Assembly: GCA_963713975.1 (NCBI GenBank)
Contig: OY970218.1
Span: forward strand, 1,024,001-1,088,000
Direction of reading: 5' to 3'
DNA from: an uncultured Chloroflexia bacterium
Lineage (GTDB): Bacteria > Chloroflexota > Limnocylindria > Limnocylindrales > CSP1-4
Length of the DNA stretch: 64,000 nucleotides
Made by a program: the position numbers and the translations under genes. The notes under the pieces are model-generated. The model saw only the letters and a list, made by a program, of their open reading frames with translations. It was not told where the DNA came from and searched no databases. Positions 1 through 64,000 of the stretch are shown here, in pieces; positions within the stretch are counted from its first letter, which is position 1; each line of letters starts with the position of its first letter.

Positions 1-854
1 CACGGCGAACACGAAGTCGGACTCCTGAACCGGAAGGAATCCGCCCGGAGGTGGCTGCCGTTCGTGAGACCGGTTCCCAGCAGGCCGCCGGAGCTGACCG
101 TGATCTGGGACTGGGCGACCTGCCAACCCGCGCCCTGCGTATCCGCGGTGGGGCTGATGAACGACAGGATGCGGTCCTTCTGGTAGTCGCGCAGCACGTA
201 GCTCCAGACGATGGGAATGGCCGCCAGGACGACCAACGCGATCGCCACCAGCCAGCGCAGGCTGGCTCCGGACATGAACAGCATCCCGCCGAGGATCGCG
301 AGGAGCACGAGGCTGGTGCCGAGGTCGGGCTGCATCATGACGAGCGCCCACGCCGGGATCATCAGGAGACACGCACCCAGGATCGACCACAGCGAGTCGA
401 GGCGGCCCTCGCGATTGCCGAGATACGCGGCCAGGACCGTGATCATCAGGATCTTGGCGAGCTCGGAGAACTGGAACTGGAACGGCCCGAAGCTCACCCA
501 GCGAGCGGATCCGCCGACGCCGTCGCCGATGAGGAGGGTCAGCACGAGCAGCCCGATGTTGACGAGGTAGATCGGCCAGGCCAGCGTCTTGAGCCACCGG
601 TAGTCGAACGCCGTCATGATCATGAACACGACCATCGCGAGGCCGGTCCACATCAGCGCCCGCTGGAACACGGTTCCACCCTCGAGCACGGACTGGCCGG
701 CCTCAACGCTGTTCGTGTACGCCATAGCGAGGCCCACCGCCGCGAGCAGCGCCGCGAACACAGTGAGCTGGAGGTCGTAGGCGCGCCAGACTGCACCGAC
801 GGCCTTCGAGGTCGAGTCGGCGAAACGCCCGGGTTCGGCCCGCATCACGCGCAT
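1..854 (-). CDS. rodA: Rod shape-determining protein RodA (FtsW/RodA/SpoVE family); runs off the window start; apparent 1-nt frameshift near 46-53
   Basis: Manual translation from ATG at 854 (MRVMRAEP...WRAYDLQL...) gives QFSELAK and QSQITVSSGGLLGTG. FLPVQESDFVFAV follows in a shifted frame. Directly downstream of mrdA. Confidence 0.9.
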   Translation of the reverse strand, partial: MRVMRAEPGRFADSTSKAVGAVWRAYDLQLTVFAALLAAVGLAMAYTNSVEAGQSVLEGGTVFQRALMWTGLAMVVFMIMTAFDYRWLKTLAWPIYLVNIGLLVLTLLIGDGVGGSARWVSFGPFQFQFSELAKILMITVLAAYLGNREGRLDSLWSILGACLLMIPAWALVMMQPDLGTSLVLLAILGGMLFMSGASLRWLVAIALVVLAAIPIVWSYVLRDYQKDRILSFISPTADTQGAGWQVAQSQITVSSGGLLGTGLTNGSHLRADSFRFRSPTSCSP

Positions 855-865
855 TCGAGCCCGCC

Positions 866-2767
866 CTAGTTGCTCTGGTAGAAGTTGCCGCGCCGCAGCA
901 GGTCGCGGTTGAGGTAGTCCTTCTTGATATCGAAATGCAGCTGCAGGAAGGCTTTGGCGATCTCCGTCCCCGCGTTTCCCTTGGTCCGCGAGTCGTAGGC
1001 GAAGGCCAGGAACGCGAGCTGGGAATCGGTCTTCGTGAAGTCGGCCTTGTACGGGTTCTTGGGCACGAAGCCGACGAACCACGAGTGGAATGGCAGACGG
1101 CCCTTCTTGTCGCGAGTGCCGAACTCCGCCGTACCCGACTTGCCGGCCACCTTCACGGGCATATCGACGAGGTTGTAGGTGTGGCGGAGAGTGACGGTCG
1201 AGCGCGCGGCGAGACGCATCGCCCGCAATGTCTTCTGCGACACCTTCATCTTGCGAATCAGATCAGGCTTGAACGAGGTGACGACCTCCCCATCGGGTCC
1301 CACGATCTCGCGCACGATCTGCGGCCGGTAGAGCTTGCCGCCGTTCGCCAGCGCGGTGTAAGCGTTGATCAACTGGATCGGCGTGACGACGTCGTAGCCC
1401 TGCCCAATGCCGGCCTGGTAGACCTCACCCGGGAACATCGGCTGGCCGAGCGCCTCGATCTTCCACTGGTTGGACGGCACGATCCCGGAGACCTCGCCGG
1501 GCAGGTCGATTCCGGTGGTATTTCCGAACCCGTACATGCGGGCCCAGTACGCCAGGCGATCCGCGCCCAGCATGCCTGCCAGCTGGAAGAAGTACGTGTC
1601 CGACGAGTGGCCGAAGCCGCAGTTCATATCGCACAGGCCGAAGCCGCGTCGGTTCCAGTCGTAGAAGCGCGAAGCGCCCAGCGTCAGGTAGCCGCGGGTG
1701 CGGATCTTGGTCGTGGGCGTAATCTTGCCGTCCTGGATGGCGCCCGTCCCGGCGACCAGCTTGTACGTCGAACCCGGCGGGTAGTGGGCCTGGACCGCGT
1801 GATTGGTCAACGGCTTGTCGGGGTTCTTGAGCAGCGCCTGGAAGTCCTTGTTGGAGATACCGCGGGCGAAGAGGTTGTTGTCGTAGGTGGGCAGGCTAAC
1901 TAGCGCCAGCACCTCGCCCGTCTGCGGGTTCATCACGATGAACACGCCCCGCTTGAGGCCGGCCGCCTTCATGCCCCACTTGAGGGCCTGGGTAGCCTCA
2001 CGCTGGATCGTCTGATCGATGGTGAGTTTGAGCGAGGCACCAGGCACGGCGTCCTGGGTGGTCTGGAGCACCTGGATGTCCTTGCCGGTCGCGTCCTTCT
2101 CGACGACCTGGACGCCATATGTGCCGCGGAGCTCGCTTTCGAACGTCGACTCGACGCCGGCCTTGCCGATCATGTCGTCGGCGAGATATCCGTCGGCCCT
2201 CAGCCGGCTGTACGTTCCACCGTCGATCGGCCCCGTGTAGCCCAGGATGTGGGCCAGCAGCGGGCCATCGGGGTACTCGCGACGGGTCTCCACGACCACA
2301 TGCACGCCCGGCAGCTGGTCGGAGGACTCGGAGACGAGGTGCGCCGTGTCCTCCGGGACGTCCTGGGCAATGCGCACCGGGTCGAAGCGGGACCCGGGGG
2401 CGCTGTCGAGCGTGGCCAGGATGTCCGAGGCCTCCATGCCCAGCATGCCCGAAAGACGCTGTGCCACATCCCCACGCTCGTCGAACGGGAGGTCCGACGG
2501 GGTGATCTTGACGGCGAAGGTCGCGACGTTGGCGACGAGAAGCCTGCCGGTGCGGTCGTAGATCAGGCCTCGCGGAGCGGGGATCGCCTCATCGGCCGTC
2601 CGCTGTGCTTCCGCGCGGGCCGCAGACGCCTGGCCACTCGTGATCTGGAGGTAGGCCAGGCGCGAGGTGAGGGTGCCGAACACGAGGATCGCGGCAATCC
2701 CGAACACGAGGAAACGGATCGGACGTCGATCCCGCTCGCGGTTGGGGGTGAGGAAGGTGTCGCTCAC
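866..2767 (-). CDS. mrdA: Penicillin-binding protein 2 (class B transpeptidase)
   Basis: N-terminal TM helix, PRGLIYDR, SxxK (STYK), SSD at the SxN position, KSGT motif; lies between mreD and rodA. Confidence 0.95.
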   Translation of the reverse strand: MSDTFLTPNRERDRRPIRFLVFGIAAILVFGTLTSRLAYLQITSGQASAARAEAQRTADEAIPAPRGLIYDRTGRLLVANVATFAVKITPSDLPFDERGDVAQRLSGMLGMEASDILATLDSAPGSRFDPVRIAQDVPEDTAHLVSESSDQLPGVHVVVETRREYPDGPLLAHILGYTGPIDGGTYSRLRADGYLADDMIGKAGVESTFESELRGTYGVQVVEKDATGKDIQVLQTTQDAVPGASLKLTIDQTIQREATQALKWGMKAAGLKRGVFIVMNPQTGEVLALVSLPTYDNNLFARGISNKDFQALLKNPDKPLTNHAVQAHYPPGSTYKLVAGTGAIQDGKITPTTKIRTRGYLTLGASRFYDWNRRGFGLCDMNCGFGHSSDTYFFQLAGMLGADRLAYWARMYGFGNTTGIDLPGEVSGIVPSNQWKIEALGQPMFPGEVYQAGIGQGYDVVTPIQLINAYTALANGGKLYRPQIVREIVGPDGEVVTSFKPDLIRKMKVSQKTLRAMRLAARSTVTLRHTYNLVDMPVKVAGKSGTAEFGTRDKKGRLPFHSWFVGFVPKNPYKADFTKTDSQLAFLAFAYDSRTKGNAGTEIAKAFLQLHFDIKKDYLNRDLLRRGNFYQSN

Positions 2768-3264
2768 CAGTCTGGCCGCTCCGCGGCGCGACGTCGCATG
2801 ACGACGGCGACGGTCAGCGGACCGACGGCCGCCGCAAGCACGGTGTCGTAGACAGCGCTGGGCACGATCGTGTCCAGGGCGGCCGACGAGATCGTGGCGG
2901 CGGTCAGAGCTGTTGTCGCGACAAGAAGAAGCATGGAGTAGACCGGACTTGCGATGGCTGTGGCGATGATGGGGGCAACGATCCGGACTCGATCCAGGAA
3001 GCCGCCGATGACGGATGCGAGGCCGATGGCGATGAGCATCGCGAATGCGGAGCTGCCGAGCGGTCGCTGCCCCAGGACGTCAAGGGCAAGCCCTCCGACG
3101 AGGGCCCAGACCAAGGCCGCCTCCAGGGTTCCAGCGATCACCCAGACGACGCCGAAGACCAGCACCACGTGCGGTACCGCATCGCCGATCTTCATGTATG
3201 GGACGATGGTGAACTCTGCAAGCGCGGCCACCACGGACAGCGCCGCGGCGATGAGAAGTTGCAT
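2764..3264 (-). CDS. mreD: Rod shape-determining protein MreD
   Basis: Hydrophobic ~166-aa protein from ATG 3264 (MQLLIAAAL) with GGLALDVL...PLG motif; overlaps the mrdA start. The ORF-track extension to 3513 runs over parS and is unlikely to be real. Confidence 0.85.
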   Translation of the reverse strand: MQLLIAAALSVVAALAEFTIVPYMKIGDAVPHVVLVFGVVWVIAGTLEAALVWALVGGLALDVLGQRPLGSSAFAMLIAIGLASVIGGFLDRVRIVAPIIATAIASPVYSMLLLVATTALTAATISSAALDTIVPSAVYDTVLAAAVGPLTVAVVMRRRAAERPDW

Positions 3265-3487
3265 CAGGGTGTTCGAACCTCGGCTGACGAGCCGACGGTC
3301 GGGAGCACGGCGATGGCGACCGCGACGACGGGTGACAGCTAGCGCGACCAGAAGTATCCCATCTCCCCTCGGAACGGGCAATCGCGGAGATGGTGAAGAC
3401 GGGGTTGCGGGTCCTGCACTGGCAGTACCGGCGATGAGCGCTATCGGGATTCGCGCGCTAGCCGGAATGGCGGATCCCGCCCGGGAA

Positions 3488-3503
3488 CGTTTCACGTGAA
3501 ACA
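3488..3503. promoter_or_regulatory. parS centromere-like site 1 (CGTTTCACGTGAAACA)
   Basis: 15/16 match to the consensus TGTTTCACGTGAAACA palindrome; upstream of parAB. Confidence 0.92.
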
Positions 3504-3659
3504 CCACGTCCACGGCTCCATCCTCGGGGCCGGCCGACCGGCAGCGTCAGATCCGGAACGACCGGCGAGCGGTCCGGCAGGTGGCGGTGGTCCGAGAGGT
3601 GGCATCGAGGCTGGCGCGGCGATGGCGCCCCTGTCGGGACCGGAAACCGCGAACGGCGA

Positions 3660-3675
3660 CGTTTCACGTGAAACA
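3660..3675. promoter_or_regulatory. parS centromere-like site 2 (CGTTTCACGTGAAACA)
   Basis: Identical 16-mer to site 1, 172 bp away. Confidence 0.92.
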
Positions 3676-3787
3676 CCCACGTGGCGAATGACTGCGGGCG
3701 TCCGATGAGTCGCCGGTAAGTGGTTTCGCGCATCCTCGGGAGTGACCGGACGCGGCACCCGTCCAAGCCCGGTCCAAGGGGCCTCGA

Positions 3788-3796
3788 TGCTAGAAT
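3788..3796 (+). promoter_or_regulatory. Putative extended -10 promoter of the parA operon (TGcTAGAAT)
   Basis: TGn-TAGAAT about 35 nt upstream of the parA GTG; GGAGG SD at 3823-3827. Confidence 0.55.
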
Positions 3797-3831
3797 TGGA
3801 GTTCATGATCAAGCTTCGGAGTGGAGGCTGA

Positions 3832-4625
3832 GTGGGCCAGACGATCGCCTGCACAAATCAGAAGGGCGGCGTCGGGAAGACCACCACAGTGGTCAATCTC
3901 GCAACCTATCTGGCTCTGCTAGGTGACCGCGTCCTCGTCATCGACCTCGATCCCCAGGGCAACGCCTCGAGCGGCTTCGGGATCGAGCGTGCTTCCCTCG
4001 AGGGATCCGTCTACGACGCGCTCGTCGACGATCGGCCCCTCGCGACGCTCCACGTTGAGACCCCGGTTCCCGGACTGCGGCTGGTCCCATCGTCGATCGC
4101 CCTCGCGGGCGCCGAGATCGAGCTCGCCGGCGAGGCGGGTCGGGAGCACCGGCTCGGGCGCGTGCTCCAGGCCGAGCGGGATGCCTGGGACTGGATCCTC
4201 GTGGACTGCCCGCCGTCTCTCGGGCTGCTGACGGTCAACGCGCTGACCGGCACCGATGCCGTCCTGATCCCGATCCAGTGCGAGTACTACGCGCTCGAGG
4301 GCCTGACGCAGCTGATCGCGACCATCAACCTCGTGCGAGACCACCTGAACCCCGACCTGGCGATCTCCGGAGTGCTCCTGACCATGTTCGACGCCCGCAC
4401 GAACCTGTCCGCGGAGGTCGCCGGTGAGGTTCGACGGCACCTTGGCGATGCCGTCTTCCGGACGGTCGTCCCCCGCAGCGTCCGCCTCTCGGAGGCACCC
4501 AGCCACGGACTTCCGATCGCCCTGTATCGACCGGAGTCCAAGGGTGCCGAGGCATACCTGGCGCTGGCCGGCGAGCTGCGAGCACGTCGCGGACTCGGGG
4601 CTGCCGGCATCAGCGGAGCCGTCGC

Positions 4626-4629
<4 letters not shown>
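3832..4629 (+). CDS. parA: Chromosome partitioning ATPase ParA/Soj
   Basis: Deviant Walker A NQKGGVGKTT, DLDPQGN, DCPPSLG. Confidence 0.97.
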
Positions 4630-7981
<3,352 letters not shown>

Positions 7982-7985
<4 letters not shown>

Positions 7986-8962
7986 CGACCGCGGCCACGC
8001 TGAGCCCCGCCACGGAACGAGCGCACACGTTCGTCGCCGCAAGGCTGGACGACGCCGCGGCGCTTGGCCGGGCCGCCGGCGATCTCGTGCACGATCCCGC
8101 CGCCCTGGTGGCCGCCCTGCGGACCGGTCTGGCCCCCCTTGCCGACCCGGAGTACCTCGTCGGTCAGCGCCTGGTCGCTCCCGGACTCGGACCGGTGCTC
8201 GGCGTGCGCACACCACTCCTCGGGGCCGTCGGCCGCGGCCTGCGCACGGCCACGCGCGGGGACCGGCCGACGACGGTGCTGGACATCGCCGCAGCGATGC
8301 TCCGGGAGCCACTGGCTGAGCTCCGCTGGCTCGCCATCGATCTGCTCGAGCGGACCGTTGCGCCCGAGCCCGAGCTGACCTGGCAGCTGGTGCGATCCAC
8401 CGCCGGCCGGGCGACCGAATGGGTCACTGTCGACCGGCTTGCCCATGTCGCCGGCCGAGGGATCCTCGACGAGCCATATCGCTGGGCCGAGCTGGAGCAG
8501 CTCGTGTACTCGCCATCACGCTGGGAGCGGCGCCTCGTCGGATCCACCGTGGCCACGATCCCGTTCGTGGACCGGACCGCGGGTCGCACGCCCGAGGTGG
8601 CCCGTCGCGGCCTGGCCCTCGTGGGCGACCTCGTCGGCGACGCGGAACCGGACGTCCAGAAGTCGCTCTCCTGGGCGCTGCGGACCATGGCCCAGATCGA
8701 TCCGCCCGGCACGGTGGCGCTTCTGCGATCGGAGGCGGCTCGAGCGGCATCGTCCGCCGACGGCCACCGCGCCTGGGTGATCCGAGACACGTTCCCCAAG
8801 CTGCCGGCGCCCATCCGGGACGAGCTCGCAGCCATCCTCGCCGGGATCCGCAAGCGCCCCGGCGCCCCGTCGACGTCCCGTGCCTCGGCGACCGCCGCCG
8901 ATTTCCTCGCGTTCGGCGGCGGGGTCCCGCCCGCGGAGCGCACCGTCATCGACCGAACCTGA
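7982..8962 (+). CDS. HEAT-repeat DNA alkylation repair (AlkD-like) protein
   Basis: LGVRTP, EWVTVD, SRWERR and DVQKSLSWALR motifs; GTGA overlap with the thioesterase stop. Confidence 0.75.
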
Positions 8963-9005
8963 CCGGGCTGCCTGACGACCCGACCGACCGGAGGAGAGCC
9001 ACCAC

Positions 9006-11579
9006 GTGACCGACAACCTGGGCGACGTCCGAGCCATCCGCATCGAAGACGAGATGCGTGTCTCGTACCTCGACTACGCGATGAGCGTCATCGTCGCTCG
9101 CGCGCTGCCGGACGTCCGCGACGGCCTCAAGCCGGTGCACCGGCGGATCCTGTACACGATGGGCGAGATGGGGCTCTCTGCCACGAGCTCCTACCGCAAG
9201 TGCGCGGCCATCGTCGGCGAGGTGATGGGCAAGTACCACCCGCACGGCGACGTCGCGCTCTACGACGCGCTGGTCCGGCTGGCCCAGGACTTCTCCCTCC
9301 GTTACCCCTTGGTTGATGGGCAGGGCAACTTCGGCTCGATCGACGGCGACTCCGCCGCCGCGATGCGGTACACCGAGGCCCGACTCACCGCGATCTCCGC
9401 GGAGATGCTCGCGGACATCGACAAGGACACGGTCGACTACACCGACAACTACGACGGCACCCAGAAGGAGCCGACGGTCCTGCCGGCCAAGCTGCCGAAC
9501 CTGCTGATCAACGGCTCATCGGGGATTGCGGTCGGCATGGCCACCAACATCCCGCCCCACCACCTGGGTGAGGTTGCCGACGCGACGGTCGCGCTGATCG
9601 ACGATCCCTCGATCACTAACGACGACCTGTGCGGCATCGTCCGCGGTCCGGACTTCCCGACCGGTGCCTCGATCTTCCGCTACGAGACGCGGCGCAACGC
9701 GCTGACCGGCGAGCAGGAGACGATCGACGCCATCCGCGAGATGTACGCCCACGGCCACGGGCGCGTCGTGATGCGGGCACAGGTGGCGTTCGAGGAGAGC
9801 CGCCAGGACCGGACGGCGATCATCGTCACCGAGCTGCCGTACCAGGTGAACAAGGCCAACCTGCTCGAGAAGATCGCCGACCTGGTCAAGGACAAGAAGC
9901 TCGACGGCATCTCGGACCTGCGCGACGAGTCGGACCGCGACGGGATGCGGATCTTCATCGAGGTCAAGCGGGATGCCAACCCCCACAAGGTGCTGAACAA
10001 CCTGTTCAAGCACACGGCTCTCCAGACGACCTTCAACCTCAACATGCTGGCGCTCGTCGACGGCCAGCCGCAGACTCTGTCCCTCAAGAGCGTCATCGGC
10101 CACTACGTCGAGCACCGGCGCGAGATCGTCCGCCGCCGCACCGAGTACGACCTCGAGAAGGCGCGGTCCCGGGCCCACATCCTCGAGGGGCTCAAGATCG
10201 CGCTCGACAACCTCGACGAGGTCATCAGGACGATCCGCGAGTCGGCCGACGTCGAGCGAGCCCGCAACAACCTCATGACCCGCTTCGGGCTGTCCGAGCT
10301 GCAGGCCCAGGCAATCCTGGACATGCGCCTCGCCCGCCTGGCCGCCCTCGAGCGCCAGAAGATCGAGGACGAGTACCTGGCCGTCATCCAGCTCATCGCC
10401 GAGCTGGAGGACATCCTGGGCAACCCGGCCCGCGTGCTGTCGATCATCAAGGACGAGCTGGCGGAGCTGAAGAAGAAGTACGCCGGCGAGCGCCGCACCC
10501 GCGTCGTGGACGACTCCAGCCGCGAGATGACCGACGAGGACCTGATCGCCGACGAGGACGTCGTCGTCACGATCAGCCGGCGCGGCTACATCAAGCGCCA
10601 GCCCGTGGCCACGTATCGCCGCCAGCACCGGGGCGGCAAGGGGATCATCGGCCACGTGACCCGCGAGGAGGATGCCGTCGAGCATCTCCTCGCCGCCAAC
10701 ACCCACGACTGGGCCCTGTTCTTCACGAACCGCGGCCGGGTGTTCTCGGCCAAGGTCCACGCGATCCCCGACGCGTCGCGCCAGGGCAAGGGGATGGCGA
10801 TCATCAACCTACCGGGCGTCCAGGTGGACTCCGGAGAGGTACCGGTGGCCACCATCTGCCTGCCGGACTTCGGGCCCGGCCACTACCTGGTCCTCGCGAC
10901 CCGGCGCGGCGTCATCAAGAAGACGCCGCTCGAGCAGTTCGAGCGGGTGCGCTCGACGGGCATCCGCGCGATCACCATCGCCGATGGCGACGAGCTGGCA
11001 TGGGTGTCAATCTCGTCCGGCGAGGACGACGTGATCATTGCCACCGCCCAGGGCATGCTCGCGCGCTTCTCAGAGGGCGAGGTCCGGGCGATGGGCCGCG
11101 ACGCCGGCGGGGTCATCGGCATCCGCCTGGCCCGCCTGGGGGACGCGGTGGTCTCAATGACCGTCGTGGAACCCGACGCCGAGCTGCTGGTCCTGTCCGA
11201 GACCGGGTACGGGAAGCGCGTGGCGCTCACGGAGTTCCGGCGCAAGCATCGGGGCGGTCAAGGCGTGCGCCTGATCGCGCTCGAGGGCCGGAAGACCGGC
11301 CTCGTCGCCGCGGTCCAGCAGGTGACCACCGAGGACGAGGAGCTGCTGCTGATCTCGTCCAACGGCCAGGTGATCCGCACCGACACCAACTCGATCAATC
11401 GCTATTCCGCCGCGGCCCGCGGCGTGATCGTGATGCGGCTGGGCGAGGGCGACACGGTCGCCGCCATCGCCGCCTTCCGGTCGGGGCTGGCGGAGCGTGG
11501 GGCCATCGGCGACAATGACGACCCCCAGCCCGACGGCGGCGCACCGGCGGGCGCGGGAACCGGACCAGCAGGCTCGTGA
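9006..11579 (+). CDS. gyrA: DNA gyrase subunit A
   Basis: [21 protein letters not shown], catalytic Tyr in AAMRYTE, GyrA-box QHRGGKG, pinwheel repeats. Confidence 0.97.
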
Positions 11580-12643
11580 TGACCGCCTTCGGCGCACGGG
11601 AGGCCGACGTGTACGCGGACCAGTACGAGATCTACCACGGGAACGCCAACCCGGAGCTGGCCCGGAAGATCGCGCATTGGCTCGCCAGCGAGCCCGGCCG
11701 CGCCGAGGTGTTCAGGTTCGCGAACGAGAACATCTTCGTCCGCATCCTGGACAACGTGCGCGAGAAGGACATCTTCCTGGTCCAGCCCACGTCGCGGCCC
11801 GTGAACCAGTCGATCATGGAGCTGCTGATCATGATCGACGCCTTCAAGCGGGCGTCTGCCGGGCGGATCACCGCCGTCGTGCCGTACTACGCCTACGGCC
11901 GCTCCGACAAGAAGGACCAGCCGCGCGTCCCGATCACCGCCCGGCTCATCGCCGACATGATCTCGGTGGCCGGCGCGGACCGGATGCTGACCATGGATCT
12001 CCACCAGGGCCAGATCCAGGGCTTCTTCAACATCCCCGTGGACGAGCTCACGGCGGTCCACATGCTCAGCCGCTACTTCCTGGACCGCGACCTCCAGGAC
12101 TGCGTGGTCGTCACCGATCTCGGCTTCGCCAAGCGCGCCCGGGCGTTCGCGGAGCTGCTGGATGCACCCCTGGCCATCGTCGAGAAGCGCCGCCACGGCA
12201 ACCTCGACCGGGCGGAGGTCGTCAACGTCATCGGCGAGGTCCGCGGCCGGCGCGTGATCATCGTGGACGACGAGATCGACACGGCCGGCACGCTCATCGA
12301 GATCACCCGCGCGCTCGAGAAGGAGGGCGTGCACGAGATCTACGCCTGCGCCACCCACGGCGTGCTGTCGGACCCGGCGATCGACCGGATCGCGAACTCC
12401 AGCCTGGCGGAGGTGGTGATCACGGACACGATCCCGCTCCCGGCCGACAAGCACATCCCCCAGCTGAGGGTCCTGTCCGTGGCGCCGCTCATCGGCGAGG
12501 CCATCAAGCGGATCCACCGCGGCGAGTCCGTGGGCGCCCTGTTCTCGTCCGAGCTGTCGTTCACCCAGGAGATGCTCCTGTGGGAGGACGGGGTGGGCGT
12601 GGCGATCGCCCCGACGGACGGTGACGGCGTACCATCATCCTGA
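11576..12643 (+). CDS. prs: Ribose-phosphate pyrophosphokinase
   Basis: [25 protein letters not shown] (PRT motif), ATHGVLS. Confidence 0.95.
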
Positions 12644-12684
12644 CCCCACCGGCGGGCGTCTGACCCGCCACCTCTCGGAGACGC

Positions 12685-12939
12685 ATGAGCCTGCAGCTGC
12701 ACAGCCCGGACGGCAAGGGGGGCCTCGAGGTCCGGCCCACGACCGAGGAGGGCTACCGGTCCACGCTGCGCAGCCCCCGCTGGGGCGCGGCGCTCAGGGG
12801 CGGCCGTCTGCCGGAGCTCTCGAACCCCGAGATGAACCCCACGTCGACCGCCCGGTCGGTGGCGTTCTGGGGCGTCCTCGGCCTGATCACCTTCGGGATC
12901 ATCGTCGCGGGCTACGGCACCGGCCTCTGGACCCTCTGA
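12685..12939 (+). CDS. Small hypothetical membrane protein (C-terminal TM)
   Basis: 84-aa ORF with GGAG SD, high GC3 and one hydrophobic helix. Confidence 0.65.
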   Translation: MSLQLHSPDGKGGLEVRPTTEEGYRSTLRSPRWGAALRGGRLPELSNPEMNPTSTARSVAFWGVLGLITFGIIVAGYGTGLWTL

Positions 12940-12982
12940 GGCGCGGGAACCAGAACACGATCCCAGGCGTCCGGAGGGCACC

Positions 12983-13228
12983 ATGCAGCGGATCCTGATC
13001 TGCACCGGCGTCCTCGGCGGGGGTACCGCCATCGTCTTCCTCCTGGCCGCGATGACAGCCGCCCTGTTTCCCAACGGGACGATGGTCAACGCGGGCTGGA
13101 ACGGCGGCTGGGCGAAGGGCGGCATGGAGGTCGTGGTCGAGGCGCAGCCTCCCATGATCATGCCGGCCGACGGCGGCCCGATCCCCGGAGGCCTGGACGT
13201 CGTGGTCGATGGCGTGCAAGAGAAGTAG
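12983..13228 (+). CDS. Small hypothetical membrane/secreted protein
   Basis: GGAGG SD and N-terminal hydrophobic segment; 81 aa. Confidence 0.65.
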   Translation: MQRILICTGVLGGGTAIVFLLAAMTAALFPNGTMVNAGWNGGWAKGGMEVVVEAQPPMIMPADGGPIPGGLDVVVDGVQEK

Positions 13229-13318
13229 CCGCGGCAGACCGATGCGGCCGCGAGCACCCGAGCCTCGGCTGTCGCGATAACCGGGCTCACCGGCCCTCCA
13301 CCCTATACTCAGCCGGCC

Positions 13319-16311
<2,993 letters not shown>

Positions 16312-16327
<16 letters not shown>

Positions 16328-16950
16328 CCCGCGGCGTCCGACTCCTGGTGCGCGTCATCCTGCTCGGGGGCCTGGTGGTCGCCGTCGCGGCCTGCGTCGC
16401 GACCATCCTCGTCTGGCAGCAGGGCGACCGTGACGAACAGCGACCCGCCGATGCGATCGTGGTGCTGGGGGCCGCCCAGTACGACGGCCGGCCGTCTCCG
16501 GTCTTCGAGGCTCGGCTGGACCACGCCGTGAACCTGTGGCACGCCGGCCTGGCCAAGGCGTTCGTGGTCACCGGTGGCAAGTTGCCCGGCGACCGCACGA
16601 CCGAGGCGGCGGTTGCCCGCAGGTACGCGATCGAGCACGGGGTGCCCGCGGAGGCGATCTTCGGTGAGGATCAGGCCCACAACACGCTGACGTCGCTGGC
16701 CGCAGTGGCGGACGAGCTCCGCGCTCGAGGCATGGACAACGCGATCTTCGTGTCCGACCCGACCCACATGCTGCGCGTCCTGTGGATAGCCGATGACCTG
16801 GGCATCGATGCGTATGGTTCGCCGACGCCAACCTCGCCGGTCCAGCACGACCTGCTGCGCCGCGCCCAGGCCACGATCCACGAGCTCGGTGCCCTGGCCG
16901 TCTATCTCCTCACCGGCGACAGCCCACAGGTGGAGCAGGCCGGCGGCTGA
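16312..16950 (+). CDS. YdcF/DUF218 family membrane-anchored protein
   Basis: ADAIVVLGA, RLDHA, VTGG, VSDPTHMLR. Start uncertain (GTG 16312 or 16348). Confidence 0.85.
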
Positions 16951-17276
16951 CGCCCGTCATCCTCGGTTGGGGCCACATCCGCGGACCCCATGGGGCCTCC
17001 CGATATCGGCCATGTCCGTGCCCGATCCGGCACCGTTTCCGTGAACGATCACGGAACTTCGGCCCAGGATGGGCCGAATCTGGACGAAGTCCCCGAAAAA
17101 GACGCCCGAAACCCAGTCTGCCCTCTTGGAATGCGTCGAATCGGCCCCTGATACTCGGAACCAGTCTTCCGCCCCCAGGGACCGGCGCCGTCGCCCATGA
17201 GTCGCCCCGAATGCTCTCGGCGCCCCGTCCCGAACCGTCACCTCCTTCGACAGCGGAAGACGAGGAGAGAGGGACT

Positions 17277-17501
17277 GTGAAGCAGGCCGAGGAAGCCCAG
17301 TTCGTGGATCTGATCGCTTGCGAACGGGACTGCCGGTCATGCAGTTATGCCGCGGCACTCGACTGTGACGGCAACTGCGGCGTCTGCACCCACAACTCCT
17401 ACTGCCCCTGTGTGAACCCCGTCGTCGCCCGGAGCAAGACCGCCCTACGGCTGATCGAGCTCCGTCCGATCCTGCTCCAGGACCTCCGGGTTCGCGCCTG
17501 A
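17277..17501 (+). CDS. 74-aa Cys-rich hypothetical protein (8 Cys, two CxxxCxxC motifs)
   Basis: GAGGAG SD, GTG start and high GC3; its TGA overlaps the prfB ATG (TGATG). Confidence 0.7.
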   Translation: MKQAEEAQFVDLIACERDCRSCSYAAALDCDGNCGVCTHNSYCPCVNPVVARSKTALRLIELRPILLQDLRVRA

Positions 17502-18623
17502 TGGACGCCGCGTCCATCCGCGACCTGGCCGAGCGGATCCGGTCGACCTCGGGGCGTCTTTGACCTAGCCGCCAAGGACATCCGCGTCGCGGAGCTTGAC
17601 GCCCGCGCCATCGAGCCCGGCTTCTGGGACGACCAGCGAGCCGCCCAGAAGGTCGTCCGGGAGGCCGAGGGCCTGCGCGATGAGATCACGCTCTGGCGAT
17701 CCCTGGAGAAGCGCGCCGACGACCTCGTCGAGCTGGTCGACCTGCTCGCGGACAGCCCCGACCCGGACACCGAGCGGGACGTCGAGCGCGAGGCAGACAC
17801 GCTGCGTGCCGAGTTCGAGCGGGAACGCACGCTGCTGCTGTTCTCCGGCGACTACGACGCGAAGAACGCCGTCCTGACGATCAGCGCCGGCGCCGGTGGC
17901 ACCGAGGCCACGGACTGGGCCGAGATGCTCCTGCGGATGTACCTGCGCTGGGCGGAGCGCCACCGCTTCAAGACCGACATCGTGGACTCGCAGGAAGGTG
18001 AGCAGGCGGGGATCAAGAGCGCGACCGTGACCGTGACCGGCCGCTTCGCCTATGGATGGCTGCGCCCGGAGCGCGGCGTGCACCGCCTGGTCCGGATCAG
18101 CCCCTACGACGGCCAGAAGCGGCGCCAGACGACGTTCGCCCTGATCGAGGTGATGCCCGAGGCGGACGAGGACGTGGCCATCGAGCTCAACTGGGACGAG
18201 ATCCGCACGGACACCTTCCGCTCGTCCGGCGCCGGCGGCCAGCACGTGCAGAAGACCGAGTCCGCCATCCGGCTGACGCATGTCCCGACCGGCATCGTGG
18301 TCTCGTGCCAGAACGAGCGATCCGCCACCCAGAACCGCGAGATCGCGATCCGCGTCCTCAAGTCCCGGCTGCTCGAGCTGGAGCTGGAGAAGCGCGAGGA
18401 GGAGCTGCGCAAGTTGCGCGGGGAGCACGTGACGGCGGGCTGGGGCAACCAGATCCGGTCCTACGTCCTGCACCCGTACCAGATGGTGAAGGACCTCCGG
18501 TCCGGGCATGAGACCTCGAACACCGGGGCCGTCCTGGACGGCGACCTGGACCCGTTCATGCAGGCGGAGCTGGAGCGCCTTGCCACCGGACGGCCGCCGT
18601 CCGCGGACGCCGACGACGAGTAG
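17501..18623 (+). CDS. prfB: Peptide chain release factor 2, with programmed +1 frameshift
   Basis: MDAASIRDLAERIRSTSGRL, then CTT-TGA-C, continuing DLAAK...FWDD...GAGGTEA...RISPYD...GAGGQHV...WGNQIRSY. Confidence 0.96.
17551..17564 (+). promoter_or_regulatory. RF2 autoregulatory +1 frameshift site (GGGG-CGT-CTT-TGA-C)
   Basis: Canonical internal SD, 3-nt spacer and CTT TGA C. Confidence 0.95.
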
Positions 18624-18627
18624 GCTC

Positions 18628-19620
18628 GTGGCCGTCGCCGATCGCCCGGCGTACCGGCCCGGCCGCGAAGCGGACCTGGACGGCTGCGTCCGCACCTGGC
18701 GCCTTGCGACGGAGGACTACCTGGTCCGGCTGGGGCAACCGCCGCTGCCCGAGGACACCGCACCCCTGCGCCGGATTCTGGCCCACTCGATGGCAACCGA
18801 CCCGGACCGCTTCTGGGTGGCCACCCTGGACAACGAGGTGGCCGGCTTCTCGTCCGCAACCGTCCGCGAGGGCCTCTGGTTCCTGGCCATGCTGTTCGTC
18901 CGGCCGGACCTCCAGGCGCGCGGCGTGGGCAGGGCGTTGATGGACCGCGCCCAGGCGGGACGCGACGTGGATCCGGGAGGCCCTGCCGTCCCCGGCCCCG
19001 ACGATGCCTTCGACACGGGCATCCACACCTGGGGCATGGCCGCGGATTCGGTCCAGCCGATCTCCAACGCGCTCTACGCCAGGCGCGGGATGGTGCCCAG
19101 GATCCCCGTCTGGCGGCTGCTGGGCGAGGTCAGGCGGTGGTCCGCGCTCCCGCAGCTTCCCCGGTCCCTGGAGGTCGTGCGGCTCGATGGCCCGGCCCCC
19201 GGGAGCGGGGACGGCTGGCAGCCGCAGGACGACGTCGTCGACGAGCTGGATCGCGAGGTGGTGGGATCAGCGCATCGGGTCGATCACGAGTACCTGCGGC
19301 GTGACGGACGCACCGGGTTCCTGGTACGGGATCGCGGCAGCGGACGAGCCGTCGGGTACGCGTACGGGTCGGGGGGCGGGCGCATGGGCCCGATCGCCGC
19401 GGTCGACCCCGATCTGCACCCGGTGCTGGCCGGCGTTGCGATCCGCGAGACGCCGGCCCTCGGCACCGTGGCGCTGTGGGTCCCGGGCCCTGCCGATCGG
19501 ATGACCCGCGCATTGCTCGACGCGGGCCTGCGTTTCGACGGGTTCCCGGGCCTCATCTGCTGGTCACGCCCGGATCACCCGTTCGATCGCTACCTGCCGA
19601 TCTCCCTGGCCCTGATCTGA
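18628..19620 (+). CDS. GNAT family N-acetyltransferase
   Basis: LFVRPDLQARGVGRALM acetyl-CoA motif; tandem GNAT layout. Confidence 0.85.
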   Translation: MAVADRPAYRPGREADLDGCVRTWRLATEDYLVRLGQPPLPEDTAPLRRILAHSMATDPDRFWVATLDNEVAGFSSATVREGLWFLAMLFVRPDLQARGVGRALMDRAQAGRDVDPGGPAVPGPDDAFDTGIHTWGMAADSVQPISNALYARRGMVPRIPVWRLLGEVRRWSALPQLPRSLEVVRLDGPAPGSGDGWQPQDDVVDELDREVVGSAHRVDHEYLRRDGRTGFLVRDRGSGRAVGYAYGSGGGRMGPIAAVDPDLHPVLAGVAIRETPALGTVALWVPGPADRMTRALLDAGLRFDGFPGLICWSRPDHPFDRYLPISLALI

Positions 19621-19721
19621 CCGGCAGGATCAACGGGGCGGTGCTAGCCTCGGGGGAACGTGGCTCCCTCGACCGTGCCCTCGGACGGAGTCGTCAGCCC
19701 GATCCGCCCTCGAGCGAACGC

Positions 19722-20504
19722 ATGACCGTCCAAGGCCCGTCCCCGTCCCCAGCGCCGCCCCCGTCCCTGCTCGACCGCCTGACCGGCCGCGTGCACCGAC
19801 CCCGGCAGGAGCACGCCGTCGTCGTGCTCCACGACGTCACCATGCGCTATCCCAACGGCCGCGAGGCGCTCAAGGACGTGGACCTGGTGGTCCCGGAGGG
19901 CGACTTCGTGTTCCTGGTCGGCCCGTCGGGAGCCGGCAAGTCCACCCTCATGAAGCTCCTGATCCGCGACGAGCTGGCGACGCGCGGCGACGTGGTGATC
20001 GATGGCTATGATCTCGCCCGGATCAAGCGCCGTCAGGTCCCCAGGATCCGGCGCAAGATCGGGATCGTGTTCCAGGACTTCAAGCTCCTGCCGCGCAAGT
20101 CGGTCTGGGAGAACGTCGCCTTCGCTCTGGAGGTGACCGGCACGCCACGCCGCCAGATCCGGCCGGCCGTGGACCGCGTCCTGGCGCTGGTGGGCCTCAC
20201 GGACCAGGCGGACCAGATCCCCACCCAGCTCTCGGGTGGCGAGCAGCAGCGGACCGCGATCGCGCGCGCGCTTGTCCACGACCCGCGGATCATCATCGCG
20301 GACGAGCCCACCGGGAACCTCGACCCGGTGATCAGCTGGGAGATCATCCAGCTCCTCCTGCGGATCAACGAGCTCGGGGTCACGATCCTGATGGCCAGCC
20401 ACGACGCCGAGGTCGTCACGGCCATGCGCAAGCGCGTCGTCGCCCTCGAGGACGGCCGGATCATCCGCGATGAGCTCGGCGCCACCTACCACCGGGAGGA
20501 CTAG
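19722..20504 (+). CDS. ftsE: Cell division ABC ATPase FtsE
   Basis: GPSGAGKST, IVFQDFKLL, LSGGEQQR, ADEPTGNLD; adjacent to ftsX. Confidence 0.95.
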   Translation: MTVQGPSPSPAPPPSLLDRLTGRVHRPRQEHAVVVLHDVTMRYPNGREALKDVDLVVPEGDFVFLVGPSGAGKSTLMKLLIRDELATRGDVVIDGYDLARIKRRQVPRIRRKIGIVFQDFKLLPRKSVWENVAFALEVTGTPRRQIRPAVDRVLALVGLTDQADQIPTQLSGGEQQRTAIARALVHDPRIIIADEPTGNLDPVISWEIIQLLLRINELGVTILMASHDAEVVTAMRKRVVALEDGRIIRDELGATYHRED

Positions 20505-20510
20505 CGGGAC

Positions 20511-21395
20511 GTGATCCCCTTCGTCCTCTTCTCCATGCGGCGTGCCTGGCAGGGGTTCTGGCGCAACGCGCTGATGAGCCTCGCGGCGACGCTGACGATG
20601 GTCCTCATGCTGCTGCTGCTCTCCGGCTTCTTCATGCTCCAGACCGTGCTCCTGGCCAGCCTCTCCTTCGTCGAGGAGAAGGTGGAGGTCGTGGCCTACA
20701 TCGAGACCACGGCGACCCAGAACCAGGTGGACGACCTCGTCGCCAGGATCGGCGCGATGCCGGAGACCTCGTCCGTGGAGTACATCACGCGTGAGGAGGC
20801 ACTGGTCCGATTCCGTGCGGCGCAGGAGGCACAGGGCCGCGAGGACCTCACGAAGTACCTCGAGGCCAACCCGCTGTACGCCAGCGTCAACGTCAAGCTG
20901 ACCAGTCCGAGGGACCTGGACGTCGTGGCCACGGCCCTCCGCGAGGATCCGCTCGTGCGGAACGTCCTCAACATCGATGCCCTGGTGGATCGCGTCGTGA
21001 CGGTGACCAGCTTCGTCCGCACGGCCGGGGTGGCGATGGTGGCGATCGTCGGCGTCATCGTGCTGTTCATCATCGTCAACACGATCCGGCTGGCCGTCGT
21101 GGCGCGCGCGGAGGAGATCGAGATCATGCGGCTCGTGGGGGCATCCGACGCCTTCATCCGCTGGCCGTTCGTGTTCGAGGGCGCGCTCGTCGGGCTGCTC
21201 GGTGCGCTCATCACGCTGGCGCTCCTGGCGATCGCCGCCGATCCGCTGTCACAGGCGATGGTGGGCTTCTTCAACGTGCTGCCACTCCACCTGGGCTCAC
21301 TGGCCCGCGACACGGCCACGATCGTGCTGGCGACGGGGCTGGGGCTCGGCGTGCTGGGGTCGTTCGTGTCGGTGCGGACCTACCTGATCCGGTAG
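20511..21395 (+). CDS. ftsX: Cell division permease FtsX
   Basis: NTIRL...EIEIMRLVGA...FIRWPFVFEG; 4 TM helices. Confidence 0.95.
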   Translation: MIPFVLFSMRRAWQGFWRNALMSLAATLTMVLMLLLLSGFFMLQTVLLASLSFVEEKVEVVAYIETTATQNQVDDLVARIGAMPETSSVEYITREEALVRFRAAQEAQGREDLTKYLEANPLYASVNVKLTSPRDLDVVATALREDPLVRNVLNIDALVDRVVTVTSFVRTAGVAMVAIVGVIVLFIIVNTIRLAVVARAEEIEIMRLVGASDAFIRWPFVFEGALVGLLGALITLALLAIAADPLSQAMVGFFNVLPLHLGSLARDTATIVLATGLGLGVLGSFVSVRTYLIR

Positions 21396-21494
21396 GTCTG
21401 GGGCACCCGTCGGTCGCGGGGCACCCTTCGGCATCCGGCGGTACCCTGTCGACCCGCGCCGGACGGCGCGCCGAACCCGCTCGAGAGCATCGCG

Positions 21495-22880
21495 ATGTCC
21501 CCCGATCCCACACCCGCCGGGGAGCCCGCCGACACGACCCCGGTCGAGCCCGTGCCCGAGCCCGCTCCTGTGCCGACCCTTCTCGCCGAAGGAGGCGCCT
21601 CCCCCACGCCATCACGTCCGGGCCGGCGCACCGGCGTCGCGATCGTGGCCGGCGCCATCATCGCCGTGCTGGCGGGCGGCGCCCTGTTCTTCTCCGGCCT
21701 GACCCTTGGCCGCCAGGCGGCGCTCACGCCGGGCACCCCGGTGAGCGAGGCGGAGGCGTTCCAGCCGTTCTGGGACACCTACCGGGCCGTGACCGAGCGC
21801 TACGCCGGCGGCGAGGTGGACCGCAAGGCGGTGATCGAGGGCGCGATCAAGGGCATGATCGACGCCCTCGGCGATCCGTATTCCCGCTATCTCACGTCCG
21901 ACGAGTTCAAGGCCAGCCTGGAGGGGATCTCCGGGGAGTTCACGGGGATCGGGGCAACCATCGGGACCGTGGACGCCACCGGCGCCACGTCATCCTGCAC
22001 GGACCTGTCCCCTGACTGCCGGATGGTCATCGTGGCCCCGATCAAGGGCTCGCCCGCGGACAAGGCCGGCCTGCGCCCGGGCGACGCGATCACGGCGATC
22101 GACGGCGTGACCGTGGACGGCCAGCCCCTGGACGAGGCCCGGATGAAGGTCCGCGGCCCCAAGGGGGTACCGGTGGTGCTCACGATCGAGCGCGACGGCG
22201 CGACGCCCATCCAGATCGAGGTGGTGCGGGACGTGATCGTCACGCCGGATGTCGAGACCCGGGACCTCGCTGACGGAACGGTTGGCTACATCCGGCTGTC
22301 CGGCTTCTCCGATCACGGTGCAGAGGAGTTCGACCAGGCGGTCGTCGGCAACGTCAAGGCCGGGCGGACGAAGCTGATCCTGGACCTGCGCGGCAACCCG
22401 GGCGGGTTCGTGACCGCGGCCCGCGACATCGCGGGCCAGTTCCTGGCCGACGGCACGATCTTCTGGCAGGAGGACGCGGACGGGAACCTGGTCCAGACGG
22501 TCGCGACGCCTGGTGGTGCGGCCACCGACCCGGCGATTCGGCTGGCGGTGCTCGTCGACGGCGGGACGGCATCGGCGTCGGAGATCGTGGCCAGTGCCCT
22601 CCAGGACCGCGGGCGTGCGGTGCTGGTCGGGTCCACGACGTTTGGCAAGGGCACCGTCCAGCAGTGGACCCAGCTCGAAGACGACACCGGCGGCTTCCGG
22701 CTCACGATCGCCAAGTGGCTGACGCCCGACAAGACCTGGATCCACGGCAAGGGGATCACCCCGGACGTCGTCGTGGACGCCCAGCCGGCGAAGCCCGGCG
22801 ACGACCCGGTCCTGGACGCCGCGCTCGAGAAGCTGGGCGCTGCGACGACCGGCGCCTCGGGCCCCCGCGCGACGGCCTGA
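21495..22880 (+). CDS. S41 family C-terminal processing protease (CtpA-like)
   Basis: LGDPYS, PDZ domain, LDLRGNPGG, TASASEI, TFGKGTVQ. Confidence 0.93.
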   Translation: MSPDPTPAGEPADTTPVEPVPEPAPVPTLLAEGGASPTPSRPGRRTGVAIVAGAIIAVLAGGALFFSGLTLGRQAALTPGTPVSEAEAFQPFWDTYRAVTERYAGGEVDRKAVIEGAIKGMIDALGDPYSRYLTSDEFKASLEGISGEFTGIGATIGTVDATGATSSCTDLSPDCRMVIVAPIKGSPADKAGLRPGDAITAIDGVTVDGQPLDEARMKVRGPKGVPVVLTIERDGATPIQIEVVRDVIVTPDVETRDLADGTVGYIRLSGFSDHGAEEFDQAVVGNVKAGRTKLILDLRGNPGGFVTAARDIAGQFLADGTIFWQEDADGNLVQTVATPGGAATDPAIRLAVLVDGGTASASEIVASALQDRGRAVLVGSTTFGKGTVQQWTQLEDDTGGFRLTIAKWLTPDKTWIHGKGITPDVVVDAQPAKPGDDPVLDAALEKLGAATTGASGPRATA

Positions 22881-22924
22881 GCGCGAACTCGCCTGCGTCC
22901 GAGGTGGCCTCGGCAACTCGGTGC

Positions 22925-22953
22925 TTGCGCGGCTCCGCAGGATCGGGTACGGT
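22925..22953 (+). promoter_or_regulatory. Putative sigma70-type promoter (TTGCGC-N17-TACGGT)
   Basis: -35 at 22925-22930 and -10 at 22948-22953 with an exact 17-bp spacer, just before a structured RNA. Confidence 0.6.
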
Positions 22954-22982
22954 CGCTTGCGAACGAAAGGAGGTGATGTGCA

Positions 22983-23033
22983 GTGATCGACAGTAGTAGT
23001 TGCTGCACCACCTCGTTGGAGATCGCCGCCTAG
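22983..23033 (+). CDS. Putative 16-aa peptide MIDSSSCCTTSLEIAA
   Basis: Perfect SD at 22966-22976, GTG 9 nt after GGAGG, TAG stop; too short for the ORF track. Confidence 0.5.
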   Translation: MIDSSSCCTTSLEIAA

Positions 23034-23062
23034 TTGCGATCCCGACGGGTGGTCGGTAGCAA

Positions 23063-23096
23063 ATGAACGCCGGTCCGGCAACGGGCCGGCGTTCGT
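23063..23096 (+). terminator. Strong hairpin with GCAA tetraloop; possible terminator/attenuator
   Basis: ATGAACGCCGGTCCG-GCAA-CGGGCCGGCGTTCGT: 15 bp including 2 G-U pairs; no clear U tract. Confidence 0.55.
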
Positions 23097-23172
23097 GCGT
23101 CCGGGCCACGGGGTCGCGCGTGCGACACTTGCGGCCATTCCCGGCAGCCGTTTCCTCGAGAGGAGTTCCGCC

Positions 23173-23631
23173 ATGGGCGACACGATCGCCCAGAACCGAC
23201 GAGCACACCACGACTACAGCATCGAGGACACCTTCGAGGCTGGCATCGTGCTGCGTGGCACCGAGATCAAGAGCATCCGCGACCACAAGGTGAGCCTCGC
23301 GGATGCCTACGCGCGCATCGAGCGCAACGAGGCCTGGATCATCGGTCTCCATATCGCTCCCTGGGGCACGGCAGACGTCCGCTTCAACCACGAGCCCAAG
23401 CGCGCCCGGAAACTGCTGCTGCACCGCCGCGAGATCGACGAGCTGCTGGGCAAGAGCAAGGCCAAGGGCCTGACGATCGTCCCGCTCCGGATCTACCTGT
23501 CGCGGGGCCGGGCCAAGGTGGAGCTGGGACTCGCCCGTGGCAAGCAGACCTGGGACCGGCGGCGCGAGATCGCGGAGCGCGATGCGAAGCGGGACATGGC
23601 GCGCCAGGTCGCCGAAGCGCGCAAACGCTAG
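23173..23631 (+). CDS. smpB: SsrA-binding protein SmpB
   Basis: IAQNRRAHHDY, EAGIVLRGTEIKS, RKLLLHRREI, RGKQTWDRR; GAGGAG SD. Confidence 0.97.
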   Translation: MGDTIAQNRRAHHDYSIEDTFEAGIVLRGTEIKSIRDHKVSLADAYARIERNEAWIIGLHIAPWGTADVRFNHEPKRARKLLLHRREIDELLGKSKAKGLTIVPLRIYLSRGRAKVELGLARGKQTWDRRREIAERDAKRDMARQVAEARKR

Positions 23632-23650
23632 CGGGACACGAGGGTCAGGG

Positions 23651-24703
23651 ATGCGGCTCGCACGAATGCTCCAGGCAGTGGACCTGCACGCGGCAGGGGA
23701 ACCCGGTCGGGTCATCGTCGGCGGTGTGCTGGACGTCCCCGGCGCGACGATGCTCGAGAAGGCGCGCCACCTGGAGCAGCACGGTGACGGCCTGCGCCGC
23801 CTGATGCTCCGCGAGCCCCGCGGCTACCCGGCCCTGTGCGCGAACCTGATCCTGCCACCCACCCACCCCGATGCCGATGCCGGGTACGTGATCATGGAGC
23901 ACGTCGAGTACCCGGGCATGTCCGGGACCAACACGATCTGCGTGGCCACCGCGCTGCTCGAGACCGGTATGCTGCCGATGACGGAGCCGGTGACCGAGAT
24001 CGTGCTCGAGGCACCGGCGGGCCTGATACGGATCCGCGCGACCTGTGCCGACGGCAAGGTCACCGGAGTGACCTTCCGCAACGTGCCGGCCTTTGCGACG
24101 CATCTCGACAGGCCCGTCGAGGTCCCGCAGCTGGGCACTGTCGTGGTGGACGTCGCCTATGGCGGCATGTTCTACGTCATCGCAGACGCCGTGGCGCTGG
24201 GGTTCAGCCTGGTGCCCGACGAGGGGCGCGACATCACGCGCGTGACAGAGATGATCAAGGCCGCCGCCGCCGAGCAGCTGCCGGTCGTCCACCCGGACCA
24301 GCCAGGGTTTGCGGGCATCACCATCGGTCAGCTGTCCGGTCCGCCCCACGATCCGCGCAACTCCTGGCGGAACGTGACCACGGTGTCCACCGGGACGCTC
24401 GACTGGTCGAAGCCGTCGACGTGGACCGGCGTCATCGACCGGTCTCCGTGCGGGACCGGCACCTGCGCCAAGATGGCCGTCCTCCATGCCAGGGAACAGC
24501 TGGGGCTGGGCGAGGACTTCCGTCACGAGGGGATCCTCGGGACGGTGTTCACGGGCCGGTTGACCGAGGAGGTGCGCGTGGGTGAGCGGACGGCTGTCGT
24601 GCCCACGATCAGCGGGACGGCGTGGATCACCGGCTTCGCGAGCTACGTGGTCGACCCCACGGACCCGTTCCCGGAGGGCTACACGGTCGGGGACATCTGG
24701 TAG
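23651..24703 (+). CDS. Proline racemase/hydroxyproline epimerase-dehydratase family protein (Ser/Cys dyad)
   Basis: HAAGEPGR, LMLREPRG, MSGTN, DRSPCGTGT. Confidence 0.9.
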   Translation: MRLARMLQAVDLHAAGEPGRVIVGGVLDVPGATMLEKARHLEQHGDGLRRLMLREPRGYPALCANLILPPTHPDADAGYVIMEHVEYPGMSGTNTICVATALLETGMLPMTEPVTEIVLEAPAGLIRIRATCADGKVTGVTFRNVPAFATHLDRPVEVPQLGTVVVDVAYGGMFYVIADAVALGFSLVPDEGRDITRVTEMIKAAAAEQLPVVHPDQPGFAGITIGQLSGPPHDPRNSWRNVTTVSTGTLDWSKPSTWTGVIDRSPCGTGTCAKMAVLHAREQLGLGEDFRHEGILGTVFTGRLTEEVRVGERTAVVPTISGTAWITGFASYVVDPTDPFPEGYTVGDIW

Positions 24704-24744
24704 GCGGGACGACGTGCCGCCGCTGCGGCGAAGGACGCCTCGCG

Positions 24745-26463
24745 CTACCGGAGCAGGTAGCGGCGACTGAGCGGGACCTCGGCGACCGGGTCCACGGCCA
24801 ACGATCGTCCGCCGAGGGACACCGCACCGGTCCGGAGGTCGATGTCAACTGGCGTAACTGCTCGGTTGAGCAGCAGTGATGCTCGTGTGAGCGATCTCTG
24901 CCCCGACACGGCGACCAGACTGCGTCGCGTCCCCAACCGGCGCGCCAGCGCCACACGATCCACGGACCCCGAGACGAAGGTCACGGCCACGCGCGGCGCC
25001 GCCGTCGGGACCCCACCCCAGTCGGGCCGGTACCTGGTCGGCTCGGCGCGCTCGAGCGACGCGTTGCCCTCGCCAAGCGGTCCCCAGGCCGGGAAGCCGC
25101 CCTTGAACACCCACTCGGGCTTGACGCCGAAGAAGCCTGGTGCCCACAGGACGATGTCGGCGATGCGCCCCGGCTGCAGCGAGCCCACGTGCGCCGCCAC
25201 CCCGTGCGTGATCGCCGGCTCGATCGTCACCTTGGCCAGGTACCGCAGCACCCGGGCGGTGTCGTCGCGGTCGTCCGGGTCGAGGAGACCCGGGTCGTCC
25301 GGCAGGTCCGGCACACCCGCCGAAGCCTCGGACCGCCGCCACGCCTTCATCACGTGCGCCAGCTGGAACGTGCGCCGGACCGTCTCGCCGATGCGCCCCA
25401 TCCCCTGCGAGTCGGAGTTGATGATGCCGATGGCGCCCAGCTCGTGGAGCGGACCCTCGGCTGCCATGCGCGCCTCAAGGACGCGCTCGAGCACCAGCTC
25501 CATGTCGCCAGGCACATCCCACGACAGGCCGTGGTTGAGCACCGTCATCGGGACGTGCTCGGCCGCCGCGTGGACCCCGAACGGCAGAGTGGGCGTCGTG
25601 GACGAGCACAGGATCGACGGCTCGCGCACTAGGCCCAGCAGGTCCGGCACGTGGCCGCCTCCGGAGCCTTCCACGTGGTAGGCGTGGACCGTGCGCCCGC
25701 CGATGGCCGCGACCGTGTCCTCGAGCTCGGCCGACTCGTGAAGCCCGTCCGTGTGCAGGCTGACCGAGAGGTCGCGCGCGTCGGCGTAGCGCAGGACGTA
25801 GTCGATCAGCTCCGGGTATGCCCCGTTGTCCTCGTGGATCTTGAAGCCGATGGCGCCCGTCTCCACCAGCGCGTCCAGGTGCCCGTCCTCGGTGGCCCGG
25901 GCCCCCGCCTGCATCCCCACGTTGACGGGCCAGCCCTCGAGGCCGGCCAGCACCCGCTCCATCGCGAACGGCGGCTCTTCGAACCCGGCCGTGATCAGCG
26001 TGGTCACGCCGGCGGACAGGGCCGGCGGGAGCAGCTCCGGGTCGATGGTGTGGACGTGTGAATCGACGGCACCCGGGGTGGCGATCAAGCCATACGCCAT
26101 GTAGGACTTGGTGCCGGGGCCGATCACGAGGTCGATGCCATCGCTGATCTCGGGGCTGCCCGCGCGCCCGATGCCGGCGATGCGGCCGTCCTTGATGCCG
26201 ATGTCGGCCTTGACCACGCCGATCACGGGATCGACGACCAGCGCGCCCGTGAGCACGATGTCGAGCTCCGAGAGACCGCTGGCCCGGTCCCACTGGGCCA
26301 TCCTCGAGCGGAGGTTCTTCGCATAGCCCCAGATCGGCTCGTCGCCGCGGGCGGTGCGATCCTCCCGGACCCTGATCCACAGGTCGGTGTCGCCGAGCCG
26401 GACGCGATCGCCGGTGGTGGCGCCGTAGCGCAGGCGGTACTCCTCCGCGGAGAGCCGGGTCAC
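24745..26463 (-). CDS. ureC: Urease alpha-subunit-like amidohydrolase (divergent)
   Basis: TTGDRVRLGDTDL, DSHVH, FKIHED, HTD, HVEGSGGGHVPD, SDSQGMGR. GTG start overlaps the upstream TGA. Flap motif is NHG rather than CHH. Confidence 0.85.
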   Translation of the reverse strand: MTRLSAEEYRLRYGATTGDRVRLGDTDLWIRVREDRTARGDEPIWGYAKNLRSRMAQWDRASGLSELDIVLTGALVVDPVIGVVKADIGIKDGRIAGIGRAGSPEISDGIDLVIGPGTKSYMAYGLIATPGAVDSHVHTIDPELLPPALSAGVTTLITAGFEEPPFAMERVLAGLEGWPVNVGMQAGARATEDGHLDALVETGAIGFKIHEDNGAYPELIDYVLRYADARDLSVSLHTDGLHESAELEDTVAAIGGRTVHAYHVEGSGGGHVPDLLGLVREPSILCSSTTPTLPFGVHAAAEHVPMTVLNHGLSWDVPGDMELVLERVLEARMAAEGPLHELGAIGIINSDSQGMGRIGETVRRTFQLAHVMKAWRRSEASAGVPDLPDDPGLLDPDDRDDTARVLRYLAKVTIEPAITHGVAAHVGSLQPGRIADIVLWAPGFFGVKPEWVFKGGFPAWGPLGEGNASLERAEPTRYRPDWGGVPTAAPRVAVTFVSGSVDRVALARRLGTRRSLVAVSGQRSLTRASLLLNRAVTPVDIDLRTGAVSLGGRSLAVDPVAEVPLSRRYLLR

Positions 26464-27071
26464 CCTCCGTCGCCCGCGTTCCCGCCACCGCCCGCGTAGC
26501 GGACGAGTCGGACGGTCTTCGTCTCGCCCGGTTCCCACCCCGTGTAGCCGCCCGCGGGCAGGTCGAGGCGGGAGCCGCGCGCCGCTTCACGGTCGAACGA
26601 CAGGCGCGGATTGACCTGGTGGAACGGGTAGTGCGAGGAGACCCGGACCCGCCGTCGCGACGTGCTCGTGACGGCGAGCGTGATCGATTCGCGGCCGGCG
26701 TTGACCTCGACCTCCACGTCGTCACCGATCACGAGGGCACCGGGACCGAGCGGGTCCGGCGGCGTGCCCCGGCCGAGGGGGTCCCGGAGCGCGATGACCC
26801 GGGTTCCGTCACCCAACAGGACCTCCAGCCGGACCTCGCCGATGAGCTCGCGCACGCCGTCCATCACCTGGTCCGGCTCGACGGCGGCAATCCCGGCCGC
26901 CTCGACCTCCGCGTAGCCCGCCCCGCCCCGCGCGGCCTCCAGCATCGCGTCGCACATGATCGCGATCGCCTCGGGGTGGTTGAGCGGCACGCCGGCAGCC
27001 CGGCGTCGGCGGGCGAGCTCTGCCGCGGCGAAGATCTGGAGGCGCTCCTCCTCCCAGGGGATCAGGCGCAT
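26460..27071 (-). CDS. Fused urease gamma/beta-subunit-like protein
   Basis: MRLIPWEEERL...LNHPEA (gamma) followed by VSSHYPFHQVNPRLSFDR...RLDLPAG...EPGE (beta). Confidence 0.88.
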   Translation of the reverse strand: MRLIPWEEERLQIFAAAELARRRRAAGVPLNHPEAIAIMCDAMLEAARGGAGYAEVEAAGIAAVEPDQVMDGVRELIGEVRLEVLLGDGTRVIALRDPLGRGTPPDPLGPGALVIGDDVEVEVNAGRESITLAVTSTSRRRVRVSSHYPFHQVNPRLSFDREAARGSRLDLPAGGYTGWEPGETKTVRLVRYAGGGGNAGDGG

Positions 27072-27166
27072 CAGCGGATGGTAGCTGCCACCGCGCCATG
27101 CAACCATCCGATCACGGGCAGCGTCACGGGACTGGCGTCCACGCTGTCCCTGGGGAGACCCACCCG

Positions 27167-28459
27167 ATGCTTCGACCGATCGCGGCGCTTGTGGCGCTTG
27201 TCATCGTCGCCGGCTGCACGGCGGCGACGACATCGCCTTCGACCGCAGCGGACATCACGACCCTCGCCGCGGTGTCCCTCCCGCGCCTGGCCACCACGCG
27301 GGACGACGCCAAGGCGGCAGGCGACGCGGTCAACGCATTCGGCCTCGACCTCTACGCGAAGCTCGTCGCGGCGGATCCCGAGGCGAACCTCGTCGTCTCC
27401 CCGGCGAGCATCCAGCTGGCGCTGGCCATGGCCCGGGCCGGAGCGAGGGGTGCGACCGCCGCCGAGATGGACGCAGTCATGCACGGTCTGGGTGCCGACG
27501 CGAACGCCGCCTGGGTCGCGGCCCTCGACCAGTCGCTCAACGCGAGGACCGCGACCTTCAAGGACGCGATGAACGAGAGCCAGGACGTCGTCCTCCGCTC
27601 CGTCAACGCCCCGTTTGCCCAGCAGGGCTACCCACTCGAGGACGCGTATCTCGCGGCGCTCGCGGAGCGGTTCGCGGCCGGAGTGCGGCTCGTGGACTAC
27701 ATCGGCGACCCGGAGGGCGCGCGCGGCATCATCAACGGCTGGGTCAAGGACCAGACCGAGGACCGGATCCCGGAGCTGCTCGCGGCCGGCACCGTCGACC
27801 AGGCCACGCGGCTCGCGCTCGTCAACGCCATCTACCTCAAGGCAGCCTGGGACCTGCCCTTCGACGAGGGCGCCACCGCCCCGGCGCCGTTCACGCTGCT
27901 GGACGGAACGACGACGGATGTCGAGATGATGCGCAACGGCGGCCACTTCGCCTACGCATCGGGCGACGGCTGGCAGGCCGTGGACCTCCCGTACGTGGGC
28001 CGGCAGCTGTCGATGCTGGTCATCGCGCCGGCGGATCTTGCCCGGTTCGAGGGGTCGCTCGACGCCGCGAAGCTCTCCGAGATCACCGGCGCGCTCACCG
28101 AGCAGCAGGTGATGCTGGGACTGCCGAAGTACGGGGCGGAGTCACAGCTGGACCTTGGCGACGTGCTCGCCGCCCTCGGCATGCCAACGGCATTCCACGC
28201 GGACACGGCCGACTTCTCGGGCATGACGACGGCCGAACGGCTGTACATCAGCGCCGTGGTCCACCAGGCCAACATCGAGGTGGACGAGAAGGGGACCGAG
28301 GCCGCGGCGGCCACGGCCGTCATGATGCGCGCCGGCGCGGCGCCGGCGCCGCCCGTCGAGATGACCGTGGACCACCCGTTCATCTACGCGCTGCGGGACA
28401 TGGAGACGGGCGCGATCCTGTTCCTCGGCCGAGTGACCGTGCCGGAGATCCGCGCCTAG
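27167..28459 (+). CDS. Serpin family lipoprotein
   Basis: Lipobox VAGC; NLVVSPASI, INGWVKDQT, LVNAIYLKAAW, hinge EKGTEAAAAT, VDHPF, LFLGRV. Confidence 0.93.
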   Translation: MLRPIAALVALVIVAGCTAATTSPSTAADITTLAAVSLPRLATTRDDAKAAGDAVNAFGLDLYAKLVAADPEANLVVSPASIQLALAMARAGARGATAAEMDAVMHGLGADANAAWVAALDQSLNARTATFKDAMNESQDVVLRSVNAPFAQQGYPLEDAYLAALAERFAAGVRLVDYIGDPEGARGIINGWVKDQTEDRIPELLAAGTVDQATRLALVNAIYLKAAWDLPFDEGATAPAPFTLLDGTTTDVEMMRNGGHFAYASGDGWQAVDLPYVGRQLSMLVIAPADLARFEGSLDAAKLSEITGALTEQQVMLGLPKYGAESQLDLGDVLAALGMPTAFHADTADFSGMTTAERLYISAVVHQANIEVDEKGTEAAAATAVMMRAGAAPAPPVEMTVDHPFIYALRDMETGAILFLGRVTVPEIRA

Positions 28460-28475
28460 CAGCCTGCCTGGTGCC

Positions 28476-29432
28476 TCAGCTCCCGGCCGGTTCGATGCGC
28501 GGCACGCCGGAGCGCGCCAGGCGCTCCTCGAACCGCCTGGCGGCGAGGTCCAGTTTGTCCAGGTGCTCGGCGAGCCTGCGGCGTGCATCCTCGGCGGTCG
28601 CGTCCAGGCCGGAGAGCTCGAACACGCCCCAGAACTTGAGGATCGGCAGCAGCACCTCGTCGCGATGCACCCGCAGGTCGTAGATGCCGGCCTTGGCGAT
28701 GTCCGCGGCCTTGCGCAGGAAGTTCTGGATCCCGGCGCCCGGCATCTCGAACTTGAGGATCTCGTCCACGATGGCCCGTACGGCCGCGGAGGGCTCGATC
28801 GCGATGGCCGCCTTGAGGATGTCCCGGTAGAACACCATGTGCATGTTCTCGTCGGCGGCGATGCGGACCATGATCCGGTCCGCTACCGGGTCCTCGGAGT
28901 AGCGCCCGGTGTTGCGGTGCGAGATCCGGGTCGCCAGCTCCTGGAAGGCCACGTACGCGAGCCCGTGGAGGGTGTCGGGCATGTCGTGGTCGTAGCCCTT
29001 CTGGAGCTGCGCCATGCGACCGCGCTCGAGGAGCGTGGGGTCGAAGTTGCGCGTCACCACCAGGTAGTCCCGCAGCACGATTGCGTGGCGGCCCTCCTCG
29101 GCCGTCCAGCGGCCCACCCAGTTGAGCCACGCGCCGTCACCCTTGCCGAACATCCCGTGGATGAGCCGGTGGTAGCTGGGCAGGTTGTCCTCGGTCAGCA
29201 GGCCGACCTCGAACGCCGTCTGGGCGACGCCCGTCAGCCGTGGCTGGTCCGGGGTCCATGGCTCCTTGTCGAAGTCCCGGCCCAGGCGATACGGGATGAA
29301 GTCGTGCGGGAACCACTCCTGGGACACCTTGAGATGGCGGTCCAGCAGCCGTCCGGCCTCCGGCTCCAGCTCCTCGAGCAGGCGGCGATCGAGGGCGGGG
29401 ACCTCCACGGGGGCAACGGGATCGTCGGACAT
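28476..29432 (-). CDS. Soluble diiron acyl-ACP desaturase (DesA-like)
   Basis: LLTEDNLPSYH, WTAEEGRH, FQELATRISH, DENMH. Confidence 0.92.
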   Translation of the reverse strand: MSDDPVAPVEVPALDRRLLEELEPEAGRLLDRHLKVSQEWFPHDFIPYRLGRDFDKEPWTPDQPRLTGVAQTAFEVGLLTEDNLPSYHRLIHGMFGKGDGAWLNWVGRWTAEEGRHAIVLRDYLVVTRNFDPTLLERGRMAQLQKGYDHDMPDTLHGLAYVAFQELATRISHRNTGRYSEDPVADRIMVRIAADENMHMVFYRDILKAAIAIEPSAAVRAIVDEILKFEMPGAGIQNFLRKAADIAKAGIYDLRVHRDEVLLPILKFWGVFELSGLDATAEDARRRLAEHLDKLDLAARRFEERLARSGVPRIEPAGS

Positions 29433-29567
29433 GGGTCACCAGGCGGGGAAGGGACGGCGCTCGCCCCGGGTCCGAGAGTATGTGGCGCCGGCGGACCACC
29501 ACGCTGCGACATCAGTGCAGGGATGCAGAGGTGATTCGCGAGCCGACCGAGCCCGAGGGGCGCCGGA

Positions 29568-31778
<2,211 letters not shown>

Positions 31779-31892
31779 CTCGTAACAGTCATCGGGCCCA
31801 TCAGTGGGTCGCCCGAGGATAGCCCGGACCGGCGGGCGGGGCGGGTCATTGCGTCCGGTCCGGAGCTGCCGCACGACCCTCTTCAGCCCCGG

Positions 31893-31901
31893 TGCTACCA
31901 T
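31893..31901 (+). promoter_or_regulatory. Putative extended -10 of ssrA (TGcTACCAT)
   Basis: About 30 nt upstream of the mature tmRNA 5' end. Confidence 0.5.
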
Positions 31902-31930
31902 TCGCTCCCCGAACGGTGGTTCGGTCCTGT

Positions 31931-32302
31931 GGGGATGCGTGGTTTCGACAGGGCTTGGCTGCCAGGGAACGCGAGCCGAGGTGCCGTCAGGCCTCGTTAA
32001 ACCGGCGGCAAAACGAAGTAACTGCCAACAAGCAGCCTGCTCTCGCCCTCGCCGCTTAGGCGGTAAGGTGAGCATGGAAGCGGCCTCCCCTTCGCGGGCC
32101 GTGGAAGTGTCACTCAGCGAAGGTGCAGCCCGGAAGAGACTGCGTACTCCGGAGCGAAGCCCGATCTAGGGACACGTGGATGGGCCGGACGGAAGCCTGC
32201 CGATGGGCGTCCGACCGGCTGACGAAAACCATCGGACACGCTCGTAGTGGGTCCTGGCGAAGGGTTCTGGACGGGGAGTTCGACTCTCCCCCATCTCCAC
32301 CA
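31931..32302 (+). ncRNA. ssrA: tmRNA (one-piece); tag peptide (A)ANKQPALALAA
   Basis: 5' GGGGATG pairs with 3' CATCTCC-ACCA, including G3-U. TTCGAC near the 5' end, TTCGACT T-loop, tag ORF at 32024-32059. Confidence 0.96.
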
Positions 32303-32599
32303 ACACAGTGCAGCCGAGCGTCGGCGCGGGGCCGCGACGGCTCGTCCTGCCCACCCTGCTCGAGCTCTTCGGTCGCGCGGATGTGACCGACGCTCGCGGA
32401 TGTCATTTGAAGTAGCCCAGCCAGGAGAGCACCGAGCCGCTTCATCACGTCTCCCAAGGGCTTCTCGCGACTTCACGGGGCAACGGGAATCGTGACCCGC
32501 AGCCGCTGGTCGGCCTTCAGCGTGACGCCTGCCTGTCCAAGGATTGTTCCCCCCACCTCCTCTCGTACGAGCACTGCGTACTTGGTCGCCCGGACCTCG

Positions 32600-32780
32600 C
32601 CGGCGTGCCATGTGCAGCGTCCGCGGTCGCCGCTCGTCCGAAACACGACCCGCCGGGATCGACGCCGACGTGCGCCACGTGACCGACATGGCGGGGGCCG
32701 CGTCGCCCGGCGTGCTGTTCACGCCGGGCCTCGCCATCGACGGCACGCTGATCCCGGCCGGCTGGCGCCGCATCAGGTGA
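32600..32780 (+). pseudogene. Remnant of a small thioredoxin-like (redox-active disulfide protein 2) gene
   Basis: C-terminal GIDADVRHVTDM...GVLFTPGLAIDG is recognisable, but the N-terminal GxGCxxC and a good start are missing. Confidence 0.55.
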
Positions 32781-32805
32781 GGGTCCGCAACCCGATAGTC
32801 TTCAT

Positions 32806-32837
32806 TAGTTGCGCAAGTACGCAACTATAGATAGCAT
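32806..32837 (+). promoter_or_regulatory. Operator TAGTTGCG-N6-CGCAACTA overlapping the sqr promoter (TTGCGC-N17-TAGCAT)
   Basis: Perfect 8-6-8 inverted repeat; core is 17/18 identical to 37112-37129. Confidence 0.75.
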
Positions 32838-32843
32838 CTCCCT

Positions 32844-34055
32844 ATGACCGATCAACCGACCCCATCCCAGCCGGCGACTCCGGCCACCCGCAAGCGAGCA
32901 CTCGTGATCGGCGGAGGGTTCGGGGGTGTCCAGGCGGCCACGGCCCTCGCGCGCCATGAGCGCTTCGACGTCACGCTGATCTCGGATCGGGACTTCCTGT
33001 ACCTGTTCCCGACATCCATCTGGGTCCCGACGCGGGAGATGCCCTACGAGCAGGCCCAAGTGCCACTCGCGGCCGTCGCCCGGAAGCGGGGTTTCCGGCT
33101 CGTCGTGGATGCCGTCGAGGAGATCCGGTCCGCGGACAACGTCGTCCGCTGCGCAGGCGGCGAGCACACCTACGACTATCTGGTCGTCGCCACTGGCGCC
33201 GAGAAGCTGCACCACCCCGGAGCGGAGCACACGCTCTCGATCTGCGGCAGGCCCGAGACGGGGCTCGACATCAGGGATCGGCTCGACGCGCTCATCGCGC
33301 GGGGCGAGGGGACGATCGCCGTCGGGTTCGGCGGCAACCCGAAGGACCGCTCCGCGGTTCGAGGTGGTCCTGCCTTCGAGCTCCTGTTCAACATCCACCA
33401 GCACCTCAAGCGCCGGAAGGTTCGTGACCGGTTCACGCTCACGTTCTTCGCCCCGATGGCGGAGCCCGGCGAGCGCATGGGCCGGCGCGCCCTCAAGCTG
33501 ATGGACGGCATGTTCACCAGGTTCGGCATCGACAGGCGTGTCGGAACCCCGATCAGCGCGTTCGACCCCGATGGCGTGAAGTTCGCCGACGGGTCGCGCC
33601 TGGACGCCGATCTCGTGCTGTTCATCCCCGGAGCCACCGGGCACTCGGTCGCCGGCCGATCGGACCTGCCGCTGAATGAGGCCGGCTTCGTCCGGATCGA
33701 CGACACCTGCCTCGTGCAAGGCACCGGGAACGTCTACGCCGTCGGCGACGTCGCCGCGCTCGAGGGTCCCGACTGGCGTGCGAAGCAGGGCCACACGGCC
33801 GAGGTGATGGCGCGCAACGCGGCCTACAACATCGCGGCGGCCGATGCCGGCCGGCCCGAGCGAAAGGGCTACCAGTCCCACCTGTCGATCATCTGCCTGA
33901 TGGACACGGGCGACGGGGCGGCCATGGTCTACCGCGGCCGCAGGAACAGCCTCGTGGTCCCGCTGCCCATCGTCGGGCACTGGATGAAGCAGGCATGGGG
34001 CCGGTACGCGCGCCTCGTGGCGCTGGGCCGGATCCCCCGCGTCCCCGGCCTCTAG
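32844..34055 (+). CDS. sqr: Sulfide:quinone oxidoreductase, probably type VI (SqrF-like)
   Basis: GGGFGG FAD motif, SICG, GGNPKDRSAVRGGPAFE, DDTC, KQGHTA, ICLMD, C-terminal amphipathic HWMK helix. Confidence 0.82.
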   Translation: MTDQPTPSQPATPATRKRALVIGGGFGGVQAATALARHERFDVTLISDRDFLYLFPTSIWVPTREMPYEQAQVPLAAVARKRGFRLVVDAVEEIRSADNVVRCAGGEHTYDYLVVATGAEKLHHPGAEHTLSICGRPETGLDIRDRLDALIARGEGTIAVGFGGNPKDRSAVRGGPAFELLFNIHQHLKRRKVRDRFTLTFFAPMAEPGERMGRRALKLMDGMFTRFGIDRRVGTPISAFDPDGVKFADGSRLDADLVLFIPGATGHSVAGRSDLPLNEAGFVRIDDTCLVQGTGNVYAVGDVAALEGPDWRAKQGHTAEVMARNAAYNIAAADAGRPERKGYQSHLSIICLMDTGDGAAMVYRGRRNSLVVPLPIVGHWMKQAWGRYARLVALGRIPRVPGL

Positions 34056-34070
34056 GTCAACTGGTCGGGC

Positions 34071-34898
34071 TCAGCAGCAGCCGTCGCCCCCGCAGCAGCC
34101 GGTCGCGACAGGGGCCAGGGGCAGGTCACCCGGCGCCGATGCCGATGCAGCCGGGAGCGACGGATCAACAGTGGCCGCGGCCTTGGACGCCCTCACGATG
34201 ACGCTTGTCATGCCGTCGACCACCTCGTGCGTCGGGACCAGCGAGATGTCCGTGAGCCCCACCGCCTCCAGGCCATCCCGAAACTCCGAGAACGAGAGGG
34301 CACCGGCGATACAGCCCGTGTAGCTCCCCCGCTCGGCGCGCTCGGCAGGGGACAGGGCATCGTCGGCCACGATGTCGGTGACGCCCATCCGACCGCCCGG
34401 CCGCAGGACCCGCGCGATCTCTCGGAACACGGCCGACTTGTCTGCGGCGAGGTTGATCACGCAGTTGCTGATGACCACGTCCACCGATGCGGCGGGGAGC
34501 GGGATGGATTCGATCTGGCCGCGCAGGAACTCGACGTTGGTGGCACCGGCCTCGGCCGCGTTCCGCTGGGCGAGCGCGAGCATCTCGTCGGTCATGTCGA
34601 GCCCGAGCACACGCCCGGTCGGGCCCACCCGCTTCGCGGACAGGAGCACGTCGATGCCGCCGCCCGACCCCAGGTCGAGGACGCGCTCGCCCTCGTGGAG
34701 CTCCGCGACCGCGATGGGGTTGCCGCAGCCGAGCGACGCGAGCACGGCGGCGTCGGGCAGCTCCGCGCGCTCCAATGCCGTGTAGAGGCCCTGGCCGATC
34801 GTCTCCGGCTCCGACGAGCAGCAGCCCCCGGTGCTCGCCTGGACGGCAGCGGCCGCGTAGCGGGCCCGGACCTCGTCGTGGATGGATTCGGTGGTCAT
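34071..34898 (-). CDS. arsM: Arsenite S-adenosylmethionine methyltransferase
   Basis: VRARY, CC, SLGCGNP, DLGSGGG, SNCVINL, TGCIAGA, Cys-rich tail; GAGGAG SD. Confidence 0.93.
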
Positions 34899-34969
34899 GG
34901 GGGCTCCTCGGTAATTGGGGCTGATTTCGGCTGGTGGTGCGGGCATGCTGGTTGCATGGGTATTGATAC

Positions 34970-34998
34970 TTGACGATATCGATGTTTGTCAATACCGT
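34970..34998. promoter_or_regulatory. Divergent arsM/arsR promoter-operator
   Basis: TTGACG-N17-TACCGT on + strand; TTGAC-N13-GTCAA inverted repeat also gives TTGACA on the - strand; AT-rich patch. Confidence 0.65.
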
Positions 34999-35005
34999 GG
35001 CGGTC

Positions 35006-35335
35006 ATGAAGCGGCTCCTCGATCCAGACGCGCTCCTGCTCCAGGGTGCGGCGGACCCCACCCGCCTCGCGATCCTGCGCCAGCTCGCCGGCGGGGACGG
35101 GGTCTGTGCGTGTGACTTCACGGCGTGCTGTGAGGTTGCCCAGCCGACGGTCAGCCACCATCTCAAGGTGCTGCGCACGTCTGGGTGGGTGCGCTCCGAG
35201 CGGCGTGCGTCCTTCGTCTACTACTGGCTGCGCCCCGAGGCGATCGAGCGGTTCCGCGAGATTGCCGGTGAGCTTGCGCCCGCGGTCGGGCTTCCGCCGG
35301 CCCGCGCCCTCCCGGTGCTGCAGCCGGACGCCTGA
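35006..35335 (+). CDS. arsR: ArsR/SmtB repressor, As(III)-sensing alpha3 type
   Basis: ADPTRLAIL, VCACDF...CC, QPTVSHHLKVL; divergent from arsM. Confidence 0.9.
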   Translation: MKRLLDPDALLLQGAADPTRLAILRQLAGGDGVCACDFTACCEVAQPTVSHHLKVLRTSGWVRSERRASFVYYWLRPEAIERFREIAGELAPAVGLPPARALPVLQPDA

Positions 35336-35358
35336 GGCACGACGGGCGTGGACAGCCG

Positions 35359-35931
35359 ATGATGGACGTCGTGACACCATCTCCGACACCCGGACCCTGG
35401 CGCTGCCCGCAATGCGGATCGGATCGGGACGCCGCCGACACCTTCTGCGGCCGCTGCGCCACCCGGCGCCCCACGAACCGGGACGTGGTGGCCGGCCCGG
35501 AGACGCCTGCGGAGCGGCCGGCCGGCTTCCCGCTGCGACGGGCCCTGATCCTCAACGGGATCGTCATCGGGGTCGTCGTGATCGCCGTGCTGTTCAGTGG
35601 CAGCGGGGGTCCCGGACCAATCGGCTTCGAGCCCTCTCGCTGGCGCTGCGATGGCACGGAGCGCGTCTGGACCGCCTCCATCCCGGCCGAGCACGAGGAT
35701 GTGGTGATCGAATGGCGATCCGGTGGTCCCGAGGGGTTGCTCAGGACCGGGACCACGACCAGCCGGACCCGGCTCGAGGCCTACCGGCAGCCGGACGGGA
35801 CGTTCCGCGTCACGACGAACGATCCGGCTGCCCCCGAGTGCAGCCTGCCGCCGGACCGCTACACCATGGTCGTGCGCGATGCCGGGTCGAACGCCCTGGT
35901 CGCCCTGGGTGACGTGGAGCTGGAGCGCTGA
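35359..35931 (+). CDS. Zinc-ribbon single-pass membrane protein
   Basis: WRCPQCG...FCGRC, one TM helix, extracellular domain with a Cys pair. Confidence 0.7.
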   Translation: MMDVVTPSPTPGPWRCPQCGSDRDAADTFCGRCATRRPTNRDVVAGPETPAERPAGFPLRRALILNGIVIGVVVIAVLFSGSGGPGPIGFEPSRWRCDGTERVWTASIPAEHEDVVIEWRSGGPEGLLRTGTTTSRTRLEAYRQPDGTFRVTTNDPAAPECSLPPDRYTMVVRDAGSNALVALGDVELER

Positions 35932-35938
35932 ACCCGGG

Positions 35939-36928
35939 TCAGCTCACGGGGACGATGGCCAGGAACTTCCCGTCGCGCCCGGGGTACTTGCCCTCGGGGC
36001 GCTTCCACGGCAGGTAGTTGCGCCGCATCTCCGCGGCATCCTGGTAGACGCCCGGCTTGTCGGACGGGCCCCAGATCCGCGAGATGCGCGGGTACCAGGG
36101 GTCGATGATGTAGGCGCCGGACACCTTCGCGTTCTTGAAGACCGTGGGATCTGCGTCGGCCTTGTAGCCGGTCATGACCCAGGCGTGCGCGCCGCGCCAG
36201 GCCAGCAGGATGGCCGCGTTCCCGGTCGTCGTGATGGCCCTGGCCGCGCCACGGAGCGCGTCGGCCCTCGTGTCGTAGATCCGCAGCTCGTAGTCCACCT
36301 TGCCCAGCTGGTTGAGCGTCGCCACCATGCCCTGCGGCCCGGCCCCGCCGTTGTGGCTGTCCTTGCGGGTCGTGGCCGCGACCTCCAGCTCGCGGATCCG
36401 GGCCTGCCGGACAGGCGTGGTGTCCACCTTTGGCCCGTTCACGTTGAGCGCGATCTGCACCGCAGCAGCGGCACACCACGTGATCCGCTGCTCGCTGGCG
36501 AAGGCAACGGCCGGCTTGGGCTCAATCTTCACCGTCACCGGCTTGCGCACGGGCGCCGGCGTCGGGCTGGGAACCGGGCGGGGAGCCCCGGGTGGGGATG
36601 CGGTCGGCGATGGGGTGGTCGCCCGCGGTGTGGCAGACGGAGCGACGGCCACCCCGGCCGACCGGCTTGGTGAGGGAGCGAGCGCCCGGCTGGTGACGAC
36701 CCCGGCGAGATTCCAGGTCACCAGGCCGATCACGAGTGACGCCACCACGAACACCACCAGGCCCAGGTCCTTGCGCATGGCGGGGTCCCCGTGACCGCGT
36801 CTGGGGGGCGGCGGCTCGTACACGACCGTCGGCTCGATGATAGGCCGCGGTGGCGTCTGCCGAGCGTCGGTCACCGAGGGGCGGCGGTTCGGGACGGGCA
36901 GGTCCGCACGCGGGTCGTGGTCGCTCAT
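35939..36928 (-). CDS. Membrane-anchored papain-fold (C39-like) peptidase domain protein
   Basis: TM helix and Pro/Thr linker, then EQRITWCAAAA, GAHAWVMTGY, IIDPWY (Cys-His-Asp); ATG at 36928 with GGAG SD. Confidence 0.7.
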   Translation of the reverse strand: MSDHDPRADLPVPNRRPSVTDARQTPPRPIIEPTVVYEPPPPRRGHGDPAMRKDLGLVVFVVASLVIGLVTWNLAGVVTSRALAPSPSRSAGVAVAPSATPRATTPSPTASPPGAPRPVPSPTPAPVRKPVTVKIEPKPAVAFASEQRITWCAAAAVQIALNVNGPKVDTTPVRQARIRELEVAATTRKDSHNGGAGPQGMVATLNQLGKVDYELRIYDTRADALRGAARAITTTGNAAILLAWRGAHAWVMTGYKADADPTVFKNAKVSGAYIIDPWYPRISRIWGPSDKPGVYQDAAEMRRNYLPWKRPEGKYPGRDGKFLAIVPVS

Positions 36929-37111
36929 CGCCTGTTCTCCGGACCTCCTCCGGCCATCCTGCACCGGGCACGTCGTGCGCCGCGTCACCCGGCCTCCACC
37001 CAGACGAATCCGAGCCTCCCGGTGTGGCGTCCGTCGTGCCCGCTCGACAGCCTCATCGCACTCGACGGCCCTGTCGGGCCAACGGTTCCCAAGCCCTAGA
37101 TGTTCACGCAC

Positions 37112-37141
37112 TTGCGCAACTACGCAACTCCGGTGTACCGT
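37112..37141 (+). promoter_or_regulatory. Operator/promoter of the second ArsR gene (TTGCGCAACTACGCAACT; -10 TACCGT)
   Basis: 17/18 identical to the sqr operator. Confidence 0.7.
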
Positions 37142-37147
37142 GCGGCC

Positions 37148-37510
37148 ATGGCTTCCCACACGTCGGATCTCGAGCGGTACCGCCGCCACGCTGAGCTGTG
37201 CAAGGTCCTCACGGATCCCAAGCGCCTGATGCTGCTCGATGCGCTCCGGTCCCGGGAGCGCGCAGTCGGCGAGCTCGCGGACGACATCGGCTCGACGCTA
37301 GCGAACACGAGCCAGCACCTCGCCGTCATGCGCGTTGCCGGGTTGGTCTCGGGCACTCGTGTTGGCACCACGGTCCACTACCGCCTTGCGGAGCCCGCGA
37401 TCATCGGGGCCTGTGACATCGTCCACGGGATCGTGGAGCGCCGACTCGCCGGGCGATCTCCCGCCCACGCCGAGGCCGAGACCCCGGAGCCAGCAGTGGT
37501 CCCGGCATGA
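37148..37510 (+). CDS. ArsR/SmtB family regulator with an N-/C-terminal Cys pair (candidate persulfide sensor)
   Basis: AELCKVLTDPKRL, NTSQHLAVMR, YRL...IIGACD. Confidence 0.88.
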   Translation: MASHTSDLERYRRHAELCKVLTDPKRLMLLDALRSRERAVGELADDIGSTLANTSQHLAVMRVAGLVSGTRVGTTVHYRLAEPAIIGACDIVHGIVERRLAGRSPAHAEAETPEPAVVPA

Positions 37511-37513
37511 GCG

Positions 37514-38035
37514 ATGGGTCCTGATCCGATGCCCGCCTCCTGCCCGCTCCTCGCGCTCCGCGACCGTCGCCTGCTGCTCTGGACGGTCCTCTGGATGCTC
37601 GTGTCGGGCATCGCCTTCGGCCTGATCACGGCCATCATCCCGAACCCCGTCTTCGGCCGCCAGATCCCGCCGGAGCCCTTCGCCATCGGTGTCTGGCTGA
37701 TCTCAGCGCCCCTGATGGGCCTGGTAATGGCGACCTACACGACGCCCGTTCCTACGTCGCCCATCGCGATCACCCAGCCGCTGACGCCTGAGCGCCTCGC
37801 GGTCGCGGACGGCCGGTCCACGACGCTCGGCGGGCTGGCCGGGTTTGGCGCCTTCCTCGCCATCGGCTGCCCGGTCTGCAACAAGATCGCGCTTGTCCTC
37901 CTGGGCGCCAGTGGGGCGATGTCGGTGTACGCGCCGATCCAGCCGCTCATCGGCGCCGTGTCGCTGGCGCTGCTCGTGGCCACGGCGGTGTGGCGGCTCC
38001 GGCTGCGCGCGAATGGGGCCGCCTGCCCGGTCTGA
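37514..38035 (+). CDS. Membrane protein with GCPVCNK motif
   Basis: About 4 TM helices, LAIGCPVCNK, C-terminal ACPV; follows the ArsR gene by 3 nt. Confidence 0.75.
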   Translation: MGPDPMPASCPLLALRDRRLLLWTVLWMLVSGIAFGLITAIIPNPVFGRQIPPEPFAIGVWLISAPLMGLVMATYTTPVPTSPIAITQPLTPERLAVADGRSTTLGGLAGFGAFLAIGCPVCNKIALVLLGASGAMSVYAPIQPLIGAVSLALLVATAVWRLRLRANGAACPV

Positions 38036-38094
38036 GCGGCCACGCCGCGTGGGGCGGGGCGTACGCTTGTCTCCCTGTCCGCAAGGACCTTGAG

Positions 38095-38553
38095 CGTGAC
38101 GGCGAAGCGAGCGTCGTCGCGGCCACGGCGGATCGTCACGAGCACCCAGAGCACCCGGGAATGACGGTCCCTGACGTGAGCACGGCGATCGTGCGCTACG
38201 ACTCGGGCCCGGTGGGCGCCTTCACCGCGACCTGCATCCTCGGCGGGACGTCCGCCCATGAGGTCCGGTTGTTCTCGGATGACCTGACGATCACGATCCG
38301 CCAGCAGGGCGTCCTGTACGAGGACGCCCGCACGAAGGCCGTCACGGCCACGGACTGGTTCACCGGCAGCCGGCTCTGGGGCGTCACCGCGACGCGCTAC
38401 GTGCCCACCGGCAACGACCCCTTCCGGGACGAGGACCGCGCGTTCCTGGATGCGATCCGCCACGGAGACACGAGCCGCCTCTTCAGCAACTATGAGGACG
38501 CGCTGTTGACCCATCGCCTGACCTGCGCCATCCGCTCGGCCGCGGAGGCGTAG
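38095..38553 (+). pseudogene. C-terminal fragment of a Gfo/Idh/MocA oxidoreductase
   Basis: PDVSTAIVRYDSG...FTATC and DPF..EDRAFLDAI...YEDAL are present; the NAD-binding N-domain is absent. Confidence 0.6.
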
Positions 38554-38562
38554 GGGTCCGCG

Positions 38563-40908
38563 TCAGGCGGCCTCGGCGGCGGGCGCTGCCTCCGGGTGCT
38601 CGTCGCCGAGCGCCACGTAGAGCTCCTCCTCCTGGGCCATGTGCAGCCTCAGGATCGCGTCCAGACCGTAGAGGACGCGACGCAGATCGGTCAGGTCCTC
38701 AGGACCCGGGCCCGACTCCGGGATCTCGGCCACCAGCCGGTCCATGAGCCGGATCAGGTGGAAGATCTCAGTGTGCGTGCGGTGAAGGGCAGCCGTGACA
38801 TCGTCGTTGCCAACCGCGCTCGCGAGCAACGGGAAGATCTCGCGATCCTCGCTCTCCTCGTGCGGGATCAGTGTGCCCGTCAGGAAGGCGCGGACCTGGT
38901 GCAGCTCGATCAACGCCTGCTCCGGCGGCATCGAGCCGAGCCCGTCCGCGAGTGCGCGGATCCGGCTGATCGGGGCGGCGAGCTCGCGGTGCTCGCTGCG
39001 CAGCCGGATGCTGATCTCGGTCCAGCCGGGGATCCTGGGGGTCTTCTCGAGGCCCCCGGACAGCGCCCGCAGCGCGTTGAGGATCACGATCACGTCGATC
39101 GCCTCCTGGAGCAGGGCGCCGGCGACCGGCGGCAGCGCGCCCGTCATCGCGAACAGCATGGCCGCGAAGGACAGGCCCATGCCGACCACGACACTCTGGA
39201 TGGCGATCTGCCGCGACCGGCGGGCGATCAGGATCGACTCCGGCAGCCTGTCCAGCCGGTCCACGGTGATCACGACGTCCGCGGCCTCGGAGCTTGCCGT
39301 CGCGCCGCGGGCGCCCATCGCAACCCCCACGTCCGCGGCCGCCAGCGCCGGCGCATCGTTGATCCCGTCACCCACCATCACCAGGATGCCGTTGGCGTCG
39401 GCGCGCTCGCCCATGACCGCATCCACCTTGTCGGCCGGCGTGCGCTCCGCGAGCACGCTGTCCACGCCGATCGCCGCGCCGACCATGTCCGCCACGCCGT
39501 AGTGATCCCCGGTCACCATCACCGTGCGCCGCACGCCGGCCCGCCGCAGGGACCGGATCACCCGCGGGGTCTCGGGTCGGACGGGGTCATCGAGCACCAG
39601 CGCCCCGACCAGCGCCCCGTCCACCGCCACGAACACGCTCGTTGCGCCCTCGAGGCTCACGCGACGCCGGACATCGCGGGCCCAGCCGGGCAGCCCGGCA
39701 CCACCGCTGGCGTAGTCGGCCGTTCCCGCGAGGACCGCTTGTCCGCCAACGCGACCCGAGACCCCGGAGCCGGGAACCTCAACGACGCCGTCCGGCAGGA
39801 CGAGCGCGACGCCTCGCTCGCGGGCGCCGCCCACGATCGACGCGGCCAGCACGTGCGGCGACAGCTGCTCCAGGGAGGCGGCCAGGCCCAGCACGTCGTC
39901 CGGGGACCAGCCCGGCGCGGTCACGACATCGGCGAGGTGGGGGCGCCCCGCCGTCAGCGTGCCGGTCTTGTCGAACAGGAGGACCTTCGCCCTGGCCAGG
40001 GACTCGAGCGCGCCGCCGCCCTTGACGATGATCCCCCGCCGGGCGGACCGGCTGATGCCGGCCACGATGGCGATCGGGACGGCGAGCAGCAGGGGGCATG
40101 GGGTTGCCACCACGAGGACGGACAGCGCCCGGACCGGATCTCCCGAAAGGATCCAGGCCAGCCCGGCCATGCCCAGGGCGAGCGGGACGAACAGCAGCGC
40201 ATACTGGTCGGCCAGCCGCACGAAGGGGGCCTTCGATGACTGGGCCTCCTCCACCAGGCGGACGATCCCGGCATAGGTGCTGTGCTCCGCGGTGGCGACC
40301 GCGATCAGGTCGAACGGTGCGCCGGCGTTCACGGTGCCCGAGCTCACCGGATCTCCGGGCTCGCGCGTAGCCAGCCTGGCCTCGCCGGTAAGCGCGGATT
40401 CGTCCAGCACGGCGGCGACGCCGGTCACGGTGCCATCCACCGGAACGACCTCGCCGGGCTTGATCAGGATCCGGTCACCGACCTCGACCTGTGCGATCGG
40501 TCGGTCGGCGATCGAGCCGTCCTCGTGACGATGGACGATGCGCGGCGCGCGCGACACCAGCGCCGACAGCTCGCGATGTGCCCGGCCAGCGGCATAGCGC
40601 TCCAGCCAGTCGCCGGTGGCCAGCATCACGGCGATCACCGCCGCCGCCAGGGACTCGCCCAGGAGCAGGGCGCCCACGATCGCGAGGACGGCGATCACAT
40701 CGACCCCGGCCTCGTGGTGCAGGAGATCCCGGACGATGGAGATGGTGAGCCAGACGCCGACGAGCACGGCAGGGACCGTCCATGCCCACCAGGCCAGCGT
40801 GTCGTTGCCCGCGACCACGGCGATCAGGCCGATGATCAGGCCACCGAGCGTCAGGGGCAGCATCACGCGCTCGGTGATCGAGTCGAGCGCCTCGAGGAAC
40901 CGCGTCAT
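38563..40908 (-). CDS. P1B-5 type heavy-metal ATPase with C-terminal hemerythrin domain
   Basis: TGE, TPCP, DKTGTLT, GDGINDAPAL, QEAID; hemerythrin EH...HEESED...H...HMAQEE. Confidence 0.9.
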   Translation of the reverse strand: MTRFLEALDSITERVMLPLTLGGLIIGLIAVVAGNDTLAWWAWTVPAVLVGVWLTISIVRDLLHHEAGVDVIAVLAIVGALLLGESLAAAVIAVMLATGDWLERYAAGRAHRELSALVSRAPRIVHRHEDGSIADRPIAQVEVGDRILIKPGEVVPVDGTVTGVAAVLDESALTGEARLATREPGDPVSSGTVNAGAPFDLIAVATAEHSTYAGIVRLVEEAQSSKAPFVRLADQYALLFVPLALGMAGLAWILSGDPVRALSVLVVATPCPLLLAVPIAIVAGISRSARRGIIVKGGGALESLARAKVLLFDKTGTLTAGRPHLADVVTAPGWSPDDVLGLAASLEQLSPHVLAASIVGGARERGVALVLPDGVVEVPGSGVSGRVGGQAVLAGTADYASGGAGLPGWARDVRRRVSLEGATSVFVAVDGALVGALVLDDPVRPETPRVIRSLRRAGVRRTVMVTGDHYGVADMVGAAIGVDSVLAERTPADKVDAVMGERADANGILVMVGDGINDAPALAAADVGVAMGARGATASSEAADVVITVDRLDRLPESILIARRSRQIAIQSVVVGMGLSFAAMLFAMTGALPPVAGALLQEAIDVIVILNALRALSGGLEKTPRIPGWTEISIRLRSEHRELAAPISRIRALADGLGSMPPEQALIELHQVRAFLTGTLIPHEESEDREIFPLLASAVGNDDVTAALHRTHTEIFHLIRLMDRLVAEIPESGPGPEDLTDLRRVLYGLDAILRLHMAQEEELYVALGDEHPEAAPAAEAA

Positions 40909-40937
40909 CCCGCGGATGGTATCGACTGGCCCGCCCG

Positions 40938-41645
40938 TCAGGCCGTGCCGGTCGGCCCGGATCGCGAGTCGCGGCGGCCCCTCGCACCGGGTCCCTCGCC
41001 GGCGCCCAGGAGGTCATCCGCCCATGAGGCCACGCCTGGCCAGACGCGCTCGACGCCCGCCGCCAGGAAGTCGGCCTCCCTGGTGGTGGTCCCGACGGCA
41101 GCGAACGACGCGCCGGCGGTCGCCGCCATCTCCAGGTCGACGGGCGTGTCGCCCACGTAGACGGTGGCTGCCGGCGCCACCCCGAGCTCGTCCAGCGCGC
41201 GCAGCAACGCCTCCGGATGCGGCTTGGAGTGCGTCACGTCGTCCGAGTACCAGGCGGTCTCGAACACGCCGCCCAGGTTGAGGCGGGCGATGCTCGGCTC
41301 CACGACACCCCGGGTGCTCGCCGTCACGAGACCCACCCGCACGCCATGGCTGCGCAGGCGGCGGAGCGCGGCCCGGGCCCACGGCATGGCGCGTGGCCGC
41401 ATCCGTCCCATCTCGTCGGCCCAGCGGTCGGCCATCTCGTCCCACAGCTCCTCGGGGATGCCGAGCTCAGCGTAGGACCGGCGCCAATCGGGCGTATACC
41501 GCTCGCGGAACCAGGACCGGCTCATCGTGATGCCGTAGTGGCCCAGGGCGGCGACGTTGGCGCGGTAGATCATGCCCATCGTGTCGACGAGCGTGCCGTC
41601 CCAATCGAAGACGGCGGCGGCGGGAAGCGGGCGCGATGCTGGCAT
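40938..41645 (-). CDS. HAD-IA family hydrolase (phosphoglycolate phosphatase-like)
   Basis: FDWDGTLVD, KPHPE, YVGD; ATG at 41645. Confidence 0.9.
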   Translation of the reverse strand: MPASRPLPAAAVFDWDGTLVDTMGMIYRANVAALGHYGITMSRSWFRERYTPDWRRSYAELGIPEELWDEMADRWADEMGRMRPRAMPWARAALRRLRSHGVRVGLVTASTRGVVEPSIARLNLGGVFETAWYSDDVTHSKPHPEALLRALDELGVAPAATVYVGDTPVDLEMAATAGASFAAVGTTTREADFLAAGVERVWPGVASWADDLLGAGEGPGARGRRDSRSGPTGTA

Positions 41646-41683
41646 GAACCGATCGTACGTGAGGCGGCGGCGCGGGACGGGCC

Positions 41684-42331
41684 TCAGCCGGCAATCCCGA
41701 GCGCGATGGCCACCAGGCCGAATGCCCCGATCAGCACCGCCGAGCCTGTGTTCAGCCAGCGCACCGCTCGCGGAGTCAGGCGGGCTCGCAGGCCGACAAT
41801 CAGGCCAGTGAGCAGCGCCCACCAGGCGACGGATCCCAGGAACACGCCGGAGACCACGGCCACGGCCCCCGCGGGTCCCCCGGTGCCGGCGCCGATGCTC
41901 GCGAACAGGGCCGCGAAGCTCAGGATCGTGGCCGGGTTGGTCAGCGTCAGGCCGACCATCGACGCCCATGCCCCCGGGTTGCCGCCCCGGGGGGCGGCCG
42001 AGACCTCCACGGGATTGGCGCCAGCAGCCGCATCGGCACCTGTGGCACGGGCCGCCCCCAGGGAGCTGGCCGCCAGCGCGACCAGCACTCCGCCGCCGAC
42101 GATGCCCAGCAGCTGGTCGACGCCCACCAGCAGCTCCGTGATCGCGGTCAGCCCGAATGCGGCTACGGCCGCGTACGCGGCGTCGGCGGTCGCGACACCA
42201 AGCCCGGATGCGAATCCGAACGCCCAGCCCCGGTCAACGGTGCGGCGGATCACGATCAGGCCGATGGGGCCAAGGGCGAACGCGATGGCGAACCCGATCG
42301 CCAGGCCGCGCAGGAACAGGTCGAGGGTCAC
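41684..42331 (-). CDS. LysE family transporter
   Basis: GPIG...GLGVATAD, LTNPATI, FLGSVAWW. Confidence 0.9.
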   Translation of the reverse strand: MTLDLFLRGLAIGFAIAFALGPIGLIVIRRTVDRGWAFGFASGLGVATADAAYAAVAAFGLTAITELLVGVDQLLGIVGGGVLVALAASSLGAARATGADAAAGANPVEVSAAPRGGNPGAWASMVGLTLTNPATILSFAALFASIGAGTGGPAGAVAVVSGVFLGSVAWWALLTGLIVGLRARLTPRAVRWLNTGSAVLIGAFGLVAIALGIAG

Positions 42332-42413
42332 GGTCGGGCACTCTCCGACAGGGCGGGCGAGCCCTTGACGCAGCGCCCCGCCGGTCGGCGCGGGCGCCTG
42401 GGCGGTGCCGGCG

Positions 42414-44321
42414 TCAGGGTGTGGGCGACGGCTTGGGCGCCGCGGTCCCCTTGCCCCTGAGCACGACGCCGGTGATGGTCGCGTAGTGTGAGTAGTACGT
42501 CTTCTGCCGGAGCTTCTTGCCGTTCTCGTACACGGTGACAGTCCGCCACACGTCGAACCCGTTCACCGGGTACTCGACGCGCTCGGACTGGCCGGGGCGG
42601 AGGCTCGAGGTGTACTGGACGGAGTCCGTGGCCGTGTGCCGGTTCTTGATCGTCGGGGCACTGATCACGACCTTGCGTCCGACCGGCACGCTGTACAGCT
42701 GGAACGTCACATAGCCGATGCTGCCCTTGCGGGTGTTGATGCCGCGGATCAGCACCGGGTACCTGGTGTCGTTGGTCCAGCTCATGGTCTGCTTCGAGCC
42801 GCCTCCGGAGATGAACACCGTCGCATCGAGGCCGACCGGGTAGCGGTCGATGTAGTAGTAGTGGTTGCGGCGGGCGCCCATCTTGTAGCCGGCCCGGAGC
42901 GCCGCGTTGAACAGCGTCGTCGAACAGGAGCAGATCCCGCCGGCGAGCGCCCCCTGGGGCGCGGTCCTGCCGTCGATGATGGCGCCGCCCTGCTTGTAGC
43001 CCTGCTCGCGGGTGACCGGCCCGGTGGCCTTCCAGAAGTCGAAGGTCTCGCCCGGCGCCACGACGTAGCCGTTGATCAGCCTGGCCGGGATCCAGATGTT
43101 CGCGCCGAAGCCGTTGTTCACATAGATGTGGAACCACGTGGTCCACCTGCCCTTGGGCAGCGCCTTCATCTTCGGGGCGACCGCCTTGGCCTCCGCGGTG
43201 GTGAGGACGGGCTCGGTGATCGCGACCGCGGGCTCGATCGGCCCGTCGGGCGTTCCGGCCTGGCGAGCCGCAAGGGCGCCCATGACGAGGCCGCGGGTCG
43301 CCTCCACATCCAGCTTCCTGCCCTCCCGGCTCGCGGAGCCCGCGACGACCTTGCCCCCGGACAGCTTGAGGCCGGCGTTCGCCACGGCCTGGTTCACATC
43401 CTTGGCGATCGGCTTGACCAGCGGATCGATCCCGGTCTCGTCCACCACAACCTCGACGGTGCCACCGGCGGCCGGCGCGAACGAGATCAACTTCCGGAGC
43501 TTCTTGCCGGGGATCGTCCACGACGCGTCGCCTCGGGTGAGCACGAGGTCCTGGCCCATGCGGACGGCGGCGGTGGTCGCGGCCTCGACGTCGGCACTCT
43601 CGGTGTCGGGCGCGCTCGTGGTGAACGGGATGTCGATGCGGCCGTCGGCCGGGGCGTCGACGCGCGAGAGGGCCTCGTCAAGGGCCGCCAGCAGCGCTTG
43701 CTGGTCCACGGTCCGACCCTCGACGGAGGGGGTGGTGCTGTACGAGCCGTCGTCGGCCACGGCCAGAGTTGCATTGACGGGCTCGCGATCGATCGTCCTG
43801 GCGATCGCGGCGACCGCCGCCGCGAGGAGCGCCGGGTCGTGGGTGACTGCCGGCGCAACGGTCGCACCGCGGATCGCGGTCTGCGGTGCCCCGATGAGGT
43901 CCGCGACCGGCTGGCCCAGGCGCCCTGCCGCCATGGCGGCGGCGAGCATCGCATTGGTGTCGGGTCCGCGGCCGAGCTCGCTGAACGAGATCGTGGCTTC
44001 GCGGTCGGGGCCGGCCAGCGTGATCGTCCCGGCGCCGAGCGTCCCGTGGGCGCCACCGATCGCGGCCGTGGCCGCCTCGGGCGTCATGCCCGAGAGGTCC
44101 ACGCCACCGGTGCTCACGCCCGGCAGGATCCTGCCGGTGTACTGCTGGCCGTAGGCGTAGAGCCCGGCACTGCCGACTCCCACGACGAGCAGGGCACCCA
44201 GAACGAACGCGATCGCGAACCTGGCGCCGAGTGCCCGGCCGCGGTGCGAAGGAGGCGGCGCGACGGGCTCAGGGGACGCCGGAACGGCTTCGGTGGGCGC
44301 CGGGGTGGATTCGGTGGACAT
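42414..44321 (-). CDS. VanW family protein with PG-binding-4 repeats
   Basis: TM helix, ILPGV, VAPGETFDF, GGICSCSTTLFNAAL, YPVGLDATV. Confidence 0.88.
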   Translation of the reverse strand: MSTESTPAPTEAVPASPEPVAPPPSHRGRALGARFAIAFVLGALLVVGVGSAGLYAYGQQYTGRILPGVSTGGVDLSGMTPEAATAAIGGAHGTLGAGTITLAGPDREATISFSELGRGPDTNAMLAAAMAAGRLGQPVADLIGAPQTAIRGATVAPAVTHDPALLAAAVAAIARTIDREPVNATLAVADDGSYSTTPSVEGRTVDQQALLAALDEALSRVDAPADGRIDIPFTTSAPDTESADVEAATTAAVRMGQDLVLTRGDASWTIPGKKLRKLISFAPAAGGTVEVVVDETGIDPLVKPIAKDVNQAVANAGLKLSGGKVVAGSASREGRKLDVEATRGLVMGALAARQAGTPDGPIEPAVAITEPVLTTAEAKAVAPKMKALPKGRWTTWFHIYVNNGFGANIWIPARLINGYVVAPGETFDFWKATGPVTREQGYKQGGAIIDGRTAPQGALAGGICSCSTTLFNAALRAGYKMGARRNHYYYIDRYPVGLDATVFISGGGSKQTMSWTNDTRYPVLIRGINTRKGSIGYVTFQLYSVPVGRKVVISAPTIKNRHTATDSVQYTSSLRPGQSERVEYPVNGFDVWRTVTVYENGKKLRQKTYYSHYATITGVVLRGKGTAAPKPSPTP

Positions 44322-44423
44322 CGGAGCGATCTCTGAGATTGGAACGGGAGCGGATCCTAGCAGGGTCGTCCAATCGGGGCCCGCGAACGGACGTCCTGGG
44401 CCCCTGTGTGACTCCCCGGTCCG

Positions 44424-45458
44424 CTACGGGTTGCGCGGCAGGACGACCACGCGCCGGTTCGGCTCCTCGCCGATCGACTGCGTCGAGACTCCGTCGTTGT
44501 TGCGCAGGGCGAGATGGATCCAGCGGCGCTCGAGGGCCGGCATCGGCTCCAGCTGGAGCATCTTGCCCGTCTCGACGACGCGGTCGGCCGCACGGGTCGC
44601 CAGGTCGGCGAGCTGGCGCTCCCGCCTGCCCCGGTAGTCCTCGACGTCGACCAGCACACGGGTCCACTGGCCGGTACGGCGCGAGAGCATCAGGTTGACC
44701 AGGTGCTGCAGCGCCGAGAGGCGCTCGCCCTTGCGGCCGATCAGGGATCCCAGCGCCTCACGATCCGGGCCGTCACCGACCACGTTGAGGCGGCTCGTCT
44801 CACCCTCGCGGATCTCGACCGTGACGCCCTCGAAGCCCAGGTGGCGCATGACGGTCTCGAGGATCTCGCGACCCGCGGCCAACGCCTCGGGGGTCGCCTC
44901 CGCCGCCTCGAGCTCTGCACGCTCCATGGCGAGTGAGCCGCGCGCGGTGGTCACGGCAGCGACCTCGGCAGCAGAGAGCTCGGAGCCGCCGGGCGCCGGG
45001 CGGTTGTCGCTACGCGGCCCCTGGTCGCCGACAGGGCGGTTTGCGGGGGCGCGGCGCGGGCCGCGGTCGCCGGACGGACGGTCACCGTACTCGCGACGCG
45101 GGCCACGATCCTCACGGGGACCCCGATCGCCGTACTCGCGACGCGGGCCGCGGTCGCCGGACGGACGGTCACCGGACGGACGGTCACCGTACTCGCGACG
45201 CGGGCCACGATCCTCACGGGCCGGCGGGGGGGGCAGGGGCTTGGATTCGGCTGCCTCACGCTTGGGGGCGGAGCCGCCGAGCGCACTGCGGGGCGCGGCG
45301 ACGATCCGGGCGGGCTCGGCACCCATGCCCAGCACGCCACGGCTGCCGGGCGTGAGGATCTCGAAGTCGAGATCCGCCAGCCCGACGCCAAACTGGTCGC
45401 AGGCGGACTTGATGGCCTCCTCGACAGACTTGCCGGTGAAATCCTGGTACTCGCTCAT
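44424..45458 (-). CDS. jag: RNA-binding protein Jag/EloR (KhpB)
   Basis: FTGKSVEEAI (Jag_N), KH motif LIGRKGE, R3H motif MPALERRWIH. Confidence 0.93.
   Translation of the reverse strand: MSEYQDFTGKSVEEAIKSACDQFGVGLADLDFEILTPGSRGVLGMGAEPARIVAAPRSALGGSAPKREAAESKPLPPPPAREDRGPRREYGDRPSGDRPSGDRGPRREYGDRGPREDRGPRREYGDRPSGDRGPRRAPANRPVGDQGPRSDNRPAPGGSELSAAEVAAVTTARGSLAMERAELEAAEATPEALAAGREILETVMRHLGFEGVTVEIREGETSRLNVVGDGPDREALGSLIGRKGERLSALQHLVNLMLSRRTGQWTRVLVDVEDYRGRRERQLADLATRAADRVVETGKMLQLEPMPALERRWIHLALRNNDGVSTQSIGEEPNRRVVVLPRNP
45055..45220. repeat. Imperfect tandem repeats encoding the (GPRREYGDR)-type linker of Jag
   Basis: 48-nt duplication (45071-45118 and 45173-45220) plus a third partial copy. 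Confidence 0.8.
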
Positions 45459-45459
45459 A

Positions 45460-46635
45460 TCAGCGTCGTCTCCCTCGTCGGCCACTCCGCTTGCGGGTGG
45501 TCCGGATCGTCGATTGGGCAGAGAGGTCCCGGTCGGGGGCTTTGGTGGGCTTGGGGGCGCGTGTGGGTTCGGATGCGACGATTGGCTTGGGCTCCGGGGG
45601 CTTGGTCACGAACCGAGGCGAGTGGTTGCGCGCGAAGGCCGGGTGCCAGCCGAACAACGGGAACATCCCGCCCCAGCCAAGGAACAGGTACTGCTGGACC
45701 GACTGGATGAGCGTGGAGGCGATCCAGTAGAGGAACAGCCCAGCCGGGATGATGCTGCCGTACAGGATCGAGATCAGCGGCAGGAAGTAGGCCATCTGGC
45801 GCTGGATCTTGACGTTCTGGTCGTCCGCGGTGCGGGGGTCGTGCGGCGGCAGGGCCATGCGCGACTGGACCAGCTGGAGCAGGGACGACACGATGGCGAG
45901 GATGCTGATGCCGAACCCGAACAGCTTGAGCCCCGTCGTGTCGGGCTCGGGGATTCCCCAGTTGATGCCGAAGGCAAAGGGTTCGAGGCAGGCGTTGACC
46001 ACGTGGCCAGTCGTCGGGTTGAAGATCGGCTCGGGCGGGCAGATGATCCCCGGGAACAGGTTGACCCCGAAGACGTGCCACATCGCGCTCGGGTCGTAGT
46101 TGGTGAGGCCCTGGCTGATGACCGAGTACATCGGGATCAGCAGGCCCATCGTCAACAGCGTCGGCAGGCAGCCACCCGCCGGGCTGATGCCCCGCTGCTT
46201 GTAGTACTCCTGGGTGGCGGCCTGCTGCTTGACGCGATCGCCCTTGTACTTCGCCTGGATCGCCTTGATCTCCGGCTGGAGCAGCTGGGTCTGGCGCGAG
46301 GAGACGAGCTGCTTGCGCGTGAGCGGCGTGGTCAGGACCTTGAGGACGACCGTGAGCAGCAGGATCGCAACGACGATATTGCCCGTCAGCTCATTGAAGA
46401 ACGTCAGCGTGATGAACAGGGCCTGGAAGATCGGCGTGAACAGCCAGGCCAGCAAGCTGACCGGGTCCGCACCGGGCTGGGCAGGCTCGAGCGGAGCCTG
46501 GCTGGGAATCGGCGTGGCGGAAGCGGACCCCCCGGGGCCGACGGTGCCCGGCACGCAGGCCGCGACGACCATGGCGACGGCGACCAGGAGCAGGAGGGGC
46601 GCCAGCCGGACGAGGAGATTCTGGAGGCGGGTCAC
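45460..46635 (-). CDS. yidC: Membrane protein insertase YidC (lipoprotein signal)
   Basis: VAAC lipobox, LQPEIKAIQAKYK, GGCLP, GLFLYW. Confidence 0.93.
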   Translation of the reverse strand: MTRLQNLLVRLAPLLLLVAVAMVVAACVPGTVGPGGSASATPIPSQAPLEPAQPGADPVSLLAWLFTPIFQALFITLTFFNELTGNIVVAILLLTVVLKVLTTPLTRKQLVSSRQTQLLQPEIKAIQAKYKGDRVKQQAATQEYYKQRGISPAGGCLPTLLTMGLLIPMYSVISQGLTNYDPSAMWHVFGVNLFPGIICPPEPIFNPTTGHVVNACLEPFAFGINWGIPEPDTTGLKLFGFGISILAIVSSLLQLVQSRMALPPHDPRTADDQNVKIQRQMAYFLPLISILYGSIIPAGLFLYWIASTLIQSVQQYLFLGWGGMFPLFGWHPAFARNHSPRFVTKPPEPKPIVASEPTRAPKPTKAPDRDLSAQSTIRTTRKRSGRRGRRR

Positions 46636-46651
46636 GCGGTTCTTCTATCCG

Positions 46652-46870
46652 TTAGGGGACCGGGTCATAGCCGCCCGGGTTCCAAGGATGACACCGGCCG
46701 ATGCGTCGAGCGCCCATCCAGCTCCCGCGCAGCAGCCCGTATTTCTGGATCGCCTGCTCGGTATAGCGCGAGCACGTTGGTTCGAAGCGGCAGTCCGAGG
46801 GCAGCCAGGCGAACACGATGCGGTACAGGCGGATGAGCCTGACCCCGATCGCGATCCCGACGCGTCTCAC
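46652..46870 (-). CDS. yidD: Membrane protein insertion efficiency factor YidD
   Basis: [24 protein letters not shown]. Confidence 0.95.
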
Positions 46871-47202
46871 GACTCCGTCAGACCTCCGAGCACGCCTCCC
46901 GAACGGAGGACCCGGCCTAGTGCCCCGACCAGTGCGTCATGGTCGGCTTCGACGATCGCGGGCCGGGCGATGATGAGGACGTCCCAGCCTGGCTGGAACG
47001 AGGGCGCCATCACCCTGAGCACCTCGCGGACCCGGCGCCTGGCGCGGTTCCGGACAACGGCTCCTCCGAGCCGCTTCCCGGTCGCGAGCCCGAACCGGGT
47101 CTGGTCAAGGTCGGTCCGGACGAAGCGTCCGACCAGCAGTGGGTGCGTCCTTGCGACGCCTCCGGCCGCCAGCCTGGCGAAATCGCCCGGGCGGGAGAGC
47201 AT
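46867..47202 (-). CDS. rnpA: Ribonuclease P protein component
   Basis: [22 protein letters not shown] (RNR motif). Start uncertain. Confidence 0.93.
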
Positions 47203-47237
47203 GACGACGCGCAGCGGGTTGTGACTGCGCCCGTCGA

Positions 47238-47375
47238 TCAGGCCGAGAGCCGCTTCCGGCCCCTCGCGCGTCGCGTCGCGAGCACACGCCGGCCACCCGC
47301 TGTCTTCATGCGGGCGCGGAACCCGTGCTCCCGGGCGCGATGTCGCTTCTTGGGCTGGAATGTCGGCTTGCCCAT
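47238..47375 (-). CDS. rpmH: 50S ribosomal protein L34
   Basis: [23 protein letters not shown]...[11 protein letters not shown]. Confidence 0.96.
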
Positions 47376-47847
47376 CGGGACTGTCCGTGATCCTCTCCGT
47401 CCGGCCCCGGGACCCGGAAACTCCGACCCCAAGAGGCACGCAAACGCGCCGAGCGCCCTGAAGCGCGGCGGCGCGTGTTCGTCGGGGGGATGATATGGCG
47501 CACGCCGAACGAGTGTCAAACCACGCGACGGCCGCTGGGTCATGCGCTCGCGCGGGGCGCCTCCTGGCGGGCCGGCCGGTAGTCAGAGGCGCCCGGCTGG
47601 CCCTGGTCGGCGTGGCTCCGCACGATACTCCATGGGAGTATGCGGGAATCGCCTTGCGACCCCTCGCGAGGCCGGTGTATTGTTCCCGAGCCTGAGGTGC
47701 CGGGCGAGGAGGGAAACCTTCTCGGTAGAACCCGTAGCCGCCACGGGAACGGCGCTCCGGGATCCATCGGTCGGCAGGTGCTCGTCCTGCTCCCTGGTCA
47801 CACATTACCCATCGCAGCCCCCGTCAGACAGGAACCTGATCGAACGA

Positions 47848-49212
47848 ATGGACGCGAAGCAGGTCTGGCGTGCGGCCCTCGGCGAGCTGCAGGTCTCCTT
47901 GTCGCCCGCCAACTTCGAGACCTGGCTTCGTGACACCCACCTCGTGGAGGTGGACGACCAGCGGTTCCGAATCGCGGTTCCCAACGGGTTCGCCAAGGAC
48001 TGGCTGGACACCCGCTACCGCTCCCTGATCTCCCAGACGCTCGCCCGGGTCGTGGGCTATAGCGTCCAGGTCGAGTTCCTCGTCGCCGGGGTCGGCGAGG
48101 CCCAGGCGCAGGCCGCAACGGTCGCGGCCCAGCCGGTCCGGGTGGAGCCGACCCGGGTCGGTGCGCCCGAGGGTGCCGGCGGTGGCGCGACCAACCTCAA
48201 CGCCCGGTACACCTTCTCGAACTTCATCGTCGGGTCCGCGAACAGGCTCGCCCATGCCGCGTCGCTGTCCGTGGCGGAACGCCCGGGCCATGCGTACAAC
48301 CCCCTGTTCCTGTACGGCGGAGTTGGCCTGGGCAAGACCCACCTGATGCACGCGATCGGCAACGCCGTGGTCGCCAAGTTTCCGCGCAAGCGCGTGGCCT
48401 ACGCCACCTCGGAGAAGTTCACCAACGAGTTCATCACCTCCATCCAGCAGGGCAGGATCGACGAGTTCCGCGCCCGCTACCGCCGGATCGACCTGCTCCT
48501 GATCGACGACATCCAGTTCATCGCGGACAAGGAGCGGACCCAGGAGGAGTTCTTCCACACGTTCAACACGATCCACGAGGACGGCAAGCAGATCGTGCTG
48601 TCGTCGGACCGGCCCCCGAAGGCGATCCTGACCCTCGAGGAGCGCCTGCGCAGCCGCTTCGAGTGGGGGCTGATCGCGGATCTCACCGCGCCGGACCTGG
48701 AGACCCGAATCGCCATCCTGCGGGCCAAGGCGGAGGATCAGGGCACCCCGATCACATCCGACGTGATCGAGTTCATCGCGCGCAAGGTCGTGTCCAACAT
48801 CCGGGAGCTCGAGGGCGCCCTCAATCGCATCGTGGCCTATGCGTCCATGGGGGCGATGCCGATCTCGATCGAGTTGGCCCAGGCGGTCCTCAGCAACGTG
48901 CTCTACAACCCCAAGAAGCGGCAGGTCACGCCGGAGCGGATCGCCAAGGCGGTCTCGGACTACTACGGGGTGGGCATGGACGCCCTGCAGGGCCAGAAGC
49001 GCGAGAAGAGCATCGTGGTGCCGCGCCAGATCGCGATGTACCTGATGCGCGAGGAGACCGACGTCTCGCTCCTGCGGATCGGGGCGGAGCTCGGCGGGAG
49101 GGACCACTCCACGGTCCTGCATGCCTGCGGCAAGATCAACCGCGAGATCCAGGTCAACGACGAGATGCGGCGCGAGGTCGCAGCCGTGCGCGAGCTGATC
49201 TACTCCGACTGA
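47848..49212 (+). CDS. dnaA: Chromosomal replication initiator DnaA
   Basis: YNPLFLYGGVGLGKTHL, IDDIQF, RLRSRFEWG, GGRDHSTV; real start at MDAKQVW. Confidence 0.98.
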   Translation: MDAKQVWRAALGELQVSLSPANFETWLRDTHLVEVDDQRFRIAVPNGFAKDWLDTRYRSLISQTLARVVGYSVQVEFLVAGVGEAQAQAATVAAQPVRVEPTRVGAPEGAGGGATNLNARYTFSNFIVGSANRLAHAASLSVAERPGHAYNPLFLYGGVGLGKTHLMHAIGNAVVAKFPRKRVAYATSEKFTNEFITSIQQGRIDEFRARYRRIDLLLIDDIQFIADKERTQEEFFHTFNTIHEDGKQIVLSSDRPPKAILTLEERLRSRFEWGLIADLTAPDLETRIAILRAKAEDQGTPITSDVIEFIARKVVSNIRELEGALNRIVAYASMGAMPISIELAQAVLSNVLYNPKKRQVTPERIAKAVSDYYGVGMDALQGQKREKSIVVPRQIAMYLMREETDVSLLRIGAELGGRDHSTVLHACGKINREIQVNDEMRREVAAVRELIYSD

Positions 49213-49733
49213 CCAGCTGCGCCCCCGGCCCGCCGGCTTGCACCGCCCTGCGCTTCCTGTCGCCCGTGATCCCCTGCCTCCGCATCCCTGCCCGTGTCGC
49301 CGCGTGGCTCGCGCGCGGCGACTGGTCCGACGGGTCTGTGGATCGATCGCCGGAAACGCGTGGACAACCCCCGATTGGCGTGGACCACTGTGCCCCGTAC
49401 CGGGGATCGCCCGGCGGGTGATCCGGGTGTCTGGCGCCCCCCTGTGGATGGTTGCCGGTCGATGGCCTGGTCGTGCACACCCAGGGCCCCAACCCATCAC
49501 CGGGTCATCCCCATCCCTCCACGGCGGGGTTCGTCACGCCCACAGCGCTCCCCCGCACAACCAAGCGTGCCAATCCACCGTTTCCACGGCAATATGACGG
49601 TGATGACGGAGTGAGAAGATAGAACCCTCATTTCACTTCCTGTCCCGCGCGCGCTCCGCGCCCTGCGCGCGCACCTGTCAGGTGAGACCACCCGCGAACC
49701 CGCTACCCGCCCGAACACTGGAGACAACCCAAC
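49213..49733. other. Probable oriC between dnaA and dnaN
   Basis: 520-bp gap with several degenerate DnaA boxes: TTGTCCACG 49359-67(-), CGATCCACA 49337-45(-), TGGTCCACG 49379-87(-), CCATCCACA 49443-51(-), TCGTGCACA 49471-79, TTTCCACG ~49581. More AT-rich tract at ~49591-49640. Confidence 0.75.
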
Positions 49734-50849
49734 GTGAAACTCTCGGTCATGCAGGAGAACCTGGCTCGCGGCCTGTCCGTGGTCTCGCGGGCGGTGTCGA
49801 GTCGCAGCACCCTGCCGGTGCTCGCCAACGTGCTTATCCGCACAGAGGACGCCGGCCTGAAGCTGACCGCGACCAACCTCGAGATTGGGATCACCTACTG
49901 GGTGCCCGGCAAGATCGAGACCGACGGCGCGACGACCGTGCCCGCACGCCTGCTGGCCGACCTCGTCGGCAGCCTCCCTGCCTCCGAGAAGGTCGACCTC
50001 GAGCTCCAGGGGACCGACACGCTCCACCTGCGATGTGGCCGCTTCGCCACGCACGTCAAGGGCATCGATGCCGATGAGTACCCCACCATCCAGACCGCGG
50101 GCGAGCGACCCACGACCCGGATCACCCAGAAGGTCCTGAGGCAAGCGCTGGAGGAGACGATCTTCGCCGCCGCCAGCGACGAGGCGCGCCCGATCCTCAC
50201 CGGTGTCCTTGCCCGTTTCGAGGGCAGCCGCCTCACCCTGGCCGCTGCCGACAACTACCGCATCGCGGTTCGGACGATCGACATCCTCGACCCGGTCGAG
50301 GCCGTCTCGGTCGTCATCCCTGCGCGCGCCCTCACCGAGCTGCACAGGATCCTGGCCGACACGGACGATGCCGTGGAGCTGGTTCTGGCGCAGGCGCGCA
50401 ACCAGGTGCTGTTCCACCTCGACGGCATCGACCTCATCTCGCGTCTCATCGACGGCCAGTTTCCCAACTACCAGCAGGTCCTGCCGGCAGAGCATGCGAG
50501 CCGTGCGGAGTTCGATCGCGAGGAGCTCCTGCGAGCCGTCCGGCCGGCCGCCTTGATCGCCAGCTCGTCGGCCAACATCGTCAAGCTCGAGGTGGGCGGG
50601 GATGGCGCCGGCGTGACGGTCACGGCCACGGCCGAGGTGGGCGACTACTCGGGCGACGTCGAGGCGACGGTCGAGGGGGACCCGACGACCATCGCCTTCA
50701 ATGCCCGGTACCTGGCCGATGTCCTGGGCAACGTCGGGGCGGACCGGTTCTCGCTCGAGCTCAACGGGCCGCTCTCGCCGGGCGTGTTCCGGCCAGTCGG
50801 CGATGCGGACTACGTTCACGTCGTGATGCCCGTGCGGACGACCTCCTGA
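49734..50849 (+). CDS. dnaN: DNA polymerase III beta sliding clamp
   Basis: TLPVLANVLI, ATNLEI, RPILTGV, SRLIDGQFPNY, VVMPVR. Confidence 0.97.
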   Translation: MKLSVMQENLARGLSVVSRAVSSRSTLPVLANVLIRTEDAGLKLTATNLEIGITYWVPGKIETDGATTVPARLLADLVGSLPASEKVDLELQGTDTLHLRCGRFATHVKGIDADEYPTIQTAGERPTTRITQKVLRQALEETIFAAASDEARPILTGVLARFEGSRLTLAAADNYRIAVRTIDILDPVEAVSVVIPARALTELHRILADTDDAVELVLAQARNQVLFHLDGIDLISRLIDGQFPNYQQVLPAEHASRAEFDREELLRAVRPAALIASSSANIVKLEVGGDGAGVTVTATAEVGDYSGDVEATVEGDPTTIAFNARYLADVLGNVGADRFSLELNGPLSPGVFRPVGDADYVHVVMPVRTTS

Positions 50850-52051
50850 CGGACCCCGCGAGCCCCCTCCCCCGGCCGGAGCCCGACGCCCCCGTCCTGC
50901 GGGGCCTCGTCGTCCGCGACCTGCGCGGCTACGCGGAGCTCGATGTCAGCTTCGATCCGGGCCCCCAGCTGGTGTGGGGACCGAACGCGGCCGGCAAGAC
51001 GAGCCTCCTCGAGGCGATCGTCCTGCTCGCCTGGGGCAGGTCGCACCGAACCAGCGCGGATGGCGAGCTCGTGCGCTGGGGCTGTGAGCTGGCCCGCGTC
51101 GAGGCACGGGTCGGGTCCGCCACGACGACCCCCGACGACGGCGACGCGGTCGAGGTGGCGCTTGTGCGCACGGCCTCCGGTGGTGCCCGCAAGCGGATCC
51201 GGGTGAACGGCGTCGCACGCCGTGCCGCCTCCCTCGCGGCCGTCCTGCGGACGGTCGTGTTCGCGCCCGAGGAGATGCTGCTCGTGGCCGGCTCCCCTTC
51301 CCTGCGCAGGGAGGCGCTCGACGGTCTGGCCGGCCAGCGGTCACCCGCCTACCTCCGGGATCTGGCGGCGTACGGCCGCGCGCTCCAGCAGCGGAACGGG
51401 CTCCTGCGGCTCATCCGGGAGGAGCAGGCGAGCCGGAGCGAGCTGCGGTTCTGGGACGGCGCCCTGCTGGAGGCGGGAACTGCCGTGCGCGAGGAACGCC
51501 AGCGGCTGCTCGTGGAGATCGGCGGTCCGTTGGCGGCCGCCCATGCCGAGATCGCGCCCGAGGAGGCCGTGGGGGCCAGGCTGACGTTGGGCTACGTGAC
51601 GAACGCCCCACAGCACCCGGGCGAAGTGGTCCGCGACGCGCTTGCCCGGCGGCTGGCGGAGACGGCCGAGAAGGAGGTCTGGAACGGCACGACGCTGATC
51701 GGGCCCCACCGGGACGACCTCGTGTTCGAGATGGGGGGGAGGCCCCTGGCGTCGTTCGCCTCACGGGGTCAGCAGCGGACGGCGATCCTGGCCTTCAAGC
51801 TGGCCGAGGTGGACCTGCTCACCGCGCTCGACGGGCGTCCCCCGCTCCTGCTGCTGGACGACGTCTTCTCGGAGCTCGACCCGGAACGCCGGTCACACCT
51901 GGTCCGGAGGATCGCGGCCCTGCCGCAGGCCTTCGTCACGACGACCACCCTCGACGACCTGGACCCGGGCCTGCGGTCCGTCGGAACGACGTGGGCGGTC
52001 ACCACGGCCGACGACGGGACGTCCGTCCTCCTGCGCGAAGGCCCCGCATGA
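50846..52051 (+). CDS. recF: DNA replication/repair protein RecF
   Basis: GPNAAGKTSLLEAI, GPHRDD, SRGQQR, LLLDDVFSELD. Homology extends upstream of GTG 50972; probable CTG start at 50846. Confidence 0.93.
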   Translation: MTDPASPLPRPEPDAPVLRGLVVRDLRGYAELDVSFDPGPQLVWGPNAAGKTSLLEAIVLLAWGRSHRTSADGELVRWGCELARVEARVGSATTTPDDGDAVEVALVRTASGGARKRIRVNGVARRAASLAAVLRTVVFAPEEMLLVAGSPSLRREALDGLAGQRSPAYLRDLAAYGRALQQRNGLLRLIREEQASRSELRFWDGALLEAGTAVREERQRLLVEIGGPLAAAHAEIAPEEAVGARLTLGYVTNAPQHPGEVVRDALARRLAETAEKEVWNGTTLIGPHRDDLVFEMGGRPLASFASRGQQRTAILAFKLAEVDLLTALDGRPPLLLLDDVFSELDPERRSHLVRRIAALPQAFVTTTTLDDLDPGLRSVGTTWAVTTADDGTSVLLREGPA

Positions 52052-52431
52052 GCGGCCGCGATCGACCGACGGATCCCGAGGCGTCCTCCCGCCGCCGCCG
52101 CCCTGACCGCCTCAGCGACCTCCTGCCCGAGGCCGCGCGGCACCTCGGCCTCGAGCGCGAGCTGCGGCTGGCCCGCGCCGTCGCGACCTGGGACGCCCTC
52201 ATCGCCGAGCGTGTGCCACCGGCGGCCGGTGCGTGCAGGCTGGTCGGGCTCGAGCCGGACGCGCTCGTCGTCGCCGCCGACGAGCCGATCGTCGCCGCGG
52301 AGCTCCGGATGCGGGCGATCGAGCTGCTCGAGGCTTTCGCCGCCGCCCCCGGCGGCTCCCACGCCAGGTTCCTGAGGATCAGGGGCGAGACGGCGCGCGA
52401 TTTGGGGAGGCGTCAGGCCCCCCGCGTATAA
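52048..52431 (+). CDS. DUF721/DciA-like protein
   Basis: Follows recF (ATGA overlap); W-x-x-L-I and LVV...AAELRM pattern. Confidence 0.75.
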   Translation: MSGRDRPTDPEASSRRRRPDRLSDLLPEAARHLGLERELRLARAVATWDALIAERVPPAAGACRLVGLEPDALVVAADEPIVAAELRMRAIELLEAFAAAPGGSHARFLRIRGETARDLGRRQAPRV

Positions 52432-52507
52432 TTCGCTCCCGCTGCCGACTGCGGGTGCGTCACGCGCCCCGCCCCAGTCGCGTCGCTCTCGCAATGAGGC
52501 TCATCGC

Positions 52508-54802
52508 TTGGCCGTCCGTCTCCAGCTGAAGCTTGGCGCCGTCACGGAGCAGGACAGGCTCCCCGATTCCCCCGACACGATCGTGGTGGTGGAGCCGTCT
52601 GTCGGTTCCGTGGGGCGGACCAAGGGCAACCTGTACCTCCTCGTCACCTCCAGGGTGGCCGGCAACCGCGCGCGCGAGGCGACCAGGATGGTCGCGGACA
52701 CCGTCCGCAACGAGTACTACTACGATGAGTCGGCGGGCATCCGCCAGTGCCTCACCAAGGTGCTCGGGGTCGCCAACAAGCGGCTGACCCACCAGCGGGA
52801 CCGCTATGGGCTCGGCGCCCAGGCCGACGGCGGCGGGCCCATCGGCGTGGCGGCCGCCGTGGTCCGCGGACGCGAGCTCTACGTCGCCACGGTGGGTCCG
52901 GCGGAGGCCTACCTGATCCGCCAGGCCCGGCTGTCCACGCTGCCCGATCCCAACGGCGACCGCGGCCTGCCCGCCACCGATCTCGAGCCCGAGGTGTGGC
53001 GCGGCGAGCTGTCCGTGGGGGACTCGCTGTGCCTGGTCTCTTCGAACGTCGTGGCCGGGATCGGGACGGACGCCCTCAAGGACGCCCTGGTCACGCTCCA
53101 TCCGCAGTCGGCCATCGAGCACCTCCACGCGCGCTTCGTGGCTGCCGACGGCAAAGGCAGCGACGGCGCCTTCGCCTTCGAGGCGGCGGAGGTTGGCGCC
53201 ACGTTCAAGTCACGCACGCTGGTCTCGGTGCGCCCGGCCGAGCCGCTCGCCGGGGCCCCCGACCGGTCCCCGATCCCGTTGGCGGACTCCGTGACGGACG
53301 CGGCGGCTGCGATGGGGGCCGGGGCTGCCAGGGCCCGGAATGCCGCCGGGAGCAAGTTCCAGCGCGCCGTCTGGCGCGTCCAGGACCTCCTGCCACGACG
53401 CAAGCCCGGCCAGCGCAAGGTCACGGCCGCCACGCGGCGGATGGAGACCCAGCGACGGGCGGCGGTGGCGCTGCTGGCCTTCATCGCGGTCGCTGGGGCC
53501 CTCGTGCTCGGCGTCTACGCCGTCGGAGGCCAGAAGGGGCCCACGGAGGCGATCCGGTCCATGACGGCCGCCCAGCAGGCGTTCCAGGCGGCCGAGGAGG
53601 CCGTGGCGAGCGTGTCCGGGCCCGGGTTCGATCTCGTCACCGACGATCCCCGGAAGGCCCTCGAGCTCCTGACCCTCGCCTACGAGAGGCTCGATGCCGC
53701 CGGCGCCGCCGGGTACCCAGCCGCGGAGGTCCAGCTCCTGCGCGGGACGGTTGCCGACGGCCTCGACCGGCTGTACGGCGTGGTGCCCGTCCGATCGAGC
53801 ACGGTGTTCACGTTCCCGGACGACACCCCGGTCCAGCTCGCCGGCCTGGTGCGCGGGGACGACGGTGCGCCCTACGTGCTGGACACCGCGAGCAAGACCG
53901 TCTGGCGCATCGACCTCGCCGCGAAGACCGCGTCGCCGATCGCAGCTTCGGGCCAGAAGGTGCTGGCGGCGAAGGTCGCGGACCCCACCATCCTTGCGAG
54001 CGGAGGCCCGGATGTCCTCGTGCTCGACAGCAAGAACAACCTGTGGCGCTGGCGCCCCCTGCCCGCCAAGGGCAAGGGAACGCTGGTCAAGATCCGGGTC
54101 GAGGACTCCTCCTCGTGGGGTGACGACATCAGCGTGATGTCGACCTTCGTCGCCAACTACGACGCGGCGCTGTACAAGCTCTACATCGTCGACCCGTCGG
54201 AACAGAACATCATGGTCGTCTCACCGTCCAGCGACGGCTCGGGCTACCTGGGCAAGCCGACGGGCCGCCTGCCCACCGACCGGCCGGTGGATGGGATCAC
54301 CGATCTCCTGCTGGACGGTGACATCTTCGTGGCCGAGAACGGGCAGGTCGCGCGCGCCATCCCGGCCGCGGGGTGGACCGCCCAGCCGCCCGAGGACACC
54401 CAGGTCCGCCCGAATCCCAGCTACACCATCCTGTCGTCGCCAGACCGGCCGGATGGCCAGTCCAGCAAGCGCAACGGCCTGCTGTACGCCTTCGACCAGA
54501 CCAACCACCGGATCGTGGCGTTCAACAAGGCGGACGGCAAGTACGTCGAACAGTACGTGCTGGCGGATGGCGACCGCGGCTGGACTGACCTCCAGGACCT
54601 GGTCGTGCTGCCCGGAGCGGACGCGGAGGCTCCCTCGACCGCGTGGTGGGTCTCCAGCACCGGCCTCCACAGCGCGGTGCTCGTCGCCGCCGAGGGCCCC
54701 GCAGCGACACCCACGCCCACCGCCGCCGAACCGTCGGCCAGCCCCGCGAAGACCCCCAAGCCCGCGAAGACCCCCAAGCCCAAGAAGACCCCCAAGCCGT
54801 GA
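52508..54802 (+). CDS. Single-pass membrane protein: degenerate PP2C-like cytoplasmic domain, TM helix, extracellular beta-propeller-like domain
   Basis: PP2C-like segments (LYVATVGPAEAYLIR, ELSVGDSLCLVSS), TM at about aa 320-340, NHL-like repeats (LYIVDP, LYAFDQTNHRIVAF); TATAAT at 52427-52432. Confidence 0.7.
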   Translation: MAVRLQLKLGAVTEQDRLPDSPDTIVVVEPSVGSVGRTKGNLYLLVTSRVAGNRAREATRMVADTVRNEYYYDESAGIRQCLTKVLGVANKRLTHQRDRYGLGAQADGGGPIGVAAAVVRGRELYVATVGPAEAYLIRQARLSTLPDPNGDRGLPATDLEPEVWRGELSVGDSLCLVSSNVVAGIGTDALKDALVTLHPQSAIEHLHARFVAADGKGSDGAFAFEAAEVGATFKSRTLVSVRPAEPLAGAPDRSPIPLADSVTDAAAAMGAGAARARNAAGSKFQRAVWRVQDLLPRRKPGQRKVTAATRRMETQRRAAVALLAFIAVAGALVLGVYAVGGQKGPTEAIRSMTAAQQAFQAAEEAVASVSGPGFDLVTDDPRKALELLTLAYERLDAAGAAGYPAAEVQLLRGTVADGLDRLYGVVPVRSSTVFTFPDDTPVQLAGLVRGDDGAPYVLDTASKTVWRIDLAAKTASPIAASGQKVLAAKVADPTILASGGPDVLVLDSKNNLWRWRPLPAKGKGTLVKIRVEDSSSWGDDISVMSTFVANYDAALYKLYIVDPSEQNIMVVSPSSDGSGYLGKPTGRLPTDRPVDGITDLLLDGDIFVAENGQVARAIPAAGWTAQPPEDTQVRPNPSYTILSSPDRPDGQSSKRNGLLYAFDQTNHRIVAFNKADGKYVEQYVLADGDRGWTDLQDLVVLPGADAEAPSTAWWVSSTGLHSAVLVAAEGPAATPTPTAAEPSASPAKTPKPAKTPKPKKTPKP
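54743..54796 (+). repeat. 3x18-nt tandem repeat encoding a PAKTPK-type basic tail
   Basis: cccgcgaagacccccaag twice, then cccaagaagacccccaag. Confidence 0.85.
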
Positions 54803-54837
54803 CGCGTCCGGCCGCCGCCTGAGCGGGGGGCCACAGG

Positions 54838-55539
54838 GTGCTGCCGCTGCGCGACGCCACGCCCCCCAGCCGGACCGCGGTGGTGACGGCCGCGATCATG
54901 GTTCTGTGCGGCCTTGTCTTCGTGTGGGAGCTGGTCGTGCTCACGCAGGGCGGTCAGGCGGCTCTCGACCGGCTGGTCGAGCGCCGCGGCCTCGTACCGG
55001 CCGAGCTGGTCGCCGCGCTCCAGGGCGGCGATCTCGTGTCCGGCCCGGTCCTCGGCCTGGTCACCTACATGTTCCTGCACGGCAGCTGGCTGCACCTCAT
55101 GGGCAACCTGCTCTTCCTGTGGATCTTTGCGCTGAACGTCGAGGACCGACTTGGCCGCCCGGCATTCGCTGCCTTCTATGTCGCGGGCGGGATCGCCGCC
55201 GCCTCGCTGCACGTCCTGACCGACCCGACGAGCGAGATCCCGATGATCGGCGCCTCGGGGGCCATCTCCGCGGTGCTGGGCGCCTACGTCGTCCTCTACC
55301 CACGCGCCCGGATCCAGTCACTGGTCTTCCTGGTGTTCTTCTATGAGCTGGTTGCCGTGCCGGCCGTCCTGGTGCTGGGCTTCTGGTTCGTGCTCCAGCT
55401 GATCGACGGGTTCGCGTCGCTCGGAGTCCAGGCGCAGGCCGGGGGTGGCATCGCCTTCTGGGCTCACATCGGAGGCTTCGTGGCAGGCATGCTGATGGCG
55501 CTGCCCTTCCGGCTGCACCGTGCCCGGCCCGTGGGATAA
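54838..55539 (+). CDS. Rhomboid family intramembrane serine protease
   Basis: MFLHGSWLHLMGN, IGASGAI, AHIGGF. Confidence 0.93.
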   Translation: MLPLRDATPPSRTAVVTAAIMVLCGLVFVWELVVLTQGGQAALDRLVERRGLVPAELVAALQGGDLVSGPVLGLVTYMFLHGSWLHLMGNLLFLWIFALNVEDRLGRPAFAAFYVAGGIAAASLHVLTDPTSEIPMIGASGAISAVLGAYVVLYPRARIQSLVFLVFFYELVAVPAVLVLGFWFVLQLIDGFASLGVQAQAGGGIAFWAHIGGFVAGMLMALPFRLHRARPVG

Positions 55540-55546
55540 TCGGGCC

Positions 55547-56188
55547 ATGGCCGACGAGCGCGTCCCCGTGAGCGAGATGGTGGTGGAGAGCGTTCGCGTG
55601 CACATGCGGACGGGCCGCCACGTCCTCCTGCTCAAGGAGGTCAGTGTCGGCCGGGTCCTGCCCGTGTGGATCGGACCGTGGGAGGCCCAGGCCATCGCGA
55701 TGCGCCTCCAGGGGATCTCGTCCGAGCGGCCACTGACGCACGACCTGTTCGTGACGGCCCTGCGGGACCTCGGGGTCCGCGTGGAGCGCGTCGTGATCGC
55801 CTCGCTCGCCGACGAGACGTTCCACGCCCGCCTGGTGCTGCTGGCGCCGGACGGCCCTCACGAGGTGGATGCCCGCCCGTCCGACGCGATCGCGCTCGCG
55901 GTTCGGCTGGAGTGTCCGATCTACGCCGCCAACGCGGTCCTGGACCAGGCCGCCGCGCTCCCGGACGACGATGACGCTGACGAGGACGACGACGCGGACC
56001 AAGCGGGGGCGGTGGCCCGAGGAGCGGCACGCGATGCACGGCGGAGCCGCCTCGCCGCGGGCTCGCTGGAGGCGACCGGCGAGACTCTCGATCCCACGAA
56101 GCTAGACATCTTCCGCGAGTTCGTGAACTCCCTCGATGCCGAGGGCGGTGATCCGCGGACCGGCGGCGGAGGAACCACCGCCGGCTGA
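55547..56188 (+). CDS. Bifunctional nuclease family (DUF151) protein
   Basis: LPVWIG, RPLTHDL, DARPSDAIALA. Confidence 0.92.
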   Translation: MADERVPVSEMVVESVRVHMRTGRHVLLLKEVSVGRVLPVWIGPWEAQAIAMRLQGISSERPLTHDLFVTALRDLGVRVERVVIASLADETFHARLVLLAPDGPHEVDARPSDAIALAVRLECPIYAANAVLDQAAALPDDDDADEDDDADQAGAVARGAARDARRSRLAAGSLEATGETLDPTKLDIFREFVNSLDAEGGDPRTGGGGTTAG

Positions 56189-56241
56189 GACGCCAGCCGC
56201 GTCGCCGGGCCAGCCCGCCGGCCTTCCGGCTGCCTGGCCGG

Positions 56242-57036
56242 TCAGGCGCCGAGGATCGGACGCCCGCGGCGCCTGGCCCGATCTGCGTTGGCCCACAGGC
56301 GAAGGCGCAGCAGCCAGAAGTCCTTCACCGCCCGCCAGATCACCGAGGGCTTCGCCCCCGTCGGGGACCCGGCGGTGCGGGCGTAGTGGGGCACGCCGAC
56401 CTCCGCGACGGATCGCCCCTGCTCCGTGACCTTGATCAGCAGCTCCGCAGAGAAGAACGCGCCCCCGGATTCGACCCGCACGCCGTCGAGTGCCTCGCGG
56501 CGAAAGAGCTTGCAGGCACAGTCCACGTCCCGGACCCGGAGGCCGAAGAAGATGCGATTGGCCAGCTTGTAGGTGCGGGCGTAGACCACGCGGATGATCG
56601 GATCTGCGCGCTTGATCCGGTAGCCGACCACGACATCCGGGTGGTCCGTCGCGTCCATCCGCTCCGTGAGGCGGCCGATGTCGGCGATCCGGAACTGGCG
56701 GTCGCCGTCCGTGAACGCGAGCAACTCGTAGCGGGATGCCTCGAACCCGGAGCGGAGCGCCCCGCCGTACCCCCGGTTGACCTCGTGGTGGACGACGCGC
56801 ACCACGTCGGGATGCTCGGCCGCGAGGCGATCCGCGATCTCGCGGGTGCGGTCACGAGAGCCGTCGTTGACGGCGATGATCTCGAACGTCTCGGCGAGGG
56901 ACGGCAGCGTCTCGAGCGCCTCCTGGACGAGCCCCTCGAGGTTCGCCTCCTCGTTGTGGGCCGGGAAGAAGTACGACAGGCGCGGCACCCGTGCGGGCGC
57001 CACGGCGTCCGTGGGATCTGCTGCGGGTGCGGTCAT
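56242..57036 (-). CDS. GT2 glycosyltransferase (polyprenol-phosphate mannose synthase-like)
   Basis: PAHNEE, VNDGSRD, NRGYGGA, TDGDRQ, DVDCACKLF. Confidence 0.9.
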   Translation of the reverse strand: MTAPAADPTDAVAPARVPRLSYFFPAHNEEANLEGLVQEALETLPSLAETFEIIAVNDGSRDRTREIADRLAAEHPDVVRVVHHEVNRGYGGALRSGFEASRYELLAFTDGDRQFRIADIGRLTERMDATDHPDVVVGYRIKRADPIIRVVYARTYKLANRIFFGLRVRDVDCACKLFRREALDGVRVESGGAFFSAELLIKVTEQGRSVAEVGVPHYARTAGSPTGAKPSVIWRAVKDFWLLRLRLWANADRARRRGRPILGA

Positions 57037-58619
57037 TGCTGGTTCTCCTGGCGGCCCGTCACGCGGTACATGCCCTCGAGGCGATCGACGGGCTCGATCA
57101 CATAGCGTAGGCCCAGAGCCTGCACGTCGGAAGCTTGCGCACGGATGACGTACACGGGCCGACGTCCGAGGTTGGCCTCGATGACGTCCTCGATCGTACC
57201 GAGACCCTCATCGAGCAGTGTCCGATCGTCGAGGACGAGGACGTCCGGCCGGCGCCCCTCGATGAGCTGGCCGTACCAGAGCGGCGTCGAGTACGACCAC
57301 CACGACAGGACGACCGCATCGCGCTCGAAGGCGGCGAACGCGTCGTCCAGCCAGCCAGCCATCGCGGTATCGCCGGAGCGGTCCGCCTCCCGCCAGCGCG
57401 GACCGAGGGCGACGCCCGTGGGCACGAGGAGGACAAGTGCGATGGCCGCGACGGTGACAGCTCGCACGATCCGGCCGCGACGACCCCGGGCCGACCCGGG
57501 CGCCAGCCGGCTGACCGTCAGGTCGATGCCCGTCGCTGCCAGCACGGCGAGCCACGTCCAGGCGAAGAACAGCGGACCCAGGTAGTAGCGGTCGATCGCG
57601 GCGTTGTCGTAGGACATCGCGAACAGGCAGGTCAGGAGCACGGCGACGCCGGACAGCAGCGCGTAGGCCCGGAGCCGGACCGCGGTGGCGAGGAACCCAG
57701 CCGGCACCAGGAGGGCCAGCACCCCCAGCTGGTCCCCGGCGAGCCGGCCGAGGGCGACGACCTTTCCAGCTGGGTCGGCGAGCAGGCCGAGGAGGCCGCC
57801 CTGGAACTGGCTGGCGAGGACGACCTCCCAGAACCCACCCCACGTCTCGGGGTGCCCGTACACGATAGGTGAGCGGAACGGACCCGCCCGAAGCGGCAGC
57901 TCGAGGTACAGCACGGCCGCCACGCAGAGGCACGCGGCGAGCGCGGTCGCGACCAGCCGGGGCCGGCGCAGCGCCGCGGGATCCACGGCCAGCACGTAGA
58001 GGCCGACGGGGGGGATGAGCAGGATGGTGAGGCCGTGATTGGCCAGCGCGACCCCGAACACGGCGGCGGCCAGCACGAGTCCCCGATCCGCCCGGCGGGC
58101 GGCAATGGCGTCGCCCGGGGCCGCCCCGCGATCCGCAACCAGCGCGGCCCAGCGCAGAAGGGTCAGCACCGCCAGCGCCAGGAGCGCCAGGTGGAGCGCA
58201 TGGACGTCGGCCGCGGCGGAGATGTGCCACGCGACGGGTGCCAGGGCGATGCCGATGGCGGCCGCGACGGCCACCAGGAGTGGCACCTCGAGGCGCCGCA
58301 GCACGAGGACCCCGGTGCCGGCGGCGGTCGCCGCGAGGATCGCAGACAGCAGGTTCGCCCGGAACGCAGGGTCGCCGAGGGGCTGCAGGATCGCCGATGC
58401 CAGCCAGCCCAGCAGGACGAAGGCCGGGAACCCGGTGGGGTGCATCGTCCCCATCAGCGCCGGCACGGTCTGGGCCTCGGCGGTGTCCCACAGCGACACC
58501 CCCGGCAACAGCGTCGTTCGGTAGATGCCGAGCACGGCGAGCCCGGTGAGCAGTGCCGCCACCCAGGACCAGTCGCGGGACCGCCATCGGCCGGCGAGCG
58601 CGCTACCAGGCAAGGACAT
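57033..58619 (-). CDS. DUF2723 (TMEM260-like) GT-C membrane glycosyltransferase
   Basis: WDTAE...HPTGFP N-terminal loop; multiple TM helices; ANH motif. Confidence 0.8.
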   Translation of the reverse strand: MSLPGSALAGRWRSRDWSWVAALLTGLAVLGIYRTTLLPGVSLWDTAEAQTVPALMGTMHPTGFPAFVLLGWLASAILQPLGDPAFRANLLSAILAATAAGTGVLVLRRLEVPLLVAVAAAIGIALAPVAWHISAAADVHALHLALLALAVLTLLRWAALVADRGAAPGDAIAARRADRGLVLAAAVFGVALANHGLTILLIPPVGLYVLAVDPAALRRPRLVATALAACLCVAAVLYLELPLRAGPFRSPIVYGHPETWGGFWEVVLASQFQGGLLGLLADPAGKVVALGRLAGDQLGVLALLVPAGFLATAVRLRAYALLSGVAVLLTCLFAMSYDNAAIDRYYLGPLFFAWTWLAVLAATGIDLTVSRLAPGSARGRRGRIVRAVTVAAIALVLLVPTGVALGPRWREADRSGDTAMAGWLDDAFAAFERDAVVLSWWSYSTPLWYGQLIEGRRPDVLVLDDRTLLDEGLGTIEDVIEANLGRRPVYVIRAQASDVQALGLRYVIEPVDRLEGMYRVTGRQENQQ

Positions 58620-60120
58620 GACCCCAGGTGACGCCCCACAGGTTGATCAGCCCGCCCGCCACCAGCAGCGCGATGGCGATCATTCGAGGCCGGCCGTCGG
58701 ACGGCCTGGCCGATCCCAGCGCGACCATCGGCAGGAGGAACGGCACGAAGTCGAGCGAGAACCGGTAGCCCCACTGCACCCAGCCCTGTGAGAAGTGCGC
58801 GAGGTTGAACGTCGCGACCAGCAGCACGGCCGCCGCGGTCGCGAGCCCCAGGCGGGAACGCCCGTGCCGCCGGAGCGCGAACAGTGCGAGCAGCAGGCCC
58901 GGTGCGCTGAGGAGGATGCTGGTGCCGATGTCCGAAGGGATGGCGAGCGGACAGGCGGCATCGAACAGCGAGCGCTGGGCGTCCGGCGCCGTGCACAGCA
59001 CGACGGGATCCAGGAAGCCGAGGCTGTCCGGCAGGCTGTCCGGCAGGACTCGGGGCAGCGCCGCCAGCATGATCCCCACGTTCTGCGGGATGTAGCGGAG
59101 GTCCTCCACGGACCAGTCGGCGTGGTAGCCGAGGGCTGAGTAGCCGGCGGCCTCGCGCTGGTACTGGTAGGCGTAGCCCGGGTGGAGCAGGGCACCCGTC
59201 GTCAGGTAGGTGTAGCCGAGCAGCGCCGCCACGGGCAGGATGCCGCCGGCCGCCGCGGACACGAGTCGGCGCAACGGCGTGCCGCCGCCGCCCACCAGCA
59301 CGAACCACGGCGCGGCGAAGATCAGCGGCAGCCTCGCGGTCACGGCAAGGCCGAGCAGGAAGCCCGCCAGGACCTGGGACCGGTCGAGTGGCCAGGCGGC
59401 CTCACGCAGCTGTGCCAGCCGGGAGGGCCCCCGGTTCGCGACCCCATCGCCGGCGGGCGCCTTATCGCCGGCCCCGCCCGCCTCTTCCGGATCCTCGCCC
59501 GCGTGATCGTCTGCGGCACCCGTGTCGTGGCGCAGGGTCACGCCCACGGCGAGGAAGGCGAGGTTGACCGCCACGAGGTGGGCCAGGTACCAGGTGCTGC
59601 CGACGGATGCCGCCCACCACCACACGGTGCCGGTTGCGAACAGGAACGTGACCAGTGCCCGGACGCTGGTCCGCAGGCGCAGGCCGCCGAGCATCCACCA
59701 CGCCAGGCCGACGCCGAGCGCCCCGAGCCCCACCGCGACCGCCTCCTGGTCCGTGGCGAGGCCCCAGATCGCCACGAACGGCATCAGCACGATGGCTGGG
59801 AGCGGCGGGAACGGGAGCAGCACGCGCCCGTCGGGCAGGCCATCCGGCCGGGCCAGCGGGTACACGTCCTGGAAGTAGTCGTTCCGGGGAAGATCGCCCC
59901 CGCCGGGCACCGGGTACGGGAACCAGGCGCGACCGTTGAGAAAGGCGTCCGCCTGCCACACGAAATGGTTGTAGACGTTCCAGTGGTCGAGGCTCGAGAC
60001 CCAGTACACGGCGAGCGCGAACAGCACGAGCAGGAGCCCGACGAGCCAGCTCGTCGGGTTCCTGGCGGCAGAGAGGGACTGGGGGGACCCTCCGGGGCCC
60101 TCGGCTATACTCGGCGGCAC
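58603..60120 (-). CDS. Multi-TM GT-C-like membrane protein
   Basis: NHFVWQADAFL, PFPPLPA, WYLAH, GWVQWGYRFSLD. Only the 3' third of the 1157-aa ORF looks real; start uncertain. Confidence 0.65.
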   Translation of the reverse strand: MPPSIAEGPGGSPQSLSAARNPTSWLVGLLLVLFALAVYWVSSLDHWNVYNHFVWQADAFLNGRAWFPYPVPGGGDLPRNDYFQDVYPLARPDGLPDGRVLLPFPPLPAIVLMPFVAIWGLATDQEAVAVGLGALGVGLAWWMLGGLRLRTSVRALVTFLFATGTVWWWAASVGSTWYLAHLVAVNLAFLAVGVTLRHDTGAADDHAGEDPEEAGGAGDKAPAGDGVANRGPSRLAQLREAAWPLDRSQVLAGFLLGLAVTARLPLIFAAPWFVLVGGGGTPLRRLVSAAAGGILPVAALLGYTYLTTGALLHPGYAYQYQREAAGYSALGYHADWSVEDLRYIPQNVGIMLAALPRVLPDSLPDSLGFLDPVVLCTAPDAQRSLFDAACPLAIPSDIGTSILLSAPGLLLALFALRRHGRSRLGLATAAAVLLVATFNLAHFSQGWVQWGYRFSLDFVPFLLPMVALGSARPSDGRPRMIAIALLVAGGLINLWGVTWGHVLAW

Positions 60121-60147
60121 CTTCAACGCTGCGTTAGGAGGCTCCCC

Positions 60148-63100
60148 GTGACCGCTCTGGGTTCGGGTGCGCCCGCCCGGGAGTCGACGACGGACGAAGC
60201 CCCCCGGCGAGGCGTCGGCCCGCAGATCGCGCTGATCATGCTGATCGGCGTGGTCTTCCGCTTGATTCTGGCATACGGCATCGATGGACTCCGCGGATCC
60301 GGGTTCGGCGCGGACCTTGGCCTCTTCCGGTACTGGGCCGACACACTTGCCACTCACGGGCCATGGGGCTTCTACGCGAACGCGTCCTTCGCGGACTACA
60401 CGCCCGGCTACCTGTACGCCCTGTGGCCGGTCGGGGTCGTCGGCCAGTTCGTCGGCGGTGTCGGCGACCTGATCAAGATCCCGGCAATCATCACCGACGT
60501 GGTGCTCGGGTACATCGTGTGCTCGATGGCGCTGGACCTCGGCGTGACGCGCAGGCGCGCCCTGATCGCGGCCGCCGTCGTGATCCTCAACCCCATCAGC
60601 TGGTTCGACTCGGTGATCTGGGGCCAGGTGGACAGCTTCGGGACGGTCTTCCTGCTGCTGGGTGTGCGCGAGTTGTGGCGCGGCCGGGGCGAGCGGGCTG
60701 CCGTCCTCGCCGTGATCGCTGCACTGGTCAAGCCGCAGCTGGCGATCCTCGTGCCCATCGTCGCCGTCGTTGTGATCCGCCGGGCCCTGTGGCCACGGGG
60801 AGGATTCGGCGACGAGCCGGCGCCGCGACCGGCTGGCACGGGCTGGGAGCGCCGCACGACCGGATGGATCCGGATCCTGACCACGGCCGCCGCCGGCTTC
60901 CTGACGGCGGTGGCGATGTCCGCTCCGTTCGGGTTGTCCGTGGTCGGCGTGTCCGCCAGCGCGCCGTATCTCGACTCGTCTCTGCTGCGACTCGTCTTCA
61001 GCACCGCCGCCGGGTACCCCTACCTGACGGTCAACGCCTACAACTGGTGGGCCCTGTTCCCGGTCGACGGGCTGAGCGTGGCCTCGGCAGGTGGCGCCCT
61101 GTGGATGCCCGACTCGCCGGTCCCCGATGCGACGGTATGGGGAGCCATCGGGCCCGTTCCCGCCGCGCTGGTGGGGGCCACGATCCTGCTGACCGTGGCG
61201 GCGCTGGTTGCGTGGGTGGTGGCGCGCCGGCCGGACCGGCTCACGATCCTGGTGGGCGTCACGGTCCTCGCCGTGGCGTTCTTCGCCGCCCCAACGCGCG
61301 TCCATGAGCGCTACCTCTTCCCGTTCTTCGGCCTCGCGGGAATCCTGTTCGCCGTCTCCTTTCGCTGGAGGATCGCCTACGTCGTTGCCGGCGTCGCCAC
61401 GTTCCTCAACATGTACGTGGTCCTCACCACGCTCTACGGCGACAACCCGCAGGTGTCGGACTGGCTGGGGATCGGCGGTGCCATCAGGTCCTCGGCGGGC
61501 GTGACCCTGGTGGCGCTGCTGCACACCGCGGCGTTCGGATGGGGACTGCTCCAGCTCCGGCCACGGGCCCGGTCGACGCTCGCGATCGAGCTCGACGCGG
61601 CGCGGATCGAGGAGGGTGGCGACGGCCACCAGGTTCACGCCGGGGGAGCCGCCGGTCAGGTATCCGCGCCCGCGCCACCGGCCGTCGCGGCGGTTACGGG
61701 CGTGCGATCGGCCGCTGCCGGCCCGGCCCGGCCCGGATCTGCACCGGCCCGCCGCCTGCTCCCCGCCTGGTATGACCGGCCGTCCTGGACGGAGATCGGC
61801 CCCATCGCCTGGCTCAGGGTGCGCGTCGCCGAGACGCCATGGCGTCCCGATCGGTCCCGATCCCTCGCGACGGAGGGTCGCGGCCGCCTGGACCGGCTGG
61901 ACCTGTGGATTCTGATCGTGCTGGTCGTCGGAACGATGGGCCTCCGCACGTACCGCCTGGAGGAGCCCTCCAGGATGCACTTCGACGAGGTCTACCATGC
62001 CCGTACGGCCACGGAGTTCCTCCAGGACTGGCGCTACGGCATTTCCCACTCCATCTATGAGTGGACCCACCCGCATCTCGCCAAGTACTCAATGGCGCTC
62101 GGGATCGTGGCCTTCGCGGGCGCGGACGTCGAGGCCACCAGCGACCTCGGCGTCCCGGTGCGTGCGGCTGCGATCGAGCCAAGGCGCGAGGACCTGGCCG
62201 GTGGTACGGATCGAGCCGGCGACCGCGCATGGGTGGTGACGGGCTCGGAGCTCATCGCCTATGACCTGCAGACGCGGGCCGTCGTGGCTCGCTGGGCGCT
62301 GCCGGGGGCGAGCGCGGTCGCCTTCGACGAGGTGGGCCCTCGCCTGTTGGTCGGCACCGACGCGGGTGAGGTCCTCGCTCTGGACACGAGCGCGCTGGAC
62401 GCCCTTCCCGCGGCGACCCCGGAGTCCCAGACGATCGACCCGCTGCCGGTGGCCATGCTCGAGGGTCCCGTGATCGGCCTCGCGGGCTACAAGGATGGGT
62501 CCCACGTCGCCGCGCTGCTCCAGGACGGACAGGTGGCCGTCCTGGACGCCGACACCGGAGAGGTCACCGGAAGCGCCACGGTTGACGGCGCCGTGGACCT
62601 CGCGGCCGTCGACGATGTCTCAGCGCTCGTGGCCACGCCCTCAGCGGTCGCGGACGTGCCGGCTGTCGCGGCGGAGCTGGCCGCACAGCTGGGTGGCGAC
62701 GAGGCGTCCTACGAGGCGCAGCTGGCCGCCGCGGAGGCCGACACGGTCGTTCTCGACGCGCCGGTCACCGCCGACAATCGGGACGCGCTCCAGGCTGCGA
62801 TCGACGACGGGCGCCTCGCCGGCCTGGCGATCGAACCCGTTCCCACGATGGCCGTGGCTGGTTCCGGCGGCGTCTCGTTCCTCACCACACGGGGCACGAC
62901 CTCCGCCACCGTGGACCTGGAGCACGGCGCGGCCGGGCTGGCGCTGGTCACGAACATCGATGACGGGGCCCAGCTCTACGTGACCACGAAGGCCCCGGGC
63001 ACGGGCGACCCGGAGATCGCCGTGATCGCGGTCTCGGGCGACGCGGCCGCGAACGGTCCCGAGCGGACCGACAGCTTCCCGCTGCCGGCACCGGGGACCA

Positions 63101-64000
63101 GGGTCGTGTACGACACGGCGTCCGAGCTGGTCGAGGTGCAGGGCGTCACCCCGGACGGCACGGGCTCCACCGTCTACGTGATCGAGCCGCACGGCAAGAG
63201 CGTGTTCGCCGATCACAAGCTCCCGTTCGTGCCGGTCGCCCTCGCCATCGACCACAACGGGGACTATCCGATCGACAGCCGTGGATCCCTGCTCGCATTT
63301 GCCTCCGGAGGGGAGTCGGCGTCGATGGACGTGGGGTCCTACCAGATGGCCTGGCGCCTGCCCGGCGCGCTGCTCGGCGCGCTCACGGTGGGCGTGCTGT
63401 TCCTCCTGGGTCGCGTGCTGTTCCGGCGACGCACCGTGGGCGTGCTGGTCGGGCTGTTCGCGCTGCTGGACGGGATGCTCTTCGTCCAGAGCCGGATCGC
63501 GATGAACGACGTCTACACGGGCTTCTTCATCCTCGCCGCCTACCTGCTGTTCGCCCTGGTGTGGCTCGAGCCCCAACGGTCCAAGCGCGCCTTCTGGGTT
63601 GTCATGCCCGTCATGGGCGTGCTCCTCGGCCTGGCGCTTGCATCGAAGTGGGTGGCCGCCTACGCCATCGGGGCGTTGGGCATCCTGGTGCTGATCCGCT
63701 CGGCGCTGGGGCGGATCCTGCTGATCGCCGGCCTGGTGGGGATCACCGGGGTGCTGGGGTGGATGGCGCTGGCGGTTCCGACGGGCAGTGGCGGTGCAGG
63801 CAACCTGCCGTTCGTCCTGATCATGATCGCGATCACCCTGGCGACAGTTGCGATCACCGTCTACCACCCCGTCGCCTGGTCGGACGACGAGGTCCGCTTC
63901 GCCGTCGGCGCCCCAGCCATGCTGGGGATGCTGGTCGTGCTCGCCGGGATTGCCGCGGGCAAGGCGGAATCGAGCATCGTGCTGGGACCCGTCCAGGTGA
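60148..64000 (+). CDS. Large fused glycosyltransferase: GT-C module plus PMT/GT39 module with inserted beta-propeller; runs off the window end
   Basis: TAGGAGG SD and GTG. One frame contains DYTPGYLY, WGQVDS, KPQ, HERY, then FDEVYH...EWTHPHLAK, a ~400-aa soluble insert, then WRLP...DGMLFVQSRIAMND and ASKW. Confidence 0.82.
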   Translation, partial: MTALGSGAPARESTTDEAPRRGVGPQIALIMLIGVVFRLILAYGIDGLRGSGFGADLGLFRYWADTLATHGPWGFYANASFADYTPGYLYALWPVGVVGQFVGGVGDLIKIPAIITDVVLGYIVCSMALDLGVTRRRALIAAAVVILNPISWFDSVIWGQVDSFGTVFLLLGVRELWRGRGERAAVLAVIAALVKPQLAILVPIVAVVVIRRALWPRGGFGDEPAPRPAGTGWERRTTGWIRILTTAAAGFLTAVAMSAPFGLSVVGVSASAPYLDSSLLRLVFSTAAGYPYLTVNAYNWWALFPVDGLSVASAGGALWMPDSPVPDATVWGAIGPVPAALVGATILLTVAALVAWVVARRPDRLTILVGVTVLAVAFFAAPTRVHERYLFPFFGLAGILFAVSFRWRIAYVVAGVATFLNMYVVLTTLYGDNPQVSDWLGIGGAIRSSAGVTLVALLHTAAFGWGLLQLRPRARSTLAIELDAARIEEGGDGHQVHAGGAAGQVSAPAPPAVAAVTGVRSAAAGPARPGSAPARRLLPAWYDRPSWTEIGPIAWLRVRVAETPWRPDRSRSLATEGRGRLDRLDLWILIVLVVGTMGLRTYRLEEPSRMHFDEVYHARTATEFLQDWRYGISHSIYEWTHPHLAKYSMALGIVAFAGADVEATSDLGVPVRAAAIEPRREDLAGGTDRAGDRAWVVTGSELIAYDLQTRAVVARWALPGASAVAFDEVGPRLLVGTDAGEVLALDTSALDALPAATPESQTIDPLPVAMLEGPVIGLAGYKDGSHVAALLQDGQVAVLDADTGEVTGSATVDGAVDLAAVDDVSALVATPSAVADVPAVAAELAAQLGGDEASYEAQLAAAEADTVVLDAPVTADNRDALQAAIDDGRLAGLAIEPVPTMAVAGSGGVSFLTTRGTTSATVDLEHGAAGLALVTNIDDGAQLYVTTKAPGTGDPEIAVIAVSGDAAANGPERTDSFPLPAPGTRVVYDTASELVEVQGVTPDGTGSTVYVIEPHGKSVFADHKLPFVPVALAIDHNGDYPIDSRGSLLAFASGGESASMDVGSYQMAWRLPGALLGALTVGVLFLLGRVLFRRRTVGVLVGLFALLDGMLFVQSRIAMNDVYTGFFILAAYLLFALVWLEPQRSKRAFWVVMPVMGVLLGLALASKWVAAYAIGALGILVLIRSALGRILLIAGLVGITGVLGWMALAVPTGSGGAGNLPFVLIMIAITLATVAITVYHPVAWSDDEVRFAVGAPAMLGMLVVLAGIAAGKAESSIVLGPVQV

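Follow-up and report, generated by a model that had tools for sequence, protein, structure and literature searches.

A conserved cysteine-rich mini-ORF immediately upstream of prfB in Limnocylindria: a putative metalloprotein and a probable case of translational coupling

The mini-ORF, its signals and its neighbours

The stretch of DNA analysed here (the window, 64,000 nucleotides, 70% GC) carries a small open reading frame, the mini-ORF, immediately upstream of prfB, the release factor 2 (RF2) gene; the features of the locus are collected in Table 1. A preliminary description had drawn attention to a 74-residue product with a CERDCRSC-x7-CDGNCGVC-x5-CPC signature, and the pattern of cysteines matches exactly: C15-x3-C19-x2-C22, x7, C30-x3-C34-x2-C37, x5, C43-P-C45. 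Cysteine takes up 8 of the 74 codons, no two of them adjacent. The GC content at the three codon positions (0.66/0.47/0.82) follows a coding pattern, and the last of these values bears out what had been said of the third position. Length and GTG start are identical in 31 same-genus loci; the choice of start is supported by two relatives (L013 and L031) whose open frame has this very codon as its first. The Shine-Dalgarno (SD) sequence of the mini-ORF, which had been called good, is so by calculation: over 51 loci the anti-SD duplex energy averages -8.9 kcal/mol (range -12.4 to -6.4), beyond the 5th percentile (-8.2) of a background of 820 windows with a mean of -3.6, the anti-SD string used for these energies being a consensus and not the host's own 16S rRNA sequence.

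Table 1. Features of the mini-ORF/prfB locus (positions within the window)
Feature	Position	Strand	Details
secA	13319-16327		upstream of mini-ORF
DUF218 gene	16279-16950		between secA and mini-ORF; followed by a 326-nt gap
Promoter-like element	17126..17155	+	TTGGAA 17126-17131, N18, GATACT 17150-17155; in relatives TTGG..-N17-TATACT
Mini-ORF SD tract	17262..17274	+	purine-rich; conserved GAGAGAGGGA-type tract in 31 same-genus loci
Mini-ORF	17277..17501	+	GTG start, 74 codons, 8 invariant Cys, TGA stop 17499-17501
TGATG stop/start overlap, mini-ORF/prfB ORF0	17499..17503	+	last A of TGA is first base of ATG
prfB ORF0	17501..17563	+	ATG 17501-17503; 20 codons, then in-frame TGA
RF2 programmed +1 frameshift cassette	17551..17564	+	GGGG 17551-17554, 3-nt spacer, CTT TGA C 17558-17564
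prfB +1 frame body	17562..18623	+	353 aa and stop; PCRF and RF-1 domains; TIGR00020, E 4.7e-109

The prfB of E. coli is a textbook case of autoregulation through a programmed +1 frameshift, and that of the window belongs to this kind: a short ORF0, an SD-like element and CTT TGA C are followed by the RF2 body, read in the +1 frame. The GGGG, the 3-nt spacer and the CTT TGA C that follow a short ORF0 are all shared with prfB of the E. coli type. ORF0 comprises 20-22 codons across loci, and CTTTGA lies 49-72 nt past the mini-ORF stop in every one of 31 same-genus loci and in 20/20 loci drawn from the three families in which the mini-ORF was found (f1, f3 and f4).

When the 230 nt upstream of 40 f1 loci are aligned with MAFFT, the only invariant or near-invariant blocks are CTTGG and ATACT, 17 nt apart and about 120-150 nt upstream of the mini-ORF start. 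The element of Table 1 may thus be the promoter of a mini-ORF/prfB operon; a promoter/terminator scan flagged nothing in the window, the element scoring 8 of 12. The 5' untranslated region that it implies is about 110 nt long, and within it, about 40-50 nt before the start, lies a partly conserved CGTCCCGAAC....CGTCAC-type block. An Rfam search of positions 16500-18000 returned two chance-level matches only. Four metatranscriptome runs, from four studies, yield contigs that resemble the window at 85-99% and cover the mini-ORF, and in 7 records the contig crosses the junction at position 17501 by more than 31 nt in both directions. These records are consistent with co-transcription of the mini-ORF and prfB in relatives, though they are assembled contigs of relatives, with unreadable transcript ends, from RNA libraries that can contain DNA. 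Run shares were small (0.15 or less), and no inference about habitat or strain is drawn from them. Gaps in their cover over 17000-17271 are uninformative, since the upstream sequence of the relatives differs.

Gene order is secA, DUF218, mini-ORF, prfB and a GNAT gene in f1, and secA, mini-ORF, prfB in f3; in f4, secA and DUF218 are both missing within 1.5 kb of the mini-ORF. The upstream neighbours thus vary by family, and only the link to prfB is constant. In the window the cluster runs secA, DUF218, mini-ORF, prfB, GNAT, ftsE, ftsX, a 461-aa ORF (21495-22880) and smpB, the last at about 23185-23613 (contig 1047185-1047613), 4.5 kb downstream. The GNAT-domain ORF as listed (18508-19620) shares 116 nt with the 3' end of prfB, and its true start probably lies further downstream; GNAT follows prfB only in f1. 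Only two loci with an RF-1 domain were found in the window's own genome, with no third, ArfB-like one. The other locus, outside the window (C1:1328232-1328565), is presumably prfA; its Pfam positions 2-31 and 32-116 fall in different frames, which could reflect an assembly indel or a real frameshift. Neither the mini-protein nor its genome yields a match to ArfA (PF03889).

Constraint on the mini-protein and the reach of its family

Comparison of relatives confirms, as far as sequence can, that the mini-ORF is a real gene under strong purifying selection. Variable columns fall 14/8/54 on the three codon positions of 31 aligned same-genus loci, in which all 8 cysteines are invariant while their codons switch between TGC and TGT. 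A dN/dS near 1, which had been named in advance as grounds for abandoning the mini-ORF, is far from the NG86 median of 0.09 over 465 pairs (maximum 0.29; median dS 0.43). The four other reading frames of the same DNA return 2.0-4.3, and the codon-aligned antisense frame 0.20. High-GC windows are rich in long spurious ORFs (e.g., minus-strand 16957-17517 and 17399-17830), and the mini-ORF might have been a chance ORF of the same sort, with its conservation owed to an RNA or DNA element or to a gene on the opposite strand; the dearth of synonymous change in a few of its codons would fit. The distribution of variable columns, the abundance of synonymous change and the low ratio in the mini-ORF frame relative to the other five speak against such an origin, which has next to no probability and is regarded as refuted. 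The overlapping minus-strand ORFs are themselves spurious, because both dN/dS and the codon-position pattern favour the mini-ORF frame.

Among 91 unique sequences (from 107 usable loci among L001-L111) synonymous change is found along most of the mini-ORF. Codons 46-50 (17412-17426) and 53-54 (17433-17438) show almost none while their neighbours vary freely; codon preference or a short nucleotide-level element could account for this. That the 3' half of the mini-ORF forms an extended RNA structure was considered and dropped, since most codons vary synonymously in the same sequences.

Measured from six residues before the first cysteine to the end, identity of the mini-protein to that of the window is 86-92% within f1 (RF2, 65-73%), 54-59% in f3 (RF2, 56-60%) and 43-44% in f4 (RF2, 49-53%). 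A 74-residue protein that is kept as tightly as RF2 or tighter is therefore no mere spacer. In an alignment of 28 sequences from the three subfamilies, the eight cysteines and I13, E16, Y24, L28, D31, G32 and P44 are invariant; the last residue before the stop is variable.

The same three subfamilies (f1, f3 and f4) emerge from the HMMER matches and the genome loci. The f1 proteins have 74-75 residues, like that of the window. Those of f3 (97-108 residues) share the first residues, mostly Met-Lys-Gln, and then carry a Pro-rich insert of 25-35 residues, and the f4 proteins, of 65 residues, start only six residues before the first cysteine. HMMER, run exhaustively against 1.84 billion representatives, returned 60 matches at E <= 0.001. 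Among 61 related genomes searched, 33 of the 36 of the same genus have the mini-protein (89-99% identity), and the three that do not are 60-82% complete. In a draw of 401 genomes from the phylum, 42 match, the window's own genome counted: 23/23 in f1, 16/16 in f3 and 2/2 in f4. The remaining 359 of the 401 gave no match, among them family f2 of the same order (0/4); the 24 f2 genomes among the 61 related ones, which are streamlined (1.0-1.4 Mb), contained no credible match either (0/24; best E 0.0046). The gene is single-copy, and no unlinked copy was found in the 61 related genomes or in the 401-genome draw. Loci in named metagenome-assembled genomes number 337, mostly titled Limnocylindrales, Limnocylindria or Chloroflexota. 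Among 80 named loci the titles are Candidatus Limnocylindrales/Limnocylindria, Chloroflexota and 'Chloroflexia', with three odd ones (one Verrucomicrobiia and two Anaerolinea-type). Among the genomes searched with these queries, then, the family appears to be restricted to the class Limnocylindria.

No established family claims the mini-protein. Pfam and NCBIfam gave no family for it (one chance-level match, at E 0.28), Pfam gave none for any of the 28 aligned members, a profile search of the PDB with the family produced matches at chance level only (E >= 0.63), and in the ESM Atlas the sole matches were unnamed clusters of the protein itself. Where sources name it at all, it is a 'hypothetical protein'.

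Three metagenome singletons carry an f4-type mini-ORF in a fused form: in frame with prfB ORF0 (P0172), joined to the RF2 body (P0175), or joined to an unrelated C-terminal stretch (P0166). They were set aside as Rosetta-stone evidence, being single-member clusters on contigs of 546-726 bp where a length is given, and are probably sequencing errors or chimeras. A real fusion of the mini-ORF to RF2 would be informative.

The two CxxxCxxC triads and the CPC pair supply eight ligands, enough for two Cys4 sites as in other Cys-rich metal modules, and the eight cysteines probably form two such metal sites. Zinc would be the likeliest metal, with an Fe-S cluster as the alternative. CxxxCxxC or HxxxCxxC spacing also occurs in other Cys-rich modules such as the ZAS anti-sigma zinc motif; radical SAM enzymes, which have CxxxCxxC, are partial TIM barrels of a few hundred residues with SAM-binding motifs, and clostridial-type 2[4Fe-4S] ferredoxins have two CxxCxxCxxxCP motifs. 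None of the 28 members matches the Pfam models of the radical SAM, ZAS or ferredoxin families. A radical SAM enzyme was rejected on size as well, 74 residues being far too few, and a 2[4Fe-4S] ferredoxin on spacing, CxxxCxxC twice and CPC instead of CxxCxxCxxxCP, and for want of a Fer4 match. As the sequence reads, with no segment resembling a signal peptide, the protein should be cytosolic. Its predicted pI is about 6.5; the C-terminal third holds several Arg and Lys residues, and the tail, which varies from one subfamily to another, is weakly basic. AlphaFold2 gave no usable model (mean pLDDT 51.7 with 28 sequences, 45.1 with 48), and a predicted complex of the RF2 body, the mini-protein and two Zn scored 0.00, which was counted neither for nor against binding.

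The mini-ORF/prfB junction

In 51/51 loci examined, from f1, f3 and f4, the mini-ORF stands immediately upstream of prfB. A check of homology and synteny had been proposed at the outset, and homologs in all three families indeed keep both the cysteine spacing and the adjacency; the same-genus genomes are close kin, so that locus counts are not independent events, and the three subfamilies represent three deep comparisons. The shared base of the mini-ORF TGA and the prfB ATG, noted in the preliminary description, is confirmed at 17501, and in 49/51 loci the mini-ORF stop and the prfB start overlap or are directly adjacent. Relative to the first base after the stop, the prfB start is offset by -1 (a one-base overlap) in 35 loci, by 0 (abutting) in 6 and by -14 in 8 (7 by script, and L126 by homology); the remaining two have +5 and +9. 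In 8/9 of the f3 loci (L114-L126), ORF0 starts at a TTG that lies 14 nt inside the mini-ORF end. ATT was rejected as the f3 start, since reading from a conserved in-frame TTG three codons further upstream gives RF2 back its conserved Asp-Ala N-terminus.

The prfB start codon is GTG in 33 of the 51 loci, TTG in 9 and ATG in 9. No obvious SD sequence had been seen before prfB in the window, and this holds across the families: the mean anti-SD duplex energy before the prfB start is -3.8 kcal/mol over the 51 loci, about the same as the background mean of -3.6. The mini-ORF ends in TAG in 35 loci, in TGA in 8 and in TAA in 8. The UGA of the window had been singled out as an RF2-dependent stop; it is not conserved, and RF2-dependent termination of the mini-ORF is therefore not the selected feature.

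Outside the three families prfB is arranged differently. In f2 (L132-L136), which has neither mini-ORF nor DUF218, prfB follows secA at 60-84 nt and keeps CTT TGA C, and an SD-like GAGGG (-7.4) precedes it in 3/5 genomes. In another class of the phylum a recognisable frameshift cassette was found in 28/30 loci, and no coupled Cys-rich ORF was seen. Nine of the 28, with a 22-codon ATG ORF0, have SD energies of -5.9 to -12.2 (7/9 at or below -6.8), the choice of start codon in these loci being crude.

Stop/start overlaps of the ATGA/TGATG type are a general and common form of translational coupling. As in known coupled cistrons, and as expected of a termination-reinitiation pair, the mini-ORF and prfB overlap by a base or abut, and the downstream gene has no ribosome binding site of its own. 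What departs from the usual case is that the downstream cistron is a release factor gene with its own frameshift control and that, in 8/9 f3 loci, the overlap extends to 14 nt with a TTG start. The departure from prfB of the E. coli type is that the Limnocylindria ORF0 has no SD and begins, mostly at GTG or TTG, on the stop of a conserved, protein-coding upstream cistron. Because the overlap is conserved, the prfB start is weak and without an SD, and the SD of the mini-ORF is strong, conserved translational coupling of the two genes is, by these comparisons, well supported, and prfB initiation in Limnocylindria appears to depend on the upstream cistron.

Proposed mechanism, alternatives and significance

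The preferred reading, to which we assign a probability of roughly 0.6, is that the mini-ORF and prfB make up a two-gene operon, coupled by re-initiation, and that the mini-protein is a putative metalloprotein acting in trans. The mini-ORF would be the first cistron, with its own conserved promoter-like element. Ribosomes would load at its strong SD, translate the mini-protein, terminate where its stop overlaps or adjoins the prfB start, and begin anew on this weak, SD-less start; from there the usual +1 frameshift at CTT TGA C would determine how much RF2 is made. The mini-protein would be made in amounts at least equal to the number of ORF0 initiations. Re-initiation is, we infer, the main route into prfB, and if ribosomes do re-initiate from the mini-ORF stop, RF2 synthesis in Limnocylindria would thereby be tied to mini-ORF translation. 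The weakest step in the preferred reading is that the mini-protein may act in trans on something tied to RF2 or to termination. Homologs of known function were not found in Pfam, NCBIfam, the PDB or the ESM Atlas; streamlined f2 lacks the gene, so that RF2 can do its work in its absence; stop and start are separated by 9 nt at one locus and by 5 nt at another; and a common operon is no proof of a common function. A more specific version is unlikely: RF2 would have a partner peculiar to the class, a cofactor of termination or ribosome rescue that senses metal or redox state, and the two would be made in fixed proportion because only ribosomes fresh from the mini-ORF could translate prfB.

An alternative is that the mini-protein is a small metalloprotein, zinc-finger-like or ferredoxin-like, whose role has nothing to do with RF2 and which shares a promoter and ribosome loading with prfB for the sake of constitutive expression. 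This is possible but doubtful. The lack of similarity to any translation factor or RF2 partner in Pfam, NCBIfam and the PDB fits it well, as do the absence of the mini-protein from f2, where prfB stands alone, and a predicted pI that is unlike that of typical ribosome-binding proteins. A gene so placed for convenience would hardly be expected, however, to adjoin prfB in all loci of three families, nearly always with overlap or abutment, while its other neighbours change, nor to be single-copy with no unlinked copy found in the genomes searched. A far less probable account makes the mini-ORF a cis-acting leader, its peptide devoid of function and entry into prfB gated by transit through Cys codons or by termination at UGA. 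The conserved coupling and the cysteine content suit this account. Amino-acid-sensing leader peptides, though, have runs of the regulatory codon in an otherwise weakly conserved peptide, and the mini-ORF has neither: Cys codons never stand side by side, strong purifying selection acts on the whole peptide, which has seven invariant residues besides its cysteines, and both the stop codon and the residue before it vary. A pure Cys-sensing leader, an idea raised in the preliminary description, is unlikely, identity within f1 exceeding even that of RF2.

Improbable as well, if a shade less so, is an RF2-dependent accessory factor peculiar to the class, either an ArfA/BrfA-like rescue factor or a redox- or metal-sensing modulator of termination. 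The mini-protein is small, taxonomically restricted and tied to prfB, several basic residues lie in its C-terminal third, and its genome has SmpB but no ArfA match and no ArfB-like third RF-1 locus that could be found. Yet it has no similarity to ArfA, its tail has little basic character and varies among subfamilies, and the mini-ORF has a stop codon, needed for coupling, at all loci. Factors of the ArfA/BrfA type are made from truncated, stop-less mRNAs, so that trans-translation represses them, whereas the mini-protein comes from a normal mRNA with an in-frame stop (51/51 loci). An ArfA-type rescue factor was accordingly rejected as an identification, on the mRNA and on the missing PF03889 match. 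The mini-protein further differs from ArfA, BrfA and ArfT in being Cys-rich, with a putative metal-binding core, and in sharing an operon with prfB. What it has in common with them is small size and restriction to a lineage; their own tie to the release factor is functional, all three being small rescue factors that recruit RF2 (PMC6881298, PMC6299226, PMC8012679).

The classical frameshift cassette is known already, and coupling by stop/start overlap is common. A literature search at the level of abstracts found no paper that describes the mini-ORF, nor any account of its Cys8 family or of prfB initiation that hangs on a conserved coding cistron upstream.

At the least, these comparisons define an unannotated, strongly constrained family of small proteins. 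In Limnocylindria, which are abundant uncultured Chloroflexota of soil and sediment, prfB has no ribosome binding site of its own and appears to hang on the mini-ORF. If the coupling is as proposed, RF2 synthesis would have a second point of control, itself conserved. A mini-protein with an effect on RF2 or the ribosome would count as a new translation factor specific to its lineage; and should it prove to be a partner of RF2, a protein layer, with a possible metal or redox input, would be added to the RF2 autoregulatory circuit.

What the first reader, a model, noticed from the sequence alone, without database searches (positions are those of the whole stretch)
22925..23100. Unannotated structured RNA upstream of smpB encoding a 16-aa peptide that ends like an ssrA degradation tag
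Seen: promoter TTGCGC-N17-TACGGT, perfect SD AAAGGAGGTGA and ORF MIDSSSCCTTSLEIAA* (22983-23033). Two mutually exclusive folds share nt 23000-23014. Fold A pairs GAGGTG/CACCTC and GTGCAGTGA/TTGCTGCAC, burying the SD and start codon. Fold B is a ~25-bp hairpin (23000-23062) whose loop contains the TAG stop. A 15-bp GCAA hairpin follows, then smpB. Known: ClpXP recognises C-terminal AA tags, this genome's tag ends LALAA, and the tmRNA tag stop codon lies in the H5 loop. Inference: a translation-coupled switch or tag-mimic peptide (protease decoy, attenuator or Cys-sensing leader) tuning trans-translation through smpB. I know of no described family that matches.
Basis: partly seen in the sequence, partly recalled or inferred. 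Interest (0 to 1): 0.85.

Follow-up and report, generated by a model that had tools for sequence, protein, structure and literature searches.

The report
Conserved ribosome-binding switch RNA with mini-ORF
A small, separately promoted RNA in front of smpB carries the strongest ribosome-binding site of the genome, a 16-codon reading frame and two competing folds that hide or expose that site; it is kept across its whole bacterial order and beyond, but it is not a degradation-tag mimic and is tied to smpB only in this class.

Summary
Promoter hexamers, 12-nt Shine-Dalgarno (SD), GTG..TAG sORF (22983-23033), two mutually exclusive helices sharing 23000-23014 and a 15-bp GCAA hairpin are all there. 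The plus strand folds far better than shuffles (z -6.6). The element is single-copy and present in 35 of 36 genus genomes, 145 of 151 order genomes in 28 of 28 genera and 54 of 151 phylum genomes. Start (GTG 80, ATG 10, TTG 1) and stop (TAG 67, TAA 19, TGA 5) codons turn over while the frame is kept in 91 distinct copies, so it is most likely translated. The peptide itself is poorly conserved; C-terminal AA occurs in only 13 of 91, so the ssrA-tag idea fails. Both helices recur in 35 of 35 class representatives. Synteny with smpB holds only in this class (12 of 27 loci); elsewhere the element is a stand-alone unit with a U-tract terminator next to unrelated genes. No Rfam family reaches threshold; the nearest is the uncharacterised alphaproteobacterial sRNA CC2171 (25.3 of 75 bits). 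Best reading: a self-gating, translated mini-gene/RNA switch; function in trans unknown, smpB coupling possible but local.

The parts
22925..22930 (+). -35-like hexamer TTGCGC
   Evidence: TTGnnn kept at fixed distance in 34 of 35 class representatives; not found by the consensus scan
22948..22953 (+). -10-like hexamer TACGGT (TAnnnT), 17 nt after the -35; start of transcription inferred near 22960
   Evidence: the start point is inferred, not measured
22966..22977 (+). extended Shine-Dalgarno AAAGGAGGTGAT, complementary to 12 nt of this genome's 16S 3' tail
   Evidence: the 12-mer occurs twice in 3.62 Mb, here and as antisense of the rDNA end; invariant in all copies read
22983..23033 (+). 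sORF, 16 codons plus TAG, MIDSSSCCTTSLEIAA; start 9 nt after GGAGG
22970..22986 (+). segment 1: SD core and start codon, 5' strand of Fold A
23000..23014 (+). segment 2: ORF-internal anti-SD (TTGCTGCACCACCTC), pairs with segment 1 (Fold A) or with segment 3 (Fold B)
22999..23060 (+). Fold B, long hairpin of about 25 pairs, stop codon in the apical loop
   Evidence: covariation
23044..23060 (+). segment 3: SD-like 3' strand of Fold B (CGGGTGGTCGGTAGC) that competes with the SD for segment 2
23018..23021 (+). second SD-like GGAG, 9 nt before the stop codon
   Evidence: GGAG or GAGG 8-9 nt before the stop in 79 of 91 distinct copies; it also lies in the Fold B stem, so the two constraints cannot be separated
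23063..23096 (+). hairpin 3, 15 pairs, GCAA loop; terminator-like but without U tract here; tail GCGTCC 23097-23102 also conserved in the family
   Evidence: U tracts follow the equivalent hairpin in other lineages
23173..23631 (+). smpB (neighbour, not part of the element)
   Evidence: Pfam SmpB 4.1e-59

Best explanation
It is an independent small gene: a transcript of about 140 nt that starts a few bases before an exceptionally long SD, is translated into a 13-23-residue peptide, and gates its own ribosome binding. Segment 2 inside the ORF copies the 16S anti-SD and can pair either with the SD and start codon (Fold A, closed) or with a downstream SD-like segment 3 (Fold B, open, about 10 kcal/mol more stable). 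Fold A can form first during transcription; Fold B then frees the SD; a ribosome reading to the stop at the tip of Fold B melts it and resets the choice. Hairpin 3 ends or stabilises the RNA. What is selected is mainly ribosome engagement and the RNA architecture, not the peptide sequence. Shown: conservation, both helices, start and stop turnover, promoter conservation. Inferred: the order of folding, translation itself, the trans function (a sensor or buffer of free 30S subunits is my guess), and any read-through into smpB in this class.
For: Fold z -6.6. 35 of 36 genus, 145 of 151 order (28 of 28 genera), 54 of 151 phylum genomes, one strong copy each. sORF found in all 97 loci L001-L097 that hold the element and in 19 of 20 further genera by pattern, the 20th using TTG. 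91 distinct copies: start GTG 80, ATG 10, TTG 1; stop TAG 67, TAA 19, TGA 5; SD-to-start spacing 9 nt in 81. Fold A and Fold B both present and overlapping by 13 nt or more in 35 of 35 class representatives, Fold B more stable in 35 of 35 (medians about -21 and -33 kcal/mol in f1). Covariation for Fold B and hairpin 3. Promoter-like hexamers at fixed distance in 34 of 35. The 12-nt SD is unique in the genome apart from the rDNA antisense. Stand-alone units with U-tract terminators and convergent or separately promoted neighbours in other classes.
Against: No direct transcript ends or ribosome footprints. RNA-library contigs of relatives cover the element but run on upstream of the predicted start and downstream into smpB, so they show neither a discrete RNA nor exclude DNA carry-over. 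Fold A has little true covariation because the SD side cannot vary (2 pairs changed on both sides, 16 of 500 shuffles as high). Fold A is not detectable in 4 of 8 representatives of other classes (f4, f6 by this test), although f6 hides its SD with a downstream CTCCTTTG instead. Peptide residues S, C, T, T, S, E coincide with paired nucleotides, so a functional peptide cannot be excluded or shown. The trans function is a guess.
Confidence: 0.55

Rival explanations
1. In this class the element is the 5' leader of smpB (and in some members of smpB-ssrA): transcription from its promoter reads through hairpin 3, and translation or folding of the sORF region sets how much smpB message is made or how stable it is.
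For: ctpA-element-smpB order in 30 of 30 genus loci and in all 12 class loci among L070-L096. In f3 only about 28-43 nt lie between the terminator and the smpB ATG. Hairpin 3 has no U tract in family f1. RNA-library contigs from three runs continue from the element past hairpin 3. tmRNA follows smpB directly in L072, L076, L032, L071.
Against: Fold B and hairpin 3 coexist in one structure, so no antiterminator-terminator alternative is seen. 0 of 15 loci from other classes have smpB beside the element. A conserved TGCGACACT motif 23121-23129 could be smpB's own extended -10 in this genus. Contigs cannot prove a single transcript.
Confidence: 0.25
2. The peptide is the product that matters: a 13-23-residue Ser/Cys/Thr-rich micropeptide with its own cellular role, and the RNA folds only tune its synthesis.
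For: N-terminal M-x-(D/S)-S-(S)-C pattern recurs across classes with different nucleotide contexts, and 83 of 91 copies hold Cys. Asp codon varies GAC/GAT/GAA at the third position.
Against: Length 13-23, no invariant residue outside paired nucleotides, Cys absent in 8 of 91, C-terminus free to vary. No Pfam or NCBIfam family for the 20-23-residue forms at E up to 10.
Confidence: 0.12
3. It is an untranslated base-pairing sRNA whose anti-SD or SD-like segments act on other mRNAs or on the 16S tail; the ORF is incidental.
For: Strong structure and nucleotide-level conservation; rare AGT and TGT codons kept in a 71% G+C genome.
Against: Three different start codons and three different stop codons replace each other at fixed places, and the SD-start spacing is fixed. 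No special complementarity to tmRNA or the smpB 5' region (z 0.1 and -0.6; a crude test).
Confidence: 0.06
4. One reading: the peptide ends like an ssrA tag and acts as a ClpXP decoy.
For: The window's copy ends LEIAA and the tmRNA tag ends LALAA.
Against: AA ends 13 of 91 distinct copies; within the genus alone the endings include VV, GA, GL, VL, VA, VD.
Confidence: 0.02

Closest known systems
Rfam RF01867, CC2171 sRNA of Caulobacter and other Alphaproteobacteria (function unknown; expression shown by Northern blot in Methylorubrum, passages read in bioRxiv 10.1101/2022.01.24.477521)
   Same: 5' extended SD (GAAAGGAGGUGAU) followed by GUG, a tiny ORF (111 of 112 distinct alphaproteobacterial copies have one of 30 codons or fewer), internal hairpins, GC-rich terminal hairpin. 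Reciprocal weak model hits: RF01867 scores 25.3 bits on the window over its full length; my model R1 hits 35 of 61 CC2171 loci at E up to 0.01 (partly circular because the loci were picked by a motif that overlaps the SD).
   Different: Score far below the gathering value of 75 bits; the central long-range helix of RF01867 is not matched. Peptides differ (MSHC... against MIDSS...), stops are evenly TGA/TAG/TAA. None of 120 alphaproteobacterial loci has smpB, ctpA or ftsX nearby.
Rfam RF02471, Ms_IGR-5, an uncharacterised sRNA of Mycobacterium smegmatis (passages read in bioRxiv 10.1101/2021.12.14.472595 and PMC10454040)
   Same: SD-like GGAAGGAGGUGG at the 5' end inside a hairpin, a second hairpin and a terminal GC-rich hairpin; 25.1 bits on the f2 copy L032.
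   Different: Below the gathering score of 45; no hit on the window itself at E up to 10; it lies between MSMEG_5794 and MSMEG_5795, not beside smpB.
Leader-peptide transcription attenuators (trp, thr type)
   Same: Short leader ORF, three segments with alternative 1:2 and 2:3 pairing, a following hairpin; Rfam Thr_leader gives 41.6 bits on the f25 copy L083.
   Different: Below threshold (55). The 2:3 helix does not overlap the terminator, no run of regulatory codons is conserved, and the SD of the leader itself is the thing hidden.
SD-sequestering folds of type I toxin mRNAs (hok, aapA1; recalled, and title and abstract of PMC6733600 seen in the listing)
   Same: Co-transcriptional closed fold that hides the SD and a later rearrangement that allows translation of a short ORF.
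   Different: The peptide is hydrophilic, no antisense partner is evident (minus strand z -1.57), and the element is a single conserved chromosomal copy.
tmRNA mRNA-like domain
   Same: Short ORF whose stop codon lies in a hairpin loop; neighbour of smpB.
   Different: A full one-piece tmRNA exists elsewhere in the window (133.7 bits); the element has its own SD and start codon and no tRNA-like part; the tag-like ending is not conserved.

Membership tests
Rfam RF01867 CC2171 | score at or above the curated gathering value (75 bits) | tested here: not met
   25.3 bits, E about 1e-3; 20.7 bits on L032
Rfam RF01867 CC2171 | 5' extended SD followed by GUG and a terminal GC-rich hairpin | tested here: met
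   aligned with high posterior probability
Rfam RF01867 CC2171 | central long-range helix of the consensus (CAUUGUC with GACAAUG) | tested here: not met
   marked as non-pairs or deleted in the alignment
ssrA-type C-terminal degron | conserved C-terminal Ala-Ala | tested here: not met
   13 of 91 distinct copies end AA
ssrA-type C-terminal degron | ClpXP-dependent degradation | not testable with these tools
   needs a degradation assay
leader-peptide transcription attenuator | antiterminator helix that shares bases with the terminator stem | tested here: not met
   Fold B and hairpin 3 are both present in the MFE and in the consensus structure
leader-peptide transcription attenuator | conserved run of codons for the sensed amino acid | tested here: not met
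   peptides share no such run; Cys 0 to 4 per copy
leader-peptide transcription attenuator | regulated gene directly downstream on the same strand | tested here: inconclusive
   true in the class (smpB), false in L085 and L088 where the next gene converges
intrinsic terminator | GC-rich hairpin followed by a U tract | tested here: not met
   none on the plus strand in the window; met by reading in f3, f4, f6, f25, f30, f36 copies
translated small ORF | SD at working distance, start and stop codons kept through substitutions | tested here: met
   TTG case
translated small ORF | ribosome occupancy | not testable with these tools
   no Ribo-seq of a carrier was on hand
Rfam RF02471 Ms_IGR-5 | gathering score 45 bits | tested here: not met
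   25.1 bits on L032; nothing on the window

The most novel reading that the evidence does not exclude
The element belongs to a widespread, unrecognised class of mRNA-like small RNAs (this phylum, alphaproteobacterial CC2171, perhaps actinobacterial Ms_IGR-5) built as an intramolecular copy of the SD-anti-SD duplex: the longest SD of the genome (12-16 nt against the 16S tail) faces an ORF-internal copy of that tail. Such an RNA would read out, or buffer, the pool of free 30S subunits, with a second SD-like motif 8-9 nt before the stop holding the terminating ribosome. In this class it has been wired in front of smpB-ssrA, coupling ribosome rescue to translation capacity.
Probability: 0.15. Interest if true: 0.85.

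Novelty: new variant of a known kind. Interest (0 to 1): 0.6.

Why it matters
If the reading holds, a phylum of mostly uncultured bacteria keeps a tiny gene whose main selected property is how it engages the ribosome: the strongest SD in the genome, hidden and released by a copy of the rRNA tail inside its own ORF. That would give a function to a set of orphan sRNAs (CC2171 has had none since its discovery) and a natural model for co-transcriptional SD gating. For annotation, it is a conserved 140-nt feature that neither gene callers nor Rfam report.

Tried and rejected
Rfam at gathering scores on the whole window found only tmRNA and ASdes; at permissive E-values only sub-threshold hits. Repeats: the 295-nt region is single-copy in the genome. 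Pfam and NCBIfam on the five 20-23-residue peptides gave nothing at E up to 10. A common neighbour was sought: outside the class the neighbours are SpoIIM and LysM, an Asp/Glu racemase, a PBP transpeptidase and a BirA-like ligase, MreB, a GATase; a cell-envelope theme is possible but I did not test it against chance and drop it. For CC2171 loci: RNase R follows in 2 of 120, a Vut_1 transporter precedes in 21 of 120, no smpB. Pairing of the element with tmRNA or the smpB 5' region: not above shuffles, and the test on such long strands is crude. RF1-specific sensing (TAG or TAA in 86 of 91 against 31% of long genome ORFs) was considered and set aside because TGA occurs in five lineages and is common in CC2171. 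Metatranscriptome runs: 20 runs held small shares of the words; four were laid. Their contigs, 85-99% alike, come from relatives, cover the element, and extend beyond both predicted ends, so they neither show nor deny a discrete RNA; habitat names are not used. Literature: searches found no description of this element; only listings, and passages, were read. Supplements were not opened. Alignment A2 holds one row (L220) that I trimmed at the wrong end; A2 was used for viewing only, no count rests on it. Scripts stopped with errors after partial output; one search replaced; only the printed rows (13 loci) are used.

Full report
What is there. The window carries secA, a DUF218 gene, a GNAT gene, ftsE, ftsX, an S41 C-terminal processing peptidase (21495-22880), a 292-nt gap, smpB (23173-23631) and a proline-racemase-like gene; tmRNA lies at 31931-32302 with the tag ANKQPALALAA. 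The RNA 22950-23100 folds to -83.2 kcal/mol against -55.8 +/- 4.1 for shuffles (z -6.63). It forms a hairpin of about 25 pairs at 22999-23060 with the TAG in its tip, then a 15-pair GCAA hairpin at 23063-23096. The opposite strand is unremarkable (z -1.57). The consensus scan finds no promoter and no plus-strand terminator. The region is single-copy in the genome.

Conservation. The 161-nt core is 84-98% identical in 35 of 36 genomes of the genus; the one miss is 72% complete. All 30 fetched loci keep the peptidase on one side and smpB on the other. In the alignment the flanks are scrambled while GAACGAAAGGAGGTGATGTGCAGTGA, TTGCTGCACCACCTCG, the TAG and the whole last hairpin with its tail are invariant or nearly so. 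A covariance model built on 30 genus and 8 sister-family copies finds one strong copy in 145 of 151 genomes of the order, in 28 of 28 genera. The six misses are small genomes of 67-90% completeness. In a sample of the phylum it finds 54 of 151, including 10 of 10 of a third family of the same class and members of at least eight further families. I read the 27 best of these, and each shows the same plan; the weaker hits were not inspected. One of the 54 is the unpublished genome G218.

Is it translated? Every locus that holds the element has a frame that starts at a fixed distance from the SD: all 97 loci L001-L097, and 19 of 20 further genera. The twentieth genus starts with TTG. Among 91 distinct copies:
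- The start codon is GTG in 80, ATG in 10 and TTG in 1.
- The stop codon is TAG in 67, TAA in 19 and TGA in 5.
- The spacing from GGAGG to the start is 9 nt in 81.
- The length is 13 to 23 codons.
Interchange of all three start and all three stop codons at fixed places, with the frame kept through 3-nt length changes, is what translation predicts. No ribosome data exist. The 12-nt SD matches the 16S tail read from the genome, and the 12-mer occurs nowhere else in 3.62 Mb except as antisense of the rDNA end. This is the strongest SD of the genome.

Is the peptide the point? Hardly. Endings vary (AA 13, AV 8, VA 7, NA 7, VV 5 and 25 other kinds among 91). Eight copies have no Cys, and lengths differ. 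The residues that persist in the family (S, C, T, T, S, E) are encoded by nucleotides that sit in helices. The codon before the conserved GAG always ends in G whatever amino acid it encodes (Q, R, S, A, L, P). That points to a nucleotide constraint. The ssrA-tag likeness of the window's copy is therefore accidental.

The two folds. Segment 1 (SD and start, 22970-22986) pairs with segment 2 (23000-14); segment 2 also pairs with segment 3 (about 23044-60).
- For 35 representatives of the class (25 genera of f1, 4 of f2, 6 of f3) both duplexes are present. They overlap on segment 2 by at least 13 nt, and Fold B is the more stable in all 35. Medians are about -21 against -33 kcal/mol in f1, each about 3 sd better than shuffled ORF bodies.
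- Fold B and hairpin 3 are 98.8% paired over 36 distinct sequences, with 12 pairs changed on both sides; 0 of 500 shuffles reach the covariation score.
- Fold A is 96.3% paired. Because the SD side must stay complementary to rRNA it shows mostly one-sided changes such as U-A to U-G (2 double changes, 16 of 500 shuffles as high).
- Outside the class, four of eight representatives keep Fold A (f25, f30, f36). f4 does not. f6 hides its SD with a downstream CTCCTTTG.
- Fold B and hairpin 3 are compatible with each other, so this is not a trp-type attenuator.

Own transcription unit. TTGnnn, 16-18 nt, TAnnnT ends 11-14 nt before AAGGAGG in 34 of 35 class representatives and in 37 of 43 overall. The RNA would therefore begin a few bases before the SD. 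In f3, f4, f6, f25, f30 and f36 the last hairpin is followed by a U tract. In two lineages the next gene converges, and in f6 a separate TACAAT promoter precedes mreB. The ancestral state is thus a stand-alone small gene.

The smpB question. The peptidase and smpB flank the element in 12 of 27 loci L070-L096. These are exactly the members of the class; none of the 15 others has them. In f3 the smpB ATG follows the terminator by about 28-43 nt, and in several class members tmRNA follows smpB directly. In family f1 hairpin 3 has lost its U tract, while its stem and the tail GCGTCC are frozen. Contigs from four metatranscriptome runs, 85-99% like the window and hence from relatives, cover the element and in three runs continue past hairpin 3. 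They also start upstream of the predicted 5' end, and DNA carry-over cannot be excluded. So co-transcription with smpB in this class is plausible (I give it 0.25 as the main role). It is not the family's general function, and no mechanism linking sORF translation to read-through is visible.

Comparison with known families.
- No Rfam family reaches threshold.
- The nearest is RF01867, CC2171, an alphaproteobacterial sRNA without known function: 25.3 bits of the 75 required. It is aligned through the SD, the GUG and the terminal hairpin, but not through its central helix.
- I fetched 120 loci with the CC2171 5' motif. Of 112 distinct copies, 111 carry a frame of 30 codons or fewer, typically MSHC.... 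Many hold CTGG or CTGGAT, a copy of the 16S tail that can pair with the GATCCAG part of their 16-nt SD (85 and 30 of 111).
- My model hits 35 of 61 of these loci at E up to 0.01. That is partly circular, since they were chosen by a motif overlapping the SD. None has smpB nearby.
- The f2 copy also touches Ms_IGR-5 of mycobacteria (25.1 of 45 bits), an uncharacterised sRNA.
- The f25 copy touches Thr_leader (41.6 of 55 bits).
I file the element under none of these. It works like an SD-sequestering translational switch and looks like a distant cousin of CC2171.

Other regularities, unexplained. GGAG or GAGG lies 8-9 nt before the stop in 79 of 91 copies. That would let a terminating ribosome hold on by its anti-SD, but the motif also lies in the Fold B stem. 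TAG or TAA closes 86 of 91 copies, while long ORFs of this genome end in TGA in 69%.

Verdict. The link to trans-translation is a class-level arrangement of uncertain meaning. Novelty: a new variant of the kind represented by orphan SD-first sRNAs. Interest 0.6.

Noticed in passing
window 23113-23129: A small hairpin (GTCGC, 4-nt loop, GCGAC) followed by ACT, giving TGCGACACT, is kept in most genus members about 35-45 nt before the smpB ATG. It could be an extended -10 of smpB's own promoter or a 5' UTR element.
   Followed up: no
L072 2163-2526, L076 2185-2542, L032 1799-2023, L071 2828-3165: In families f2 and f3 and in genus g3 the tmRNA gene lies directly after smpB, giving peptidase-element-smpB-ssrA; in the window tmRNA is 8.3 kb further on.
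   Followed up: partly
window 29030-29096: Rfam hit to ASdes, a mycobacterial sRNA family, 45.4 bits against a gathering score of 40.
   Followed up: no
L099-L218 (alphaproteobacterial contigs): The Rfam sRNA CC2171 carries a conserved tiny ORF (MSHC... or MSR...; 111 of 112 distinct copies with 30 codons or fewer) behind a 16-nt complement of the 16S tail. In 21 of 120 loci it follows a Vut_1 transporter gene and in 2 Bosea loci it precedes RNase R.
   Followed up: partly
L094, L095 (family f6): Here the element's SD is paired with a downstream CTCCTTTG, a copy of the very end of 16S rRNA, rather than with an ORF-internal segment, and the unit ends in a canonical U7 terminator just before the mreB promoter.
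   Followed up: partly
window 22976-22999: An ATG inside the SD duplex opens a 6-codon frame ending in tandem TAG TAG (read). It is not conserved in f2 or f3, where the ATG is GTG-less GGTGGTG, so I take it as incidental.
   Followed up: partly
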